A DNA stretch of 64,000 nucleotides, taken from the NCBI GenBank assembly GCA_965660545.1, contig CBFIAF010000004.1, positions 76,655-140,654 on the forward strand, in the 5' to 3' direction. Origin of the DNA: Alphaproteobacteria bacterium. Its GTDB lineage: Bacteria > Pseudomonadota > Alphaproteobacteria > Bin95. Of the stretch, positions 1 through 64,000 are shown piece after piece. Position 1 is the first letter of the stretch. Every line of letters starts with the position of its first letter. The notes beneath the pieces are model-generated. The model searched no databases, was not told the origin of the DNA, and worked only from the letters and a program-made list of their open reading frames with translations. A program made the position numbers and the translations under genes.

Positions 1-476
1 TCGAAACCGGCGGCGGCGTCCTGAAAGCTTTGCCCTTGCTGGGGGCAGAGCCGTTCTATGCCGTCAATGCAGATGTTTGGTGGGCGGGATCACTTCCATC
101 CGGCCTAAAAGCACTTGCATCCTATTGGCGGCCACAAGCGATGGACGTGCTTTTGCTGCTACAAGCAACAGCGAAGATCGATGGCTATGACGGGCGTGGA
201 GATTTCTACTTAGACGGCCTTGGCCAGCTCACCCGGAAGCAGGACAGCGAAACCGCACCCTTCGTGTTTACCGGCGCACAAATTCTAAGCCCATCAGCGT
301 TTGCAGGCGTCCAGTCCGGCGCATTCTCCTTGAATAGAATTTATGATCAGGCGGCAGCAAACGGGCGACTGTTTGGTCTTTCCCACAGTGGCGGATGGGC
401 TGACATTGGCACACCGCAACGGCTAACCCGGGCCAGAAACGCTGCAGAGACGGCACGCGCACGCCAACTCCTATGA
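1..476 (+). CDS. Nucleotidyltransferase family protein (MurU-like sugar-1-phosphate nucleotidyltransferase), 5'-partial at window edge
   Basis: The frame is open back to nt 1. The translation (ETGGGVLKALPLLGAEPFYAVNADVWW...) resembles MurNAc-1-P uridylyltransferase-type nucleotidyltransferases. Its stop overlaps the addB start (ATGA). The murU-addB-addA-trxA order is conserved in alphaproteobacteria. Confidence 0.6.
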   Translation, partial: ETGGGVLKALPLLGAEPFYAVNADVWWAGSLPSGLKALASYWRPQAMDVLLLLQATAKIDGYDGRGDFYLDGLGQLTRKQDSETAPFVFTGAQILSPSAFAGVQSGAFSLNRIYDQAAANGRLFGLSHSGGWADIGTPQRLTRARNAAETARARQLL

Positions 477-3400
477 CAGACGAAGATGCAGTAATTGGAC
501 TGTCCGGCATCTATACGATTCCACCGGGCGCGGATTTCCTGGGCACATTGGCGAAAGGCCTCGCGAGCCATATTCCTTCTGCAAGCCTTGGTCAGACCAA
601 GATATTTCTTCCAACGCGCCGCGCCTGTCGGGCGCTAACGGAAGCCTTCCTGGACGGCCAAGATGCTGCGAGATTGCTGCCCGCAGCCTATCCACTGGGT
701 GATGTTGACCTGGATGACCTGGCATTTCAAAGCGACATCCACGCTAGCGCTGCTGCCGAAAGGGCAATCGAACTTCAGCCAGCCCTCGCCTCAACCCGGC
801 GGACTCTAATGTTGGCCCGATTAGCGCAAGCTAAAGAACGCAGCGAACATGGTGCCGACATGCCACTTCCAGCAGCCCTAAGACTTGGCCGGGAGCTTGG
901 CCGATTTCTGGATGACCTAGCGATTGACCGGGTGAACCCAGACGCCGTCAGCCAGATTGATGCAGGTGAATATGCGGCCCATTGGCATCGCGTCGTCACG
1001 TTCTTGGAAATTGTGATCAAGCAATGGCCAGACATGCTGGCTGAGCTTGATCGCTTGGACCCCACCACCCGTCGCGAAGCATTGATTGATGCCCAGGCGG
1101 AAGCTTGGACGCGCCAACCGCCCACCCAGCCTACATTGATCGCAGGCTCGACCGGCGCGCAACTCGGCACGCGTGCACTAATGTCGGCACTTCTGGATGG
1201 CCCTAACGGAATTGTCGTTCTCCCCGGTTTCGAGAACGATGTCGACGATGATGGCTTTCGGCATATCCGAGAAAGCCCAGGCCACCCGCAGCACGCCATG
1301 GCAACAGCGCTTGCAGCACTAGACTTCAAACCGGCTGACGTGCAAACTTGGGCAGTGGATGCACCTGCTTCACCGCGCGCCAATCTTATTGTTGAGGCGC
1401 TTAGGCCAGCGCGGGATGCACAGAAGTGGCGGTCTATTCAGCCAAGACAATTCACCCAAGCGAACAAAAATCTTCAGCGCGTGGATGCTGCGAGCCAGGA
1501 TCAAGAAGCCCGCATTGCCGCGATTTTCCTTCGTGAACAACTGCAAATTCTGGCTTTGGAAAAACCCTACCCCAAGCTGGCGCTTGTAACACCGGATCGG
1601 GGCTTGGCGCGCAGGGTTCGGGCTGAACTGCGGCGTTGGGAGATTGAAGCAGATGACAGCGCCGGTGAGCCGCTTGGTCAAACACCCCTCGGTGCTTATC
1701 TCCGCCTTGCCGCCCGCGCTTGCCGCACCGGAGCGGACGCTGTCGATATTCTCTCACTGCTGAAGCATCCATTGAGCGCAGGCGGCATCAGCCGTGCAGA
1801 ATTTCGCACCAACGCCCGCGCGCTTGAACGCACCGTATGGCGGGATGACCGGCACCAACGCCAAGCCCGCACACTGGCTGATGCCGCCACACTTCTGCAT
1901 GAACTAGAAAAGCCAGAGCTGGCGGCATTTGCTGAACGCGCGCACGACTTGATAGCCCCATTAATCGAGCAGCTCACAGAGGGCGACGCACTCCGCCCAA
2001 TGCTGGAAGCGCACATCCGCATTGCCGAAGCGCTGGCCGCAAGCGATGAGAGCGAGGGCGCTGCAGCCCTCTGGCAGGGGGACGCAGGCGAAGCCGCTGC
2101 CGCCCTCCTCGCTGAAACTTTAGATGCGGCGGACGCTAGCCCATCGCTAAATGGCCGGGATTATCCCGAAAGCTTTGAGGCGCTCATCGAAGGTGCCGCT
2201 GTTCGCAATAACCAAGCAGCTGGCTCGCCGATCCAGATCATGGGCGTATTGGAAGCGCGTCTCGCGGGGTTCGATGCTGTCGTACTTGGCGGGCTAGATG
2301 AAGGTGTATGGCCGCGCCCGCCCGCCGCCGACCCGTGGTTCAGCCGCGCCATGCGCCGGGAGATCGGGCTGACGGACCCGGAAAAGCGCCTTGGCCTTTC
2401 TGCCCATGACTTCGCGCAACTTCTGCATTGCCCAAATGTCCTTCTAACCCGAAGCCTACTGCGCGACGATGCGCCGACCAAGCCATCGCGCTGGCTGGTC
2501 CGCCTGGATGCGGTTGTGGCGGCGGACGGTGCCTGCCCGAAACTAACGGATGGTCAGGAGCGCTATCGCTATCTGGCGGCAGCGCTCGATCCGATACAGG
2601 ACATTGCAGGCTCCGAACCGCCAAACTTCTGCCCGCCTATCAAGGCCCGTCCTCGCCGCCTTTCTGCAACGGAAATCGATACGCTGATCCTTGATCCCTA
2701 CGCGATCTATGCCAAACGCGTACTTGAGCTGTATCCGCTTGGCGACCTAGACCCAGCGCCAAGTCCCGCTGACAGGGGCCGTATTGTCCACGCTGCATTT
2801 GAATCCTTCCTGCAAAAATACCCTGACCACCTACCGGATGACGTTCTGGCCGCAATCCTAGAAGCGGGCGATGAAGCGTTCGCGGAGTTCGCCGATCACG
2901 CAGAAGCGCAAGCCTTTTGGCGGCCAGCGTTCGAGCGGTCCGCACGCTGGGCTGCAGAGCGGGAGATTGCACATCGCGAAGATATCGCACTTGCGAAAGC
3001 CCATGCGGAATTGAGAGGCGAGGTCGTATTCCAAGCTCCCGGCGGGCCGTTCAAGCTGACCGCCAGGGCAGATAGGATCGACGCCAGCGGCGACGGCACG
3101 CTCGCTATCGTCGATTATAAGACTGGCGCGCCGCCCACAAAAAAAGCCATAGCGAGCGCCGATGCGCCGCAATTGCCATTGGAAGCTGCAATCGCCCGTC
3201 ACGGTGCCTTCAAAGATGGTGATGGTGAAACCCTTGCCGCACTTGAAACATCGCTGCTCGCAATATGGCAGTTGGCGGGCCGTGAAGGCGGCAAAGTGAC
3301 GGCTATTGATGGTGAGGTCGCCGAATCCGCCATGGATATCGCGTGGGAAGGCTTCCAACGCCTGATTGCAGGCTTCGATGAGGCAGATACGCCTTATCTC

Positions 3401-3490
3401 AGCGAACCGCGCGCAGCCTTTAATGAGGCACCCCGATTTTCCAAATACCGAACGCTCGCCAGGCTCTCCAATGATGTGGAGGAGTCTTGA
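473..3490 (+). CDS. addB: Double-strand break repair protein AddB (alphaproteobacterial type, C-terminal PD-(D/E)XK nuclease)
   Basis: 1005 aa ORF with a C-terminal nuclease motif (GRADRIDASGDGTLAIVDYKTG). It lies directly upstream of the UvrD-like AddA gene and is translationally coupled to it (ATGA overlap at 3487-3490). Confidence 0.85.
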   Translation: MTDEDAVIGLSGIYTIPPGADFLGTLAKGLASHIPSASLGQTKIFLPTRRACRALTEAFLDGQDAARLLPAAYPLGDVDLDDLAFQSDIHASAAAERAIELQPALASTRRTLMLARLAQAKERSEHGADMPLPAALRLGRELGRFLDDLAIDRVNPDAVSQIDAGEYAAHWHRVVTFLEIVIKQWPDMLAELDRLDPTTRREALIDAQAEAWTRQPPTQPTLIAGSTGAQLGTRALMSALLDGPNGIVVLPGFENDVDDDGFRHIRESPGHPQHAMATALAALDFKPADVQTWAVDAPASPRANLIVEALRPARDAQKWRSIQPRQFTQANKNLQRVDAASQDQEARIAAIFLREQLQILALEKPYPKLALVTPDRGLARRVRAELRRWEIEADDSAGEPLGQTPLGAYLRLAARACRTGADAVDILSLLKHPLSAGGISRAEFRTNARALERTVWRDDRHQRQARTLADAATLLHELEKPELAAFAERAHDLIAPLIEQLTEGDALRPMLEAHIRIAEALAASDESEGAAALWQGDAGEAAAALLAETLDAADASPSLNGRDYPESFEALIEGAAVRNNQAAGSPIQIMGVLEARLAGFDAVVLGGLDEGVWPRPPAADPWFSRAMRREIGLTDPEKRLGLSAHDFAQLLHCPNVLLTRSLLRDDAPTKPSRWLVRLDAVVAADGACPKLTDGQERYRYLAAALDPIQDIAGSEPPNFCPPIKARPRRLSATEIDTLILDPYAIYAKRVLELYPLGDLDPAPSPADRGRIVHAAFESFLQKYPDHLPDDVLAAILEAGDEAFAEFADHAEAQAFWRPAFERSARWAAEREIAHREDIALAKAHAELRGEVVFQAPGGPFKLTARADRIDASGDGTLAIVDYKTGAPPTKKAIASADAPQLPLEAAIARHGAFKDGDGETLAALETSLLAIWQLAGREGGKVTAIDGEVAESAMDIAWEGFQRLIAGFDEADTPYLSEPRAAFNEAPRFSKYRTLARLSNDVEES

Positions 3491-6400
3491 TGGCTGATAA
3501 TCCCACAGAACGCGCCACCCGCAGCCAACGGATTGTCTCAACGCCCAACCTTTCGGCTTGGGTCAGCGCATCCGCCGGGTCCGGGAAAACCAAGGTGCTG
3601 ACGGACCGGGCTTTGCGGTTGATGCTGGCAGGTTCGCAGCCAGACCGCATCCTTTGCCTGACATTCACTAAGGCCGCCGCTGCTGAAATGGCGAACCGCA
3701 TCATCAATCGCTTGAGCCTATGGGCTGCTGCCAGCCAGGACGCTCTCCGCGAAGACTTGAGCGGCATGGGTGCCTTCAACCCGACGCCTGAGATGCTTGC
3801 CCGCGCTGCAAAGCTGTTCGCCACTGTCGTTGATGCGCCAGGCGGGTTGAAAGTGCAGACGGTGCATTCCTTCTGCCAATCCGCACTGGAACGCTTTCCC
3901 GTGGAGGCAGGCGTGCCGCCAGGGTTTGCTGCCCTAGACGAACGCGCCGCTGCAGACCTTCTCCGCGAAGCCCGAGATGGCATGCTTCAGGATATTCTTG
4001 CAGGCGAAGCTTCTGACCCACGTTTGACCCCTGCCTTGGAGCGTTTGGTGCAACGGGGCACTGCAGACGCATTCGACGAGCTACTAAAGGCGTTATTGGC
4101 CGAGCGTGCACGGATCGATCAACTCGGCGGGGCGGATGCTGCCACCCAAGCCGCCTGGCGCTTGCTTGAAGTAGATGCAGAAAGCGCAGCCCCTGAGTTC
4201 GCCATGCGCTCCATCGTGACGCTTGATCAAGGTATGGAAACCAAGCTCCGTCGGTTGATGACGGCGTGGCTGGATGGTGGGAAGACGGATAAAAGCAAAG
4301 GCGACACGTTAGATGCATGGCTAGCAAGCGATACGGATGGCCGCTGCGCGATGACGCCACCGTTGTTCAGTGCATTCTTTACGGGCGGCGGTGAAAGCAC
4401 ACCATTCGCAAGCGCCGCCACAAAGGGTGTCCTCAAAGCCAATACCTGGTTCGAAGAAGTGCACGCGGACTGCCTGGACTGGATTACCAATGCGCGCGAA
4501 CGCCTTTGGGCGGCCGAATGTGCGGCGGATACAGAAGCAGCCATCCGCCTCGCCAGCGCCATTGGCGAGCGTTATGCCCGGGCTAAACGGGTTGCGGCAA
4601 AGCTCGATTTCGACGACTTGATCCTAAAAACTCGCGACCTGCTGGAAGCCGATGGTGGCGCTGGATGGGCGCTTTATAAACTAGACGCAGGCATTGACCA
4701 CATCCTGGTCGATGAAGCCCAAGACACAAACTCAGAGCAGTGGGCGATTGTTCATGCTCTCGCTGAAGAATTCTATCGTGATGGCGCTGATATGGGCCGC
4801 ACGCTGTTTGCAGTTGGCGATCCGAAGCAATCGATCTTCAGCTTCCAACGGGCTGATCCCAAAGAGTTTGCGAAAAGCCGGGCGCGGTTCAAGACCCTGG
4901 TGACAGGCGCTGAGCAAGAGTTCGAAGATCGGTCCTTGGATGTATCATTTCGGTCCGTCCCGGCCGTCCTCTGCGCTGTGGACGCCACGTTTGCAGCACT
5001 GGCAGCCTACCAAGGCCTTGCACCGGAAGCAGAGCCGCCCGCCCATATCTCCGCCCGCCCGGGCCTGCCCGGACGCGTCGAGCTATGGCCAGTGCTCGAG
5101 AAGCCGGAAACGGCGGACATGCCGGACCGCTGGACGCCGTTGAAGGCCTATCCAGACGCCAACGTTAGCGTCGAGGCTGGGTTGGCCGCACTTGTCGCTA
5201 ATAAGATCGAAGAACTACTCAATGATCCAAATGAACGCCTGCCGCCGGGACCATCAGCGCCCGAAGGACGCCGCATTCGTGCCAGTGACATCATGGTTGT
5301 CCTCCAGACCCGGAGCACCTTCGGCGACCTGCTTACCCGCGCCCTGAAAACCAAAGATATCGCTACCGCTGGCGTCGACCGGATGCGGCTAACACGACAA
5401 CTCGCTATCCGTGACCTGATTGCGTTGGGCGCTATCGCTATTCTGCCAGAAGACGATCTGTCCCTCGCCGTACTGCTGAAATCACCGCTGATTGGGCTGT
5501 GCGAGAAGGAGCTGTTCGAATTGGCGCATAGCCGACGCGAGCAACCACTTTGGCGACGCCTGCAAGAGCGCGCGGCGGAACCAGGTTCAGCCTATGCAGA
5601 GGCTTGGGCCTTTGTCAGTGAAGCGCTAAGGCGCGCCGACTTCGAACCGCCATTCGATTTCTATCAATGGGCGCTCGGCGCAATGCGGGGCCGCGCCCGC
5701 ATGATCTCTGCCATGGGCGAAGCCATCCGTGACCCGCTTGATGCCTTTATGTCCCTGGCGTTGGCCTATAGCGATGACAATGCGCCAAGTATGCAAGGCT
5801 TCCTCGGCTGGGTTGAACGGGACCAAGTGGAGATCAAACGCCAGCTTGAAGAAGCTGCGTCGGGCGTGCGCATCATGACCACCCATGCTGCCAAAGGCCT
5901 GCAAGCGCCTGTGGTTTTCCTGCCTCAAACGACACGAGGGGAAGCAAACTACACACTGGGCTTATTCTGGACTGATACGGAGCAAGGCATTGCTCCGATA
6001 TTAGGGCCAACCCGTAAAGCGATTGATCCAACTGCAATCAATGCCCTCCGTGAAGCCCGCGCGCAGCGCCAGGAAGAAGAGCGTCGCCGCCTGCTCTATG
6101 TGGCTATGACCCGGGCAGAAGACAGGCTTTATGTCTGCGGCTGGGAGACCAACCTAAAAGCGGAAAAGATGGCGCTGACCTGGCATGGGCTTGTTGAAAC
6201 TGGCATACGCTCGCTCGAAGACCACGTTGAGGAAGGTGTGTATTTCTCAGAAGCACCTATGCTGGTCTTAGACGATCAAGGCGATGGTACGTCTGTCGAA
6301 GGCGTTCAGACGGATTTCAGCCCTGACATCCGGCACATATTGCCCGGCTGGTGGCAGCAACCCTTCGCAGCCCCGCCCCGCGCACCCGAAATCAAGGCAC

Positions 6401-6981
6401 CATCTAAGCTTGTGCCAGAAGCCGTGGCCGATCTATCGCCGGTACTCTCACCGTTGGAATGGGGCCAGAAATCAGAACGCGCAGCCACGCGCTTTGGGCG
6501 CGGATTGATGATCCACCGCTTGCTGGAACGCCTGCCTGCCCTGCCCCGTGAGGCCCGGTCAAAAGCCGCTACACGCTACCTGGCCCGCGCAGACGGCGTC
6601 ACGCTAGCTGAGCAACAAGATATCCTTAAAGCCGTAATGCGGGTTGTAGAGGACCCAGAATTCGCAAATATCTTCGACGAACACGCACTGGCCGAAACGC
6701 CAATAGGCGGCACCCTCGCTGGCCAACCCGTCGCTGGCATTATTGACAGATTACTCGTGACAGAAGACGAAGTGCTGATTGTTGATTACAAGAGTAACCG
6801 CCCGCCGCCGACAACAGCGGAAGCCACACCGATTCCCTATCTGGCGCAAATGGCAGTGTATCGGGATTTGGCGGCGCAAGCGTTTCCTGGCCGAACAATC
6901 AAGGCGGCACTTCTCTGGACGGAGGCCCCAAGGCTTGTCATTCTACCGGATAGTCTAATCGCGCCACACAGTTTAGCGTAG
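3487..6981 (+). CDS. addA: Double-strand break repair helicase AddA (UvrD/REP helicase with C-terminal nuclease)
   Basis: 1164 aa ORF with Walker A (GSGKTKVLTDR), UvrD-family helicase motifs (VDEAQDTN) and a C-terminal PD-(D/E)XK-like motif (DRLLVTEDEVLIVDYKSN). Confidence 0.9.
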   Translation: MMADNPTERATRSQRIVSTPNLSAWVSASAGSGKTKVLTDRALRLMLAGSQPDRILCLTFTKAAAAEMANRIINRLSLWAAASQDALREDLSGMGAFNPTPEMLARAAKLFATVVDAPGGLKVQTVHSFCQSALERFPVEAGVPPGFAALDERAAADLLREARDGMLQDILAGEASDPRLTPALERLVQRGTADAFDELLKALLAERARIDQLGGADAATQAAWRLLEVDAESAAPEFAMRSIVTLDQGMETKLRRLMTAWLDGGKTDKSKGDTLDAWLASDTDGRCAMTPPLFSAFFTGGGESTPFASAATKGVLKANTWFEEVHADCLDWITNARERLWAAECAADTEAAIRLASAIGERYARAKRVAAKLDFDDLILKTRDLLEADGGAGWALYKLDAGIDHILVDEAQDTNSEQWAIVHALAEEFYRDGADMGRTLFAVGDPKQSIFSFQRADPKEFAKSRARFKTLVTGAEQEFEDRSLDVSFRSVPAVLCAVDATFAALAAYQGLAPEAEPPAHISARPGLPGRVELWPVLEKPETADMPDRWTPLKAYPDANVSVEAGLAALVANKIEELLNDPNERLPPGPSAPEGRRIRASDIMVVLQTRSTFGDLLTRALKTKDIATAGVDRMRLTRQLAIRDLIALGAIAILPEDDLSLAVLLKSPLIGLCEKELFELAHSRREQPLWRRLQERAAEPGSAYAEAWAFVSEALRRADFEPPFDFYQWALGAMRGRARMISAMGEAIRDPLDAFMSLALAYSDDNAPSMQGFLGWVERDQVEIKRQLEEAASGVRIMTTHAAKGLQAPVVFLPQTTRGEANYTLGLFWTDTEQGIAPILGPTRKAIDPTAINALREARAQRQEEERRRLLYVAMTRAEDRLYVCGWETNLKAEKMALTWHGLVETGIRSLEDHVEEGVYFSEAPMLVLDDQGDGTSVEGVQTDFSPDIRHILPGWWQQPFAAPPRAPEIKAPSKLVPEAVADLSPVLSPLEWGQKSERAATRFGRGLMIHRLLERLPALPREARSKAATRYLARADGVTLAEQQDILKAVMRVVEDPEFANIFDEHALAETPIGGTLAGQPVAGIIDRLLVTEDEVLIVDYKSNRPPPTTAEATPIPYLAQMAVYRDLAAQAFPGRTIKAALLWTEAPRLVILPDSLIAPHSLA

Positions 6982-7075
6982 ATCGCACAAATGAAGCAGG
7001 CCTCATCCGTTGACGGATCAGGTGCCAGCCCCTAGCTAGAACTCAACGATCACATCAATTGAAGGAATTACAGCC

Positions 7076-7396
7076 ATGGCCACGCGCCCCGTCACCGACA
7101 TCAGCTTTGATCAAGACGTTCTGAAGAGCGACAAACCCGTTGTTGTCGATTTTTGGGCAGAATGGTGCGGCCCCTGCAAAGCGATTGGCCCGGCTCTGGA
7201 AGAAATTTCCGAAGAACTGGCTGGCAAAGTTGATATCGTTAAGCTGAACATTGATGATAACCCGGGCGTGCCAGGGTCCCACGGTATTCGTGGCATTCCC
7301 ACGCTGATGATGTTCAAGGATGGCCAGCTGGCCGCAACCAAAGTGGGTGCAGCAGCAAAACCAGCCATCAAAGCCTGGGTCGAAGAGAACATTTGA
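7076..7396 (+). CDS. trxA: Thioredoxin
   Basis: 106 aa with the canonical WAEWCGPCK active site. Sits downstream of addA as in many alphaproteobacteria. Confidence 0.95.
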
Positions 7397-7717
7397 AGCT
7401 GATAGGGGCCGATCTATAAGGTCTTTATCAAGCTTCTATTAAGCCTAGTTCCGCTAGCCTGAGAGTTGCAGCGCCGGATGTCCCCCAGCGTGAAAAAACA
7501 GGCAGCGGCGAAATGGAGGATTTGGCCTCCGAGTTCATAACCGAAACGGCGGAGGGCTTGAACGCCCTCGACGTAGAATTGGTAACTCTGGAGCAGAATC
7601 CGAACGATTCTGCCATCCTTGGCGAAATTTCCCGTGCGTTTAGACCGCGGTGGATGGCGCACGCGGTATGTATCACCAGGTCTCGCAGCAATCTGAAATA
7701 CAAGCCGCCCGATCTGC

Positions 7718-8587
7718 CTAAGCGGCCGCGTTCTGCTGGTGGACGGCGTCCCATTGCGCCGCTTCCCATCCGATCATGGCAAGCTTGCGGGGAATGCCCC
7801 ATTCGTAGTTCCGCACATAGCCGTTGCTGAGAATCGCCCGGTGGCACGGGATGAGCCAACTGATCGGATTCCTACCAATTGCTGCACCAACCGCCCGCGC
7901 CGCCTTCGGTTGACCAGCAAGCTTCGCAATAGCACCATAGGTCATTAGATAACCGTCTGGAATCTCCAGCAGCGCCCGCCAGACTTTGATCTGAAACGGC
8001 GTGCCAATCAGGCAAAGCGGCAGTGGGTCCTGGTTGGCCGCATCCTGGAAAATCCTTGCTGCCATGGCTTCGGCTGCAGCAACATCCTCAACAAATTCAG
8101 CCGCCGGCCAACGCCCCTGCATACTGGCGAGGACATCCGCCTGCTCACCCTTAGCGCCCGGCTCTGCAAACGCCAGACCGGCCAAGCCGCGGTCCGTCAT
8201 AAACAGCAGTGTCAGACCGAATGGCGATTCAGCCCAGCCCCAGCGCATCGGAAGCCCCTCACCCCGACGCTTGTAATCATCGGGAGTCATGGCTTCGTGG
8301 ACGACGAATAGATCATGCAAGCGTCCCGGGCCGGATAGGCCTGCATCCAACGCTGCATCGAGCAAGCTTTGGCTTTCTTCCAGCCGCGCTTTTGCATAAT
8401 CTAAAGTCAAGTGTTGCAGGAACTTCTTAGGGCTAAGCCCCACCCAACGTTTGAAAACTCTCTGGAAATGCGCAGGGGACATGCCCGCTTCAGCCGCGAC
8501 CCAGTCCAGGTCAGGCTGTTCTGCCCGCATATCGGCAATGGCGGCCATCGCGGATGCGATTTTCGGGTAGGCATCAACATCAGTCAT
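7718..8587 (-). CDS. AraC-family HTH fused to methylated-DNA-protein-cysteine methyltransferase (Ada-like, lacking the Zn methylphosphotriester domain)
   Basis: N-terminal AraC-type HTH (SPAHFQRVFKRWVGLSPKKFLQ). C-terminal MGMT domain with the PCHR active-site motif (IPCHRAI) and DNA-binding helix. Confidence 0.8.
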   Translation of the reverse strand: MTDVDAYPKIASAMAAIADMRAEQPDLDWVAAEAGMSPAHFQRVFKRWVGLSPKKFLQHLTLDYAKARLEESQSLLDAALDAGLSGPGRLHDLFVVHEAMTPDDYKRRGEGLPMRWGWAESPFGLTLLFMTDRGLAGLAFAEPGAKGEQADVLASMQGRWPAAEFVEDVAAAEAMAARIFQDAANQDPLPLCLIGTPFQIKVWRALLEIPDGYLMTYGAIAKLAGQPKAARAVGAAIGRNPISWLIPCHRAILSNGYVRNYEWGIPRKLAMIGWEAAQWDAVHQQNAAA

Positions 8588-8665
8588 CTGAATGCTCCTT
8601 CAGCGTGTTGGAGCTTAGAATGGGGATGCACCCGCGCCCAAACCACCCGCTTCTTGCGGGTGCTG

Positions 8666-9955
8666 CTAATTTTTACCGGCGTGGGCATATACGGCCCGCT
8701 CAAACCGATCCAGCAGCGCCAGCACGCCTGGGTCCGCGAATGGGAACTGTTGAGTAAAGATCGCGCCGGACAGGTCAGACTTTGGATCGATCCAGAAATA
8801 TGAATTGCGCAATCCGGCCCACGCGAGCGATCCAGCGCGCCTGGCACCAGGCATATCATCCTGATTAATCATGAATGTCAGACCCCATTTTTTGGCCATA
8901 CCCGGATAGAATTCCGCATCACAAGTTAAGTGCGGCATGCAGCTGTTGAGTTTCTCGACCAGCAAATCGCCAATATGGTTCTGGCCCATCAACGCTACCG
9001 TTTCAGGCTTCAATATCTGCGCGCCGTCCAAACTGCCGCCGTTCAGCATCATACGCATGAAGCGGGCGTAATCAGGTGCGGTTGAATACATGCCCCCGCC
9101 GCCGTTGAAATGCGCCGGGTTCTGCGGGGGATCAAAATCGACTGCATTAACAGCACCATCTTCGCCACGTTGATGTACCCCGGCCAAGCGCGCCCGTAAC
9201 GCGTCTGTCAGCAGATACCCAGTCGACGCCATGCCAAGCGGCTTACATATATTTTCTTGGACATAGTCACTCAGCGCCTTACCTGTGACCGCTTCAAGCA
9301 CCTTCCCCGCCCAATCTATACCGACGCCATATTGCCAGCGAGTGCCAGGGTCAAATGCTAGGGGTGGGCGGTCCGCCACTGGGCCAAAGAGGTCTTCGCG
9401 TTTCACGCCATGGGCTTTGATCCAAGCCCGCTGATCCGCATTCCACATGTCATAGACATAGCCGGATGTGTGGGTGAGCAGATTGCGCAAAGTGATCACG
9501 CCTTTTGCTGGACGGAGGATAGGCTTCCCCTGGTCATCGAAGCCTTCAAACACATCCGGCATATTCAGGGCGGGTACAAGCGCACCGCAATCATCATCTA
9601 GGCGGATATTGCCTTGCTCCACCAATTGCATGCACGCAGCACCAGTGACCGGTTTGGTCATCGAATGGATCCACAGCACTTGATCCGTGCGCATAGCCTC
9701 ACTTGATCCCAAGCGGCGTTCACCAGCCGCCCCCTCATAGATCACGCCGCTGCTGTCAGCCGCGATAGCGACAACGCCTGGAACGGAGGCCGCAGCATCA
9801 AGCGATCCATTGACTACTTCAGCTATAATATCATCAATCTTCATATACATATCAGTGACTTTCCAGGCCTTATTCATTTTCATATTGATCTGAATTGGTC
9901 TTCCAACCACGATCACGGTCCAACTTATTCTGGCGCAAACGACCCCATTGCGCAT
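8666..9955 (-). CDS. Serine hydrolase (beta-lactamase/esterase family)
   Basis: S-x-x-K catalytic motif (SMTKPVTGAACMQLVEQG) and typical class C beta-lactamase/esterase fold signatures. The start codon is uncertain (internal ATGs at about 9883/9847). Confidence 0.75.
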   Translation of the reverse strand: MRNGVVCARISWTVIVVGRPIQINMKMNKAWKVTDMYMKIDDIIAEVVNGSLDAAASVPGVVAIAADSSGVIYEGAAGERRLGSSEAMRTDQVLWIHSMTKPVTGAACMQLVEQGNIRLDDDCGALVPALNMPDVFEGFDDQGKPILRPAKGVITLRNLLTHTSGYVYDMWNADQRAWIKAHGVKREDLFGPVADRPPLAFDPGTRWQYGVGIDWAGKVLEAVTGKALSDYVQENICKPLGMASTGYLLTDALRARLAGVHQRGEDGAVNAVDFDPPQNPAHFNGGGGMYSTAPDYARFMRMMLNGGSLDGAQILKPETVALMGQNHIGDLLVEKLNSCMPHLTCDAEFYPGMAKKWGLTFMINQDDMPGARRAGSLAWAGLRNSYFWIDPKSDLSGAIFTQQFPFADPGVLALLDRFERAVYAHAGKN

Positions 9956-10014
9956 CCGTTTCTATCTTGGCACGGGCGGCGCGGTAATAGAATTCCAGGA
10001 ATGTTTGACTCCAG

Positions 10015-10062
10015 TATGTAAATAATAAATATATAATAAAATATTTATTAATTACATAAGGC
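10015..10062 (+). promoter_or_regulatory. AT-rich palindromic element in the divergent intergenic region upstream of the MMPL operon (candidate promoter/operator)
   Basis: A roughly 45-nt stretch of almost pure A/T (gtaaataataaatatataataaaatatttattaattaca) containing the palindrome AAATATTT, in an otherwise roughly 58% GC genome. A TetR regulator is encoded at the end of the operon. Confidence 0.4.
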
Positions 10063-10065
10063 GAT

Positions 10066-13000
10066 ATGATGGCTTTGAATGCAGGCAATGCCGCCGCTAT
10101 CGACAAGCACACATCCTTAACTGGCCGCGCCGCGCGACTTATCGTTGATGCCCGTTGGCTCTGGTTAGTGCTTACAGTCGCACTGGTGGCCTTATCGATC
10201 GCCCGGATTGACCAAATTTGGCCCCTAGACCCAAATGCCCGAGTCTTCTTCGCCCCGGAAAATCCAGACAGGCAGGCCCTCGACCGATTTGAAGAAACTT
10301 TCGCCAAAGATGACAATCTGATGATTGTGGTCGTACCCAAGGGCGGCGATATTTTTGACCCAAAGGTGCTTGGCGTCATCGGTGAGATCACGGAGAAGGC
10401 TTGGCGTCTGCCGTTCGTGCGCCGGGTCGATTCCATCACAAATTTCCAGCACACATATTCCGAAGCCGACGAGATGATCGTCCGAGATCTGGTTGAGAAC
10501 TCAGCAACCGTGACAGCAGAGCAAGCCGCAGAGGCCAAACGCTTAGCGTTAGAGCGGGTAGAAATCGTTGACCTGTTCGTGCCGAAAGCAGCGGATGTGA
10601 CCCAGGTTTCCGTCCGCTTCACCCTGCCCCAGAAGGATACTTTGACAGAGGTCCCGTCCATCGTGGCTGCGGCCATGGAATTACGGACAGAGCTTGAAGC
10701 GGCTTATCCGTTCATCGACATCCGCTTCAGCGGCGCTGTTATGATCAACAACCAGTTCTCAGTCTCTGGTCAGGCGGACAGTAAGAACCTGCTGGGGCCA
10801 ATGTTCATCGTGATCCTGCTGATTGTTGGCCTGGCGCTTCGTTCCATCTTTGGCACATTTAGCGTGCTGATCGTAATCACGCTTTCTGCCCTCGGCGGAC
10901 TTGGTGCCCTTGGCTGGATGGGCTTACCGCTGAACTCCGTCACGATCCTGGCACCGCTCTACATCCTGACGCTTGCAGTGGCGTCCGCAGTACACATCCT
11001 CTCATCTTGCCGACAAACCATGGTGGAAACAGCAGACCGCAAGCAATGGGCGATCCGCGCATTAGAAGACCATATGGGCGCCATCGTGATCGCCTGCGTA
11101 ACGACATCTATCGGCTTCTTCTGCCTGAACTTCTCGATCTCACCGCCATTCCGCCAACTGGGCAATGTCGTCGGCATCGGCGTATTGGCGGCGATGGTCT
11201 ACACCCTGACCCTCCTGCCAACACTAGTGACGCTGCTGCCGATCGGTCGCCGCACATCGCAAGCTGGCGCCAGCAAGCTCATGGACAAGTTGGCCGAGTT
11301 CGTCATCGCCGAGCGCAAATTACTGCTGCCAGGAACAGCGCTGCTGGTGGCAGGGCTCGCAGTGGGTGTCAGCCAACTACGCCTGGAAGACGATTTCTTG
11401 CGTTATTTCGATGAACGCTATGAGTTCCGCCAAGATGCTGATTTCATTGAGGAACGGCTAACCGGAGTAAGCGGTATCGAATTCCCCCTACCCTCCGGCG
11501 AGGCCCAAGGCGTCAATGATCCGGCGTTCCTGAAAGAAGTGACTGCATTCACGGATTGGCTACGCAATCAGCCGGAAGTGACTTATGTCAGCAGCCTGAC
11601 AGACACCATTAAACGCCTGAACATGAACATGCATGGAGATGACCCGACCTTCTTCAGAATCCCCGATAACCGTGAGGAAGCGAGCCAATATCTGTTCCTG
11701 TACGAATTGAGCATCGGCTACGGCATGGACCTGACGGACCGCATCGATGTGGACCGCCGCACCATGCGTGTCACAGTGCTAATGGCGAACGTGACAACCG
11801 CCGCCATGCGCGGCCTGACCCTGCGCGCCGGCGACTGGTTGAACGGCAATGCCCCCGTCATCCAATCCGGTTGGAAATCAGAAAACCCGTTAGTCAGGCT
11901 CGTCACGCCAACTGGCGTCGTTCACGTGTTTAACCTGATCTCATACCGTGATGTGCGGGCGATGCTGTCTGGCACGCTCATCGCGCTGATCCTGATATCT
12001 GGCATTATCACCATCGCGCTCTGGAATTTGAAAATTGGGCTGGTGAGCCTGATCCCAAATATTATCCCCGCCGTTATGGCGTTTGGCATATGGGGCTATG
12101 GGGTCGGCGCAGTAACGCTTGCAATTGCGGTTGTGTTAGCCGCGACGCTGGGGATTGTGGTGGACGACACAGTCCACTTCCTCTCCAAATATACCGAAGC
12201 CCGAAAGCGTGGGGCGAGCGCGGAGGATGGTGTGCGTTTCGCGTTCAAATCCGTCGGCATGGCGATGTTCGTGACAACGCTTGGCTTGGTTGGCGGGTTC
12301 GCAGTGCTGGCCCAATCGGGCTTCGCTGTGAACGGCGACATGGCGAAATTGACCGCGATTACGATAACTTTAGCGCTCGTCGCTGACTTCCTCCTCCTGC
12401 CTTCCTTGCTGATTTGGCTCGAAACCCGGAGAAAACCGATGATCAAACCTGTTGCTGCTGCAACATTGGCGAGCCTACTGGCCGGCGCTGCGTTCACACC
12501 ACGCCCCGCCAGCGCTGAAACACCTGAAGAAAAAGGCCTAGCCATCGCCCTCGAAGCAGACCAGCGCGACCTCGGCTTCGGCGATTTCACGGCAAATGGA
12601 GAAATGGTACTGCGCGACAAGCAAGGCCGCGAGAGCCGCCGTGTATTCGACAACATGACCCGTGAACGGCCCGAGACCAATGTCGGCGACTTCGGCGTCA
12701 TCGTCTTCCGTAAGCCAAGGGACATTCGAGGGACGACACTGCTGACCCACGCCAAAGTTGAACCGAATGACGACGACCAGTGGCTTTATCTCCCTGCCGT
12801 AAAGCGCGTGAAGCGAATTTCATCCTCCAACCGCACCGGAAAGTTCGTATCGTCAGAATTCTCCTACGAGGATCTCGGCAGCCAGGAAGTGGCAGACTAC
12901 GATTACAAATGGCTCCGCGATGAACCTTGCCCAACGGACCCAGCCATGACCTGTCATGTCTCGGAGAGTGTTCCGAAGAACAAGAAATCTGGATACTCCA

Positions 13001-13260
13001 AGCGCATCACTTGGACGGACACTGCTAAATTTCGCCTGCAGGCCATCCATTTTTTCAACCGGCGCGGCGACTTGGAAAAGCAGCTGACCTTCACGGGCTA
13101 CCAGCAGTATCTCGGTAAATACTGGCGCGCTGGAACGATGCGAATGGAGAACAAGCAGACCGGCAAATCGACCGACCTCTTGTGGACAAACTACAAGTTC
13201 GGCAATGGCTTAAGTGAGGCTGACTTTGACGCCAATCGCCTGAAACGCCTGGCGCGGTAA
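10066..13260 (+). CDS. MMPL/RND-superfamily membrane transporter fused in-frame to a C-terminal LolA-like (outer-membrane lipoprotein-sorting-protein/DUF1329-like) periplasmic domain
   Basis: 1064 aa. The first roughly 785 residues carry two 6-TM bundles typical of MMPL/RND (SSD-like) transporters. Residues about 786-1064 begin with a signal-peptide-like segment (MIKPVAAATLASLLAGAAFTPRPASA) preceded by GGAGAAAA, and resemble LolA-like periplasmic proteins usually encoded as a separate gene next to MMPL transporters. Confidence 0.7.
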   Translation: MMALNAGNAAAIDKHTSLTGRAARLIVDARWLWLVLTVALVALSIARIDQIWPLDPNARVFFAPENPDRQALDRFEETFAKDDNLMIVVVPKGGDIFDPKVLGVIGEITEKAWRLPFVRRVDSITNFQHTYSEADEMIVRDLVENSATVTAEQAAEAKRLALERVEIVDLFVPKAADVTQVSVRFTLPQKDTLTEVPSIVAAAMELRTELEAAYPFIDIRFSGAVMINNQFSVSGQADSKNLLGPMFIVILLIVGLALRSIFGTFSVLIVITLSALGGLGALGWMGLPLNSVTILAPLYILTLAVASAVHILSSCRQTMVETADRKQWAIRALEDHMGAIVIACVTTSIGFFCLNFSISPPFRQLGNVVGIGVLAAMVYTLTLLPTLVTLLPIGRRTSQAGASKLMDKLAEFVIAERKLLLPGTALLVAGLAVGVSQLRLEDDFLRYFDERYEFRQDADFIEERLTGVSGIEFPLPSGEAQGVNDPAFLKEVTAFTDWLRNQPEVTYVSSLTDTIKRLNMNMHGDDPTFFRIPDNREEASQYLFLYELSIGYGMDLTDRIDVDRRTMRVTVLMANVTTAAMRGLTLRAGDWLNGNAPVIQSGWKSENPLVRLVTPTGVVHVFNLISYRDVRAMLSGTLIALILISGIITIALWNLKIGLVSLIPNIIPAVMAFGIWGYGVGAVTLAIAVVLAATLGIVVDDTVHFLSKYTEARKRGASAEDGVRFAFKSVGMAMFVTTLGLVGGFAVLAQSGFAVNGDMAKLTAITITLALVADFLLLPSLLIWLETRRKPMIKPVAAATLASLLAGAAFTPRPASAETPEEKGLAIALEADQRDLGFGDFTANGEMVLRDKQGRESRRVFDNMTRERPETNVGDFGVIVFRKPRDIRGTTLLTHAKVEPNDDDQWLYLPAVKRVKRISSSNRTGKFVSSEFSYEDLGSQEVADYDYKWLRDEPCPTDPAMTCHVSESVPKNKKSGYSKRITWTDTAKFRLQAIHFFNRRGDLEKQLTFTGYQQYLGKYWRAGTMRMENKQTGKSTDLLWTNYKFGNGLSEADFDANRLKRLAR

Positions 13261-14486
13261 TGGACGCGGTCCGCACATCCGCACTGGCGACGCTGGCCCT
13301 CACTTTAGCCGGGCCACCTGCGCTCGCGGCACCGCCGGAGCATCAGGAGATATTTGGCAAGATTGACTTTGACGCGACAGGATTTGCCGGAGCACCACAA
13401 TTTGCCGGCCAGGACCGCCATGCCGCCTCCATCGCTGGCACAGCGACGCTACTGTTGGAATGGAATGATGGCGACATCGCCTTCAAGTTCACCCCATTCG
13501 CCCACTTCGACGAGGCGGATGATGAGCGCACGCACGCCGATATCCGTGAATTGAAGGTTGACTATATCAGCGGCCCATGGTCCGCCACATTTGGCGTCGA
13601 CACGGTGTTTTGGGGAAAAACGGAAGCGGTCCATCTGGTCGATATCATCAATCAAACAGATCAGGTCGAGGATTTGAACGATGAGGACCGGCTGGGCCAA
13701 CCGCTCGTCCGCGTGGCTTACCTGGCGGAAGCTGGTGAATTCTCCGCATTCTTCTTGCCCTATTTCCGCGAGCGCACCTTCCCAGGCGAAGATGGACGCC
13801 TCCGCACCAGCCTGCCGATAGATACCGACCGAGCGATCTATGATACGAGCGCCGAAGAATGGACGACTGCCACCGCCATGCGCTTTGCAGGCGTGTTTGG
13901 GGACGTGGATTTTGGCGTGTCCGGTTTCTATGGCCTAGGACGCGATCCCGCATTCGTGTTTCAGGGCGGTGCGCTGCGCCCGTTCTATGAACTAGTCGGC
14001 CAAATCGGGTTTGATGCGCAATACACATCTGGTGCTACGCTTTGGAAATTTGAAGGCATAGGCAGGATCAACCAGAAAAACCGTGATTTCGTGAACGAGG
14101 ATTTCGCTGCCGCTACTGGCGGATTGGAACACACCCTATTCGCCGTAGACGGCGACAACATGGACCTTGGCCTGATCGCGGAAAATGCACTCGATAGCCG
14201 CTTCGATGACGCCACTACCGTCTTCCAGAATGACTTGATTTTGGGGGTCCGGTTGGCGTTCAACGACCCCGCCAGTTCAAGCCTACTTTTCACCAGCGCG
14301 ATCGACGTCAAGAGCGCTGAAACCAATCTCCGCCTAGAAGCCAAAACCCGTGTTTGTGAAGATATAGCGCTCGGGCTCGAAGGCCAGGCCTTTCTCAATA
14401 CGGACAATCAAGGCCTTGCATCCTCGCTCAAACGGGATTCCTATTTGCGTGTGAAATTAACCTACTTCTTCGGCGGCGGCGCTTGA
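13260..14486 (+). CDS. Secreted protein, probable outer-membrane beta-barrel partner of the MMPL system
   Basis: Signal peptide (MDAVRTSALATLALTLAGPPALAAPP). The C-terminus ends in aromatic-rich LTYFFGGGA. Its start overlaps the upstream stop (TAATG), so it is co-operonic with the MMPL/LolA-like gene. Confidence 0.5.
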   Translation: MDAVRTSALATLALTLAGPPALAAPPEHQEIFGKIDFDATGFAGAPQFAGQDRHAASIAGTATLLLEWNDGDIAFKFTPFAHFDEADDERTHADIRELKVDYISGPWSATFGVDTVFWGKTEAVHLVDIINQTDQVEDLNDEDRLGQPLVRVAYLAEAGEFSAFFLPYFRERTFPGEDGRLRTSLPIDTDRAIYDTSAEEWTTATAMRFAGVFGDVDFGVSGFYGLGRDPAFVFQGGALRPFYELVGQIGFDAQYTSGATLWKFEGIGRINQKNRDFVNEDFAAATGGLEHTLFAVDGDNMDLGLIAENALDSRFDDATTVFQNDLILGVRLAFNDPASSSLLFTSAIDVKSAETNLRLEAKTRVCEDIALGLEGQAFLNTDNQGLASSLKRDSYLRVKLTYFFGGGA

Positions 14487-14490
14487 TCTG

Positions 14491-15114
14491 ATGAATGAAA
14501 TGTCCCCACACGTGCAGGCCGCAGCAACCAGAGCCGAAATCTGTCGCCACGCGCTCGACCTATTTTCCCACTACGGCTTTCAGAAAACCAATATCGGCGA
14601 TATTGCGAAGCGCTGTGAGATGTCTCCGGGCAATCTTTATCGGTTCTTCAAGAACAAGCAGGCTATCGGCATCGCCGTTGTGCACGGGTATTTCGATCTG
14701 ATGGAAGCCGCTATGGATATGGCGCTGGCGCAGGCGGGTGACGCCCCTGAAACACGCATCCGCATATTCATCGAAACCGGCGTCGCTCACTTAGTAGATG
14801 AATTGGAGCGGACGCCAAAAATCGTCGAGCTAGCGGAATTTCTCTGTGAAGATGCAGACGGCCTCGCCATGTTGGAGGAACACATCAGCTGGAAACGTGA
14901 GCGCGTTGCCCGTGAGATCAGACGAGGTATCGAATCCGGTCACCTCAACGGGCTTGATCCGGAACCAACCGCTGCCGCTGTCCTAAACGCGCTGAAGGCA
15001 TTCTGGATGCCAATAACGTTGGTAAACTGGATTGATCGGACAACCATAATGCCCGAACTTCGCGCCATTCTCGACGTCATGTTCGCTGGTCTGGCCGTGC
15101 AGAAAACTGACTAG
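14491..15114 (+). CDS. TetR/AcrR family transcriptional regulator
   Basis: N-terminal TetR HTH (TNIGDIAKRCEMSPGNLYRFFKNKQA). 207 aa, at the end of the transporter operon. Confidence 0.85.
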   Translation: MNEMSPHVQAAATRAEICRHALDLFSHYGFQKTNIGDIAKRCEMSPGNLYRFFKNKQAIGIAVVHGYFDLMEAAMDMALAQAGDAPETRIRIFIETGVAHLVDELERTPKIVELAEFLCEDADGLAMLEEHISWKRERVAREIRRGIESGHLNGLDPEPTAAAVLNALKAFWMPITLVNWIDRTTIMPELRAILDVMFAGLAVQKTD

Positions 15115-16844
15115 GCTGTTTTAGCCGCCGTGATACCAAGTTCTTCCATCATCAGATCGCGCATGACGAACTTCTGCGGCTTGCCTGTTACCGTCATCGG
15201 AATTTCATCAACGAAACGGACGAGTGCTGGAACTTTGTAATGGGCAATTTTGCCCTTACAGAAGCCGATGATTTCAGCTTCCGTTGGCTCTGTTCCAGGC
15301 CTTTTGATAATCCATACAGCGCTGATCTCACCAAATCGCTCATCCGGAAGGCCGAACACTTGCACCTGGCTTACGGCCGGGTGGTTATAAAGAAATTCTT
15401 CAATCTCGCGCGGATAGATGTTCTCACCACCGCGCACGATCATGTCTTTGACGCGGCCTGTGATGTTACAGAAGCCTTCTGCATCAATCGTCGCGAGATC
15501 ACCGGTTTTCATCCAGCCCCCATCATCGATGGCAGCATCCGTCTGCTCCTCGTCGCCCCAATAGCGCTGCATGACGCTATAACCGCGCGTCCAAAGCTCG
15601 CCCTGCTCGCCAATCGGCACAGCAGCACCTTCCCCATCAACGACTTTGACTTCCACATGAGGATGCACGCGGCCAACGGATGTAACGCGCTTTTCCAATG
15701 GATCATCGACATTGCTCTGGAAGGAGACCGGGCTCGTCTCCGTCATGCCATAAGCGATGGTGACGTCGCTCATATTCATCACGCCTTGCACTTGGCGCAT
15801 CACCTCAATAGGACAGGGCGCTCCGGCCATAATGCCTGTGCGCAGAGCCGAGAGGTCATAGGATTTAAGGTCCGGTAATTCTAGTTCAGCAACGAACATT
15901 GTCGGCACGCCATAGAGCGCGGTGCACTTGGCGTCCGATACGGCCTGCATGGTCGCGGCAGGCTCAAAACCTTCGCCCGGAACGACCATGGCCGCCCCCT
16001 TTGTGACACAGCCAAGCGTGCCCATAACCATGCCGAAGCAATGATAAAATGGGACTGGAATGCACAGCCTGTCTGCTTCCGTAAACTCCATCGCAGCCGT
16101 TGTGAAATGGGCGTTATTAACGATATTCCGGTGGGTCAGCGTCGCCCCTTTAGGCTGTCCTGTGGTGCCGGAGGTGAACTGGATGTTGATCGGCTCATTC
16201 CGGTCCAGCGTGGCCGTGATCGCATCCAGGTCCGCCACATCAACGGCATCGCCCATAGCAACAACAGCGTCGAAGCCCAGCATGCCTGCGGGTGCATCAT
16301 TGCCCATACAGATCACGCGTTTCAGCTGCAGTAGGCGAACGGCGTTGAGTTCATTGGACGCGTTGTGGTTGCTCAGTTCAGGCACCAGTTCTAGAATCAT
16401 CTCGGCATAGTCCGAAGACTTGAATGACCGCGCCGCTATCAGCCCCTTACAGCCAACTTTGTTCAGCACATATTCAAGCTCATAAACCCGATAAGCAGGA
16501 TTGATATTGACCAGAATAATGCCAACCCGCGCGGTTGCGAACTGGGCGAGCAGCCATTCAACGCGGTTTGGCGCCCATATACCGACCCTGTCGCCTTTAC
16601 GAAAACCGAGCGCGTGTAAACCGCCTGCCAGCCGGTCGACCTGATGGTCGAACTCAGCATAGGTCCAATGGATGTTTTGGGTGGGTAAGATTGCAGCATC
16701 CCGGTCCCCAAATCGCGCCGCTGTATCTTTCAGGACGACAGGGATCGTGTCCTCGATTAATGGCGATGTGACACCGCCGATTACGTGGGAAACGCCAGCT
16801 TGGGGTTCCCGGCCATCAAGGATCACAGCTGCTGAATCCATCAT
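15111..16844 (-). CDS. AMP-dependent acyl-CoA synthetase/ligase (fatty-acid-CoA ligase family)
   Basis: AMP-binding motif TSGTTGQPKG plus the downstream adenylate-forming signature. 577 aa. Confidence 0.85.
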   Translation of the reverse strand: MMDSAAVILDGREPQAGVSHVIGGVTSPLIEDTIPVVLKDTAARFGDRDAAILPTQNIHWTYAEFDHQVDRLAGGLHALGFRKGDRVGIWAPNRVEWLLAQFATARVGIILVNINPAYRVYELEYVLNKVGCKGLIAARSFKSSDYAEMILELVPELSNHNASNELNAVRLLQLKRVICMGNDAPAGMLGFDAVVAMGDAVDVADLDAITATLDRNEPINIQFTSGTTGQPKGATLTHRNIVNNAHFTTAAMEFTEADRLCIPVPFYHCFGMVMGTLGCVTKGAAMVVPGEGFEPAATMQAVSDAKCTALYGVPTMFVAELELPDLKSYDLSALRTGIMAGAPCPIEVMRQVQGVMNMSDVTIAYGMTETSPVSFQSNVDDPLEKRVTSVGRVHPHVEVKVVDGEGAAVPIGEQGELWTRGYSVMQRYWGDEEQTDAAIDDGGWMKTGDLATIDAEGFCNITGRVKDMIVRGGENIYPREIEEFLYNHPAVSQVQVFGLPDERFGEISAVWIIKRPGTEPTEAEIIGFCKGKIAHYKVPALVRFVDEIPMTVTGKPQKFVMRDLMMEELGITAAKTA

Positions 16845-16884
16845 TCTATCTCCTTAGCCCCAATCATACCGGCGTCCTTACGGC

Positions 16885-17799
16885 TCAAATCGGGTCCCAA
16901 TCAAAATATTCACCTGTTCCGTCGAGGCCCGTCATTTCGCGGCGGATAGATGGTTCCAGCATGGCTGCCAGGCTATCATGGGTCCATCCAGCACCGTTAT
17001 GCACCGTCTTTGCGGGGCGCGGCTGGGTGAACAGATAGATTTCGTTACCGCGCACGCCAAACACTTGGCCATTCACGCCGCTTGCAGCATCACTGGAAAG
17101 ATAGCTAACGACTGGTGCGACATGTTCCGCCGTAGCGCCGGTGCGGAAAGCTTCAAATGAACGGGCCTGCTCCTCGCTCTTGATCGGGATGCTTTCAATC
17201 ATCCGCGTCCAAGCAAAAGGGGCAACGCAGTTGGACCGGACACCCTTATGGGCACCCTCCATGGCAATCACACGGCTCATGCCTACAATGCCCATTTTTG
17301 CTGCTGCATAATTCGCTTGCCCAATTTGGCCGACGAGGCCGGAGGTCGAGGTGAAATGCACGAACGCGCCATTGCCCTTCTCGCGCATATGCTCAATCGC
17401 AGCGCGGGAGGTGTTGAAGCAGCCGTTTAAGTGCACATCCAACACGGCCTTCCAATCGCCTTCTTCCATTTTGTGGAACATGCCATCCCGCAAGATGCCC
17501 GCCACGTTGACGACGCAATCAATGCCACCGAAAACATCCATCGCTGCTTCAACCATGCGCTTGGCGCCGGACATTTCGGCCACGCTATCAGTGTTGTAGG
17601 TGGCTTCACCGCCAGCAGCACGGATATCTGCTGCGGTTTCTTCTGCTGGGCCGGCATTGCCTTCCCCGCCATCAAGCCCTGCGCCCAAGTCGTTCACGAC
17701 GACCTTTGCGCCGCCTTTCGCCATATCCATCGCGATCGCGCGGCCAATGCCCCGCCCGCTGCCTGTGATAAGCGCTACCTTGCGATCAAGAATTCCCAT
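16885..17799 (-). CDS. SDR family oxidoreductase (3-hydroxyacyl-CoA dehydrogenase-like)
   Basis: Gly-rich NAD(P) motif ITGSGRGIGRAIA and a YxxxK catalytic region. 304 aa with a C-terminal extension. Confidence 0.8.
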   Translation of the reverse strand: MGILDRKVALITGSGRGIGRAIAMDMAKGGAKVVVNDLGAGLDGGEGNAGPAEETAADIRAAGGEATYNTDSVAEMSGAKRMVEAAMDVFGGIDCVVNVAGILRDGMFHKMEEGDWKAVLDVHLNGCFNTSRAAIEHMREKGNGAFVHFTSTSGLVGQIGQANYAAAKMGIVGMSRVIAMEGAHKGVRSNCVAPFAWTRMIESIPIKSEEQARSFEAFRTGATAEHVAPVVSYLSSDAASGVNGQVFGVRGNEIYLFTQPRPAKTVHNGAGWTHDSLAAMLEPSIRREMTGLDGTGEYFDWDPI

Positions 17800-17950
17800 G
17801 TTTCTTTGTCCTTGCTCTTAAGCGTAATTCGATTGGCGCATCCTGCTTTGGGCAAGCGATTAGAGCAAGACCGCATCCAACACATTTCGTGATTGCTGGC
17901 GCCGGCTCTGCGGCCTAACAATACAGGACGAAAAAAAATTGAGAGGGCCG

Positions 17951-19852
17951 ATGATGACCGAAACCTTTGATCAGATGCAGCAACGCGCGCTGACCGACCC
18001 GGAAAGCTTCTGGGCCGAAGCGGCAAAGGCTATCGATTGGTTCAAACCAGCAGATCAGGTTTTGGCGCCCGAGGGCTACTTCCCCCGGCGTTGGTTCGTC
18101 GGTGCAGAGACAAACACTTGCTACAACGCGCTTGACCGACATGTCGCCAACGGACGCGGTGATCAGGCGGCAGTCATTTATGACAGCCCAATCACGGGTG
18201 CTAAAGCCACATACACATACGCAGAAATGTTGGACCAGACAGCACGATTTGCTGGCGTTCTGGCCGGACTTGGCGTCGGCAAAGGCGACCGGATCGTCAT
18301 CTACATGCCGATGATCCCAGAAACCGCCGTCGCCATGCTGGCCTGCGCGCGGTTGGGTGCCATTCATTCGGTTGTGTTTGGTGGGTTTGCAGCCAATGAA
18401 CTTGCCGTCCGCATTGATGACAGTGCGGCCAAAATTATTGTGACGGCCTCGTGCGGGATCGAGCCGGGTCGGATCATTCCTTACAAGCCACTGCTAGACG
18501 GCGCCATCGACCTCGCCAGCCACACGCCGGACCATTGCGTGGTCTTCCAGCGTGAACAGGCAACGGCAGACATGCAACCAGGCCGGGATGTGGATTGGGA
18601 GGGCGCTATGGCCACAGCGGAACCCGCCCCCTGCACCCCCGTTGCGGCGACGGACCCGCTCTATGTGCTCTATACCTCCGGCACGACCGGGGAGCCGAAA
18701 GGCGTAGTGCGCGACAATGGCGGGCATATGGTGGCGCTCGCTTGGTCGATGAAGCACATCTACGGCATGGAGCCCGGTGAGACCTATTGGGCCGCATCCG
18801 ATGTCGGCTGGGTCGTTGGCCACAGCTATATCGTCTATGCACCACTGCTTTACGGCTGCACGACGGTTCTGTTTGAAGGCAAGCCTATCGGCACGCCAGA
18901 TGCGGGTGTGTTCTGGCGCGTCATCGCGGAACATGATGTGAAGCTGCTTTTCACCGCACCAACGGCCTTCCGCGCGATCCGCCGAGATGATCCAGAAGGC
19001 AAGCTCATCAAGCAATATGATTTATCCAGCCTCCGCGCGCTTTTCCTAGCGGGTGAACGCTCTGATCCTGCAACGCTGGAATGGGCAGAAGCACAGCTTG
19101 GCGTTCCGGTGATTGACCATTGGTGGCAAACGGAAACCGGTTGGCCGATCTGCTCCAACTGCATGGGCTATGACCTGCTGGAGATCAAACACGGCTCACC
19201 CGCGCGGCCTGTCGCCGGATATGACATTCGTGTTCTGGATGAAGGCGGAAACGAAGTGCCTACTGGCGAAATCGGCGCGTTGGTCATCAAAACGCCCTTG
19301 CCGCCCGGCACATTCCCAACGCTCTGGAATGCCCATGACCGCTATATGTCCTCCTATTTCAACAACTTCCCTGGATACTATGAGACGGCGGACGCAGGAT
19401 ATATTGACGAAACCGGCTATATCTTCGTCATGGCCCGCACGGATGACATCATCAATGTTGCCGGTCATAGGCTCTCAACTGGCGGCATGGAGGAAGTACT
19501 GTCCGCGCACAAAGATATAGCGGAATGCGCAGTCGTTGGCGTCGCGGATCAATTGAAAGGGCAAACGCCCGTAGGCTTCTTGGTGCTGTCCAGCGGCGTG
19601 AACCGGCCAAACGAGGACATCCAAAGCGAATGCGTCGCCATGATCCGCGATAAGATTGGCCCGGTCGCAGCATTCAAAAGCGCCATCGTTGTTGACCGGT
19701 TGCCGAAAACGCGATCGGGCAAGGTCTTGCGCGGCACGATGCAGAAGATTGCTGACAGCCAGACGTTCAAAATGCCCGCCACCATCGACGACCCCAAAAT
19801 CCTGGCGGAAATCAAGGACGCCTTAAAGCTGGCAGGCTACGCGAAGGCTTAG
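17951..19852 (+). CDS. prpE: Propionate-CoA ligase (acetyl/propionyl-CoA synthetase family)
   Basis: The N-terminus (TETFDQMQQRALTDPESFWAEAAKAIDWFKP ... NTCYNALDRHV) and the roughly 630 aa length match PrpE better than Acs. AMP-binding motif YTSGTTGEPKG. The annotated ORF begins at a TTG at 17939; the ATG at 17951 follows GAGAGGG. Confidence 0.65.
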   Translation: MMTETFDQMQQRALTDPESFWAEAAKAIDWFKPADQVLAPEGYFPRRWFVGAETNTCYNALDRHVANGRGDQAAVIYDSPITGAKATYTYAEMLDQTARFAGVLAGLGVGKGDRIVIYMPMIPETAVAMLACARLGAIHSVVFGGFAANELAVRIDDSAAKIIVTASCGIEPGRIIPYKPLLDGAIDLASHTPDHCVVFQREQATADMQPGRDVDWEGAMATAEPAPCTPVAATDPLYVLYTSGTTGEPKGVVRDNGGHMVALAWSMKHIYGMEPGETYWAASDVGWVVGHSYIVYAPLLYGCTTVLFEGKPIGTPDAGVFWRVIAEHDVKLLFTAPTAFRAIRRDDPEGKLIKQYDLSSLRALFLAGERSDPATLEWAEAQLGVPVIDHWWQTETGWPICSNCMGYDLLEIKHGSPARPVAGYDIRVLDEGGNEVPTGEIGALVIKTPLPPGTFPTLWNAHDRYMSSYFNNFPGYYETADAGYIDETGYIFVMARTDDIINVAGHRLSTGGMEEVLSAHKDIAECAVVGVADQLKGQTPVGFLVLSSGVNRPNEDIQSECVAMIRDKIGPVAAFKSAIVVDRLPKTRSGKVLRGTMQKIADSQTFKMPATIDDPKILAEIKDALKLAGYAKA

Positions 19853-19858
19853 ATTTTC

Positions 19859-20353
19859 TTAGGCGACGAGGTTACGGCGCTTCAGCAGCGTCTTAATCTC
19901 GCCATCCATGCAAAGCTCATCCCGCTGATTGTGCACGGTTGAGCGCAACACGACGACGCCAGTCGTGCGCCCAGATTCTAGCCCAACGACTTCCAACATC
20001 GGATATGTGGTGTCACCAGAAAACACTGGCGCCTTGAATTTGGCGGATACTTCGATGACTGCCTTCAAGGAATCCTGCACCACAAACGGGAAGTCGCCAG
20101 CGCCCGGCGCAGCTTGGATCAGCACCTGCAGGCCGTGGGCGAGAAGGCCTGGGAACCCCAGGCTGCGGCAATATTCAACGTCATAGTGGATCGGATGATT
20201 GTCGCCGCTAGCAAGTTGGAAGGCGGCAAACAGCGCATCGGTTTGGGTGCGCGATGGGTTTAGAAAGCGCTCACCAATGTCGAAATCCTCAAAATAGCGC
20301 TGTTCGGGGACTTTGTTGCCGCGCCAGGGGCGGGCTTCCGCTTCGCTCATCAA
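19859..20353 (-). CDS. MaoC-like (R)-specific enoyl-CoA hydratase/dehydratase
   Basis: Hot-dog fold signature (FAAFQLASGDNHPIHYD). 164 aa. Confidence 0.8.
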   Translation of the reverse strand: MMSEAEARPWRGNKVPEQRYFEDFDIGERFLNPSRTQTDALFAAFQLASGDNHPIHYDVEYCRSLGFPGLLAHGLQVLIQAAPGAGDFPFVVQDSLKAVIEVSAKFKAPVFSGDTTYPMLEVVGLESGRTTGVVVLRSTVHNQRDELCMDGEIKTLLKRRNLVA

Positions 20354-20979
20354 TACAGGTCTTCTTTATAGGCGGTTTCAATGCTGGCTTGCTGCGATTC
20401 ACCATCCATACCACCAGCTTGGTCAGCAATCATCTGGCCAAGGGTGGGGAAGGACTTCCGCTCAATTTGAACCGCTGGGTCCCAAAGTTTTGAGCGGATC
20501 AAGGCTTTGGCGCAGTGCAGATAAATCTCCCGCGCATGGATTACGAGGCCGGATTTAGGCGCCCGTCCTTTGATCGCTGCATCGCCGAGTGCGGGGTGGT
20601 CTTCAACAACTTCCGCCGTGCCATTCACTCTAAGCGTCTCATTCACGCCCGGCAGGAAGAAGATCAGCGCCACTTCCGGGTTGGCGACGAGGTTGCTCAA
20701 CGTATCCAGTCGGTTATTACCGGGCCGGTCCGGCAGTAACAGCATCGTGTCGTCCAACACCTGCACAAAGCCCGGTGGGTCGCCCCTTGGCGAGCAATCC
20801 AGATGCCCATCAGGTGAGGATGAAGAAATCACCAGAAATGGAGAAAGCGAAATGAAGTGACGGCAATGCATATCAAACCTGTTGATCACCTTCTTCAGCG
20901 CACGCTCCGAAGGCTCTTTCCCGTAAAATTCACGAAGATCAATCTCGTCATCAATCCGTTTCATAGCCGATAATTCCAT
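20350..20979 (-). CDS. Pyridoxamine 5'-phosphate oxidase family (FMN-binding split-barrel) protein
   Basis: PNPOx-like motifs (LSNLVANPEVALIFFLPGVNETLRVNGTAEVVED). The start is uncertain: the ORF extends to 21024, and internal ATGs at 20979/20964 give the typical roughly 200 aa size. Confidence 0.65.
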   Translation of the reverse strand: MELSAMKRIDDEIDLREFYGKEPSERALKKVINRFDMHCRHFISLSPFLVISSSSPDGHLDCSPRGDPPGFVQVLDDTMLLLPDRPGNNRLDTLSNLVANPEVALIFFLPGVNETLRVNGTAEVVEDHPALGDAAIKGRAPKSGLVIHAREIYLHCAKALIRSKLWDPAVQIERKSFPTLGQMIADQAGGMDGESQQASIETAYKEDLY

Positions 20980-21109
20980 GCTGGCTGTTTTGCCGATGAT
21001 GCCGTCCGACAAGCCGACACACAAGCCGCGTCAGAAGCAGCGCTTGCCTTGTCGCTAGCGTGACCTTCATGAAACAATGACCGCCCGCCTGAACCAGGAG
21101 CCCAAGTAT

Positions 21110-22111
21110 ATGTCTCAGCCGAAATTAATCGCCGTCGCTGGTGCCAGCGGACTCGTCGGGTCACACATCACGCGAGAAGCTTTGGCGCGGGGATATCGGG
21201 TGAACGGCACACTGCGAGACGCAACTGTGCCAACGAAAGCACCTTATTTGATGGGCTTGCCCGGGGCTGCAGATCGCCTGCAATTGTTTAGTGGAGACAT
21301 GAGCGACGAAGCCGCGTTTGATGCCCCACTAAAGAATGCGGATTGCGTCTATATCGCCTGCCTGATCCCTATCTACGCCGGGCCAGCAGGCAAGCGGGCG
21401 GTGGATATGGATGATGCAGAGGGCGAGCGGGACATTATCATGCCCACCGTCAATGGTTGCATGAATATCATGCGCGCCGCGATCCGCCAGGGCATCAAAA
21501 CAATCGTGATCTGCAGCAGCACTAGCAGCACGAACCCGATCCCATCCGTGCCAGTAAAGAATGAAGTCGATCACTGGTCAGATGCAGCCGAACAATGCCG
21601 CGCCAAGAAATACACATCCGCCACCAAAACCGTCATGGAAAAGGCTGCAATGGCGTTAGCGGCTGCGCGTGATGTCCGCCTGTCCATCCTTCTGCCAACA
21701 GGCATGTACGGCCCTGTCATTCTGCCAGAGCACATGCAGGGCAATCCGCAGGTATGGCTGAAGCGATTGATTGAGGGTGGCGAAGGTCGGCATCAGCAGA
21801 TCCCAAACAATTCTAGCTCTATGATCCACCTGAATGATCTGGCGGCACTTTTCCTTGCAGCTTATGAAAACCCTGCAGCGTCAGGCCGCTACTTCGGCGT
21901 CTACGACAGCTGGCATTGGCAAGATATCTACGGTGAGCTGCAAAAGCTGCTGCCCACGATGCAAATGCCCGCTCCAATAGACGGAGCGCCCGTCACGCCA
22001 ACTGGCTTCGATACCACACGGCGCGACAGTCTGGGCGTGGCGGTTCGGGATATCCCAACGCTGCTGAGAGATACGGTGGATTGGCTAAAGACCCGGCCGT
22101 TTGAAGCCTAA
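21110..22111 (+). CDS. NAD-dependent epimerase/dehydratase family oxidoreductase (extended SDR)
   Basis: Rossmann motif AGASGLVGSHI at the N-terminus. The AGGAG upstream of the ATG at 21110 is preferred over the ORF-track start at 21077. Confidence 0.7.
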   Translation: MSQPKLIAVAGASGLVGSHITREALARGYRVNGTLRDATVPTKAPYLMGLPGAADRLQLFSGDMSDEAAFDAPLKNADCVYIACLIPIYAGPAGKRAVDMDDAEGERDIIMPTVNGCMNIMRAAIRQGIKTIVICSSTSSTNPIPSVPVKNEVDHWSDAAEQCRAKKYTSATKTVMEKAAMALAAARDVRLSILLPTGMYGPVILPEHMQGNPQVWLKRLIEGGEGRHQQIPNNSSSMIHLNDLAALFLAAYENPAASGRYFGVYDSWHWQDIYGELQKLLPTMQMPAPIDGAPVTPTGFDTTRRDSLGVAVRDIPTLLRDTVDWLKTRPFEA

Positions 22112-22644
22112 AACAACCACACAGCTCTAGATTGATCCCGCACCTTGAATACAGCAAGTGGCAGGGCAAGGTCGTGCTTGCAGGCGCAGAGGTTTTCCTG
22201 GCCGTTTTCTTGTCGGTGAACAGAATTGATTCGCCTGCCGCCATGGATTTCGCCGCTGTAAAGTCACTCAGGACAGCGTCGTACCAGCCAAGCCGCGCAT
22301 AGGCGACGTCACGGTTATTATGAGCGATGGATTGATCCCCAGCCCCAAGCATACCTTTAGAGAGCGCTGCTGAAAATGGTACGCAGCCGTCTCGTGACGA
22401 CTTTCATTCGCCGCTGCAAGTGCGCGATCAAGCGGATTGCCGCCATCGCCACTGAATGCTGCAAGCAGCGCCGAGCAACAAAATCATCTGCATAGACCTT
22501 GCCTTCTTGGCTATTCCGCAAACGTAACGTCATTGCGCCCACTTAGGGTTCAATTATTTTAGCGGATGAACCAGATCGCAAGTGTGCTGCTAAATGGCTT
22601 AAGTCTGTGGTTATTTCTTGCCCGAACTTGGCTGATGCCGCAAC

Positions 22645-24372
22645 TCACGGCAAGGCTCGAAACATGGTTTTCGCTTTTGCGGTCAAGGCCTCACCGTATG
22701 TTTCTACGGCCATAGCATAGTTAATGCGGCCATCAGCAAGGTCCGCTGCGAGCGCCAATATCGGCCGATCTGCTGGCAAGCCATAGCCCCCTCCGCCTGG
22801 AGTTTCGAGGCGGACGCGAGCACCGGCGTCAAGTGCGATCCGCCGCTGCTTGGTATCCATGATCTGCGCGTCAGGTGTGTCTGGGTGCAGGATAACCCTA
22901 GCCCTGCCGCCTTCCCCACCACCATGCGCGCCCGACGGTGCCGTTTTGAAGTTATCGCCCCGACTGGAAAAGCTTGCAGGCACGCCGACGGCTTCAAGCT
23001 CCCGCGCGATTCCCATGCCGCCGCGCATGGCACCTGCCCCGCCAGAGCCTTCGACCAACGCATATTCCACGACGCGAAGCGGGTAGGAATTCTCTACCGC
23101 TTCAGCAGGCGTGTTCAATGAGTTGGTGATATGGCAGTGGGCACCATCCATGCCGTCAGCATCCGTTAGCGCGCCATTACCACCACCAATCGTCTCCAAG
23201 TAGACATAGGGTCGACCATCGGCAGCGTCGCCACCAAATACCATGGAAGCCAGGATATCATGGCTCGCCGCCATAGCCCGAGAGGCTGGCAAGGCAGGCT
23301 GTAGCGCACCGAAGATTGCACTCGCCAATTTCTGGCACGTGGTGGTGCGCGCGCCGACAGCCGCCGGAAAATGCGGATTTAGGATTGTGCCTTCGGGAAT
23401 GCTCAACTGAATAGCATCAAACAGGCCGCTATTCGGTGGCAAGTCTGGATCAAGCAAGGCCTTCACGGCATACCCGACCGTCGCCATTACGCCAGACGGC
23501 AGTAGGTTAAACCCACCCCTAGACTGCGGCCCGGACCCCGTGAAATCCAGCGACAATGCATCCCCCACCACATGCAGCGTGGCACGGATTGGCAAGGGGT
23601 CACCGCCCAGCCCATCATCATCCATCCATACGGTGTGGCTGTATTCACCATCTGGCAGCACGTGGATCGCGGCACCTAATCTGCGGCGGGCATAGGACAA
23701 TAACGCATCTGCGAGCGCAGCCGTTGCGGCCCCGCCTTCCTTGGCTGCCAGATCAGCCATGCGCTTGGCACCAAAGGCAGAGACAGCAATCTGCACATCA
23801 AGGTCCAGAATACGGATTTCGGGCTCCCGCGTGTTATGGGCGATTAACTCGATCAGCCCTCGGTCTGTCTCCCCAGCGCGGACAACCTGGGTCGCTGGAA
23901 TACGGATGCCTTCCTCGAAGATCGACGCTGCATCAGGTGCTATAGAACCTGGCGTTGGCCCGCCAACATCCGTGTGATGGCCAATACAAGCAGCGAAATA
24001 TTGAACATGCCCCTCTACAAATACGGGCTGGACGATGGAGATATCGTTCAGGTGTGTGCCTGCGCACAGGTAGGCGTCATTAGCTATAAAGGCATCCCCC
24101 GGCTGCATGCGCTCAAACGGGAATTTTTCGACGATGGCTGCGACAGCACCGAACAGGGAGCCCAGATGAATAGGAATATGAGCGGCTTGCGCGATCAATC
24201 GCCCGTCAGCCGCAAATAAAGCCGCCGAACAGTCCCTTCGTTCCTTAATATTCGGCGAAAATGAAGACCGCACCAACCGCCGCCCCATCTCCTCCGCAAT
24301 CGCCAACAGGCGGTTTGAGAAAACTTCCAATTGGATCGCGTCGGCGCCGGGCAGCGGATTAGCAGTGTTCAT
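22645..24372 (-). CDS. hyuB: Hydantoinase B/oxoprolinase family protein
   Basis: 575 aa. N-terminal region matches HyuB (IQLEVFSNRLLAIAEEMGRRLVRSSFSPNIKERRDCSAALF...IPIHLGSL). Confidence 0.8.
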   Translation of the reverse strand: MNTANPLPGADAIQLEVFSNRLLAIAEEMGRRLVRSSFSPNIKERRDCSAALFAADGRLIAQAAHIPIHLGSLFGAVAAIVEKFPFERMQPGDAFIANDAYLCAGTHLNDISIVQPVFVEGHVQYFAACIGHHTDVGGPTPGSIAPDAASIFEEGIRIPATQVVRAGETDRGLIELIAHNTREPEIRILDLDVQIAVSAFGAKRMADLAAKEGGAATAALADALLSYARRRLGAAIHVLPDGEYSHTVWMDDDGLGGDPLPIRATLHVVGDALSLDFTGSGPQSRGGFNLLPSGVMATVGYAVKALLDPDLPPNSGLFDAIQLSIPEGTILNPHFPAAVGARTTTCQKLASAIFGALQPALPASRAMAASHDILASMVFGGDAADGRPYVYLETIGGGNGALTDADGMDGAHCHITNSLNTPAEAVENSYPLRVVEYALVEGSGGAGAMRGGMGIARELEAVGVPASFSSRGDNFKTAPSGAHGGGEGGRARVILHPDTPDAQIMDTKQRRIALDAGARVRLETPGGGGYGLPADRPILALAADLADGRINYAMAVETYGEALTAKAKTMFRALP

Positions 24373-24432
24373 TCTGAGCGCTTCTTGCTTTCAGGCTGGA
24401 GCGGGAATTTGGAAAGCTTGAGAGGCTTTCCC

Positions 24433-26148
24433 TTATCCGGCCCGCACCAATTTACCCGGTAGCGCCCCTGTCGCCTCACCATTCTCAAAAATAGGCGTGC
24501 CGGAAACGATGGTTGTCACATAACCGTCCGCTCGTTGTACTAGACGGCGACCGCCTGCCGGCAGGTCAAAAATGACCTCAGGTCGACGGATTTGGAGGGC
24601 ATCATAGTCAATGATGTTCACGTCCGCTTTGAGGCCCTCCTTAAGGCGCCCACGGTCCTTGAACCCGAAGAAATCTGCGGTTTCACTGGTTAGCCGACGA
24701 ACCGCCCATTCCACAGAAAATTTACCGCCGCGCGTCCGATCTCGCGTCCAGTGGGTCAGCATGAACGTGGGCATAGAGGCATCGCAGATCTGGCCACAAT
24801 GGGCGCCGCCATCGCCAAGGCCAATGATCGTCGCTTCATCTTGCATCATCTCGTGGACAGGCTCTAGGTCGCCCGTGACGAAGTTCGTGACTGGGAATAG
24901 CAGCATGCCGCCGCCATCGCCTTCGGCCATGAAGTCGTACACGAATTCTTGCGGGGTTTTATTCGTAAGGCGTGCGGCCTCTTCAACTGCCGCTTCGGGT
25001 TTTGGCTCATACTCAGGCGGATCATTCAGCACATACATCCGGTCCCACCGGCTCGCGATCGCGCGTTGGAGCGGCGGGAGCTTGTTCAGAAGGACGTCCG
25101 AATTTTCTTCGCCCAGAATCTGCGCCCGGATTTCCGGGTCTTTCAGCTTAGCTAGGCGCTCAGCCTGGGGCATGCCTTCAAGGCTTGCGAAGGTTGGGCG
25201 GCCACTGAATGGAGTCAGCGAGGTTGAGAAGCCCAGGATGATCCCAACGGCGCGGCCCGCAATCTGTGCGGTGACATCAGTGCCTGCATCCCGGGCCTCA
25301 TGCACATTGCCCATTAACCGTTTCCAGCGGTCCGGATCGGAATACCGGTCCGTCATCAAGAACCAAAGCGGACGGCCTGATTCCTGGCCAACCTGTTTCA
25401 TCCAGCCAAATTCCGCCGCTTCATCTTCGAAGTCATTCAGCATGCCGTAGGCACCATGGTCGACGGTGCTAAAGGCTTTGCCGATGCCGATCAGCTCGTC
25501 AAACGCTGCATAGCGGCCCGGTACGCGCTCACCCTTGGTGGTACGATGACTTTCCGTTCGCGATGTAGTAAAGCCAAACGCACCCGCCTTCAGCGCTTCT
25601 TCCGTTAGCCGCTGCATTTCAGCGATGTCTGCTTCCGTCGCATCTTCGAAGTCGATCGCGCGCTGGCCCATTACATAAACGCGGAGGGGATGATGCGGCA
25701 TCTGAGCACCAATATCGATGGCGCGAGGCTGGCGCTCCAACGCATCAAGGAATTCCGGAAAACTTTCCCAATCCCACTTCAAACCTTCAGACAGCACAAT
25801 GCCGGGGATATCCTCAACACCTTCCATCAAGTCGATCAGCGCATTGTGGTCTTGCGGCTTACAGGGCGCGAACCCGACACCGCAATTACCGAACAGCACG
25901 GTTGTCACACCATGCCAGGAGGATGGTGCCAGCATCGGGTCCCAAGTAGCTTGGCCATCATAATGGGTATGAACATCAACCCAGCCTGGCGTAACAAGCA
26001 GGCCTTTGGCATCAATCTCACGCTTGCCAGGGCCGACATCGCCGCCAACCTGCGCCAACGTCTCTCCGTCAATAGCCACATCGCCGATGAAGCCTTCAGC
26101 ACCCGTTCCGTCAATAATCGTGCCGCCGCGAATGACGATATCATGCAT
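24433..26148 (-). CDS. N-acyl-D-amino-acid deacylase (D-aminoacylase) family amidohydrolase
   Basis: N-terminal MHDIVIRGGTIIDGTGA ... VDVHTHYDGQ metal-binding motif of the D-aminoacylase/amidohydrolase superfamily. GGAGGT RBS. 571 aa. Confidence 0.8.
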   Translation of the reverse strand: MHDIVIRGGTIIDGTGAEGFIGDVAIDGETLAQVGGDVGPGKREIDAKGLLVTPGWVDVHTHYDGQATWDPMLAPSSWHGVTTVLFGNCGVGFAPCKPQDHNALIDLMEGVEDIPGIVLSEGLKWDWESFPEFLDALERQPRAIDIGAQMPHHPLRVYVMGQRAIDFEDATEADIAEMQRLTEEALKAGAFGFTTSRTESHRTTKGERVPGRYAAFDELIGIGKAFSTVDHGAYGMLNDFEDEAAEFGWMKQVGQESGRPLWFLMTDRYSDPDRWKRLMGNVHEARDAGTDVTAQIAGRAVGIILGFSTSLTPFSGRPTFASLEGMPQAERLAKLKDPEIRAQILGEENSDVLLNKLPPLQRAIASRWDRMYVLNDPPEYEPKPEAAVEEAARLTNKTPQEFVYDFMAEGDGGGMLLFPVTNFVTGDLEPVHEMMQDEATIIGLGDGGAHCGQICDASMPTFMLTHWTRDRTRGGKFSVEWAVRRLTSETADFFGFKDRGRLKEGLKADVNIIDYDALQIRRPEVIFDLPAGGRRLVQRADGYVTTIVSGTPIFENGEATGALPGKLVRAG

Positions 26149-27153
26149 GTTCTTACCTCCAGCCCTGTGTTGCAGACTTACAGGCTAGGACCGAAACACT
26201 AATCGTTGCAAGCGTAGAACCCTAGGAACCTGGAGTGAGACGGCATGGACAAAAGCCGATAATCAATCCCGCAATTCAAGTGCCCCGCTCTGTGCATTCC
26301 ATATCCACATTGGTGCGCTAGACCGGATATGAACGCCACCAAGATGCATATCTTGTTGTAAAAGACCGAATGCGCTTTCAGTTCCTGCAAGCAGGGCTTT
26401 GCCTGTGGGCAACACGCTGAGGCGCTGATCTAGAAATATCTCTTGGTCAATCTTGTCTCTCTTGAGCGTTTGAAACTTCGGTCATGGCTCGCAACTGAGC
26501 AGCGGCATCTCGCCATTTGTGAGATTGGCGACTTGTTGGACGAACCTTAAATCGCCGCCGAACAGAGATCGCTCCCTATCCATCACCTGCCGGAATGCAG
26601 CCCCTGGTCGCGTTTCGCTAGCAGCAAAAACATCCAACACATGTTTCTCGGACCGCATCTGGCCTGTGACGCTATCGGGGAATTCTTGCAAATGGCGATG
26701 CAATGATGGCCGCATGAATGGCGTGACAGTATTTGCCTCAGCCAGATCCCGTTCAACCGCGCGCGGGCCCTCAGACCTAAATGCCCCCATCCCCTGCGGG
26801 CACTGGAGAGCGCTGGCGCAGAAATAGGCAAGCGATCCGGCCAAAGTGCTACGACCTGTTGCAGCGCCGTTTACCGAGGCCGCGGAACCTGGGCATGCCT
26901 TCAAATGTACTAATACAGATTAAGTGCAGGCCAGGATGCGCCTCCTCAGGTGACGCGCGCCAATCCAAAATTTGCAAAATCTGGAGCTGGTCGAGCAAAT
27001 TATGCTCGAACCACAGCATGTCGGTCTCGAGCATCTTGCGATTATTATAAAACCGCATCACGCGCCAGGGCAACACATCACCAGCGATCCTGCTGGCCTG
27101 TATCAATCCACCAGCGCTATCGCCATTTGTAACCTTAAGGACGCGGCCTTGCA

Positions 27154-28353
27154 TCAGTCCAGTTGCAGTAAGGCGCTGCTTAGATATGCGCTTTCAGGCA
27201 GGAAAGGTTGAACAGGATGGTCTGGCCCAGCGCCTGCTTCACACAGTAAGCGTCCGTTCCTGCAACCATCGCCAAGGCCATGGCGCACCTGCTCCATGAA
27301 CTGCACAGGGCCCACATTGTGCGAGCAGGACGCCGCGAAAAGGAACCCGCCTGGGCTAACTAAGCGACAAGCCAAACGAACCATTTTCCGATAAGCGCGG
27401 AGGCCAGTCGAAAGGTTTTTCCGGCTTTTCACGAATGCGGGCGGATCAACAATAACGATATCCCATCGCATGCCAGCCTGCACCGCTTCGTCCAGGAATG
27501 CGAATGCTTCGGACCGAACGGTCGTGACCTTATCCGCGACGCCGTTGCGCTTTGCCGACTCGCCCGCAAGCCCCAACGCCTGGGCTGAACGATCAACCAG
27601 CGTGACATCGTCCGCACCTGCCATTGCCGCGTTCAAGCCAAATCCGCCGAGATAGCAGTACACATCAAGCACACGCGCACCTGAGGCCAAGTTGGCGACT
27701 GCGGCGCGATTGATGCGTTGGTCGAAAAACCAGCCGGTCTTCTGGCCTTCACTCAAGTCCGCCAGGAAAACAATGCCGTTCTCCAGCAGTTCAATCGGCC
27801 TATTCAGATCACCGAGAATGATATCGTCTTCATCCTTGAGGCCTTCCATCAACCGGGCAGCAGAAGCAAGGCGGATAATGATCGTGCGAGGCCCCAGGAC
27901 AGCCTGAATAGCAGCGATAACCATATCCCTGCGTAAATCGAACGCAGCCGTATTTATTTGTACCGCAATCACATCGCCATATCGGTCGATGATCACGCCG
28001 GGCAGGCCGTCCGCCTCCGCGTGGATCAGCCGATAGAACGGCTCCTGGAATAGTCGCTCCCGCAGAGCCAGCGCCGCCTGCAGGCGGTTTTCTACATATG
28101 CCTGATCCAGTGCGATATCCGGCTTGGCGGCGATCATCCGGCAGACCACCAGTGGCTTCGGATTAAATATTGCTGTGCCGACTGGTTCGCCTGCAGCATT
28201 TTCAACGTTCACGAGCCTGCCAGCATCCAGCGCCTTCAGCGCCGGATTTGGCTGCATCTCGTTTGAATAGACCCAAGGATGGCCGAGTTTCAGACGGCGG
28301 TGGCGCTTTGGCAGCAGCCGGAGCCGAGGATAAGGCTGTAATGTGTCTTGCAT
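27154..28353 (-). CDS. rlmI: 23S rRNA (cytosine1962-C5)-methyltransferase RlmI-like class I SAM-dependent methyltransferase
   Basis: PUA-like N-terminus (RLKLGHPWVYSNEM) and SAM-MTase motifs (LDVYCYLGGFGLNAA). The start is set at the internal ATG (28353), which gives a typical RlmI N-terminus. Confidence 0.7.
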   Translation of the reverse strand: MQDTLQPYPRLRLLPKRHRRLKLGHPWVYSNEMQPNPALKALDAGRLVNVENAAGEPVGTAIFNPKPLVVCRMIAAKPDIALDQAYVENRLQAALALRERLFQEPFYRLIHAEADGLPGVIIDRYGDVIAVQINTAAFDLRRDMVIAAIQAVLGPRTIIIRLASAARLMEGLKDEDDIILGDLNRPIELLENGIVFLADLSEGQKTGWFFDQRINRAAVANLASGARVLDVYCYLGGFGLNAAMAGADDVTLVDRSAQALGLAGESAKRNGVADKVTTVRSEAFAFLDEAVQAGMRWDIVIVDPPAFVKSRKNLSTGLRAYRKMVRLACRLVSPGGFLFAASCSHNVGPVQFMEQVRHGLGDGCRNGRLLCEAGAGPDHPVQPFLPESAYLSSALLQLD

Positions 28354-28469
28354 AACGCCGTTCGATAGAGGGTTCAGCCCGCAACAGCAAGCACGGGTTT
28401 CAGCATACGGCAGCGTAGGATATAAAGCTGCCAGCACTTTTATTCTGCCACGCGGGAGTTTTTCAGGTC

Positions 28470-29432
28470 ATGGCATCCAGCTTTCAAGGGCGCAACGTTA
28501 CAGTTTTTGGCGGGTCCGGGTTTATCGGTCGATATGTGGTCAAGCGGCTAGCTAACGAAGGTGCGCGCGTGCGTGTCGCGGTGCGGGACGCCGAAAAAGC
28601 GAAATTCCTAAAGCCCATGGGCACCGTGGGCCAGGTTGCACCCTTAGCCGTGAATGTCACCAATGAGCGCCTGGTGCGTCAGGCCGTTGATGGCAGGGAC
28701 GACGTGGTCAATCTGGTTGGCATCTTGGCGGAAGGCGGTAGCCAATCTTTTGACCGCATCCAAGCCGAAGCGCCCGGCATTATCGCAGAAGCTGCGAAAG
28801 CCGCAGGCGTGGGGCGGTTTGTTCAGATGTCTGCCATTGGCGCGGATTCTGAAAGCGATAGCAAGTACGCACAGTCCAAAGCGGCAGGCGAATCTGCGGT
28901 TAAAGCCGCCATGCCGAACGCGACGATCCTGCGGCCAAGCGTTGTCTTTGGACCAGAGGATGACTTCTTCAATCGCTTTGCTGCCATGGCCAGACTAGCG
29001 CCTGCCCTGCCGCTGATTGATGGCGGCCGCACCAAATTCCAGCCCGTATATGTGGGTAACGTCGCGGACGCTGTTATGGCCGCACTTAAGTCTAAAGATG
29101 CAGCCGGCAAGACTTATGAGCTTGGCGGCCCGCACGTGATGTCCTTCAAGGAATTGCTGGAATATGTGATGGCGGAAACGGGCCGTAAGCGCCTGCTTCT
29201 GCCAGTGCCATCCGCCTTACTGCGTCCTATCGCCGGACTAATGGAATGCATTCCAGGCACGCCAATCACACGTGATCAACTCACCCTGCTGGAAAGCGAC
29301 AACGTTGTTTCTGAGGGCGCTCAGGGTCTTGATGCGCTTGGCACCAAGCCTACGAGTATCTCTGCAGTCGCGCCCACATATTTGGTGCGGTTCCGCGATG
29401 GCGGCCAGTTTGCCCGCGATGTCGGCGCATAG
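28470..29432 (+). CDS. Complex I NDUFA9-subunit-like NAD(P)H-binding protein (atypical SDR)
   Basis: MASSFQGRNVTVFGGSGFIGRYVVKRLANEGARVRVAVRD is typical of the alphaproteobacterial NDUFA9-like family. Confidence 0.8.
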   Translation: MASSFQGRNVTVFGGSGFIGRYVVKRLANEGARVRVAVRDAEKAKFLKPMGTVGQVAPLAVNVTNERLVRQAVDGRDDVVNLVGILAEGGSQSFDRIQAEAPGIIAEAAKAAGVGRFVQMSAIGADSESDSKYAQSKAAGESAVKAAMPNATILRPSVVFGPEDDFFNRFAAMARLAPALPLIDGGRTKFQPVYVGNVADAVMAALKSKDAAGKTYELGGPHVMSFKELLEYVMAETGRKRLLLPVPSALLRPIAGLMECIPGTPITRDQLTLLESDNVVSEGAQGLDALGTKPTSISAVAPTYLVRFRDGGQFARDVGA

Positions 29433-29441
29433 GAGAAAACC

Positions 29442-30053
29442 ATGGCGAAAACACTGGGTGCACTTATTTTCCCTGGCTATGAGCTGCTGGACATGTTCGG
29501 CCCGCTCGAAATGTTTGGCATGATGGGGGAGGAAGTCGAGATACGAATGGTCGCCCAATCCAACGCTCCGGTCGCTAGCCGCCAAGGCCCGCAGACAGTC
29601 GTTGATGATGCGTTCGGTGACCACGACAGCTATGATATGCTGCTGATCCCAGGTGGTCCTGGCACCCGGCCTGAAGTCGATAATCCAGTACTGATTGACT
29701 GGATCAAAACCATGACGCCAAAGGCTGAACTCACCATGACCGTCTGCACTGGCAGCGCCCTTCTGGCACGCACCGGGTTGATCGACGGCAAACACGCCAC
29801 CAGCAATAAGGCCGCGTTCAAATGGGTGATGGAACAAGGCCCAAAAGTGGATTGGGTCAAGCAGGCCCGCTGGTGCGAGGACGGCGATATCATGACGTCG
29901 TCCGGTGTGTCAGCCGGCATGGACATGGCGCTCGCCGCCATCGCCCAGGAATATTCGGCTGAGGATGCTGAGCGCGTCATGAATAGAACGGAATATGATT
30001 GGAAGCGGGACCCAGACTGGGACCCGTTCGCCAAAATCCACGGCCTCGTTTAA
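29442..30053 (+). CDS. DJ-1/PfpI family protein
   Basis: 203 aa with class I glutamine amidotransferase-like fold signatures (DMLLIPGGPG ... CTGSALLA). GGAGAAAA RBS. Confidence 0.8.
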   Translation: MAKTLGALIFPGYELLDMFGPLEMFGMMGEEVEIRMVAQSNAPVASRQGPQTVVDDAFGDHDSYDMLLIPGGPGTRPEVDNPVLIDWIKTMTPKAELTMTVCTGSALLARTGLIDGKHATSNKAAFKWVMEQGPKVDWVKQARWCEDGDIMTSSGVSAGMDMALAAIAQEYSAEDAERVMNRTEYDWKRDPDWDPFAKIHGLV

Positions 30054-30059
30054 CGACGC

Positions 30060-30533
30060 TTAGTCATCGCTAGCCTCACGGCAAAGATACATGCTGGTTG
30101 ATTTCATCGTGTGCACCGCCTCGCCGCGCTGATTGCGCACTTCCCGTGCGAATTCGACAATGCCTTTGGACCCGCTGCTGGTGCGCTTTTTAGTGAGCAC
30201 TTTCGCAGCAACCTCTAAAGTATCGCCATGCTTCACAGGCAAGTTGACCCGCCACTCATCGGTGCCAAGCATCGCGACGATGGTGCCGTCATTCATACCG
30301 CTTTGGCACAGCAGCCCACCCATGATTGCCAGGACCAACGGGCCATGGGCGATAGGCTCCTGGTATGGCTGCTCTTTACAGAATTCCCAATCGACATGGG
30401 GCGCATTAAAATCACCGGACAGACAAGCAAAGTTGACGATATCGGTGTTCGTGATCGTCCGCCTGGGCGTCGTGTAGGTTTCATCAATCACGAAATCTTC
30501 GAAATACATGCCCGTAGGCTTGCGCGGCTCCAT
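30060..30533 (-). CDS. MaoC family dehydratase
   Basis: Hot-dog fold (FACLSGDFNAPHVDWEF). The start is chosen at the internal ATG (30533) preceded by GGAGAG. Confidence 0.75.
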   Translation of the reverse strand: MEPRKPTGMYFEDFVIDETYTTPRRTITNTDIVNFACLSGDFNAPHVDWEFCKEQPYQEPIAHGPLVLAIMGGLLCQSGMNDGTIVAMLGTDEWRVNLPVKHGDTLEVAAKVLTKKRTSSGSKGIVEFAREVRNQRGEAVHTMKSTSMYLCREASDD

Positions 30534-31080
30534 AAAATGCTCTCCAGCTGTTTGCAACGTTGAAATACTATCGTTGCAGACGTTTGAGCGCCTCTGCAAC
30601 GCCGCCAACCTCCGTAACAAGCAGAGAGCAGAATGTGTTGGTGCAGGCGAATGCGGCTGCTTCCGGGTAATCGGGGTAAGTCACGTCGTCATATGGCAGC
30701 TTACCTTCTCGCTTATCCCCCCATTGCACGCGCTTATATTCTGTCGGATCGGCCAACGCCGCCAGATGCAGCGCCGCCGCCTGAGCATCATCCTTACCGC
30801 CAACAATTGGCACCTTGACCGGTTCATGCGTCAGTTCTTGTTCCGACAGAAGCACGCCCAGCAGTAAGAAATTAGGCGTCTGTGACTGCGGGAGATGTGA
30901 GATAGCACATTCCTGCCTCCGCAATAGCACTCTGTCAGTCCTCGCCCTTGTAATATTTCAATAGGTTGAAGAAACGGACGGCAGCGACATTGTCATCCTT
31001 CTGCCGCCCCGGTTTGGCCAACATCGGATCAGGCGCTGACGCTCGAAATGCACCTATTTCAGGGTCAATGAAACTGCCGC

Positions 31081-31343
31081 CATAGAGTCTGCCGCGCGAC
31101 CGGATTTTCGCCAAAAACCTCGAAGATATCTTGTTCGGCCAAGATTGGGATGACGTCATCCTAGGGGGTGACGGAAATGACATGATCACCGGCGGCGCTG
31201 GCCTAGACCGCATACGGGGCGACGAAGGAACTGATACCTTCATCTTCGAACGTGATTTCGAGATAGATATAATCTATGACTTCGAAAACAGCACAGACAA
31301 ACAAGATGTATCGGACTTCGGTTTCCGCGACTTCGTCGTTTAA
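31081..31343 (+). pseudogene. Orphan C-terminal fragment of an RTX (hemolysin-type calcium-binding repeat) protein
   Basis: The open frame reads ...ILGGDGNDMITGGAGLDRIRGDEGTDTFIF..., classic GGxGxDxUx nonapeptide repeats. There is no upstream start, signal or remaining protein; it is flanked by other decayed ORFs. Confidence 0.6.
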
Positions 31344-31361
31344 GCGACGCTAACGTTGCTT

Positions 31362-32468
31362 TTAGCTAAACCGATCAATTCGCAATGCCTCAATAGGGTA
31401 TTTTGTCGCCTGATGGGTCACCAAATCAGCAACAATCTCGCCAACCGCTGGGCCAAGTTGAAAGCCGTGGGCTGAGTAGCCGAATGAATGCACCACGCCG
31501 GGTGCAGCACCGGGGCTAATCACCGGAATATTATCTGGCATATAGCCTTCGATCCCGGCCCAACGGCGCTCGACTTTAGCGCTCTCCAGAATCGGGAACA
31601 GTCGGCGCGCGGTCGCGAGGCTTCGGGCGAGGCCATCTTCTTCCAACGCCAGATCGTTTTGGTCTAGCAGGACACGCCCCAAGCGCCCACCACCAATCAT
31701 AACGGCGCCATCCTCCATCTGCTTGAGGGATAAGGCATCACCAAGTGCGCCGAAAACAGCGTTTGCAAAGGCTGGCAACGGCTTCGTCAATTGCATCATG
31801 GGCGCGCGTGGGTCCACAGGGGCTTTTTCCCCTAGCATGTTAGCAACTTTACCGCCCCAGGCACCTGCGGCATTGACTAGCGCGCCGCCAGTGAAGGCAC
31901 CGGCGTTGGTCAGAACGCGCCAGCTCTCACCTTCTCGCCTGATTGATATGGCAGCCGCACCTTCGACAACCAACGTGCCAAGCGCTTCCGCCCGCCGCCT
32001 AAATGCCTGTGTGGTGCGCCTCGGGTCCGCAGCGCCGTCTCCATCCACATGCAGGGCGCCGATGCATTGTGATGCAACATTAGTTTCGAAGCTGCGGAGA
32101 GTGGGTTCATCAATCACCTCTTCATGGGTAAAACCATTGGCTTGCATCTGGGCGACGCGAGCTTCGGCGCGTGCCATATCTGCGTCGTTTTCAGCAAGCT
32201 GGAGATACCGGCTTTCACGATAGCCGCAATCATCATCCACCAACGCTTTGATATCATGCCAATATTCAGCCGCACGGATCGCAATAGGAACTTCCGCCAA
32301 GTCACGACCAAGCCGCCTGACGCCGCCCGCACTCATGCCCGAGGCATGGCGTGCGACGTGGTCTTTCTCCAGCACTGTGACCGAAAGCCCACGCATCGCC
32401 ATATGTAGCGCCGCAGAGCAGCCATGTAGACCGCCACCGATAATCACAACGTCAGAAGTCTTGCTCAT
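31362..32468 (-). CDS. FAD-dependent oxidoreductase (DAO/glycine-oxidase family)
   Basis: N-terminal dinucleotide motif VVIIGGGLHGCSAALHMAMRGLSVTVLEKD. 368 aa. Confidence 0.8.
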   Translation of the reverse strand: MSKTSDVVIIGGGLHGCSAALHMAMRGLSVTVLEKDHVARHASGMSAGGVRRLGRDLAEVPIAIRAAEYWHDIKALVDDDCGYRESRYLQLAENDADMARAEARVAQMQANGFTHEEVIDEPTLRSFETNVASQCIGALHVDGDGAADPRRTTQAFRRRAEALGTLVVEGAAAISIRREGESWRVLTNAGAFTGGALVNAAGAWGGKVANMLGEKAPVDPRAPMMQLTKPLPAFANAVFGALGDALSLKQMEDGAVMIGGGRLGRVLLDQNDLALEEDGLARSLATARRLFPILESAKVERRWAGIEGYMPDNIPVISPGAAPGVVHSFGYSAHGFQLGPAVGEIVADLVTHQATKYPIEALRIDRFS

Positions 32469-32539
32469 TGGAATCCCGCAATATTATAGGGAGCAAAGTC
32501 GGAGAAAGGTGGGAGAAATGTCTTTTGCTGCGGATCGCG

Positions 32540-33610
32540 TCAGGCGACAGCGAACGCAGGCAGGACATCGGTTCCGAACCGTTCCATCGCCGAAACTGTC
32601 TGACCCTGCGCCATATCACCGAATGTGGTTTGCAGAACCACATGGCCAACACCTGCATCCCGCAATTCCTCGATCTGCCCCTTCACGCGCTGTGGCCCTC
32701 CGCAAATAGAGCCGGACTGCACAGCATCTGTGATGGCACTTTCTTCATCCGCACTGGGATCAACCCACGGCGAAAGCATGGCAGGATCAACCACGAAGTC
32801 AGACGGGTTCAGTTCCTGGCGAATGTGGATCATATGACGACGCCCGTGGCGAAGCGCATCTGCTAATTCATCCTCTGCCTGGGCATCGCTTTCCGCGACA
32901 TAAAGGTTGCGCCAAATGCCCGACTGCTGCATCAATGCAGACTGCTTTTCAGCGCCAATGCCGCCCGCATCCATACCTTCCCGATACAAATCCCACCGTT
33001 CCCGGATACGGGAGACGGGCAGGCGTGCGGTTAGGATAGGCAGGCCCAGGCGTCCGGCGTCACTAAATGAAGGCGGGGAAATTACGCTCCGCCAAATTGG
33101 CGGGCCGGGAATCTGCACGGGCTTTGGGCGAAGCGCTGGGACGGACAGATCATAATAGTCGCCCTTAAAGCTGAATGGCTTACCAGCAAAACAGCGCTCA
33201 AGGATCGTCTGCACTTCCACCGCCCGCTCCCGGCTGTCATCACTGCGCAGGCCGTGGCCGACAAATTCGTACTCGTTGAATACGGTGCCTTTTCCAACAC
33301 CGACATCAATCCGCCCGTTGCTCAAGTTATCCAAAAGGGCCAACTGCGTCGCCAAGCGCACGGGATGGTGAAACGGTAATTGCACCACGGCGAACCCAAT
33401 CCGCAGTTTGGATGTTTGCATGGCGACAGCGGCAGCAAAGGTCAATGCATCATTGTAGACGCTCTCACCGGTGAAATAATGCTCTGTCAGCCAAACGCCA
33501 TCGAACCCAAGTTGTTCAGCCAGCCGCGCCAGTTCCAGCTGATCTTGGATCGCCTGCCAATCCGATTCCGGCCCAGGCGACGCCGCGAGAGTCAAATAAC
33601 TGAACCGCAT
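32540..33610 (-). CDS. LLM class flavin-dependent oxidoreductase (luciferase-like monooxygenase)
   Basis: MRFSYLTLA...GFDGVWLTEHYF is the LLM TIM-barrel signature. AGGGAG RBS before the ATG at 33610. Confidence 0.8.
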   Translation of the reverse strand: MRFSYLTLAASPGPESDWQAIQDQLELARLAEQLGFDGVWLTEHYFTGESVYNDALTFAAAVAMQTSKLRIGFAVVQLPFHHPVRLATQLALLDNLSNGRIDVGVGKGTVFNEYEFVGHGLRSDDSRERAVEVQTILERCFAGKPFSFKGDYYDLSVPALRPKPVQIPGPPIWRSVISPPSFSDAGRLGLPILTARLPVSRIRERWDLYREGMDAGGIGAEKQSALMQQSGIWRNLYVAESDAQAEDELADALRHGRRHMIHIRQELNPSDFVVDPAMLSPWVDPSADEESAITDAVQSGSICGGPQRVKGQIEELRDAGVGHVVLQTTFGDMAQGQTVSAMERFGTDVLPAFAVA

Positions 33611-33720
33611 TCCTATCTCCCTTATAGAATCGCACCACCTTGGAATAGCAGCGGGCGACAGTCGATGATAACCCACACTAAACCACTTTCCACATTTGCC
33701 CTACGAACTCTATGGCAGCA

Positions 33721-35286
33721 TCAACCGAAGCCTAGAACCTCGCGTCTGTTTTTGACGAAAATCAGCGGAATAAACGGAATAAGCGCTGTCAACCCGATGA
33801 ACAAAAAGCCATCCTGAAACCCTAAAGCATTTGCTTGCGCGATAATCATCGTTTTTAAGTGGTATATCGCCATTGCGTCGCGCTCAAATACGGAAGCGCC
33901 CGCTTCCGACAACATACTGCCGACGCCACGAAGAAGTTCTACTGCGGCCTCATTCGCGAAATTCTGGGTGGCACCAAGATTGCTCGCATGGAACTGGATG
34001 CGCTGTTCCAACAGCACAACATAGCAGCCAATACCATTGGCACCGCCGAATACAGCCGCAAAATTCGTGAGGCCTGCGCCGTGCGGCATTTGCAATGGCT
34101 GCAGCCCCAGAAGCGGCGTCGTCATCATTGGCGGGGTCACGATCGCGGAGCCAATGCGGCTGATGACCAGCATGAATGCGATGTACCAGAAGATCGTATT
34201 TGTATCAGCAGAAGCTAAAGCAAAGCTGCTGATCGCCGTTACGAGAAGCCCAACAGTCAACAACGTCCTGGCAGGCAGAATATCGCTCAATCGACCCGTA
34301 TATGGCATGAGAGCGCCTGCGATAATGCTACCCGGTAGCAAGAGCGCGCCAGCATTGATCGGGGGGAGGTTCTGAACCACTTGGCCAAAAACCGGGAACG
34401 CATAAATGAGCGCAAGTGTGGCAAAGCCATAGAAGAATATGAAGACAAAGCCTGCTGCATAGGTGCGGTTTTTAAACAGGCTAAGGTCAATCAGTGTCGC
34501 GCCAGCCCGACGTTGCGACCAGACAAATAGCGCAAGTGCCGTGAGCACACCCACAAGCAACATCAGGATCCGACCCGAAGACCACCCCCAGCGCTGACCA
34601 TTCCCCAATATCGTAAACCAGCAGAATACGATTGCGACAACCAACGCGAAGCCAAGCCAATCAAACCGGGGCGGACTAACTTGGCGCGTCAATACCGGCA
34701 AAAAGAAAAACCCCAACCCAGCCGCCAGCATCGTGAACGGGATGGGTGCGAGGAAGATCAGCCGCCATTGGAACGTCTCAATGATGAGCCCGCCGACGGC
34801 GGGCCCTATCCCCACAGCCGCTGTAACGCCCATAGAAAACATCCCCATAGCCAATCCGCGCTTTTGTGGCGGAAACACCTGCACGAGGACCATCATGACC
34901 AGCGGCTGTAGCAGCCCCGCCGCCATGCCTTGAACAACCCGGCCAAGTACTAAGAATTCGAAGGTAGGGGCAATAAAGCAGAATAAGCCGGCACAGCCGA
35001 AGGTCGCCAATGCGCCCAGAAACACTTCCCGCTGGCCAAAGCGGGCAACCATCCAGGAGCTTGCCAACAAGCCCGTGCTGTTCATCGCCAAGAAAGCAGA
35101 CAACAAAAGCTGCGCCTGGCTCTGCCCAACCCCAAACGACCCCATCACAGATGGCACAGCGACATTCACCATGCTGGCGGTGAAAAGCCCTGTGAAGAAA
35201 GCCGTAAGACCAGCCAACGTCGCCAGCCATGTTTCCAGCGGCGTGAAAGTTCGTGGTGCTTGATATGCGGATGCAGCGGCGTTCAT
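33721..35286 (-). CDS. MFS transporter, DHA2 (EmrB/QacA, 14-TMS) family
   Basis: Roughly 520 aa with 14 predicted hydrophobic helices and MFS motifs. The start is set at the ATG at 35286 (AAGGG RBS) rather than the ORF start at 35328. Confidence 0.8.
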   Translation of the reverse strand: MNAAASAYQAPRTFTPLETWLATLAGLTAFFTGLFTASMVNVAVPSVMGSFGVGQSQAQLLLSAFLAMNSTGLLASSWMVARFGQREVFLGALATFGCAGLFCFIAPTFEFLVLGRVVQGMAAGLLQPLVMMVLVQVFPPQKRGLAMGMFSMGVTAAVGIGPAVGGLIIETFQWRLIFLAPIPFTMLAAGLGFFFLPVLTRQVSPPRFDWLGFALVVAIVFCWFTILGNGQRWGWSSGRILMLLVGVLTALALFVWSQRRAGATLIDLSLFKNRTYAAGFVFIFFYGFATLALIYAFPVFGQVVQNLPPINAGALLLPGSIIAGALMPYTGRLSDILPARTLLTVGLLVTAISSFALASADTNTIFWYIAFMLVISRIGSAIVTPPMMTTPLLGLQPLQMPHGAGLTNFAAVFGGANGIGCYVVLLEQRIQFHASNLGATQNFANEAAVELLRGVGSMLSEAGASVFERDAMAIYHLKTMIIAQANALGFQDGFLFIGLTALIPFIPLIFVKNRREVLGFG

Positions 35287-35390
35287 AAATGCCCTTAGGA
35301 GACTAAAAATATCCGGAAGGTGCCCCATCGAGGCTCGATGATGGTGCGTGAACCTAGCGCCTGGACCAATGTTCGTCGATGCAGGCGCGC

Positions 35391-36730
35391 TTACCCAATC
35401 TGCCGCCGTTCTTTGCGATCTAAAAGGCGGTAGTAGTTGCCAATGATCGGCAAGAACCAGGGATTACCTGAGTAAAAAGGTACCAGGGCTTTGGGGAATT
35501 CCACACCGACATAAGCACTGTCAGATTGGCCATCCTGCAGAATTCGCTGTGCCACCTGATTGCCGAGATAGGTCATCATTGCAACACCGCTGCCATTAGA
35601 TCCCGTGCAGAAATGCAGCCCGTCTTCCTGGCCCATATACGGAATGGAATCCGTCGTCATCGGAACCAGGCCAGACCAGGAATGGGTAATGCGGACACCC
35701 TTCAGCTGTGGCCAACGGTCAATCATCTTGCGGTGGAGAATAGCGGCGCTGACATCTGCCGGGACAGATTCAAAACGGGCCCGGCAGATGTCAGCGCCGG
35801 TCACCTGGCAGAAGCCGGTAATAATTGGTGATCCGGGCACTTTCAGAAATCGTGCGGCCATTGGGGATCAGTTCTAATGCCAAGTCTTCAGGTAATTCTT
35901 CCGTGGTGATGATCTGGCTGGAGATCGGCACGATCTGCTTTCGCAGATTGGGCGATAAGGCACGGGTATAGCCACTGGTCGCGACAATCACCTGTTCCGC
36001 CTGGCAATCACCCTTTGTTGTCTTCATAACGAAATTACCCAGCGCCCCATCAATTTTCTCGACCTTAGTGCGTGCGCATAGCGTGACGCCGATCCGATGA
36101 CAGGCATCCAGCAAGCCTTTGTGGAACAGCGATGGGTGCAGCTTGGCGGCATGCTCAATCACAATACCGCCGTGGTAATAATCACTGCCGATTTCGCTGC
36201 GTTGCTCATCCTTCGCTAGCAGTCGGGCACCGATCTGAAGGACGCGGTTCAGGTCATCGACCTTTTTTCCGAAACCCAGCAAAATGCGCAGGCGTGTTTG
36301 CGCTAATGAAGCGACCGCGACGTTCGAAATGGCACTCAAGGTCTTCCCGTTCGACCAGCGAGTGGACGAATTCGTATGCCGCGAGGCTTTCGCTCATCAA
36401 ACGTTCAATTAGCTGCTTGTGCGCGCCGGAATGCTTGGCTTGCCCCGGACCACCTGCAATGCCCTTGCCGATGTTCACCCCAGCACTGACACCGCCGCCG
36501 CTGCGCGTGCTGGCCCCTTCCCCGAACGCAAGCGCATCAACGACCGTGACGGAGCGTCCGCCCCGCGCCAGTTCCAGTGCGGCGGATAATCCTGAATATC
36601 CGCTGCCGACGATGAAGACCTCGGTCTTGTTTGGCAGATCGCTGGAATATTCTGTAACGGGGCGTGCTGCTTCCCACCAGACGGGCTCAGCCTTGTAGTC
36701 CGGATGGAATAGCGCACGATCGATCTTCAT
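35391..36730 (-). pseudogene. FAD-dependent oxidoreductase (PuuB/DadA-like) disrupted by two frameshifts
   Basis: Three consecutive minus-strand ORFs in different frames (36254-36730 N-terminal with GSGYSGLSAALELA FAD motif; 35791-36339 middle; 35391-35861 C-terminal). Together they reconstruct a roughly 430 aa FAD oxidoreductase. Confidence 0.7.
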
Positions 36731-36893
36731 TGGATCTCTGCCCCCTATTCTTTTTAATGCGACATCTTAGAGGAGACTATCGCAAGGTGGGAAGGCTGGA
36801 CTTCCCCAGCATTCTAAGATGCGCTTGCTCCCAGGAAAGGCAGCCAAACGTCTTCCCGGCGATAATGCTGTGATAGAGCAACGGCCAAATCCA

Positions 36894-38218
36894 TCAAATC
36901 CTGCTCCCGCCCCAGTGCGCGACAGCGTGAATGCCAACGGGAAGGCCCTCTTCCGTTAACCCAAGGGGTATTGAAATCGCCGGGTGGCCCGTGAGGTTAA
37001 ACGGTGTGGGATAGGTGAACCACCCAGATCGCAGGTCGCCCACAGGCTGGCCATCAACATGACTTTCACCGATAGGGTTTGCATTCGTCTTCGGCGGCAG
37101 TCCGCTAAGGGTTGGGCTGATCAGCAAGTAATGCTGCGTCAGCAGGTCTTCGACTTGGCGGAAAAGTTGGCTGCGCAGAATATGTGCCGTTTTCATTGCC
37201 TCCGCCGCCATCTTCTCCCCTTCAATGATGGACGCCTGCATTGAAGGCCCCATGCGCTTGCAGCCCGCAGCACTAAATCGCGCCATACGAGCCGACAACA
37301 GGCCTCGCATAATCGTTCTGGAGGCATCCATCCCCCAATCTACATTACCCGTATGCGCATCAACGCCAAGGGCCAAGGCTTCCAGGAGTATTGAGCGCAC
37401 GGTCGCAAAATTCTGCCGTTTGGCGCGCTAGATGCGGGTTCCCAATGCGGTCAACGTACGGCGCGCGCTCAGGCTTCAGATCAACGTCCTGAGTATTCGG
37501 AACCGTCACTGCGAGCCAGCCCCGGCCAACGGACCAGGGGTCGCCGGAATGCGGACCAGACATCGCATTTAACATCAGCACTAGATCGCCAATAGTGCGG
37601 GTCATCGCCCCCATATGGGTGAAGTTTCCGAACAGGTCAGGCGCTAATCCATCGGGAATGCGGCCCAGTGTGGGCTTCAGGCCAAACAAGCCGCAGCAAC
37701 TGGCTAGAATACGCGCGGACCCAGCGCCATCGGTCGCCAAGCTCAACGGCTCAAAGCCAGAAGCCACCGCCGGACCAGCCAGATGAATATTCCGCATCTC
37801 GGGGGTTACGCGTAACGCCGTAACGAATACTCTCCGTCAATACAGACCCAGCAAATTTAGGCGTCGTTGTCTTGCCAAGAAGGATCGCACCCACATCCCG
37901 TGACGGCACATTCTACTGCATCAGTTAAGACCCAAACGCTGTCTCAACCCTTGCCGTGTCGATCAGGTCTTTGACGGTGAATGGCACACCATGCAGAGGG
38001 CCAATTTCGCCCCCAGACCGCAACAGCCGGTCCGCAGCATCAGCCGCAGCCAGCGCGCCATCAAGATCAACCAATGCGAACGCGTTCAGCGGCTCATTAA
38101 ACAGATCAATCTGCCCAAGCGTGGCCTCAAAGACCTCCCGGCAAGAAACCTGGCGCCCCCGAATAAGGCGCAACAATGCCTTGGCGCTCAAAAGCGTTAG
38201 TTCAGTTCGAGCCAGCAT
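36894..38218 (-). pseudogene. Amidase (amidase-signature family, GatA-like) disrupted by frameshifts/deletion
   Basis: N-terminal piece 37925-38218, AS-signature piece 37360-37797 (GSARILASCCGLFGLKPTLGRIP) and C-terminal piece 36894-37400 lie in different frames, with an unexplained gap at 37798-37924. Confidence 0.7.
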
Positions 38219-38531
38219 CCCTGTGCGCCCGCTAAGAGGGTCAATCTCAACCCTCTTAGCGGGCGCTAGCGAATAGTACCAAATAGAGAAAATCTAATGA
38301 TGCACCCCAAGAATTTAAGTGCGGTGCGAAGGGCCTGCCCTAGAACTGGTTAGCACCATCATCCAGACGTGTTGCTCTTGCAATTTTTGCTAAGACTCCC
38401 GATATCCAAGTTACAATCGATCACTCATGGAATTCGCTGTCCGTCTCTCGAGGCTGTCGGTCTTTCTGATCTGACCGAGACGTTACGGCCGCAGCATTCC
38501 GCATGCGGCATCGAATGAAGGATAAACGGAC

Positions 38532-38738
38532 ATGGCCACAGGCACCGTGAAATGGTTTAACGCAACAAAAGGCTACGGCTTCATTGAGCCAGAAAATGGC
38601 GACAAGGATGTGTTCTTACACATCTCCGCTATTGAGCGCGCTGGTCTGAACAGCCCGACTGAGGGCCAGAAGCTCCAGTATGAACTAGAAACTGGCCGCG
38701 ACGGCAAAACTTCTGCCGGCGACGTCAGCTACCTCTAA
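38532..38738 (+). CDS. cspA: Cold-shock protein (CspA family)
   Basis: 68 aa with RNP1/RNP2 motifs (KWFNATKGYGFI ... VFLHISAI). Long 5' UTR with a CCGCATGCGG palindrome. Confidence 0.9.
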   Translation: MATGTVKWFNATKGYGFIEPENGDKDVFLHISAIERAGLNSPTEGQKLQYELETGRDGKTSAGDVSYL

Positions 38739-38766
38739 GCAACTGACAATCGAGCCGGAAGACTTG

Positions 38767-38785
38767 AACCCCGCGGGGTTTTGCT
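38767..38785 (+). terminator. Rho-independent terminator of cspA
   Basis: Perfect GC palindrome CCCCGCGGGG followed by TTTTG, 30 nt after the cspA stop. Confidence 0.6.
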
Positions 38786-38981
38786 TTGTCCATGCAATTA
38801 AGTGCGCAGTCAGCCGATCGTTGCTGATGGCTAGCCAGCCAACTGAAATCTTTAGTGGCCATTACCGTTGACTGCAGAGGCATCGCGTCTTCAAACACTC
38901 TCTCGGCGTTTCCTTACGCGACGGCCTGCGGATCAAATGATATATTGAGCTTCTTTCCGCCTTCTCCTTTGGAAAAGACGT

Positions 38982-39056
38982 TGGTGGCGGGGGAGGGATT
39001 TGAACCCCCGACCAAGAGATTATGATTCTCCTGCTCTACCGCTGAGCTACCCCGCC
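38982..39056 (-). tRNA. tRNA-Met (anticodon CAT), elongator-type or tRNA-Ile2 precursor
   Basis: Reverse complement GGCGGGGTAGCTCAGCGGTAGAGCAGGAGAATCATAATCTCTTGGTCGGGGGTTCAAATCCCTCCCCCGCCACCA folds as a cloverleaf with a G1-C72 pair, anticodon loop AUCAUAA and encoded CCA. Confidence 0.85.
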
Positions 39057-39098
39057 TTTCCTTCGGCGGCATCATTCGCAACAACCGAAGAAAGGCCG

Positions 39099-40325
39099 CT
39101 ATATGGCGGGCGTAGTTTCTGCTGTCAAGATGGTATTGTTGCCTGCATCATCAAGCGGATGCGCTGCAGTGGGTGCAGCCTTAATCCATCCGCCACCTAA
39201 AACACGCGAGCCATCATAAAAAACACAAGCCTGGCCAGGGGATACACCGAATTGCGGCGTATATAAGCGGACTGTGACGGCAGTCTCTAAGCCTGAATCG
39301 TCCACCTGCAATACTGCCGGAACAAGCTTAGCCGCCGAGCGCAATTTCACTTGGACCCGAGCACCATCCAGCGACCACTCACCCAGCCAGTTCACTTCAC
39401 GCAGATGCGCCTCCGCGCAGGCGAGCGCGTCGCGGGGACCGACAATGACGCGCTTGGCCGCAGGATCTAGCCGCAGCACGTAATATGGGTCGGCATGGCC
39501 ACCGATATTCAGGCCCTTGCGCTGCCCAACCGTGAAACCAATTACACCATCATGCTGACCCAGCACTTGACCACTTAGATCAACAATCTCACCAGGCTCA
39601 ATCGCGCCGGGGCGGAGCTTGGCGACGACATCCTGGTAGCGACCGTTTGGTACAAAACAGATGTCCTGGCTGTCAGGCTTCTCCGCGATGGCAAGGCCGA
39701 ACCGGTGGGCGTGTGCCCGCGTTTCATGCTTGCTCATTCCGCCAAGCGGAAAGCGCAGAAAATCGAGCTGCTGGCGGTTGGTTGAAAACAGAAAGTAGCT
39801 TTGATCCTTATCCGGATCCACCCCGCAGAGCAGTTCAGGGCCTTCTGGACCACCCTGCCGCTGCACATAGTGACCGGTCGCCAATGCTGCAGCGCCCAAA
39901 TCCTTGGCTGTATCCAGCAGGTCCCGGAATTTTACGCGCTCATTACAGCGAACGCAGGGGATCGGCGTTTCGCCCTGCAAATAGCTATCCACGAACTCAT
40001 CCATAACTGACTGGCGGAACTTACTTTCGTAATCCAGGACGTAGTGGGGGAAGCCGATCCGGTCCGCCACTGTGCGGGCATCATAAATATCCTGGCCAGC
40101 GCAGCAGGTGCGCCCCGTGGGCACAGCATCACCATGATCATAGAGCTGTAAGGTAACGCCCACCACGTCATACCCGGCCTCATGCAGTAGTGCCGCAACG
40201 ACGGAGCTATCCACGCCGCCAGACATAGCAACAACAACCCTTGTCGACGCTGTTGGCCCTGGCAGGCCAAGGTCGATGTTAGGTGGGGCGATTTGAGGCT
40301 CAGTCACTGATGCTTCTTCACTCAT
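39099..40325 (-). CDS. mnmA: tRNA 2-thiouridine(34) synthase MnmA
   Basis: PP-loop motif [13 protein letters not shown] and MnmA-wide similarity. The start is set at the ATG at 40325 (alphaproteobacterial-type N-terminal extension), which avoids overlap with the downstream gene; the ORF itself extends to 40427. Confidence 0.8.
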
Positions 40326-40374
40326 GCAGCGGGAGATAAGCCCCCCTGGCGGCTTGTGCAAGCACCATTTGGTA

Positions 40375-41040
40375 TTAGAGCTTAAACCCTGGCCCATCAA
40401 AACGCCCGACAGTGGCGATTTGATCAACCGGATTGCGACGAAGCTTGGTTAGCATTTTTACCGGCTTGCCCATCGGCACGACAGCGGCGACAGCATAATT
40501 ACTCGGCGCGCCGAGCAGCTTCTGCACCTCTGGCTCCATAGCCGCAGCGAGCGTTGTGATCGTGCCGCCAAAGCCCGCCTGCCGCGCGCAAAGCAGTACA
40601 TTCCAAACGAACGGATAAATCGACCCACCGCTAATTACGCCAACCCGGTCAAGGAACTGGTCCATTGAGGCAACAACAGAAAGGTCCACCATAAACACCA
40701 GCACAACATCCGCCTTACGGAATGAATCCGTCAAATGGGTTGCTGGCTCTGTCGCTGCGATCTTAGCATCGGAAACTTTTGTTGGGTTAATGGTATTCCA
40801 GGGGCTTTCGCCATTCTTGACCTGGGCCGTGTAGCGTTTCGCCGCTGGGGCAGCCAGTTGGGCGAGTGCCTCACGAGTTTCAGCATCCCGCACGATGACG
40901 ACACGATTTCCTTGACGATTGCCGCCGGACGGCGCGAACCGGGCGTTATCCAGAATATCGAACAGCACAACATCGGGGAGCGATTCGCCCGTGAATTCGC
41001 GCGCCGAAAAGGTCATGCGCATTACATCATTCAGTTCCAT
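40375..41040 (-). CDS. Nitroreductase family protein
   Basis: NAD(P)H nitroreductase fold motifs ([19 protein letters not shown]). AAGGGG RBS before the ATG at 41040. Confidence 0.7.
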
Positions 41041-41053
41041 GGCGATTGCCCCC

Positions 41054-41782
41054 TTAAGGATATTTGCAGCGGTCCGCCGACACGACAATAAAACCGCGCC
41101 GACCTGTTACGATATTAAAGCGGAATTCCGTTGCTCCCATGACAACCCCATGTGACAATGGCAGCAGACCTTTGGCTTCACTGGTCTTACCGCCGACACG
41201 TGTGAACTTGATTGTGACTGGTTTTGCCGGATCAAACCAACCTTGTGGCCGACCGTCGCCGCCCAGCGCGGCCTTGCCTGTCCCGGTGACGACGATTGCG
41301 GACTTCGCGAACCCAATCCAGTTGTTCTTGCCCCGCTTGCCCTGCGTGCGGAGAATGAAGCGCTTGGTGATGGGGCGATTCTGACACTCATTCGCTGCCT
41401 TCGCCTCACGGATAACGAATGAGAGGCGTTTCGGCGGGACGCCGTTGTCCAGTTGCGATTGCAGCTGGCGAAACAATTCCTTCGCGTCCCCCGTCGGCAC
41501 ATCCTGCTCGTAACGGGCATTCCATTCAGCAACCTGAGTCTTAGAGCCACGAAGTTGGACGTTCAGGTTCTGATTCTCTGCGTCCAGGCTATTGAATTGG
41601 CCCTGTATCTCAGCCAGCTGCTCGCGCAGACTGCGCACTTCACGTTGTGCAAACGCAGTTCCTGTTTCATAGGCAAAGAAGCCTAGCAGCACCAGCGCGG
41701 TCAACGCGGCCGCAAACTTAACTAGCATCATCCGCCGTTTGCGCGTTTGGCGGCGGCGGCCTTCTCTTAATCCAACGGCCAT
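41054..41782 (-). CDS. Hypothetical membrane-anchored coiled-coil protein
   Basis: Basic N-terminus, one TM helix (LVKFAAALTALVLLGFFAY), then a long predicted coiled coil (REVRSLREQLAEIQGQFNSLDAENQNLNVQLRG...) and a C-terminal beta-rich domain. No recognisable family. Divergent from the cytochrome operon. Confidence 0.45.
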   Translation of the reverse strand: MAVGLREGRRRQTRKRRMMLVKFAAALTALVLLGFFAYETGTAFAQREVRSLREQLAEIQGQFNSLDAENQNLNVQLRGSKTQVAEWNARYEQDVPTGDAKELFRQLQSQLDNGVPPKRLSFVIREAKAANECQNRPITKRFILRTQGKRGKNNWIGFAKSAIVVTGTGKAALGGDGRPQGWFDPAKPVTIKFTRVGGKTSEAKGLLPLSHGVVMGATEFRFNIVTGRRGFIVVSADRCKYP

Positions 41783-41862
41783 ACAGTAATTGCTTTCTCA
41801 GCTAAGTTTTTGCGTCCAGCCATCGAACGACCGCCAGATCGCAACGCTTTTCCTGAAGTTCT

Positions 41863-42105
41863 ATGCCGCATCTTTCCTCCACGCAAGAAATTGGGAGATC
41901 ATCCATGCAGCAAGCCGGTGAAGCCCTTTCGGGAAGTGACCAACGCCGATGTGAGCGTTATCCTTGCCCCGATTATGCCGAAGCGTTCTTCGCCAGCCAT
42001 TGGCGTACTTGTGGTGTCGCCGATATTTCAGCAGGCGGTACCTTGCTCGAAACCACGAACCGCCTGATGTGGGTTATATTATCACGCTTTTCGTCTAATA
42101 TGTGA
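41863..42105 (+). CDS. PilZ-signature small ORF (possibly truncated/frameshifted c-di-GMP receptor)
   Basis: Contains RxxxR (RRCER) and, 23 residues later, an exact DxSxxG (DISAGG), the diagnostic c-di-GMP-binding motifs of PilZ domains. The ORF ends only 21 residues later; a +1 frame continues to about 42288 with plausible PilZ C-terminal strands. Confidence 0.45.
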   Translation: MPHLSSTQEIGRSSMQQAGEALSGSDQRRCERYPCPDYAEAFFASHWRTCGVADISAGGTLLETTNRLMWVILSRFSSNM

Positions 42106-42413
42106 CAGAAATGCTTGGTGTTTTCATTCGGCACACGGGCGATTGATTCCTGCTTCCTTCGATCTGTTGCCGCTCACCGAGCACCACAAGGTTCTCAGTG
42201 TCAGCCTGTGGCAAGACGCCCGCTATCTGCTTAGCGCCCGCCTTTGGAGCCCGCTAAGGGTCACCGATAGCGGTTTTTTTGCATAGGCGGAAACTATCAT
42301 CGTCGCCGATGGGAACAAAAAATTCCTCATGTATTTCTCCTATCAAGCTTCCCCATGTAATACTCCGATGCTAAAGTAGCGCTTCGTCAAACCCACACTC
42401 AGGGAAACGCCCA

Positions 42414-43334
42414 ATGGTAAAGTCTATAATACAATTTATATTTGCAGCCGCCCTCGCGCTGACCGCGGTTATCGCGCAGCCCGCTACTGCGGCAAATCTT
42501 GGCCCCAAAACCTGCCAAGAATGCCATCGTGCTGAGTACGAGGTGTGGAAAGGCTCCGCGCACTTCAAGGCCTATCGTGGCGCGCACAAGCACAAAAATG
42601 CAAAAGCGATTGCGGCGGCTTCCGGCACTGGCAAATCCATGCGGAAAAACAAAACCTGCATGACTTGTCATTACACGGTAATTGGCAGCAAGGCGAGAGC
42701 GAAAGCTGGCCCGTCCTGCGAGAGCTGCCACGGCGGCGCTTCCAAGTGGGTAAAAATCCATAATGACCTTGGCGCTGGCGTGAAATCATCTGCGGATGAG
42801 TCTGCTGCCCACAAAAAGTCACGCCTGGCTGCAGCACAAAAAGCCGGCATGATCCATTCATCAATGGTTTACGACATCGCTGAGAACTGTAATTCCTGCC
42901 ACACCATGCAGAAGATTGACCCTGCAATGGCCGGTAAGCTGATCGATGCAGGCCATCCAATCAATGGTAGTTATGAGCTGGTGAAGTATAGCCAGGGTCA
43001 AGTTCGCCATCGCTTCTATCCGCCGAACATCACCGAGAACCAGAAAATGAACAAGGCGGAACTATCCCGCATGTTCTTGACCGGCCACGCTGCTGGTCTC
43101 GTCTATGCGACGAAGGTTCTGGAAAGTGCTGATAATGCCAAGTACAAAGCAGCTATGGAACAACGCGTCGTTGATGCAAAGAAAGCAATCGGCGCTGCTA
43201 AGGGTTCTATACCGGCTGCGGGCGCACTTTTGTCCTCACCGACGGAAGCAAACGCCAGGAAGTTCGTCGCGGCGTTGCAGGGCAAGGACCTGTCCGGTGC
43301 TGTCGGCGGCATGTTGCCCTCTGAGTACAAATAG
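42414..43334 (+). CDS. Periplasmic tetraheme cytochrome c (cytochrome c554-like CxxCH...W..S.H type)
   Basis: Signal peptide (MVKSIIQFIFAAALALTAVIAQPATAA). Four CxxCH motifs (CQECH, CMTCH, CESCH, CNSCH). First gene of the 7-gene operon. Confidence 0.85.
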   Translation: MVKSIIQFIFAAALALTAVIAQPATAANLGPKTCQECHRAEYEVWKGSAHFKAYRGAHKHKNAKAIAAASGTGKSMRKNKTCMTCHYTVIGSKARAKAGPSCESCHGGASKWVKIHNDLGAGVKSSADESAAHKKSRLAAAQKAGMIHSSMVYDIAENCNSCHTMQKIDPAMAGKLIDAGHPINGSYELVKYSQGQVRHRFYPPNITENQKMNKAELSRMFLTGHAAGLVYATKVLESADNAKYKAAMEQRVVDAKKAIGAAKGSIPAAGALLSSPTEANARKFVAALQGKDLSGAVGGMLPSEYK

Positions 43335-43458
43335 GGCGATACTATTCGCGAATCCTGAGGCGGTAATTAATGGATGTGTGCTGGGGTGGGCATGCCTTCA
43401 TTGATACTAGCCAAAGGCCCGCGGTTTTCCGCATCACGCGCTCCAGGGGGATGGCGCT

Positions 43459-45081
43459 TTGGCCTTAGCGACAAGATTAGCGCGTCCGCAACGTTGGGAC
43501 CGTCCGTTCGATCCAGGTATGACTGCGGCAGATTTGCAACACCTAAAACTTGATCCGGTTGTCGCCGCAATTGATGCAGACGCGTTCCCAGGGACTATTC
43601 CACTTGACGGCATTCTAGCTAACGATTCGCGGGTCATTCGTTACAAAGCCGGTGAAATCGTCGTTCGCGAAGGCGATTACGGTAATTCCGCATTTCTTAT
43701 TATGTCCGGCGCTTGCGACGTTGTCGTAAATCCGCCGCTGACTGATGCTCAGCTTGGCCGTCAAACTGAAGCGCCAGCTAGCATTGCGCGCGCGATTTCA
43801 CAACTCTGGAAGCGCACTGTCGTGCCGGAAGTTCGTGACGTCAGCCGCTATGGCGATATCGCCGTCACAGAGACAGATCATCAGGCCGTTTTTCTGCAAG
43901 ATTATGGCATTGTGCTTGGCGGGCGCAGCTTGCCGCGCCTTGGCGCGCAGCAAATGTTTGGTGAGTTGGCCGCTCTGGGCCGTACCCCCCGCGCGGCAAG
44001 CGTCGTTTGTGTCGAAGACGCAGAGGTGCTTGAGATTCGCTGGCAGGGCCTGCGGGAGCTTCGTCGGTTTGATGCCGGCTGGCGCCGCCAGATCGACACC
44101 AACTACCGCGCCAATGCGCTGATCTCGCACCTGCAGGACACGCTGCTGTTCGATGGTCTGTCCGACGACGCGCTCCAATCCATCGCAGACGCGACATTGT
44201 TTGAAACTTATGGCTCCTTTGACTGGAGTTCTTCGTTCCAGCGCGCCGAAAGCGATGCGCGCCTGGATACAGAACCCGTCATTGCGCGTGAAGGCGAATA
44301 TCCAGATGGCCTCTTGCTTATCCGTGCAGGATTTGGCCGCGTTTCTGTGCGCCAAGGGGCAGCAGAACGCACACTGACTTACTTATCTGCTGGCGATCAT
44401 TTCGGCTTGAGCGAGCTTTATGCTGGCTGCAAGGGCGGTGGATCACCGATGGAAGCAACACTCCGCGCGGTCGGTTACGTGGACGCCCTACGTGTGCCAA
44501 CTAAGGTACTCGAAGAGCATGTCTTCCCGCGCATGAACACAGCGCCGGATAGCTTCCTACAGTTTGCAGCCCGCCCCCTTGCAGATGATTCACTGCAGGA
44601 ATGGGCAATCGAAGAGCGTTTCATCAACGGCACCATGGCGATGCTGATTGATTTGGATAGATGCGTGCGCTGTGACGATTGCGTGCGGGCCTGTGCGTCC
44701 ACCCACGGCGGCAACCCTCGTTTTGTCCGCCACGGCAAGATCAATGACCATTGGATGGTCGCCAATGCCTGTATGCATTGCTCTGACCCTGTCTGTATGA
44801 TCGGCTGCCCAACGGGCGCTATTCACCGGACGCAGGCGGGCGGCTCTGTTGTCATCAATGACGACAGCTGCATCGGGTGCGGTACATGCGCCAATTCCTG
44901 CCCTTATAATAATATCCGCCTCGTCGAAATTCGGGACCTGTCTGGAGCCCCGGTTCAGGACGAAGCAACCGGGCAGCCCATTCGTAAGGCGACAAAATGT
45001 GATCTTTGCGCAGGTATTCCTGGTGGCCCCGCCTGTGAGCGCGCCTGCCCGCACGGCGCTCTCCAGCGCGTTGATTTTTAG
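43459..45081 (+). CDS. Cytoplasmic protein with two cyclic-nucleotide-binding (CAP-effector-like) domains fused to a four-cluster [4Fe-4S] ferredoxin module (HybA/NrfC/PsrB-like)
   Basis: N-terminal two-thirds carry two cNMP-binding-like domains (FLIMSGACDVV; GELAALGRTPRAASVVCVEDAEVLEI). C-terminal 150 aa has four Cys clusters: CVRCDDCVRAC, CMHCSDPVCMIGCP, CIGCGTCANSCP, CDLCAGIPGGPACERACP. No signal/TAT peptide and no HTH. Confidence 0.75.
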   Translation: MALATRLARPQRWDRPFDPGMTAADLQHLKLDPVVAAIDADAFPGTIPLDGILANDSRVIRYKAGEIVVREGDYGNSAFLIMSGACDVVVNPPLTDAQLGRQTEAPASIARAISQLWKRTVVPEVRDVSRYGDIAVTETDHQAVFLQDYGIVLGGRSLPRLGAQQMFGELAALGRTPRAASVVCVEDAEVLEIRWQGLRELRRFDAGWRRQIDTNYRANALISHLQDTLLFDGLSDDALQSIADATLFETYGSFDWSSSFQRAESDARLDTEPVIAREGEYPDGLLLIRAGFGRVSVRQGAAERTLTYLSAGDHFGLSELYAGCKGGGSPMEATLRAVGYVDALRVPTKVLEEHVFPRMNTAPDSFLQFAARPLADDSLQEWAIEERFINGTMAMLIDLDRCVRCDDCVRACASTHGGNPRFVRHGKINDHWMVANACMHCSDPVCMIGCPTGAIHRTQAGGSVVINDDSCIGCGTCANSCPYNNIRLVEIRDLSGAPVQDEATGQPIRKATKCDLCAGIPGGPACERACPHGALQRVDF

Positions 45082-45092
45082 GGGCACCAAGA

Positions 45093-45923
45093 ATGATCGT
45101 CCGAACAGTCAACAGCGTCCGGCCCTTCGGCTACACCCTGGCCGCCATCGGTGCCGCTGTGATCGCCAGTCTCGCTTATTATTCGCATCAGGAACACCTG
45201 AAGCTCAGTGACGCCACCTTCGTCACGGGTTGGGTATTGCTGACAGCCATGGTCTCCCTAGCGCTTTTCAACATCCGCAAGCGTCTTTCCATGATGTCAA
45301 TGGGTAGGGCAGCTTATTGGCTTGCGCTGCACGTTGTCGTTGGCCTATTCGCTGTCGGAATGTTCATTGTCCACACAGGTGGCATGTGGGCCACAGGCTT
45401 CTATGAGCAAGTGATGGCTGGATTGTTTTGGGCGACGGCCCTGTCAGGCGTCTTCGGCTGGCTATATCAGCGCGCGATGCCAAGGCGCCTTACACGCATT
45501 GGCTATGAAGTCGTTTATGAACGAATCCCGGCTGAAATTGCCGCCCTTCGCGAGGAAGCTGAAGAAGCCACCCTTGAAGGCGTAGGTGCTAGCGGCGAAC
45601 CAACCCTCGGCCGCTTCTATTCAGAAACCATGCAGGACTTCTTCCGTCGGCCGCGCTTTATGTTAAGCCACCTCTTTGGTGCAGGTGCAGCCCAACAGTG
45701 GGTTGACCTCCGGTTCCGCACGGTGCGCGGGCTAGTTGGCTCACAAGAAGAACCCGCCCTTGCCCGACTTGAAGCTGCCGCAAGACGCAAACTCTCTATA
45801 GACGCTCATTACGCCATTCAACGCTCCTTGAAGCTTTGGGTGGCGGTCCACGTCGTGCTATCTGCAGCGATGTTAACGCTTGCAGTATGGCACCTCATCC
45901 TGGTGCATGTGTACGCCCGATGA
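45093..45923 (+). CDS. Polytopic inner-membrane protein with conserved intramembrane histidines (candidate b-type heme/quinone-interacting subunit)
   Basis: 276 aa with about 5 predicted TM helices. His pairs sit inside helices (HVVVGLFAVGMFIVH; VHVVLSAAMLTLAVWHLILVH), with a roughly 120 aa soluble loop. The gene is 11 nt after the FeS gene and its stop overlaps the next start (ATGA). Confidence 0.55.
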   Translation: MIVRTVNSVRPFGYTLAAIGAAVIASLAYYSHQEHLKLSDATFVTGWVLLTAMVSLALFNIRKRLSMMSMGRAAYWLALHVVVGLFAVGMFIVHTGGMWATGFYEQVMAGLFWATALSGVFGWLYQRAMPRRLTRIGYEVVYERIPAEIAALREEAEEATLEGVGASGEPTLGRFYSETMQDFFRRPRFMLSHLFGAGAAQQWVDLRFRTVRGLVGSQEEPALARLEAAARRKLSIDAHYAIQRSLKLWVAVHVVLSAAMLTLAVWHLILVHVYAR

Positions 45924-48028
45924 CTGAAGACAAAAATCGCTTCGCCCACGATCGATCACCCTATGAGCGCCCGAATTTTCCTTTCCGGTGCGGCAGGGAG
46001 GCAGCCTTTGGCAAACCGTGCCCACGCGGCCCGAGCGCTGGCGGTAATTGCCAGGGGATCTCGGACTGCACGCCATTCCGGACACGCAAGATCGTAACAA
46101 ACACTGAAACCGGTGAAGAAACAGAGACCCAGCGTTGGGAATGCCGCCGCCCGCAACATGCTGGCGGCCCCTGTGCTGAAGGTCCACGGCCAGACGGCAC
46201 ATGCTCTTGCATCCATCCGCCATGTGCACCTAAGCTGACTATCCGGCGTCAGCGCGGCCGCTGGGCAATGCTTGCAGTTGCCGCAATGGTAGCCATGGTA
46301 TTGGCTTTTGTCGGCGCTGCTGGCGGTATCATTGGCCCTAAACCAGATGCAAACGGCATTCTTAGTCATGTTGGCTGGCCGAGTTCAGTCAACCCTGGTC
46401 CGCTTTCCGGCAAGCATGAACAATTCACGGCCAAAGACGGCTGTATTTCATGCCATGTCGGCCATTCAGACACATTAACAGGCTGGGCTGGTGCAATATT
46501 CGAGCGCACCACTATTTCTGAGTCCTGCGTCTCGTGCCACAGCTTCGGAGAGAAACAAGCTAATTCCGACCCTAAAGCCCAATCGCCAATGGCATTCGCC
46601 GCCCATAACACGAAATTCCCGAACCGCACGAATGCCCCAACAGCATCGTGCACGGGCTGCCACACGGAACATAAAGGTGTGGGTGCATCGATCACGCCGA
46701 TGGATGATGGCCAGTGCTCTGCATGCCACACCACCAAGTTCGACAGTTTCTCCAAATCCCATCCGGCGTTTGGGACAAATTTCCCGCATGAAAGTGCACG
46801 AACCATCAAGTTTCAGCATGGCAAGCACCTAGAAACGCATTTTGTAGACCAGCGCTATATCGATAGAGCGCCAAAGAATGGCTGCATCTCCTGCCATACA
46901 GACCAAGTTGATGGGCGTTTGCTACCGGGCAGTTTTGAGAATGGCTGTGCCGCATGTCATGAACTTGCGATTAAAGAACAGGGAATGGTCGTCTTCGGCC
47001 TTCCTGAATTGAGTGACCCTGAATTGACTGCAGAAGCCCGTGACTCATGCGGCTTTCCTGTGCCACAGCGTGAGCCGGCCCGTGCGACCCTTGAAGCCCT
47101 GGCTGAGGCACTTCCGACAATGCAGGCGCTTGGTGAAAACGCCGAGTCTGGCAACCTGAATGGCGTCATGACTGCAGTTGAGGCCTTAAGTGAGGCCCAG
47201 ACCGCGATTGCCGAAGCGCGGGATGAGCTTGCAGAGGCTGTCGACATGTCAGAAGCCGTTTCCCTTGATTCGCTCTCCCCGATCGCAGCATTCCTTCTGG
47301 CTGTTCCGGCTGATGATGCAGATGAATATAGCGAAGCAGCAGCAGCCTTCCTGATTGCCGCTGCCGCCGACGGGCAGGTCCCGCTTGCCGAAGCAATCGA
47401 CGCTAAGGGTGGTGATGCAACCGCGCTGCTGGCAGGCCTTTCACCCGAGTTAGTGACGGAAGTTACTTGCGCTTGGGCCGCAAACACGGAATATGAACCT
47501 AAGCAAGACCCTGAACCGGGCGCTGGCTGGGCTGCGCAAGAGCTGCAAGTGTCTTATCTGCCAACAGGCCATGCGGATGCTGTGACCAAGGGATGGATTG
47601 CACTTGGTCTAGCAAATCGTGGCAGTCAAGATGAAGGTGTCGAAGCTTTTGCTGACCTCGTGCTCAGTGCGGGCGACGGGCCGGGTCGTTGCTTTAAGTG
47701 TCACGTCGCACCAGCGGCAGATGCTGAAAAACAAGTCGTACAATGGGCTATTCCACGCGCAGATGTTCGCCCATTCACAACTTTCAATCATGATCCGCAC
47801 TTAAATGTACTAGATCAGGGAGCCGGATGTGCGACATGCCATAGTCAGTTGGAGCCGGGCGCAACCTTGGCTGATGGGCAATCTCGCCCAGGGCCGCATG
47901 CAAACGACTTCAAGCCGATCGATCAAGCAACTTGCAAAGATTGTCACCGCCCGGGCGCGGTTCGGCAGGATTGCGCACTTTGCCACCGCTACCATAGCAA
48001 TCCATCCATCCGGAAACGGACGTTGTGA
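45920..48028 (+). CDS. Membrane-anchored multiheme cytochrome c (10 CxxCH) with Cys-rich N-terminal region
   Basis: Ten CxxCH motifs arranged 6+4, split by a roughly 200 aa Ala/Glu-rich low-complexity linker. One hydrophobic helix (WAMLAVAAMVAMVLAFVGAAGG) sits after a roughly 110 aa N-terminal region containing 9 Cys (C-x10-C-x8-C-x5-C ... C-x9-C-x7-C-x-C-x4-C). The start at 45920 is inferred from the ATGA overlap. Confidence 0.75.
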   Translation: MTEDKNRFAHDRSPYERPNFPFRCGREAAFGKPCPRGPSAGGNCQGISDCTPFRTRKIVTNTETGEETETQRWECRRPQHAGGPCAEGPRPDGTCSCIHPPCAPKLTIRRQRGRWAMLAVAAMVAMVLAFVGAAGGIIGPKPDANGILSHVGWPSSVNPGPLSGKHEQFTAKDGCISCHVGHSDTLTGWAGAIFERTTISESCVSCHSFGEKQANSDPKAQSPMAFAAHNTKFPNRTNAPTASCTGCHTEHKGVGASITPMDDGQCSACHTTKFDSFSKSHPAFGTNFPHESARTIKFQHGKHLETHFVDQRYIDRAPKNGCISCHTDQVDGRLLPGSFENGCAACHELAIKEQGMVVFGLPELSDPELTAEARDSCGFPVPQREPARATLEALAEALPTMQALGENAESGNLNGVMTAVEALSEAQTAIAEARDELAEAVDMSEAVSLDSLSPIAAFLLAVPADDADEYSEAAAAFLIAAAADGQVPLAEAIDAKGGDATALLAGLSPELVTEVTCAWAANTEYEPKQDPEPGAGWAAQELQVSYLPTGHADAVTKGWIALGLANRGSQDEGVEAFADLVLSAGDGPGRCFKCHVAPAADAEKQVVQWAIPRADVRPFTTFNHDPHLNVLDQGAGCATCHSQLEPGATLADGQSRPGPHANDFKPIDQATCKDCHRPGAVRQDCALCHRYHSNPSIRKRTL

Positions 48029-48036
48029 GGATTAAG

Positions 48037-49809
48037 ATGATGGAAGAGAGAAAGATGGAATTTGGAATCCGCCCCTTGGGGCGCCGCCTTCTAATTGCTG
48101 GCGCTTTCGCCGCTGCGGTATTTGGCATGCCAATTACAGCAGTAGCAGCCGAAAAAGAAGATCCGCATGCGGATCTTATGGCCGAGGAAAGCTACCCAAC
48201 AGCCGCCCAATGTGGTGCCTGTCACACCCAGGTCTATCGCGAATGGGCGTCGTCTAACCACGCATACGCATCGATTTCGCCGATGTTCCACAAGTTCGAG
48301 CAGAAGATTAATGATCTCTCGAGCGGCACCATCCGAGGCTTCTGCGTACGGTGCCATCAACAGATCGGCACGCAGCTCAATGAACGCCGCGACCTCCCGC
48401 TTTGGGAACGCAATCAGATTTCACGCGAAGGCATTTCCTGCGTGACGTGCCACCGCGTCCGTGAAGAATTCGGCAAGGTCAACGGCGAACGCCGGATCAT
48501 CCCAGGCCAGGTCTACACGCCTGTCAGCGGTGTTGGCGATGGCAAAAAGCTAAAGGAAATCATTGAGAACCGTAGCGAATATCGTGTTGCGGTTAGCGAA
48601 AAGGAACGCGGGGCCCAGATTCACACGGGCGTTTACAAGTTCCCACAGATTTCTAAGTCAGAATTCTGTGTGTCTTGTCACCAGGTCGCTGTGAACCCAG
48701 GCATCAAGCTTGAAGTTGTTTGGGAGCAGTATAGAAACTCCCCAGCAGCCGCTAATGGCGTCACGTGTCAGGATTGCCATATGGGCAAAGTGCCAGGCCG
48801 GGCTGACGGTTATGCAACCGGGCCCGTCGCAATCGTTAATGGTGAAGAAATCAATCCGGACCGCAGGCACTCCAACCATGCCTTCTACGGCCCTGGCTAC
48901 CCAATTGCTCATCCTGGCATCTTCCCACACAACCCAGATGCAGCTGAAATTCCCATCGAAGACTGGCTGGAATTCGACTACCGCTCTAAGTGGGGCTCGG
49001 AAGAATTTGAAGAGAAAGTCGCCAACGGCGAGATTGATGAAGACAGCCTGCCAGACGCATGGTCCGATTCAGTTGACCGTGAGGAAGCTTGGGAAATCAT
49101 CCAGGAGAACGTCGGACTTCTGGAAGAAAAACGCGACCTTCGCCGTCAAGTGATGGAAAATGGTTCTCGTCTTGATGGCCCGTTCTTCGCTAGCGCGCCA
49201 AAACAAGGGTCCTCCCTCAGCTTTGACATCAAACTGACCAACACAGATGACGGCCATAACCTGCCGTCTGGTTCTCTCGGTGCCCAGCCTGAAATCTGGC
49301 TGAATGTTGCTGTCGTATCGCCCAGCGGCAAGACAGTATGGGAATCTGGTTACGTTGATGGGAATGGCGATATGGCCGACATTCACTCCCTAGAGGTAAG
49401 AGCGGGCAAAATCGAATATGATGACCAGCTTTTCAACTTGCAAACCAAGTTTCTATTCACGAACGTTAAGGGGACTGAACGCGAATGGTATCTGCCAATA
49501 AATATCGATATCGATCAGCTTCCATTCATCCGCCCAGCAAACGTGCCGACGACTATCCTAAACCATGCGCCATTTATCCGCATGGAAGGTCGTTCGATTC
49601 CACCACTTGGGTTTCGCAACGCTAGCTACACCGTGCCGGCAGATGCGTTGACGGAAAAAGGTACTTACAAAATGGCCGTCCGACTGCGGAGCCGCGCCGA
49701 ACCGATCTACTTCATGCGGTTCGTCGATTCGACGCCGGAAATGGAAGAAGCCATGAACAGCTGGATGCTTGATTTCCATTCCTACACCGTGGAATTTGAA
49801 GTCAACTGA
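48037..49809 (+). CDS. Secreted pentaheme cytochrome c with large heme-free C-terminal domain
   Basis: Signal peptide. Five CxxCH (CGACH, CVRCH, CVTCH, CVSCH, CQDCH), all in the first roughly 280 aa. A roughly 300 aa C-terminal domain has no heme motif. GAGGA RBS before the ATG at 48037; the ORF track starts at a GTG at 48025 that overlaps the upstream stop. Confidence 0.8.
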   Translation: MMEERKMEFGIRPLGRRLLIAGAFAAAVFGMPITAVAAEKEDPHADLMAEESYPTAAQCGACHTQVYREWASSNHAYASISPMFHKFEQKINDLSSGTIRGFCVRCHQQIGTQLNERRDLPLWERNQISREGISCVTCHRVREEFGKVNGERRIIPGQVYTPVSGVGDGKKLKEIIENRSEYRVAVSEKERGAQIHTGVYKFPQISKSEFCVSCHQVAVNPGIKLEVVWEQYRNSPAAANGVTCQDCHMGKVPGRADGYATGPVAIVNGEEINPDRRHSNHAFYGPGYPIAHPGIFPHNPDAAEIPIEDWLEFDYRSKWGSEEFEEKVANGEIDEDSLPDAWSDSVDREEAWEIIQENVGLLEEKRDLRRQVMENGSRLDGPFFASAPKQGSSLSFDIKLTNTDDGHNLPSGSLGAQPEIWLNVAVVSPSGKTVWESGYVDGNGDMADIHSLEVRAGKIEYDDQLFNLQTKFLFTNVKGTEREWYLPINIDIDQLPFIRPANVPTTILNHAPFIRMEGRSIPPLGFRNASYTVPADALTEKGTYKMAVRLRSRAEPIYFMRFVDSTPEMEEAMNSWMLDFHSYTVEFEVN

Positions 49810-49888
49810 TTGGGGATCGCCTGCGGCGCGCCAAGCTGCCAAAGAGAACAGTTAAGGCGCGCCGCAGGCGAACGAGGAGAATAGAGGC

Positions 49889-51415
49889 GTGACACCAAGT
49901 TTTCTAAAGATGACCGGGCGCATTGCAATGGCGACAGCGGCTTCCGCACTGGCGATGATGGTCGCCACTGGCGGCCCTGCATATGCGGCGAGTGCCCATG
50001 ACGACAGTCCGCGCAAGATGGATCCTAATGTCAAACCGTCAGAGCATGACTCTGATGTCTTCAAGGCGGATCCAACATACGAAGAGAAAGTGTATGACGC
50101 TGAGCGCCAACTCGAAATCTATGGCGGCAAGCGCAACATTGAGGAGCCACGCCCGATCCTAGAAGTTGGTCGTCCGCAATATGTCGAAGGTCCTTTCGAC
50201 GAAGGCATTAATGTAATTGGCGAAAAGAACCTTTTGTTCCCATCGTTTTCAGTTTTTGGTGACGTCCGTACAGCGGTAGCCGCGAATGACGTTGGCGGTG
50301 ATGTTGTGTACGAGTTTGCCAACCGCCTGAACCTGGACCTCGACCTTAAGCTAACCGCCACAGAACGTGTTCACGGCTTCTTCCGCCCGATCGACGAGAA
50401 CGGTAAGTTCATAGGATATCGGACCGGCGATAAGAGGGGCAATAATGGCCGTGACGGTAAGCTCGATGCAAACCCAGAAACATTATTCTTTGAAGGTGAT
50501 ATTGGTGCCATATATGGCGGGTTAGCAGACGAATACACAACCTTTGACCTGCCAATCGCATTTGGTTTGACACCCTTCGTCATGCAGAATGGGCTTTGGG
50601 TTGATGAGGCCTTTGTTGGGGGCGGCATATCACTCGCTGCAATGAACAGTCGTACACTTGATATCACAAACATGGACATCACCTTCTTTGGTGGTTTCGA
50701 TGAAATCGATTCACCGGCATTCGTTGGCCAGGACGGTGTCCTAGATACAGACGACGTATCAATTTATGCCGTAGCCGCTTTCGTCGATTGGTTCGAAGGC
50801 TATTCTGAGTTCGGTATCGGCTATGTCGACGGAAGAGAGCAACTCAACGATATTGACTATTTCAACTTTACCGGTGCCTATACGTCACGGTATGGCGGCT
50901 GGCTCTCCAACTCCGTCAGGCTATTTGGCGCTGTGGGTCAAGATACAAACGGCCGTGCTAAAACGGCCGATGGCTTTGCCTTACTCATAGAAAACTCTTT
51001 GATCACGTCCAAGCCAGATGTCTTTGTTCCCTATTTCAATGGCTGGGTTGGTATCGATAAGCCGCAATCCCTCGCACGCAACAACGGCGGGCTATTGAAG
51101 AACACCGGCATCACGTTCGAGAACGACGGCATGACCTCTTTTCCGACGCTGGATGATACCGCACAAGACACATTCGGTGGTGCCATCGGCGTCAACTATC
51201 TGTTCAGTCTAGACCAGCAGCTCGTGGTTGAAGCGTCTACGGTTCAAAGACTTGATACTGCCTCACCTGCTCAGGGTGGTCAGTATGCTGTTGGCTTCCG
51301 CTATCAGATCCCAGTCACGAACCGGGTTATCCTGCGTACAGACGGTATCTACGGCATTCGGGAAAGCCAGGAAGACATTGGCGGCGTTCGCTTCGAGCTG
51401 CGCGTTAAATTCTAA
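49889..51415 (+). CDS. Outer-membrane beta-barrel protein (porin-like; candidate cytochrome conduit)
   Basis: Signal peptide (MTGRIAMATAASALAMMVATGGPAYAASA), alternating amphipathic beta-strand pattern, Gly/aromatic-rich, and a C-terminal ...RFELRVKF ending in Phe, the OMP sorting signature. Confidence 0.65.
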   Translation: MTPSFLKMTGRIAMATAASALAMMVATGGPAYAASAHDDSPRKMDPNVKPSEHDSDVFKADPTYEEKVYDAERQLEIYGGKRNIEEPRPILEVGRPQYVEGPFDEGINVIGEKNLLFPSFSVFGDVRTAVAANDVGGDVVYEFANRLNLDLDLKLTATERVHGFFRPIDENGKFIGYRTGDKRGNNGRDGKLDANPETLFFEGDIGAIYGGLADEYTTFDLPIAFGLTPFVMQNGLWVDEAFVGGGISLAAMNSRTLDITNMDITFFGGFDEIDSPAFVGQDGVLDTDDVSIYAVAAFVDWFEGYSEFGIGYVDGREQLNDIDYFNFTGAYTSRYGGWLSNSVRLFGAVGQDTNGRAKTADGFALLIENSLITSKPDVFVPYFNGWVGIDKPQSLARNNGGLLKNTGITFENDGMTSFPTLDDTAQDTFGGAIGVNYLFSLDQQLVVEASTVQRLDTASPAQGGQYAVGFRYQIPVTNRVILRTDGIYGIRESQEDIGGVRFELRVKF

Positions 51416-51463
51416 TCACGATCGTATTGCTAGCCAAAATGGCACCGAGATTGGGGAAGAACG

Positions 51464-52729
51464 ATGGATAATTTGGCGAACTATGTCGCCATAGGTGCAG
51501 CCGGGCTGCTGGGCCTTTACATTTTGTCTCTGCTGATGGGCTCGCTCCGTCAGCAGAGCCAAATGGCGCGGCATTATGAGGAACAATCACAGCTATTCCG
51601 CGCACGTGCGGAAGGCTTGCAGAGGATCCGTGCTGAAGAGATCGAGAAAACCCAAAACACCTGGGCAGGCCTTCGGAAATTCAAAGTTGCCCGTAAGATC
51701 AATGAGATCACAGATTGCCACTCCATCTACCTTGAACCTCATGACGGTCGGCCCCTACCGCCGTTTGAGCCAGGCCAGTTTCTAACGTTCAAGTTTGCTG
51801 TGCCCGATCAGCCTAGCGACGTAATACGTTGCTACTCCCTGTCAGACGCACCTGGCCGTGACTACTACAGGATTACCGTCAAGAAGGTGCCACCGCCCCG
51901 TGGCAAGCCTGAAATAGCACCTGGTGTGTCCTCCACCTTCGTAAATGAAGTCTTGAATGAAGGCGATATAATTGATGTACGTGCGCCCAATGGCGGCTTC
52001 TATCTGAAGCGTGAACATAAACGTCCAGTCGTCCTAATCGGTGGCGGCGTTGGCATCACACCAGTGCTCAGCATGCTGAACTACATTGTGGAGCATGAGC
52101 CGCAGCGGGAAACATGGTTCTTCTTTGGGGCGCCCAATAAAGCCGGCCATATTATGAAGGATCACCTAGCCCAAATTGCTGCGGAAAATCCTAATATCCG
52201 CATGAACATTTGCTACAGCGACCCATCAGATGACGATGTGTTTGGGGAAGATTACGACCATCACGCCCGCGTTTCCGTAGAGCTGTTCAAGAAAGTCCTG
52301 CCTTCTAACAATTTCGAATATTACTTCTGCGGCCCACCGCCAATGATGAATGCGCTTGATGCGGACCTCAAAGCTTGGGGCGTACCAGAAGCCGATATTC
52401 ACTCTGAAGGCTTTGGCCCTGCTTCAGTTAAGAAGCCCAAACCACCTGCTGTAGAAGGTGCTGCAGAATTAGCATCTGTATCGGTAACGTTTGCTAAATC
52501 TGGCAAGACATTGGATTGGACGCCTGCTGCTGGAACAATTCTTGATTTGGCGGAAGCAAACGGTGTTGATGTTGCTTCGGGTTGCCGGGCCGGCAGCTGT
52601 GGTACTTGCCTCACCGCCGTTATAGAAGGCGATGTGGATTACGCAACGCCGCCAGACGCTCCGATCGAAAATGGCTCTTGCCTCGCGTGTGTCGGCACCC
52701 CGAAAGGGCCAATCAAGATAAACGCCTAA
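51464..52729 (+). CDS. Membrane-anchored FNR-family flavoprotein reductase with C-terminal plant-type [2Fe-2S] ferredoxin domain
   Basis: N-terminal TM helix (VAIGAAGLLGLYILSLLMGS), FAD motif RCYSLSD, NAD(P) motif GGGVGITP, C-terminal CRAGSCGTCL...CLACV 2Fe-2S motif. Last gene of the operon. Confidence 0.75.
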   Translation: MDNLANYVAIGAAGLLGLYILSLLMGSLRQQSQMARHYEEQSQLFRARAEGLQRIRAEEIEKTQNTWAGLRKFKVARKINEITDCHSIYLEPHDGRPLPPFEPGQFLTFKFAVPDQPSDVIRCYSLSDAPGRDYYRITVKKVPPPRGKPEIAPGVSSTFVNEVLNEGDIIDVRAPNGGFYLKREHKRPVVLIGGGVGITPVLSMLNYIVEHEPQRETWFFFGAPNKAGHIMKDHLAQIAAENPNIRMNICYSDPSDDDVFGEDYDHHARVSVELFKKVLPSNNFEYYFCGPPPMMNALDADLKAWGVPEADIHSEGFGPASVKKPKPPAVEGAAELASVSVTFAKSGKTLDWTPAAGTILDLAEANGVDVASGCRAGSCGTCLTAVIEGDVDYATPPDAPIENGSCLACVGTPKGPIKINA

Positions 52730-52752
52730 ACCAAGTTCGATCTGAAAAGATT

Positions 52753-52790
52753 ACGGTCCGCAACCAACTGGTTTCGGGCCGTATTTTTTT
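52753..52790 (+). terminator. Rho-independent terminator closing the cytochrome operon (possibly bidirectional)
   Basis: Stem ACGGTCCG...CGGGCCGT followed by ATTTTTTT, 24 nt after the reductase stop. The convergent CoA-transferase gene ends at 52822. Confidence 0.6.
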
Positions 52791-52821
52791 GAATGCCAAT
52801 CTAGTCAGGCAAGGGCAGAGG

Positions 52822-54024
52822 CTAAACGATCCCACTTGCCTTCAGTGATGCAATATCCTCACTGGAAAGGTTGAGGACTTCACAAAGGATTTCATCCGTG
52901 TGATGCCCAATAGGCGGACCGGCATGGGCAATCCGCCCAGGCGTGCCCGTTAGATTAGGAGAAACCCCAGGCATTGGTATGTCGCCCAATTCCTCATCCG
53001 GAACGGTCACAATGTTCTTGCGGGCCTCAAAATGGGGATCTTCAGCGATATCAGCGGCGGTATAGATCCCGCCGAAGGGTACATTGCCGCCAACAAGCCG
53101 CGCTTCGATCTCCGCGAAGGCGTGCGCGCTAATCCAATCTCCCAGCAGCGCTTCAAGTTCATCAGCCCGCTCAATTCTGGCAGCGCTTTGGGCGTAGCGG
53201 GGATCTGTCGCAAGTTCTGGCATGCCAATGGCGTCTGCCAATCTTTTAAACACGCCATCACCACCAGCCGCAATCTGGACGTAGCGCCCATCTTTGGTTT
53301 CGAATGTCCCGGCGGGAGAGAATGTAGGATTGCGGTTGCCAATTCGCTCCCGGACCTCCCCATTCATCATATACTTGGAGATTAGGTCTGCTGTAATGCG
53401 GAATGGCGCTTCGTAGAGGCCAAGGTCAATCATCTGCCCCACTCCCCCCTGCGCATCACGCTGATAGAGCGCTAACATCGCTGAAAGCGCACCAAAAGTG
53501 CCGGTATTATAGTCTGCCGTCGGAAAAGCAGGGCGAACGGGGAAGCGATCTGGGAACCCGGTTGGGTACATATAGCCCGAGAAACCAAGCGCAATCCGAT
53601 CATAGCCCGATCGCTTGGAGTATGGCCCCGTTTGCCCATAACCAGACACGCGAACCATAATCAGACGTGGATTAACGGCCTTTAGGTCTTCCCAGCCTAT
53701 ATTCCATCGCTCCAACGTGCCCGGCGTGAAGTTCTCCATCACGATGTCTGCAGTCGCGGCCAGGTCCCTTAGAATCTTCTGGCCTTCAGGAACCCGCAGA
53801 TTGAGCGTGATCGATTTCTTGTTGCGGCCCTCGATTAGCCAGTTTGGTGGTCGACCAGCTGCACCATCAACAGGCGTGCCACGCAACGCATCGCCGCGAC
53901 CAGGCTGCTCGACTTTAATGACCTCAGCGCCAAAATCGCCAAGCAACGTGGCACCGAACGGTCCAGCAATCAGCGTGCCGATGTCCAGCACACGCACACC
54001 GGCAAGTGGCAAGGGCGTCGTCAT
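52822..54024 (-). CDS. CaiB/BaiF family III CoA-transferase
   Basis: N-terminus MTTPLPLAGVRVLDIGTLIAGPFGATLLGDFGAEVIKVEQP is the family signature. 400 aa. Confidence 0.85.
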   Translation of the reverse strand: MTTPLPLAGVRVLDIGTLIAGPFGATLLGDFGAEVIKVEQPGRGDALRGTPVDGAAGRPPNWLIEGRNKKSITLNLRVPEGQKILRDLAATADIVMENFTPGTLERWNIGWEDLKAVNPRLIMVRVSGYGQTGPYSKRSGYDRIALGFSGYMYPTGFPDRFPVRPAFPTADYNTGTFGALSAMLALYQRDAQGGVGQMIDLGLYEAPFRITADLISKYMMNGEVRERIGNRNPTFSPAGTFETKDGRYVQIAAGGDGVFKRLADAIGMPELATDPRYAQSAARIERADELEALLGDWISAHAFAEIEARLVGGNVPFGGIYTAADIAEDPHFEARKNIVTVPDEELGDIPMPGVSPNLTGTPGRIAHAGPPIGHHTDEILCEVLNLSSEDIASLKASGIV

Positions 54025-54065
54025 GGTGATTGGCCTTTATCTTTGGATTAACTACAGGCAGTGCG

Positions 54066-54377
54066 TTATGCGTCAGACATCACGTGGATGACCCGGTCGG
54101 CTAGCATTTCTTTCGTGCTGGCACCGTAGGCCTTCATATGGAGGGATCCAGCGTGCGCGCCAAGCGCGGACATGCTGGCCCACTTTTCTACAACGACGAA
54201 AGTATCGTCGCCATATTTAGCTGCGAATCCGGCGTCAGCGCAGTCAATGGTGGCCCCATATTCGATGCAGCCGTCTTCTTCTAACACTGCAGGCACATTT
54301 GCCCTGAATAGCTTAAGCACTTCGTCGCGCTTACCAGGCTTAGTGGTGATAACGGCGAGGACGTGGACACGGGACAT
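54066..54377 (-). CDS. Antibiotic-biosynthesis-monooxygenase (ABM) domain protein / putative quinol monooxygenase
   Basis: 103 aa ferredoxin-like ABM fold (VHVLAVITTKPGKRDEVLKLF...VVVEKWASMSALGAH). Confidence 0.65.
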   Translation of the reverse strand: MSRVHVLAVITTKPGKRDEVLKLFRANVPAVLEEDGCIEYGATIDCADAGFAAKYGDDTFVVVEKWASMSALGAHAGSLHMKAYGASTKEMLADRVIHVMSDA

Positions 54378-54512
54378 GGGGGTTCCTTCCAGTTTGAATT
54401 AATGGAGAAGCCTAGGCGCCCAGCCAATGCTGTCAACGGCACCTGCATGGCGAAGCTTTGCCCGCCATGACTAACAAGAAAAGGGAAAGGTGCCTAAAGC
54501 CGCAGAATAAAA

Positions 54513-54587
54513 TGGTGACCCCAACGGGGATCGAACCCGTGTTTCCGGCGTGAAAGGCCAGCGTCCTAACCGCTAGACGATAGGGCC
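54513..54587 (-). tRNA. tRNA-Glu (anticodon TTC)
   Basis: Reverse complement GGCCCTATCGTCTAGCGGTTAGGACGCTGGCCTTTCACGCCGGAAACACGGGTTCGATCCCCGTTGGGGTCACCA. Anticodon loop CUUUCAC, T-loop GGTTCGATCC, encoded CCA. Confidence 0.85.
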
Positions 54588-55045
54588 AAGGCGGCGTTTA
54601 GGCTAAAGGGATGTAGCGCTGTTATGCATGGAAAGCAAGCACCGAAAGCTGCAAAAATTCAGACCTGAGACATGGAGCCACAGTCTGCCCTAGTTCTACT
54701 GCCCGGCCTATATTATCAAGCGGCAGGAAAATAAGGGATCTGTCCGTCACGTAGACCCTATTGCGCCGAACCGGATGAAGCTGCACATCGCTCAAACCCA
54801 TCACTGCAATATGGATCGCGACACTTCTCATATTGATAGGCTTTGGGCAGATATCGCTCGCGCAAACCCCAATTGGCGATGCTTCTGCTCCATCCATTCG
54901 AGCTGCTAATGTTGCAGCTAATTCATCCGTCCCGAATACAGACTTGGCAGTTCCGGATAACCGCTAGGAACAGCTACTGCTCTCAGCTAGAGACTACATC
55001 GCCAGCGGTAAGTCGATCCAATCACAAACCGCACTCTAGAAGGAA

Positions 55046-55499
55046 TTGCTGGACGACGTTCATACTTCCGCCAAATCGTTACGCCAGGCTTCACTAGCTG
55101 TTATGAGTGACGTCGAAGCTCTTCTGGAGGCGCATGACCTACAAGTGCTGCTCATCCTGACAGACCGGGCACGTAATACTGCGGGCCTGTGGAGAAGCAG
55201 ATTTTGCACTGGCCGGCAGGCGTTTGCCTTCAAAAGCCAATAGGCAGCTCTTGCTGGCGATCAACGATATCGATCACCCCAAAACCAATGTGGAGTCGCC
55301 GCAAACCAACGGTATTTGCGAGCAATTCCACAAAACCATTCTGCAGGAGTTCTCTTAGACCGCCTTTCGCAAAAAGCTCTACGAAACCATCGAGGCGCTG
55401 CAGGCCGGTCTCGATGAATGGCTGAACCAATACAACACTGAACGCACCCATCGAGGCAAAATGAGTTGCGACGGAACCCCGTTCCAGACCATGAATTAG
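55046..55499 (+). mobile_element. Decayed IS transposase remnant (rve/DDE integrase-core C-terminal part with frameshift and in-frame stop)
   Basis: 55269-55499 translates to ...SPQTNGICEQFHKTILQEFS*TAFRKKLYETIEALQAGLDEWLNQYNTERTHRGKMSCDGTPFQTMN, matching the conserved C-terminus of IS3/IS481-type transposases but with an in-frame TAG. An upstream piece (LILTDRARNTAG) lies in another frame. It sits about 460 bp from tRNA-Glu. Confidence 0.55.
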
Positions 55500-55628
55500 G
55501 GCAAAGACATCCTGAAGGAAAAGTTCATAGCCTGAACACCACCTGGCAGACGTCGCCTCAAATACGGCCAACTGTCAGATCATGTCTGCACTAATACATC
55601 TTAGCATTCTGCAACCAAGCAAGCGCCA

Positions 55629-56135
55629 CTATTGCTGCAGAGACTGTAATCCGGCGGTCAAGCCGCGCAAGGAAAATGGCAGCTGAATCGCCTCACGCCG
55701 TAAGTCATAAAACATTAACCAACCATTGGCGCCGGCCTGCATCGCGGCCAAAAGCTGCGGCTCAACATCAAGCTCGACATGACACCCTCGCTTGTCGCAG
55801 AACTTAAATGCCCCCCAGCCATCTACGCCTTGGTCCGTGCGCACACGCAAACCATCCGGCAGGTGAACAGCGCCAAGCGGCATGTTAATCACCACAACCG
55901 GCCCACTTTTCCCAGACTTGAAGCCGAGTGTGATGTTCGCCACCTGCTTGCCTTGGTATGAGACCCGCTGGAACACAAAACAGACCTCCTGCCGTTGCCC
56001 CCCAGCTTCACAGGCTTCCGTCCAATCCCGGAATGTCCGCCCGGTTTGGCGCACTGACTGCGCCTCAGCAACACTGCTCAAAACGACAAGCATCGCCAAT
56101 GCCATTACCGTGACGGTTTGAACTGCTCGAATCAT
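55629..56135 (-). CDS. Invasion-associated locus B (IalB) family protein
   Basis: Signal peptide and IalB-like sequence (WTEACEAGGQRQEVCFVFQRV...). 168 aa. Confidence 0.75.
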   Translation of the reverse strand: MIRAVQTVTVMALAMLVVLSSVAEAQSVRQTGRTFRDWTEACEAGGQRQEVCFVFQRVSYQGKQVANITLGFKSGKSGPVVVINMPLGAVHLPDGLRVRTDQGVDGWGAFKFCDKRGCHVELDVEPQLLAAMQAGANGWLMFYDLRREAIQLPFSLRGLTAGLQSLQQ

Positions 56136-56206
56136 GAATTGGCCTCACTCGTATATTGCAGGGGCGCTCATTCTCCATCGCCCGAGAATCGTGTATTTAT
56201 CACGCG

Positions 56207-56665
56207 ATGCGCCCCCTGTCCCCCGATAATCAAGCCTTGGATGCAGCATTCGCCGCTGCCCGTGAAGCCGCCGTCCAGGGTGAGGCACCGATCGGCGCGG
56301 CTATCGTGCACCGGGGTAAAGTGATTGTGCAGACGCATAATCTAGTAGAAACCACACCGGACCCGACGGCCCACGCTGAAATTCTTGCCCTTCGCCAAGC
56401 CGCCGTTCTTCTCGGCGACGCACGCCTGCCAGAATGCGATTTGTTCGTGACATTGGAGCCTTGCGCCATGTGTGCAGGCGCAATTGAGCATGCCCGCATT
56501 CGGCGTTTGGTTTTTGCAGCCTATGACCCAAAAGGTGGGGCAGTCGATCATGGTCCCCGCGTGTTTCAGCGGCCCACGTGCCGACACGCACCAGATGTTA
56601 TTGGCGGTATTCGAGAAGCAGAGTCCCGTAAAATGCTGCAAGCTTTCTTTAAAACCCTTAGATAG
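56207..56665 (+). CDS. tadA: tRNA-specific adenosine(34) deaminase TadA
   Basis: CDA zinc motifs HAEILALRQA and TLEPCAMCAGAI. The start is set at the ATG at 56207 (the ORF starts at 56156). Confidence 0.85.
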   Translation: MRPLSPDNQALDAAFAAAREAAVQGEAPIGAAIVHRGKVIVQTHNLVETTPDPTAHAEILALRQAAVLLGDARLPECDLFVTLEPCAMCAGAIEHARIRRLVFAAYDPKGGAVDHGPRVFQRPTCRHAPDVIGGIREAESRKMLQAFFKTLR

Positions 56666-57427
56666 TTAGCGGGGAATTAATTGGTTCCCGCCATGCTGAT
56701 CCATCCCCCGCATCAAATATACGGGGCGCATGGAATGATCTACAATATTGCGCGCCTTTGCATCTGCCGCTGCAATCTCACGATCAAACAGGCTCGTTGT
56801 TGGCATGAACCGCATCGTCAATCCTCGACGCGGATTAGGGGACGTGTTCGCTTCAGACCCATGCAGCAGAAACACATCATGCAAGGATATCTGGCCAGCT
56901 TTTAACACGAGATCAACGGCATTTGCCTCGTCATATGTAGAAGGATCAAGCTCCTCAAACAAGGTAACGTCGGCGTCTTCATTGAGCGCATTATGGGCCT
57001 TGATGGCCCGGTCTTTGTGGGAGCCGCGAATAATACGCAGGCAGCCGTTTTCTATGGTCGCATCATCAACGGCAAGCCATGCAGTGCAAGTTGCAAGCGG
57101 GCGGATCGGCCAGAACTTACCGTCCTGATGCCAAGGCGTACGCTGACCATTCGACGCAGGCTTTGCAAAGAAGCTTGAATTCCAAAGCGCGAGATCCTGC
57201 CCAATCAGCTGCGCGACCATATCCAAGATCGCAGCATTGTCACAAATCTCAACAAACGCCTCATCTTGATCCAGCAGAGCCGGGCAGTAGTTCCGAAAAT
57301 CTGGGCGACGCTCCACCAAGGCTGCATGCCGTTCTTTCACGCGGTCTAGAATGGATTCCGGCATTTGGAAATCTGGAATCACGTAACCATGCTCGTGATA
57401 ATGCTCTATCTGCATGTCGTTAAGCAT
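56666..57427 (-). CDS. Phytanoyl-CoA dioxygenase (PhyH) family Fe(II)/2OG oxygenase
   Basis: MLNDMQIEHYHEHGYVIPDF N-terminus and HxD...H facial-triad region (WHQDGKFW ... LHGSEANTS). AGGAGG RBS before the ATG at 57427. Confidence 0.75.
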   Translation of the reverse strand: MLNDMQIEHYHEHGYVIPDFQMPESILDRVKERHAALVERRPDFRNYCPALLDQDEAFVEICDNAAILDMVAQLIGQDLALWNSSFFAKPASNGQRTPWHQDGKFWPIRPLATCTAWLAVDDATIENGCLRIIRGSHKDRAIKAHNALNEDADVTLFEELDPSTYDEANAVDLVLKAGQISLHDVFLLHGSEANTSPNPRRGLTMRFMPTTSLFDREIAAADAKARNIVDHSMRPVYLMRGMDQHGGNQLIPR

Positions 57428-57715
57428 ATCTGCACCTCCTGCCCATCTTCGGCCCATCTTACGTGATTAGGCGAGCCGTTTTGATTGGACATAAGTCTAG
57501 CAGTGTCCATACCGCTTTTGACACGACAAAAAAGAAATGGCCTCAAGCACGCATTATTGAGCTCGAAGCCATTTCAATATCAGGCAGCTTAGGCTGTGCC
57601 AGCCCGTTCCAAAGGTCGCGCTAGCCTAGAACTTTATGCGGTAACCAGCGCCAACAAGGAACGTATCGTCGATTTCGATGCCGTTTGATTCAACTTCAAT
57701 CCACGAATACTAAGC

Positions 57716-58216
57716 TCACAAACGGATGAAATTGTATACGTTCAGCGGAATATCGATACCCAGAAGAGTCCCATAGGTAAGCGCGTCTTCATCGAAGTTG
57801 GTCCCGCGGGAATCCGCATCAAAATAAACATAGCCGCCTTGCACACCAGCGTAGGGAACCATGTGATCAAGGCTATCGAAGAAATAGCTGACGCGTGGTT
57901 CAAGCCCAAACGAGGTTGCGCTTGTTTGACCAAAGTCAAAAAGTGATACGTCGGCACCAATGCTGACTGCGACATTGTCCGTAACAAAATAACAAATTTC
58001 GAACGACAAAGCCCCTACAGCAGCCGTGTGGTCGTCGCCGTTGGTTTCAACATAAATAGGCAGACGCACCGACGGCGCCTTGCACTGTCCAATCGCCTGC
58101 GGTGAAAATTAATCATAAGAAACCTTTGGGCCCTTCGCCCGCGCGCTCGTCGCGCTCAAGGAAAATGCGGCAAACACCGCAGCGACACTGGCAGTCAAAG
58201 GAGCAATTTTCGGCAT
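57716..58216 (-). pseudogene. Small outer-membrane beta-barrel protein (OmpW/OmpA-barrel-like) interrupted by an in-frame TAA
   Basis: The ATG at 58216 encodes a Sec signal peptide (MPKIAPLTASVAAVFAAFSLSATSA) in the same frame as the annotated 117 aa ORF (57716-58069, beta-barrel-like). The two are separated only by a TAA at 58109-58111. Confidence 0.55.
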
Positions 58217-58550
58217 CGGGACTTACTCTCGGTTAGATGCAGTTCTTTTGCATCAAAGTTCGAAAATGCCATAAAGTCCCAACTGAAAGCAGGCGGCGTA
58301 ATAATTGTCTGTGGTAGGATTTACTGACTCATACCATCGGTCCTTGACACTATAGCCTCAATCTTCAATCAACGCAGCGCATCCACTGATAGCCCGACGC
58401 ACACCCAGCGCGATCCAAGGCTTCTCGCCGCGCCGATGCTGCTGGGCCAGGTGCGGTGAAGAATGTGCAGTAGCCAGTGAACAGGTGCGTGAAGCCAATC
58501 CAGCAGGCCTTAAGGGCAATATGCGATGTCCGAAGGGTCTCTCGCCTTGA

Positions 58551-58862
58551 TCAAATGCTGTCGGCACTGTCAGCGGCTGGCGGGTTCCATTGGCCTTTAT
58601 TCAGTCGCCGGAGACGAACAGACTGGAACACACCTGCTTTCACGAATGGTTCAGCAGCAACAATCGCTTCCGCAGATGGCAGATCTGGCAGGTTAATGAT
58701 CCACACACTGCCGTCCTTCGCGTCGTCGGCACTGAAGGTCACGCCGCCGAGCACAACAATATCCGCATGGGCGGCAAGATATTCCAGGTGCGTTTGGCGT
58801 ATTGATGCGCGCACTTCCGACATGCCCGGCTTATCAACGCAGGTCACGACATAGAGCGGCAT
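58551..58862 (-). CDS. YciI family protein
   Basis: 103 aa, MPLYVVTCVDKPG...HLEYL pattern of the YCII-related domain. Confidence 0.7.
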   Translation of the reverse strand: MPLYVVTCVDKPGMSEVRASIRQTHLEYLAAHADIVVLGGVTFSADDAKDGSVWIINLPDLPSAEAIVAAEPFVKAGVFQSVRLRRLNKGQWNPPAADSADSI

Positions 58863-58875
58863 CGCTAGATATCCG

Positions 58876-59094
58876 CTATTTGTGGCGGAACGTGATCCGA
58901 CCCTTGGTCAGATCATAGGGCGTCATCTCTACGGAGACTTTGTCTCCTGGCATCACGCGGATACGGAACTTTCGCATTTTCCCAGCGAGCCTTGCGATTA
59001 CTTCATGTTCGTTCTCAAGCTTAACTCGGAACATTGCGTTCGGCAGTTTTTCAACGACCTCGCCTTCAAACTCGATTAAATCTTCTTTCGGCAT
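58876..59094 (-). CDS. infA: Translation initiation factor IF-1
   Basis: 72 aa S1-like OB fold with near-canonical IF-1 sequence ([32 protein letters not shown]...MPGDKV). Confidence 0.95.
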
Positions 59095-59220
59095 ACGTCT
59101 TCCAAGCGTGTTTCCTCCAAAAATGCTGAGAGTGTTCTACATAGCTTAGGCGCAAGAGAGAAGCCATCATCGATTGCTATAAAAATTTGATTTACGGCTG
59201 GCACCCCTAAAGTGCTGGCA

Positions 59221-59568
59221 TCAGTCTCCATCTGGGTAGAAAATAGCATCAATGCTGAGCGCTGCCAGCCGGTCATAATCAACAAATACGGCGGCTAGAG
59301 ATTTTTCTTCTGCATTCAGTCGAACAACGAACACCGCTGTTTCAAATGACCTTCCAGTGCCATTGAGGCTGCAGTGAACCGTGTAGCGCAGCTTTTCGCC
59401 TCGCTCGCGAGGCTCGGCATAATCGTAGATTAAAAGTCCCCGCGCGCTCCAGGCGCGCAGAGAATATTCTCGCCCACCAATTTTAGCGGCTGCGTCTGGC
59501 GCTTCGAGCCTGTCTTCGAGACTACGGGGAATTCTTCGTGCGTTGGCGTCCATGTCAGAAGCCTTCAC
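59221..59568 (-). CDS. Probable PilZ-domain protein (degenerate motif)
   Basis: RxxxR (RRIPR) followed 23 residues later by AWSARG in place of the D/NxSxxG position. 115 aa, a typical PilZ size. Confidence 0.4.
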   Translation of the reverse strand: MKASDMDANARRIPRSLEDRLEAPDAAAKIGGREYSLRAWSARGLLIYDYAEPRERGEKLRYTVHCSLNGTGRSFETAVFVVRLNAEEKSLAAVFVDYDRLAALSIDAIFYPDGD

Positions 59569-59618
59569 TCACTCTAGTTTCCCCAACTTTATGCGGCCGG
59601 ACATAACGCGCCTCAGAT

Positions 59619-60107
59619 TTGGCACCACGTGCTAATATCTCTAGGTCGAATCGCCAAGCCGAAAGACGAGGGCTTAAGTTGTCGCAACTACCTAACATCT
59701 TGGCCGAGCTTCTAGGCGGCGAATGGGCGGACCATCGCCGCGGGCAATCCTTGGCGGAAGCCAGCATGGCCGCCGCCGTTCTCGTGGCGACCGCTGAAGG
59801 TGACGTGAGTTTTACTGAGCGCGCATTGATCGATCAAGCCATTAATGCGCTTTCAGACCTTGGTGCGATTTCCACCCAAGACGCAGCGGCACTGTTCAAT
59901 AAATTCGTTGACGGCACTCGTGCGAATAGCAGCCAGGGTCGCCGCCAAGCGCTGGATGCTCTGGCCAGAATTGAAGGCATTGCTGAGGCTGCAACCATCG
60001 TGCTGCGCATTGCAGATGCCGTTGCAAGTGCTGATGGCTCAGCCTCTGCCGCTAAAATCACTGTAGTACAAGATATCGCAGCGGCACTAAACACAGCGGC
60101 TTCTTAG
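59619..60107 (+). CDS. TerB-like (tellurite-resistance TerB family) protein
   Basis: All-alpha TerB-like sequence (AEASMAAAVLVATAEGDVSFTERALIDQAINAL...). The start codon is uncertain. Confidence 0.55.
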   Translation: MAPRANISRSNRQAERRGLKLSQLPNILAELLGGEWADHRRGQSLAEASMAAAVLVATAEGDVSFTERALIDQAINALSDLGAISTQDAAALFNKFVDGTRANSSQGRRQALDALARIEGIAEAATIVLRIADAVASADGSASAAKITVVQDIAAALNTAAS

Positions 60108-61339
60108 GAGTACTTACGCCGGTCAACCAAAGCCACGCCATCATTGATCAGCTTTTCAATCTCATCAGCGCTGATACCAGCTTCCTCCAGAACCGCCCGC
60201 GTGGCAGAGCCAAACTTCGGCGGGGCAGAGCGCGCGCCACCCGGTGTACGAGATAGCTTCGCCTGAACGCCAAGCGCACCATATCCATCATCAGCACCAA
60301 CGCGCATCTGTCGGGAGATTGTGTGCGGGTGCTCCATTACATCGGGGATCGTATTGACAGGCCCCGCCGGAACGCCCTTTTGCAGAAGCCCCAATGCCAG
60401 CGGCTCGCATTCATATTGCGCCAGTTTATCTGCCAGCAACGCTTTTAGTACGTCACGGTTTGATGACCGGTCGGCATTGTTCTTAAAGCGCAGGTCATCT
60501 GCCAGTTCAGGCGCATCAATCGCATCAGCCAGCCGTTTGAACTGACCATTGTTGCCAATGGCCAAGAACAGGTCTTTGTCCTTCGTTGGGAACACGTCAT
60601 AGGGATAGACGTTCGGATGGGCGTTGCCGGTAATGACGGGCGGCTTACCGCTCATCAGGTAGTTATTCCCTTGCGGATGTAGCAGTGCCACGGCGCTGTC
60701 ATATAGGGTGATATCCAGGAACTGCCCCTTGCCTGATTTACCACGCTCCAAAAGCGCCATCAGGATCGCGATGGCGGCATTCAGGCCCGTACCCATGTCC
60801 ACCATTGGCGTGCCGACGCGGACTGGGCCAGATTCTGGCGAACCGTTGACGCTCATCATGCCCGACATTGCTTGAATCACGGCGTCATAGCCTGGAAAGC
60901 CACCGAGCGGCCCATCTGAACCGAAACCGGTTACGCGACAATGGACGAGCAGCGGATAGCGCTCCGCCAGAAAGTCTTTGTAGCCGAGACCCCATCTCTC
61001 CAGCGTGCCTGGCTTGAAGTTCTCAATCAGAACATCCGCGTCCTCGAGCAGCTTACCAAGCACAGCTTTTCCGGCCTCGCTGGAGAGATCAAGGCCGATA
61101 GAGCGCTTATTGCGGTTGACGCCCTGGTAATACGCACTCTCGCCATCATCGTTGAATGGAGGGCCCCAATCCCGTGTTTCATCGCCCTGAGGTGGCTCGA
61201 CCTTGATCACTTCCGCGCCATGGTCGGCAAGGATCATCGTGCAATACGGCCCACCCAGAACGCGGGTGAGGTCAATAACCTTATACCCGGCAAGGGCGCC
61301 ACCGCTCATGGTTGCGAATGGGGAACTATCAGGAGACAT
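60104..61339 (-). CDS. CaiB/BaiF family III CoA-transferase
   Basis: LAGYKVIDLTRVLGGPYCTMILADHGAEVIKVEPP family signature. The start is set at the ATG at 61339 rather than the ORF start at 61447. Confidence 0.8.
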   Translation of the reverse strand: MSPDSSPFATMSGGALAGYKVIDLTRVLGGPYCTMILADHGAEVIKVEPPQGDETRDWGPPFNDDGESAYYQGVNRNKRSIGLDLSSEAGKAVLGKLLEDADVLIENFKPGTLERWGLGYKDFLAERYPLLVHCRVTGFGSDGPLGGFPGYDAVIQAMSGMMSVNGSPESGPVRVGTPMVDMGTGLNAAIAILMALLERGKSGKGQFLDITLYDSAVALLHPQGNNYLMSGKPPVITGNAHPNVYPYDVFPTKDKDLFLAIGNNGQFKRLADAIDAPELADDLRFKNNADRSSNRDVLKALLADKLAQYECEPLALGLLQKGVPAGPVNTIPDVMEHPHTISRQMRVGADDGYGALGVQAKLSRTPGGARSAPPKFGSATRAVLEEAGISADEIEKLINDGVALVDRRKYS

Positions 61340-61358
61340 TTTATAACTTTCTCGGACC

Positions 61359-61793
61359 TTAATCGGTTGGACGACCCACGACCCAAAGATAGCCATCGGG
61401 ATCAAACATATAGGCCTCACGCAAGCCATGGCCCTTATCGAGCGCACCGGCGAAGATCACATCGCCCCGCGCCCGAGCGCGCGCTTCAGCAGCATCGGGG
61501 TCCATATTGTGCAGGCGCAATTCTACGCCTACGCCCCGATGCGCGCCCTCAGCTAAGCTGCCGTGAATTGGATGGCTGTCATATGTGTGATCTGCATGCA
61601 GAGTCCACTCCGCCCCCTGGGCACGCATGAACGCAAAGTCCGGGTCGGCATAGAAGGCTTCAGCTTCCAGTACCTCTGTCGCAAACGCAACGGCTACTGG
61701 TACATCCTGCACCAAAAGGTTCACGCCAAACCCTTTCAGGGACTTGCTATAAGCATCCGCTGGCATCCAGGGGTCGCCTTCGTGCTTCTTCAT
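61359..61793 (-). CDS. VOC (glyoxalase/bleomycin-resistance/dioxygenase) family protein
   Basis: 144 aa with a paired beta-alpha-beta-beta-beta module signature. Overlaps the upstream gene stop by 4 nt. Confidence 0.65.
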   Translation of the reverse strand: MKKHEGDPWMPADAYSKSLKGFGVNLLVQDVPVAVAFATEVLEAEAFYADPDFAFMRAQGAEWTLHADHTYDSHPIHGSLAEGAHRGVGVELRLHNMDPDAAEARARARGDVIFAGALDKGHGLREAYMFDPDGYLWVVGRPTD

Positions 61794-62467
61794 TTCGGCA
61801 CATGCCTTCCGTCTTTAGTTGGTGTGCCAGTGATGCGGATGCCAGCACCGTCAATGCCATAGCGGCGGTTCACCTGAATGATCAGCGACGTCATCGCCTC
61901 CGCCGCTGCAGAATTCGCAAGGGGGCCAACATGCCATCCTCGCAGGCCTGCGTCTGCAACCAGATCAATCACTGTCTGGCGCGCCGCAACTTTATCGCCA
62001 GCAACCAGTACATCGCATTCCAGATCTGCGGACGACTTGAGCTTATCAGCCGCAACATTCTGGAAAGCCGAAACAACGGTCACGCCTTCGCCAAGCACCT
62101 TCTGCGCATTAACAGCGGCAGACCCACCTTCTGGTAGCTGCACAGTGCCAACTTTGGGCGGCATGAGCGGGACAGTTGCGTCGATCAGAATCTTGCCCTC
62201 AAGCCCAGCACGGGAGGCTTCCAATGTGCCGAGCTGATTGGCATAGGGAACGGTGATCGCAACGATATCTGCAGCCGCCGCCGCAGCCAGATTCTCTAAG
62301 CCTTTAACGTCAAAGTCTGCCAGGTCAGCCGCGGCTGCTTCCGCTTTCTCAGTGGTGCGGGAGCCGATGATGACTGTGTGGCCAGCTTTCGCCCAGCGTC
62401 GGGCAAGGCCTGTGCCAAGATCGCCAGTGCCGCCAAGGATCGCGATAATTTGGGGGGTCGATGTCAT
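61790..62467 (-). CDS. NADPH-dependent F420 reductase-like / NADP oxidoreductase (Rossmann, ProC-like)
   Basis: N-terminal IAILGGTGDLGTGLARRWAKAGHTVIIGSR dinucleotide-binding motif typical of the npdG/F420-dependent NADP oxidoreductase family. Confidence 0.65.
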   Translation of the reverse strand: MTSTPQIIAILGGTGDLGTGLARRWAKAGHTVIIGSRTTEKAEAAAADLADFDVKGLENLAAAAAADIVAITVPYANQLGTLEASRAGLEGKILIDATVPLMPPKVGTVQLPEGGSAAVNAQKVLGEGVTVVSAFQNVAADKLKSSADLECDVLVAGDKVAARQTVIDLVADAGLRGWHVGPLANSAAAEAMTSLIIQVNRRYGIDGAGIRITGTPTKDGRHVPK

Positions 62468-62473
62468 GCTGTG

Positions 62474-63997
62474 CTAACTTTCCATTCCGAAATCAAAAAT
62501 ACCGGCACCCGTCGGCGCGCTCGGCGTGATGGCACCGGAGACTGCCGCGGGATTTAGAGCCAGGATACCCCCCGCGTCCAGTCCGCCAAGGGATAATATT
62601 TGTGTCACGACCCGCTCTGTCTCATCTTTGCCAAGCAGGGGTTCGGCAAATCGTGTGAATTTGTTGACATAGTCAGCTTCTTGCCATGGTGCTGCGCCAT
62701 TCGGGTGCGCATCAGCAGCTGCCTTCGCAAAGTTCAGGACTTCGCCAGATTTAAGCGTCAATTCCAACCGGCCGCCATAAGCACGTTTGCTCGGGTCATC
62801 AGCGTGATATCGGCGCGTCCATTCATCGTCGAGGCTTGTGTCAATGCGGTTCCATAAAGCCACTGTACTCTCACGGCCCGCCCGTTCCGGCGAGTAACTC
62901 GCTTCATGGTCCCAAGCACCGTCTTCCAGCGCTACTGCGAGGATATACATGATGGAGTGATCCAAGGTTTCCCTGCTGGCCTTGGGATCCATTTTTTGCG
63001 GATCATTCGCGCCCGTGCCAATCACGAAATGCGTGTGGTCAGACGTATGCAAGACAGCCCGGTCGATTGATGAGGGGTTAACGGCAACGCGGGCTTCAAA
63101 TGCCAGGTCTATGATAGCTTGCGCCTGATATTCCGCCGAGTGGGCTTTCGGGAAGGTCTCCAAAATTCCAGCGGGTGGCGCGCCACGGATTGGGAGTCGT
63201 ACGGTGTATTGCGCATCCTTTCCGGCAAGCATCCAAGGGATGATTGAATCTTCGCCTTCGTAGACCGGATTCGGTGCACCCTCCCCCCGCATAGCCCGAT
63301 CAAGCGCTTCAATAGCGATCTTTCCCGCCTGCGCTGGAGCATACGCTTTCCAGGAGCTGATATCGCCCTTACGCGATTGCCGCGTGGCAAAACTCAGGTG
63401 GACCGCCTGATTAATAGCCTCATAGATCACACGGGGTGCTACCCCCATGAGCGCCCCCCCACCCGCTGCGATCGCCGGCGCTAAGTGAGCGACGTGGTCT
63501 TTCTTGAAAGAATGCAGATCAATCGCACGAACCAGCGCCACGTGGATTTCATAGGCAATGGCAATTGCCCGCGTGAGTGCGGCGCCGCTCCGACCGGTTT
63601 GCTGGGCCAAGGCCAATAGGGGCGCTATGCAATCACTTGGGTGGGCAAAGTCAGCGGCAAGATAGGTGTCGTTGTAATCCAGTTCCCGGACAGCAACGCC
63701 ATTGGCGAAACCTGCCCATTCGCAATCGACATAAATATTCTGGCTCAGCCCGAGCAATGCTGCACCACCGGCCCGCGGGTGCGCCAACGCCATTGCCCGG
63801 GCTGATGCGACGGGTCCGCGATTGATCGCTGCCAAACCCACGGCAAAACTGTCGAGCACCCGCAGCCGCACCATCTGGCTAATGTCTGGTGGAATATCTG
63901 GCGTGGATGCGGCCCAAGCGGCCATGCGTCCAGCCAACTGTTCTTCCCAATGGGGGTTTTCGCTCGAAGAAAGTGCGCGGATTGTGTAATCTGGCAT
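62474..63997 (-). CDS. MmgE/PrpD family protein (2-methylcitrate dehydratase-like)
   Basis: 507 aa with MmgE/PrpD N- and C-domain similarity throughout. Confidence 0.75.
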   Translation of the reverse strand: MPDYTIRALSSSENPHWEEQLAGRMAAWAASTPDIPPDISQMVRLRVLDSFAVGLAAINRGPVASARAMALAHPRAGGAALLGLSQNIYVDCEWAGFANGVAVRELDYNDTYLAADFAHPSDCIAPLLALAQQTGRSGAALTRAIAIAYEIHVALVRAIDLHSFKKDHVAHLAPAIAAGGGALMGVAPRVIYEAINQAVHLSFATRQSRKGDISSWKAYAPAQAGKIAIEALDRAMRGEGAPNPVYEGEDSIIPWMLAGKDAQYTVRLPIRGAPPAGILETFPKAHSAEYQAQAIIDLAFEARVAVNPSSIDRAVLHTSDHTHFVIGTGANDPQKMDPKASRETLDHSIMYILAVALEDGAWDHEASYSPERAGRESTVALWNRIDTSLDDEWTRRYHADDPSKRAYGGRLELTLKSGEVLNFAKAAADAHPNGAAPWQEADYVNKFTRFAEPLLGKDETERVVTQILSLGGLDAGGILALNPAAVSGAITPSAPTGAGIFDFGMES

Positions 63998-64000
63998 CAG

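Follow-up and report, generated by a model that had tools for sequence, protein, structure and literature searches.

The window analyzed here is a stretch of 64,000 nt from an alphaproteobacterial genome (GenBank assembly GCA_965660545.1, contig CBFIAF010000004.1, positions 76,655 to 140,654). It holds a full set of ptd genes, all on the + strand, which run from 42414 to 51415 and are followed by ptdC, giving the order D-E-F-G-A-B-C. The name ptdABCDEFG was given in a 2023/24 preprint by Elbon, Stewart and Glass (bioRxiv 10.1101/2023.11.21.568154), whose passages on these genes list a pentaheme cytochrome (A), a porin (B), an FAD/NAD(P) oxidoreductase with flavohemoprotein similarity (C), a tetraheme cytochrome (D), a cNMP and 4Fe-4S protein (E), a ferric-reductase-like membrane protein (F) and a decaheme cytochrome (G). 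This is the same set as in the window, in an order that is a circular permutation of theirs, and by gene content and by the description of PtdC our gene matches ptdC; it is not a new gene. The same passages call the function of ptd "completely unknown" and give transcript data for ptdAB only. Our literature search for follow-up or independent descriptions of ptd found nothing beyond this preprint; a Methylobacter EET paper that we considered describes an ordinary MtrAB-type cluster, unrelated to ptd.

The operon begins with ptdD (42414..43334), which encodes a periplasmic, c554-like tetraheme cytochrome with four CXXCH motifs, a signal-peptide-like N-terminus and a match to Pfam Cytochrome_C554. 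The product of ptdE (43459..45081) combines cNMP-binding domains (Pfam cNMP_binding), with a PKA-like phosphate-binding cassette present, and a 4Fe-4S domain with four Cys motifs (Pfam Fer4_11). Because it has no signal peptide, PtdE is probably cytoplasmic. Next is ptdF (45093..45923), for a membrane protein with five TM helices and a 120-aa cytoplasmic helical domain according to our alignment A2 and an AF2 model (pLDDT 91.7). The only invariant histidines among the 39 sequences of A2 are H80, H94, H253 and H267. They form two H-x13-H pairs, one in helix 73-95 (TM3) and the other in helix 248-270 (TM5), and we regard PtdF as a putative di-heme b protein. Its Pfam matches are weak (DUF4405 in 22 of 39 members, Ferric_reduct in 3 of 39), and comparing its profile with E. 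coli MsrQ and YodB in hhalign detected no similarity.

PtdG (45920..48028) is a decaheme cytochrome with ten CXXCH motifs, one TM helix and a Cys-rich N-terminal cytoplasmic domain, with nine Cys ahead of the helix. Its start is probably the ATG at 45920, which overlaps the ptdF stop. The two genes that follow make up an optional outer module: ptdA (48025..49809) encodes a pentaheme cytochrome with five CXXCH motifs, and ptdB (49889..51415) a putative outer-membrane porin, which has a signal peptide, no Cys and a C-terminal Phe and is called a porin in the preprint.

The last gene, ptdC (51464..52729, + strand, 421 aa), begins with an ATG, with GGGGAAG 4 nt 5' of it, and is supported by the ORF call, Pfam and NCBIfam matches, homologues and an AF2 model (pLDDT 81.6). 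There are more than 3,400 homologues of 420-430 aa, so the reading frame and its motifs did not arise by chance. All of the motifs quoted in the initial annotation (RCYSLSD, GGGVGITP, CRAGSCGTCL and CLAC) are present in this ORF, and RxYS, GGxGxTP and Cx4Cx2C...C are kept in 120 of 120 relatives. The domain order is TM, FAD, NAD and 2Fe-2S, and the product is most likely a membrane-tethered NAD(P)H-FAD-[2Fe-2S] reductase, with the cofactors presumably bound at these motifs.

A membrane anchor had been claimed for the N-terminus, and our analysis bears this out. The predicted TM helix covers about aa 6-26 (51479..51541), and residues 8-26 are the sole strongly hydrophobic 19-mer apart from the Rossmann beta1 strand (Kyte-Doolittle 2.08). 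Such a hydrophobic N-terminal helix occurs in 114 of 119 relatives. The K/R count is 0.03 ahead of the helix versus 2.6 behind it, and the bias toward the C-terminal side holds in all 114, which predicts an N-terminus outside and a C-terminus inside. In an FHA fusion variant of PtdC (P0055), a second TM segment has been gained. Based on the positive-inside rule and this fusion, the catalytic part of PtdC is predicted to be on the cytoplasmic face.

Between the anchor and the FAD domain is a charged helical stalk (about aa 27-65, 51542..51658). The AF2 model has residues 2-65 as a single unbroken helix, and across the family the spacing from the end of the TM helix to a WxGxRKF motif is 38-49 residues, with a median of 41. 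As judged from the sequences, the anchor, the stalk and the 2Fe-2S domain are family-wide features of PtdC, and this is new here: the preprint's passages on PtdC describe no anchor or stalk, and "2Fe-2S" has no occurrences in the preprint text (bioRxiv 10.1101/2023.11.21.568154).

The stalk leads into a FAD-binding beta-barrel (about aa 68-180, 51665..52003), identified by alignment with the flavohemoglobin FHP. Pfam FAD_binding_6 matches residues 101-179 with 19.7 bits, just under the cut-off of 21.1 that many relatives pass, and the R122-D128 columns (RCYSLSD) are invariant in our PtdC alignment, A1. The NAD(P)H-binding Rossmann domain (about aa 186-320, 52019..52423) carries GGGVGITP, CGPPPMM and E(G/A)FGP and matches Pfam NAD_binding_1 at residues 191-298 (E 1.3e-20, 74.5 bits against a cut-off of 22); its residues G194, G195, G197, T199, P200, C289, F317, G318 and P319 are invariant in A1. 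PtdC has the FNR-superfamily flavin motif (R122-C-Y-S125), nucleotide motif (G195-x-G197-x-T-P200), CG motif (C289-G) and, close to the end of the NAD domain, an aromatic residue (F317-G-P), all invariant in A1. After beta2 the window's protein reads GAPNKAGH where the family consensus is GVRN, an unreliable guide to NADH/NADPH preference.

A Lys/Pro/Ala-rich linker (about aa 321-338, 52424..52477) follows. It is predicted to be flexible: AF2 pLDDT is below 50 for residues 318-335, and both length and sequence vary in A1. The C-terminus is a plant-type [2Fe-2S] ferredoxin domain (about aa 339-421, 52478..52726), with Pfam Fer2 at residues 347-413 (E 3.9e-12, 46.4 bits against a cut-off of 21). 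Cyanobacterial and plant ferredoxins align with E 1e-11, with the LAC of PtdC on their LTC. The invariant C374, C379, C382 and C409 occupy the ligand positions of cyanobacterial ferredoxin in this alignment and are probably the [2Fe-2S] ligands; C406 is an additional invariant cysteine in the domain.

PtdC closes the same-strand run of cytochrome genes and is separated from the preceding ORF by 48 bp. The initial annotation placed it as the terminal gene of a cytochrome operon and named an internal promoter at 51416-51463 as evidence that would count against this. Our scan of that interval found neither a promoter-like site on the + strand nor a significant hairpin, which is absence of evidence only, as the operon-wide scans were at chance level (8 sigma-70 sites versus 8.8 expected, 14 terminators versus 13.8 expected). 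GC content is unbroken from ptdA/ptdB into ptdC. Downstream, at 52752..52790 on the + strand, RNA folding predicts an intrinsic terminator-like hairpin with U7 at the end of the operon (MFE -24.6 kcal/mol, z = -3.75, with 1 of 200 shuffles as good). There was no FNR/CRP-type box upstream of ptdD, and two matches elsewhere in the window are at chance level.

In relatives, other ptd genes were present at 78 of 80 GTDB species loci with ptdC. Where full flanks were available (30 loci), ptdE, ptdF and ptdG were on the same strand as ptdC every time, ptdD was present in 27, and ptdA and ptdB were present in 25. These loci show eight different gene orders, the commonest being that of the window (18/30). 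In the reciprocal direction, a metagenome scan with a 10-sequence PtdF alignment as the query found ptdC in 11 of 11 PtdF-anchored loci. PtdC is thus obligately linked to ptdE, ptdF and ptdG, while ptdA and ptdB are optional and the order is shuffled. This is new here; the available passages of the preprint do not report C-E-F-G as an invariant core (bioRxiv 10.1101/2023.11.21.568154). With this linkage, the continuous GC and the gap without a detected promoter or hairpin, the membership of ptdC in the cytochrome operon is strongly supported.

PtdC and PtdE are also the most conserved subunits, at about 50% identity versus 25-45% for PtdF and PtdG. A homologue of PtdC that is 51% identical sits in a DEFGABC cluster of a MAG from the ETNP oxygen-deficient zone (L032, ETNP3_MAG_51). 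We found ptd in Alpha- and Gammaproteobacteria, Burkholderiales, Nitrospinota, Planctomycetota, Verrucomicrobiota and Omnitrophota, including the cultured Tistlia consotensis, Ferruginivarius sediminum, Hwanghaeella grinnelliae and Kordiimonadales IMCC3096. Outside of ptd the flanks vary: the genes downstream of ptdC differ in every relative, and the conserved neighborhood of ptdC in relatives contains no oxygenase gene.

We believe, with a probability of roughly 60%, that PtdC is the flavin/iron-sulfur dehydrogenase of Ptd and feeds electrons from cytoplasmic NAD(P)H outward. The anchor and the stalk of conserved length would hold the FNR module and the [2Fe-2S] domain at the cytoplasmic face of the inner membrane. 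NAD(P)H would pass a hydride to the FAD. The tethered [2Fe-2S] domain, which may swing on the flexible linker, would accept electrons from the FAD one at a time. From this domain they would reach PtdE, the Fe-S protein with four clusters, cross the membrane via the two putative b-hemes of PtdF, and arrive at the periplasmic c-hemes of PtdG (decaheme, membrane-anchored) and PtdD (tetraheme). In loci that have ptdA and ptdB, the next station would be the pentaheme/porin pair of the outer membrane. C, E and F, possibly with G, would then act as a split, NOX-like electron exporter that uses NAD(P)H and not quinol, and export by Ptd is probably quinone-independent. The direction rests on established bioenergetics: typical c-hemes lie below NAD(P)H (-320 mV), and a positive-outside membrane potential also favors outward movement of electrons. 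The initial annotation had left it between an entry and an exit point for NAD(P)H electrons; with this redox gradient and potential, entry is much more likely than exit. We infer the role itself, together with cofactor occupancy, carrier order, direction of flow and quinone independence, from sequence and gene context.

We also put forward, much more tentatively, a wider reading in which NOX and ferric reductases have a prokaryotic counterpart in the C-E-F-G core, a quinone-independent system of several subunits. Cyclic nucleotides might gate it by way of the PKA-like cassette of PtdE, and it would export NAD(P)H electrons across the inner membrane and, with PtdA/B, carry them past the outer membrane. 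If true, C-E-F-G could explain how many marine bacteria reduce Fe(III) or form superoxide outside the cell at the expense of NAD(P)H. To our knowledge, all well-studied bacterial outward electron conduits draw on the quinone pool. One that takes electrons straight from NAD(P)H, by way of a tethered flavin/2Fe-2S subunit, would dissipate energy and not conserve it, which would suggest roles such as reductive iron acquisition, extracellular superoxide or redox balancing rather than respiration. Since ptd occurs in cultured strains, the proposal is directly testable, and PtdC is the easiest handle, as it alone among the subunits can be assayed simply by spectrophotometry and comes with a clear prediction for a knockout.

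The alternative that survives best, although we consider it unlikely, is that PtdF oxidizes quinol for the bulk supply of electrons, as CymA, ImcH or b561-type proteins do, and that PtdC and PtdE are auxiliary and use electrons from NAD(P)H only to activate, repair, sense or regulate the complex. However, we identified no quinone-site motif, and the presence of ptdC in all 30 and all 11 complete clusters, with ptdC and ptdE the best conserved genes, fits a core catalytic role better.

Electrons might also flow inward. Donors in the periplasm or outside the cell would then feed the c-hemes, PtdF and PtdE in turn, and PtdC would receive the electrons at its 2Fe-2S and FAD and reduce NAD(P)+, working in the direction of a ferredoxin:NADP+ reductase. 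FNR-type enzymes can in principle run both ways, the potentials of multiheme cytochromes can be low, and ptd is present in lineages of chemolithotrophs, Nitrospinota among them, that depend on reverse electron flow; nitrite oxidizers with ptd are noted in the preprint's passages (bioRxiv 10.1101/2023.11.21.568154). However, we detected no element for energy coupling (proton pump, quinone loop or bifurcating flavoprotein) in the conserved core, and the FNR module of PtdC is closest to flavohemoglobin and PDR-type reductases, which oxidize NAD(P)H. By established bioenergetics, transfer in this direction through the transmembrane di-heme would oppose the positive-outside potential and, for most donors, the redox gradient. 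We think there is little chance that PtdC is the exit point.

Equally improbable in our judgment is a direct, NOX-type coupling, with the FAD of PtdC docked immediately beneath the inner b-heme of PtdF and with the 2Fe-2S domain and PtdE on a side branch or serving as a second input. In its favor, the FNR module most resembles that of flavohemoglobin, in which FAD reduces a b-heme directly, and the globin/FAD junction is exactly where the TM helix and stalk begin; the anchor helix could also pack against PtdF, and Fre-MsrQ is a precedent (PMC5676040). Against this, the conserved stalk of about 41 residues would, if extended, put the FAD domain far from the membrane, and the main path would bypass both the 2Fe-2S domain, which is invariant, and the four-cluster PtdE, which is obligate. 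Finally, that ptdC is an unrelated neighbor, an independently transcribed oxygenase-type or NO-detoxifying reductase, could be argued from its class IA domain order, its best NCBIfam match (an NO-inducible flavohemoprotein) and the 48-bp gap, but PtdC has no globin domain and scores 249 bits of the 432 required by the Hmp model, no promoter-like site or hairpin is seen in the gap on the + strand, no conserved oxygenase is nearby, the downstream genes differ in every relative, and linkage to ptd at 78/80 loci through eight gene orders effectively refutes it.

If PtdC is the NAD(P)H entry point, as we prefer, it can be set beside several known systems. In sequence and fold, its FAD/NAD part is closest to the flavohemoglobin FHP of Cupriavidus necator (PDB 1cqx/3ozu), with 39% identity over FHP residues 145-398 (E 3e-49; Foldseek E 2e-24) and the motifs RxYS, GGxGxTP and E-x-FGP shared with FHP/Hmp. 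This agrees with the flavohemoprotein similarity noted in the preprint. The homology begins at the globin/FAD junction, where PtdC residues 58-67 fall on FHP 142-150; in place of the globin, PtdC has the TM helix and stalk, and it has the 2Fe-2S domain in addition. The best NCBIfam match is accordingly Hmp (NF009805), but it covers model positions 142-397 only, with 248.9 bits against the cut-off of 432.

The resemblance to class IA oxygenase reductases that had been pointed out holds for the domain order and not for the FNR module, which is nearest to flavohemoglobin. These reductases (2pia and the CYP116B domains 6laa/6kbh) have an FNR-like module and then a C-terminal plant-type 2Fe-2S domain, as PtdC does, and both phthalate dioxygenase reductase (2pia) and the CYP116B domains give full-length matches, with alignments over PtdC residues 69-413; for 2pia, Foldseek has 361 aligned columns. 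However, they are soluble or fused to P450 and serve oxygenases, whereas PtdC is predicted to be tethered, has no oxygenase neighbor and is about 25-27% identical to them.

NqrF is likewise a membrane-anchored subunit with NADH, FAD and 2Fe-2S sites at the electron entry of a membrane redox complex. Its order is TM, 2Fe-2S, FAD and NAD, the reverse of PtdC, as previously claimed. The FAD/NAD part aligns (E about 2e-20), and TIGR01941 matches this part only, at residues 109-318 with 106 bits against a cut-off of 295. NqrF works with the Nqr subunits and quinone, and there are no nqr genes adjoining ptdC.

In NOX/FRD enzymes and in Fre-MsrQ, a cytoplasmic NAD(P)H dehydrogenase of the FNR family passes electrons to a transmembrane di-heme b and on to an acceptor on the other side (PMC5676040). 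The NOX/FRD family is recognized by bis-histidyl H-x12/14-H motifs in TM3 and TM5 and by the FAD motif H(PSA)F[TS][LIMV] (PMC5676040). PtdF has the bis-His pattern, with its H-x13-H pairs in TM3 and TM5, but it has five predicted TM helices versus six in FRD and no detectable similarity to MsrQ, and PtdC has RCYSL, of the RxYS type, in place of the HPF[TS]-type motif. Relative to Fre-MsrQ, the path proposed for Ptd would add the 2Fe-2S and four-cluster Fe-S carriers and would end on multiheme c-type cytochromes as acceptors.

The open reading frame at 51464-52729 (+) is real, with exactly these coordinates, an ATG start, 421 codons and the sequence GGGGAAG 4 nt upstream of the ATG. All of the motifs quoted in the initial annotation (RCYSLSD, GGGVGITP, CRAGSCGTCL and CLAC) were found in the product, and its interpretation as a membrane-anchored FNR-like flavoprotein is supported. 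Pfam places NAD_binding_1 at residues 191-298 (E 1.3e-20) and Fer2 at 347-413 (E 3.9e-12), while FAD_binding_6 at 101-179 marginally missed its cut-off (19.7 bits against 21.1). Residues 8-26 are the sole strongly hydrophobic stretch besides the Rossmann beta1 strand (Kyte-Doolittle 2.08). In the AlphaFold2 model (pLDDT 81.6) residues 2-65 form a single unbroken helix. The FAD barrel and the NAD domain come next, and a disordered linker (318-335, pLDDT <50) leads on to the ferredoxin domain.

The gene closes a cytochrome operon, as had been proposed. Six genes precede it on the same strand, encoding a tetraheme c554-like cytochrome (ptdD, 42414-43334), a cNMP-binding/4Fe-4S protein (ptdE, 43459-45081), a 276-aa membrane protein (ptdF, 45093-45923), a decaheme cytochrome (ptdG, 45920-48028), a pentaheme cytochrome (ptdA, 48025-49809) and a 508-aa signal-peptide protein with a C-terminal Phe (ptdB, 49889-51415), and a hairpin with U7 follows the stop (52752-52790, z = -3.75). 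The true start of ptdG is probably the ATG at 45920, which overlaps the ptdF stop (ATGA). An internal promoter at 51416-51463 had been named as the sign of an independent gene; this 48-bp gap holds no promoter-like site on the + strand, its RNA folding is not significant (z = -0.9), and GC content shows no break from ptdA and ptdB into ptdC. There is a small GC step within the operon (42600-52999), from 0.54-0.58 in ptdD-E-F-G to 0.51-0.53 in ptdA-B-C, and ptdA straddles it (0.55 down to 0.51), so the A-B-C block may be of modular origin.

The genes upstream of the cluster differ among the relatives inspected. From sequence alone, the ORFs at 39099-40427 (-) and 40375-41088 (-) resemble a tRNA 2-thiouridylase (MnmA) and a nitroreductase-family protein. 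Just before ptdD is an 80-aa ORF (41863-42105, +) with RRCER and DISAGG motifs, a weak PilZ match under the cut-off (E 9e-4) and 67-79% conservation in the closest relatives only (loci L008, L009 and L088-L090). Its product may bind c-di-GMP, or the ORF may be what is left of such a gene. On the other side, a family III CoA-transferase gene (52822-54024, -; Pfam CoA_transf_3, E 3e-118) is convergent with ptdC and shares its terminator region. It is presumably unrelated to ptd because it is not kept beside ptd in relatives.

A 2023/24 preprint (bioRxiv 10.1101/2023.11.21.568154) gave the cluster the name ptdABCDEFG, after the penta-, tetra- and deca-heme proteins that it encodes. The preprint's component list has PtdA as a pentaheme protein with a beta-sandwich, PtdB as a porin, PtdD as tetraheme, PtdG as decaheme, PtdE as cNMP-binding with 4Fe-4S clusters and PtdF as a ferric-reductase-like membrane protein. 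PtdC is listed as an 'FAD/NAD(P)-binding oxidoreductase' with similarity to flavohemoprotein noted, and the authors state that ptd function 'remains completely unknown'. The heme counts in the window (5, 4 and 10) and all remaining components agree with that cluster, so our target corresponds to PtdC. The gene family and operon are already described, and the target adds a member to a functionally uncharacterised kind; we found no later literature on ptd. The term '2Fe-2S' does not occur in the preprint, and its passages naming PtdC describe no membrane anchor. New here are a description of how PtdC is built, with its anchor, stalk, 2Fe-2S domain and ligand assignment, its topology, and the definition of a C-E-F-G core with reciprocal linkage statistics.

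For linkage, we scanned GTDB with a family alignment, using one genome per species, and examined the best 80 loci (47-95% identity). Other ptd genes lie beside the ptdC homologue in 78 of these 80, and in the two exceptions the homologue is at most 35 bp from a contig end. Among the 30 complete loci (at least 9.9 kb of flank on either side), ptdE, ptdF and ptdG are on the same strand in every one, ptdD in 27, and ptdA and ptdB in 25. These loci have eight gene orders: DEFGABC (18), ABCDEFG (4), CEFGABD (2), DCEFG (2), and CEFGAB, EFGC, CEFG and CDEFG once each. Reciprocally, when metagenome loci were anchored on PtdF, all 11 that had adequate flanks contained a ptdC homologue. Linkage of ptdC is obligate, and since it outlasts repeated rearrangement over at least seven phyla, this is strong evidence that the ptd genes are a functional unit with an invariant core of C, E, F and G.

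Both genes of the outer module, ptdA and ptdB, are absent altogether from 5/30 complete loci, and among loci L008-L087 the module has two sequence types when compared with the window (48025-51415). PtdA shares ~57-68% identity with its window counterpart in DEFGABC-type clusters and ~36-41% in ABCDEFG-type clusters; for PtdB these values are ~44-57% and ~24-32%. PtdC is ~48-53% identical in both.

The search gave more than 3,400 PtdC homologues, almost all of them of 419-431 aa, and the RxYS, GGxGxTP and Cx4Cx2C...C set is present in 120/120 relatives. An N-terminal hydrophobic helix, kept in character and not in sequence, is present in 114 of 119. All 114 have K/R after the helix (mean 0.03 before it, 2.6 in the next 15 residues), and the distance to an invariant WxGxRKF motif is 38-49 residues. 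These features make the anchor N-out/C-in, with the catalytic domains cytoplasmic, which NAD(P)H use requires. A 629-aa variant (P0055) independently corroborates this: it has a fused N-terminal FHA domain and an added second TM segment (181-203) before the conserved anchor (211-231), just as would be required for both FHA and FNR to stay cytoplasmic. The fusion hints that in some lineages regulation depends on phospho-threonine.

The nearest sequence relative of the FNR module is the reductase half of flavohemoglobin. Cupriavidus FHP (1cqx/3ozu) is 39% identical (E 3e-49), with homology starting from the globin/FAD junction, and NCBIfam NF009805 aligns residues 58-322 with model positions 142-397 at 249 bits (cut-off 432). 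The suggested likeness to oxygenase reductases holds, as phthalate dioxygenase reductase (2pia, residues 69-413) and CYP116B reductase domains match over the whole chain, ferredoxin domain included, whereas NqrF matches only the FAD/NAD part. The 2Fe-2S domain aligns best with cyanobacterial and plant ferredoxins (E 1e-11), with C374, C379, C382 and C409 in the four ligand positions. C406 (52679-52690 encodes residues 406-409) is an extra family-invariant cysteine outside these four in the alignment and might act as an alternative ligand or else as a redox-active thiol.

Across 39 diverse PtdF sequences only four His are invariant; these are H80/H94 and H253/H267, which make two H-x13-H pairs. 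The high-confidence model (pLDDT 91.7) shows five TM helices and puts the pairs in TM3 and TM5. Between TM4 and TM5 is a helical domain of 120 residues that holds the bulk of the K/R (19). K/R placement and helix order suggest that this domain is cytoplasmic and that one His of each pair is near each membrane face, an arrangement that would correspond to a di-heme wire across the membrane. Such a bis-His pattern defines NOX/FRD proteins (PMC5676040). Pfam Ferric_reduct matched 3/39 members and DUF4405 22/39, and hhalign against MsrQ and YodB was negative, so PtdF fits the pattern but membership of NOX/FRD could not be shown. PtdE has no signal peptide, and its four CxxCxxCxxxC-type motifs (aa 402, 438, 471 and 514) suggest four DmsB/HybA-type clusters, against the two stated in the preprint. 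In one cNMP-binding domain of PtdE (43459-45081) the phosphate-binding cassette, FGELAALGRTPRAAS at aa 167, is canonical and PKA-like, so electron flow could conceivably be gated by cyclic nucleotides. PtdG has ~115 residues with nine cysteines before a single TM helix (45920-46270); this part has no Pfam match and may bind a metal or a cluster on the cytoplasmic side of an otherwise periplasmic cytochrome.

We believe the most likely path is NAD(P)H to PtdC to PtdE to PtdF to PtdG/PtdD. Electrons would pass from NAD(P)H through FAD to the tethered 2Fe-2S cluster on PtdC, then along the PtdE Fe-S chain to two PtdF b-hemes, the c-hemes of PtdG and PtdD, and optionally PtdA/B at the outer membrane. 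The conserved length of the stalk suggests a spacer that would hold the FNR and ferredoxin domains at a constant height, and docking at the far PtdE end would fit this better than docking directly below a heme; this is the weakest link in our argument. Domains and motifs, cytoplasmic orientation and obligate linkage are shown by the analysis, while which cofactors are bound, the order of the carriers, the direction of flow and the independence from quinone are inferred. A list of cultured ptd carriers makes NAD(P)H entry testable.

A less probable reading makes PtdC an auxiliary or regulatory reductase, with the main input as quinol via PtdF. NOX-type coupling, with FAD passing electrons directly to heme, is rather unlikely. 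Similarly doubtful is inward flow, with PtdC reducing NAD(P)+. The initial annotation had left entry and exit side by side, and of these entry is much the likelier: the redox gradient and a membrane potential positive outside favour outward flow, while inward flow would depend on some device for energy coupling, of which the core shows no sign. That PtdC is an unrelated neighbouring gene is very improbable, effectively refuted by synteny.

The proposed path from NAD(P)H through PtdC would skip quinone and pump nothing, and for this reason it would resemble the logic of NOX/ferric reductases or Fre-MsrQ, not respiration.
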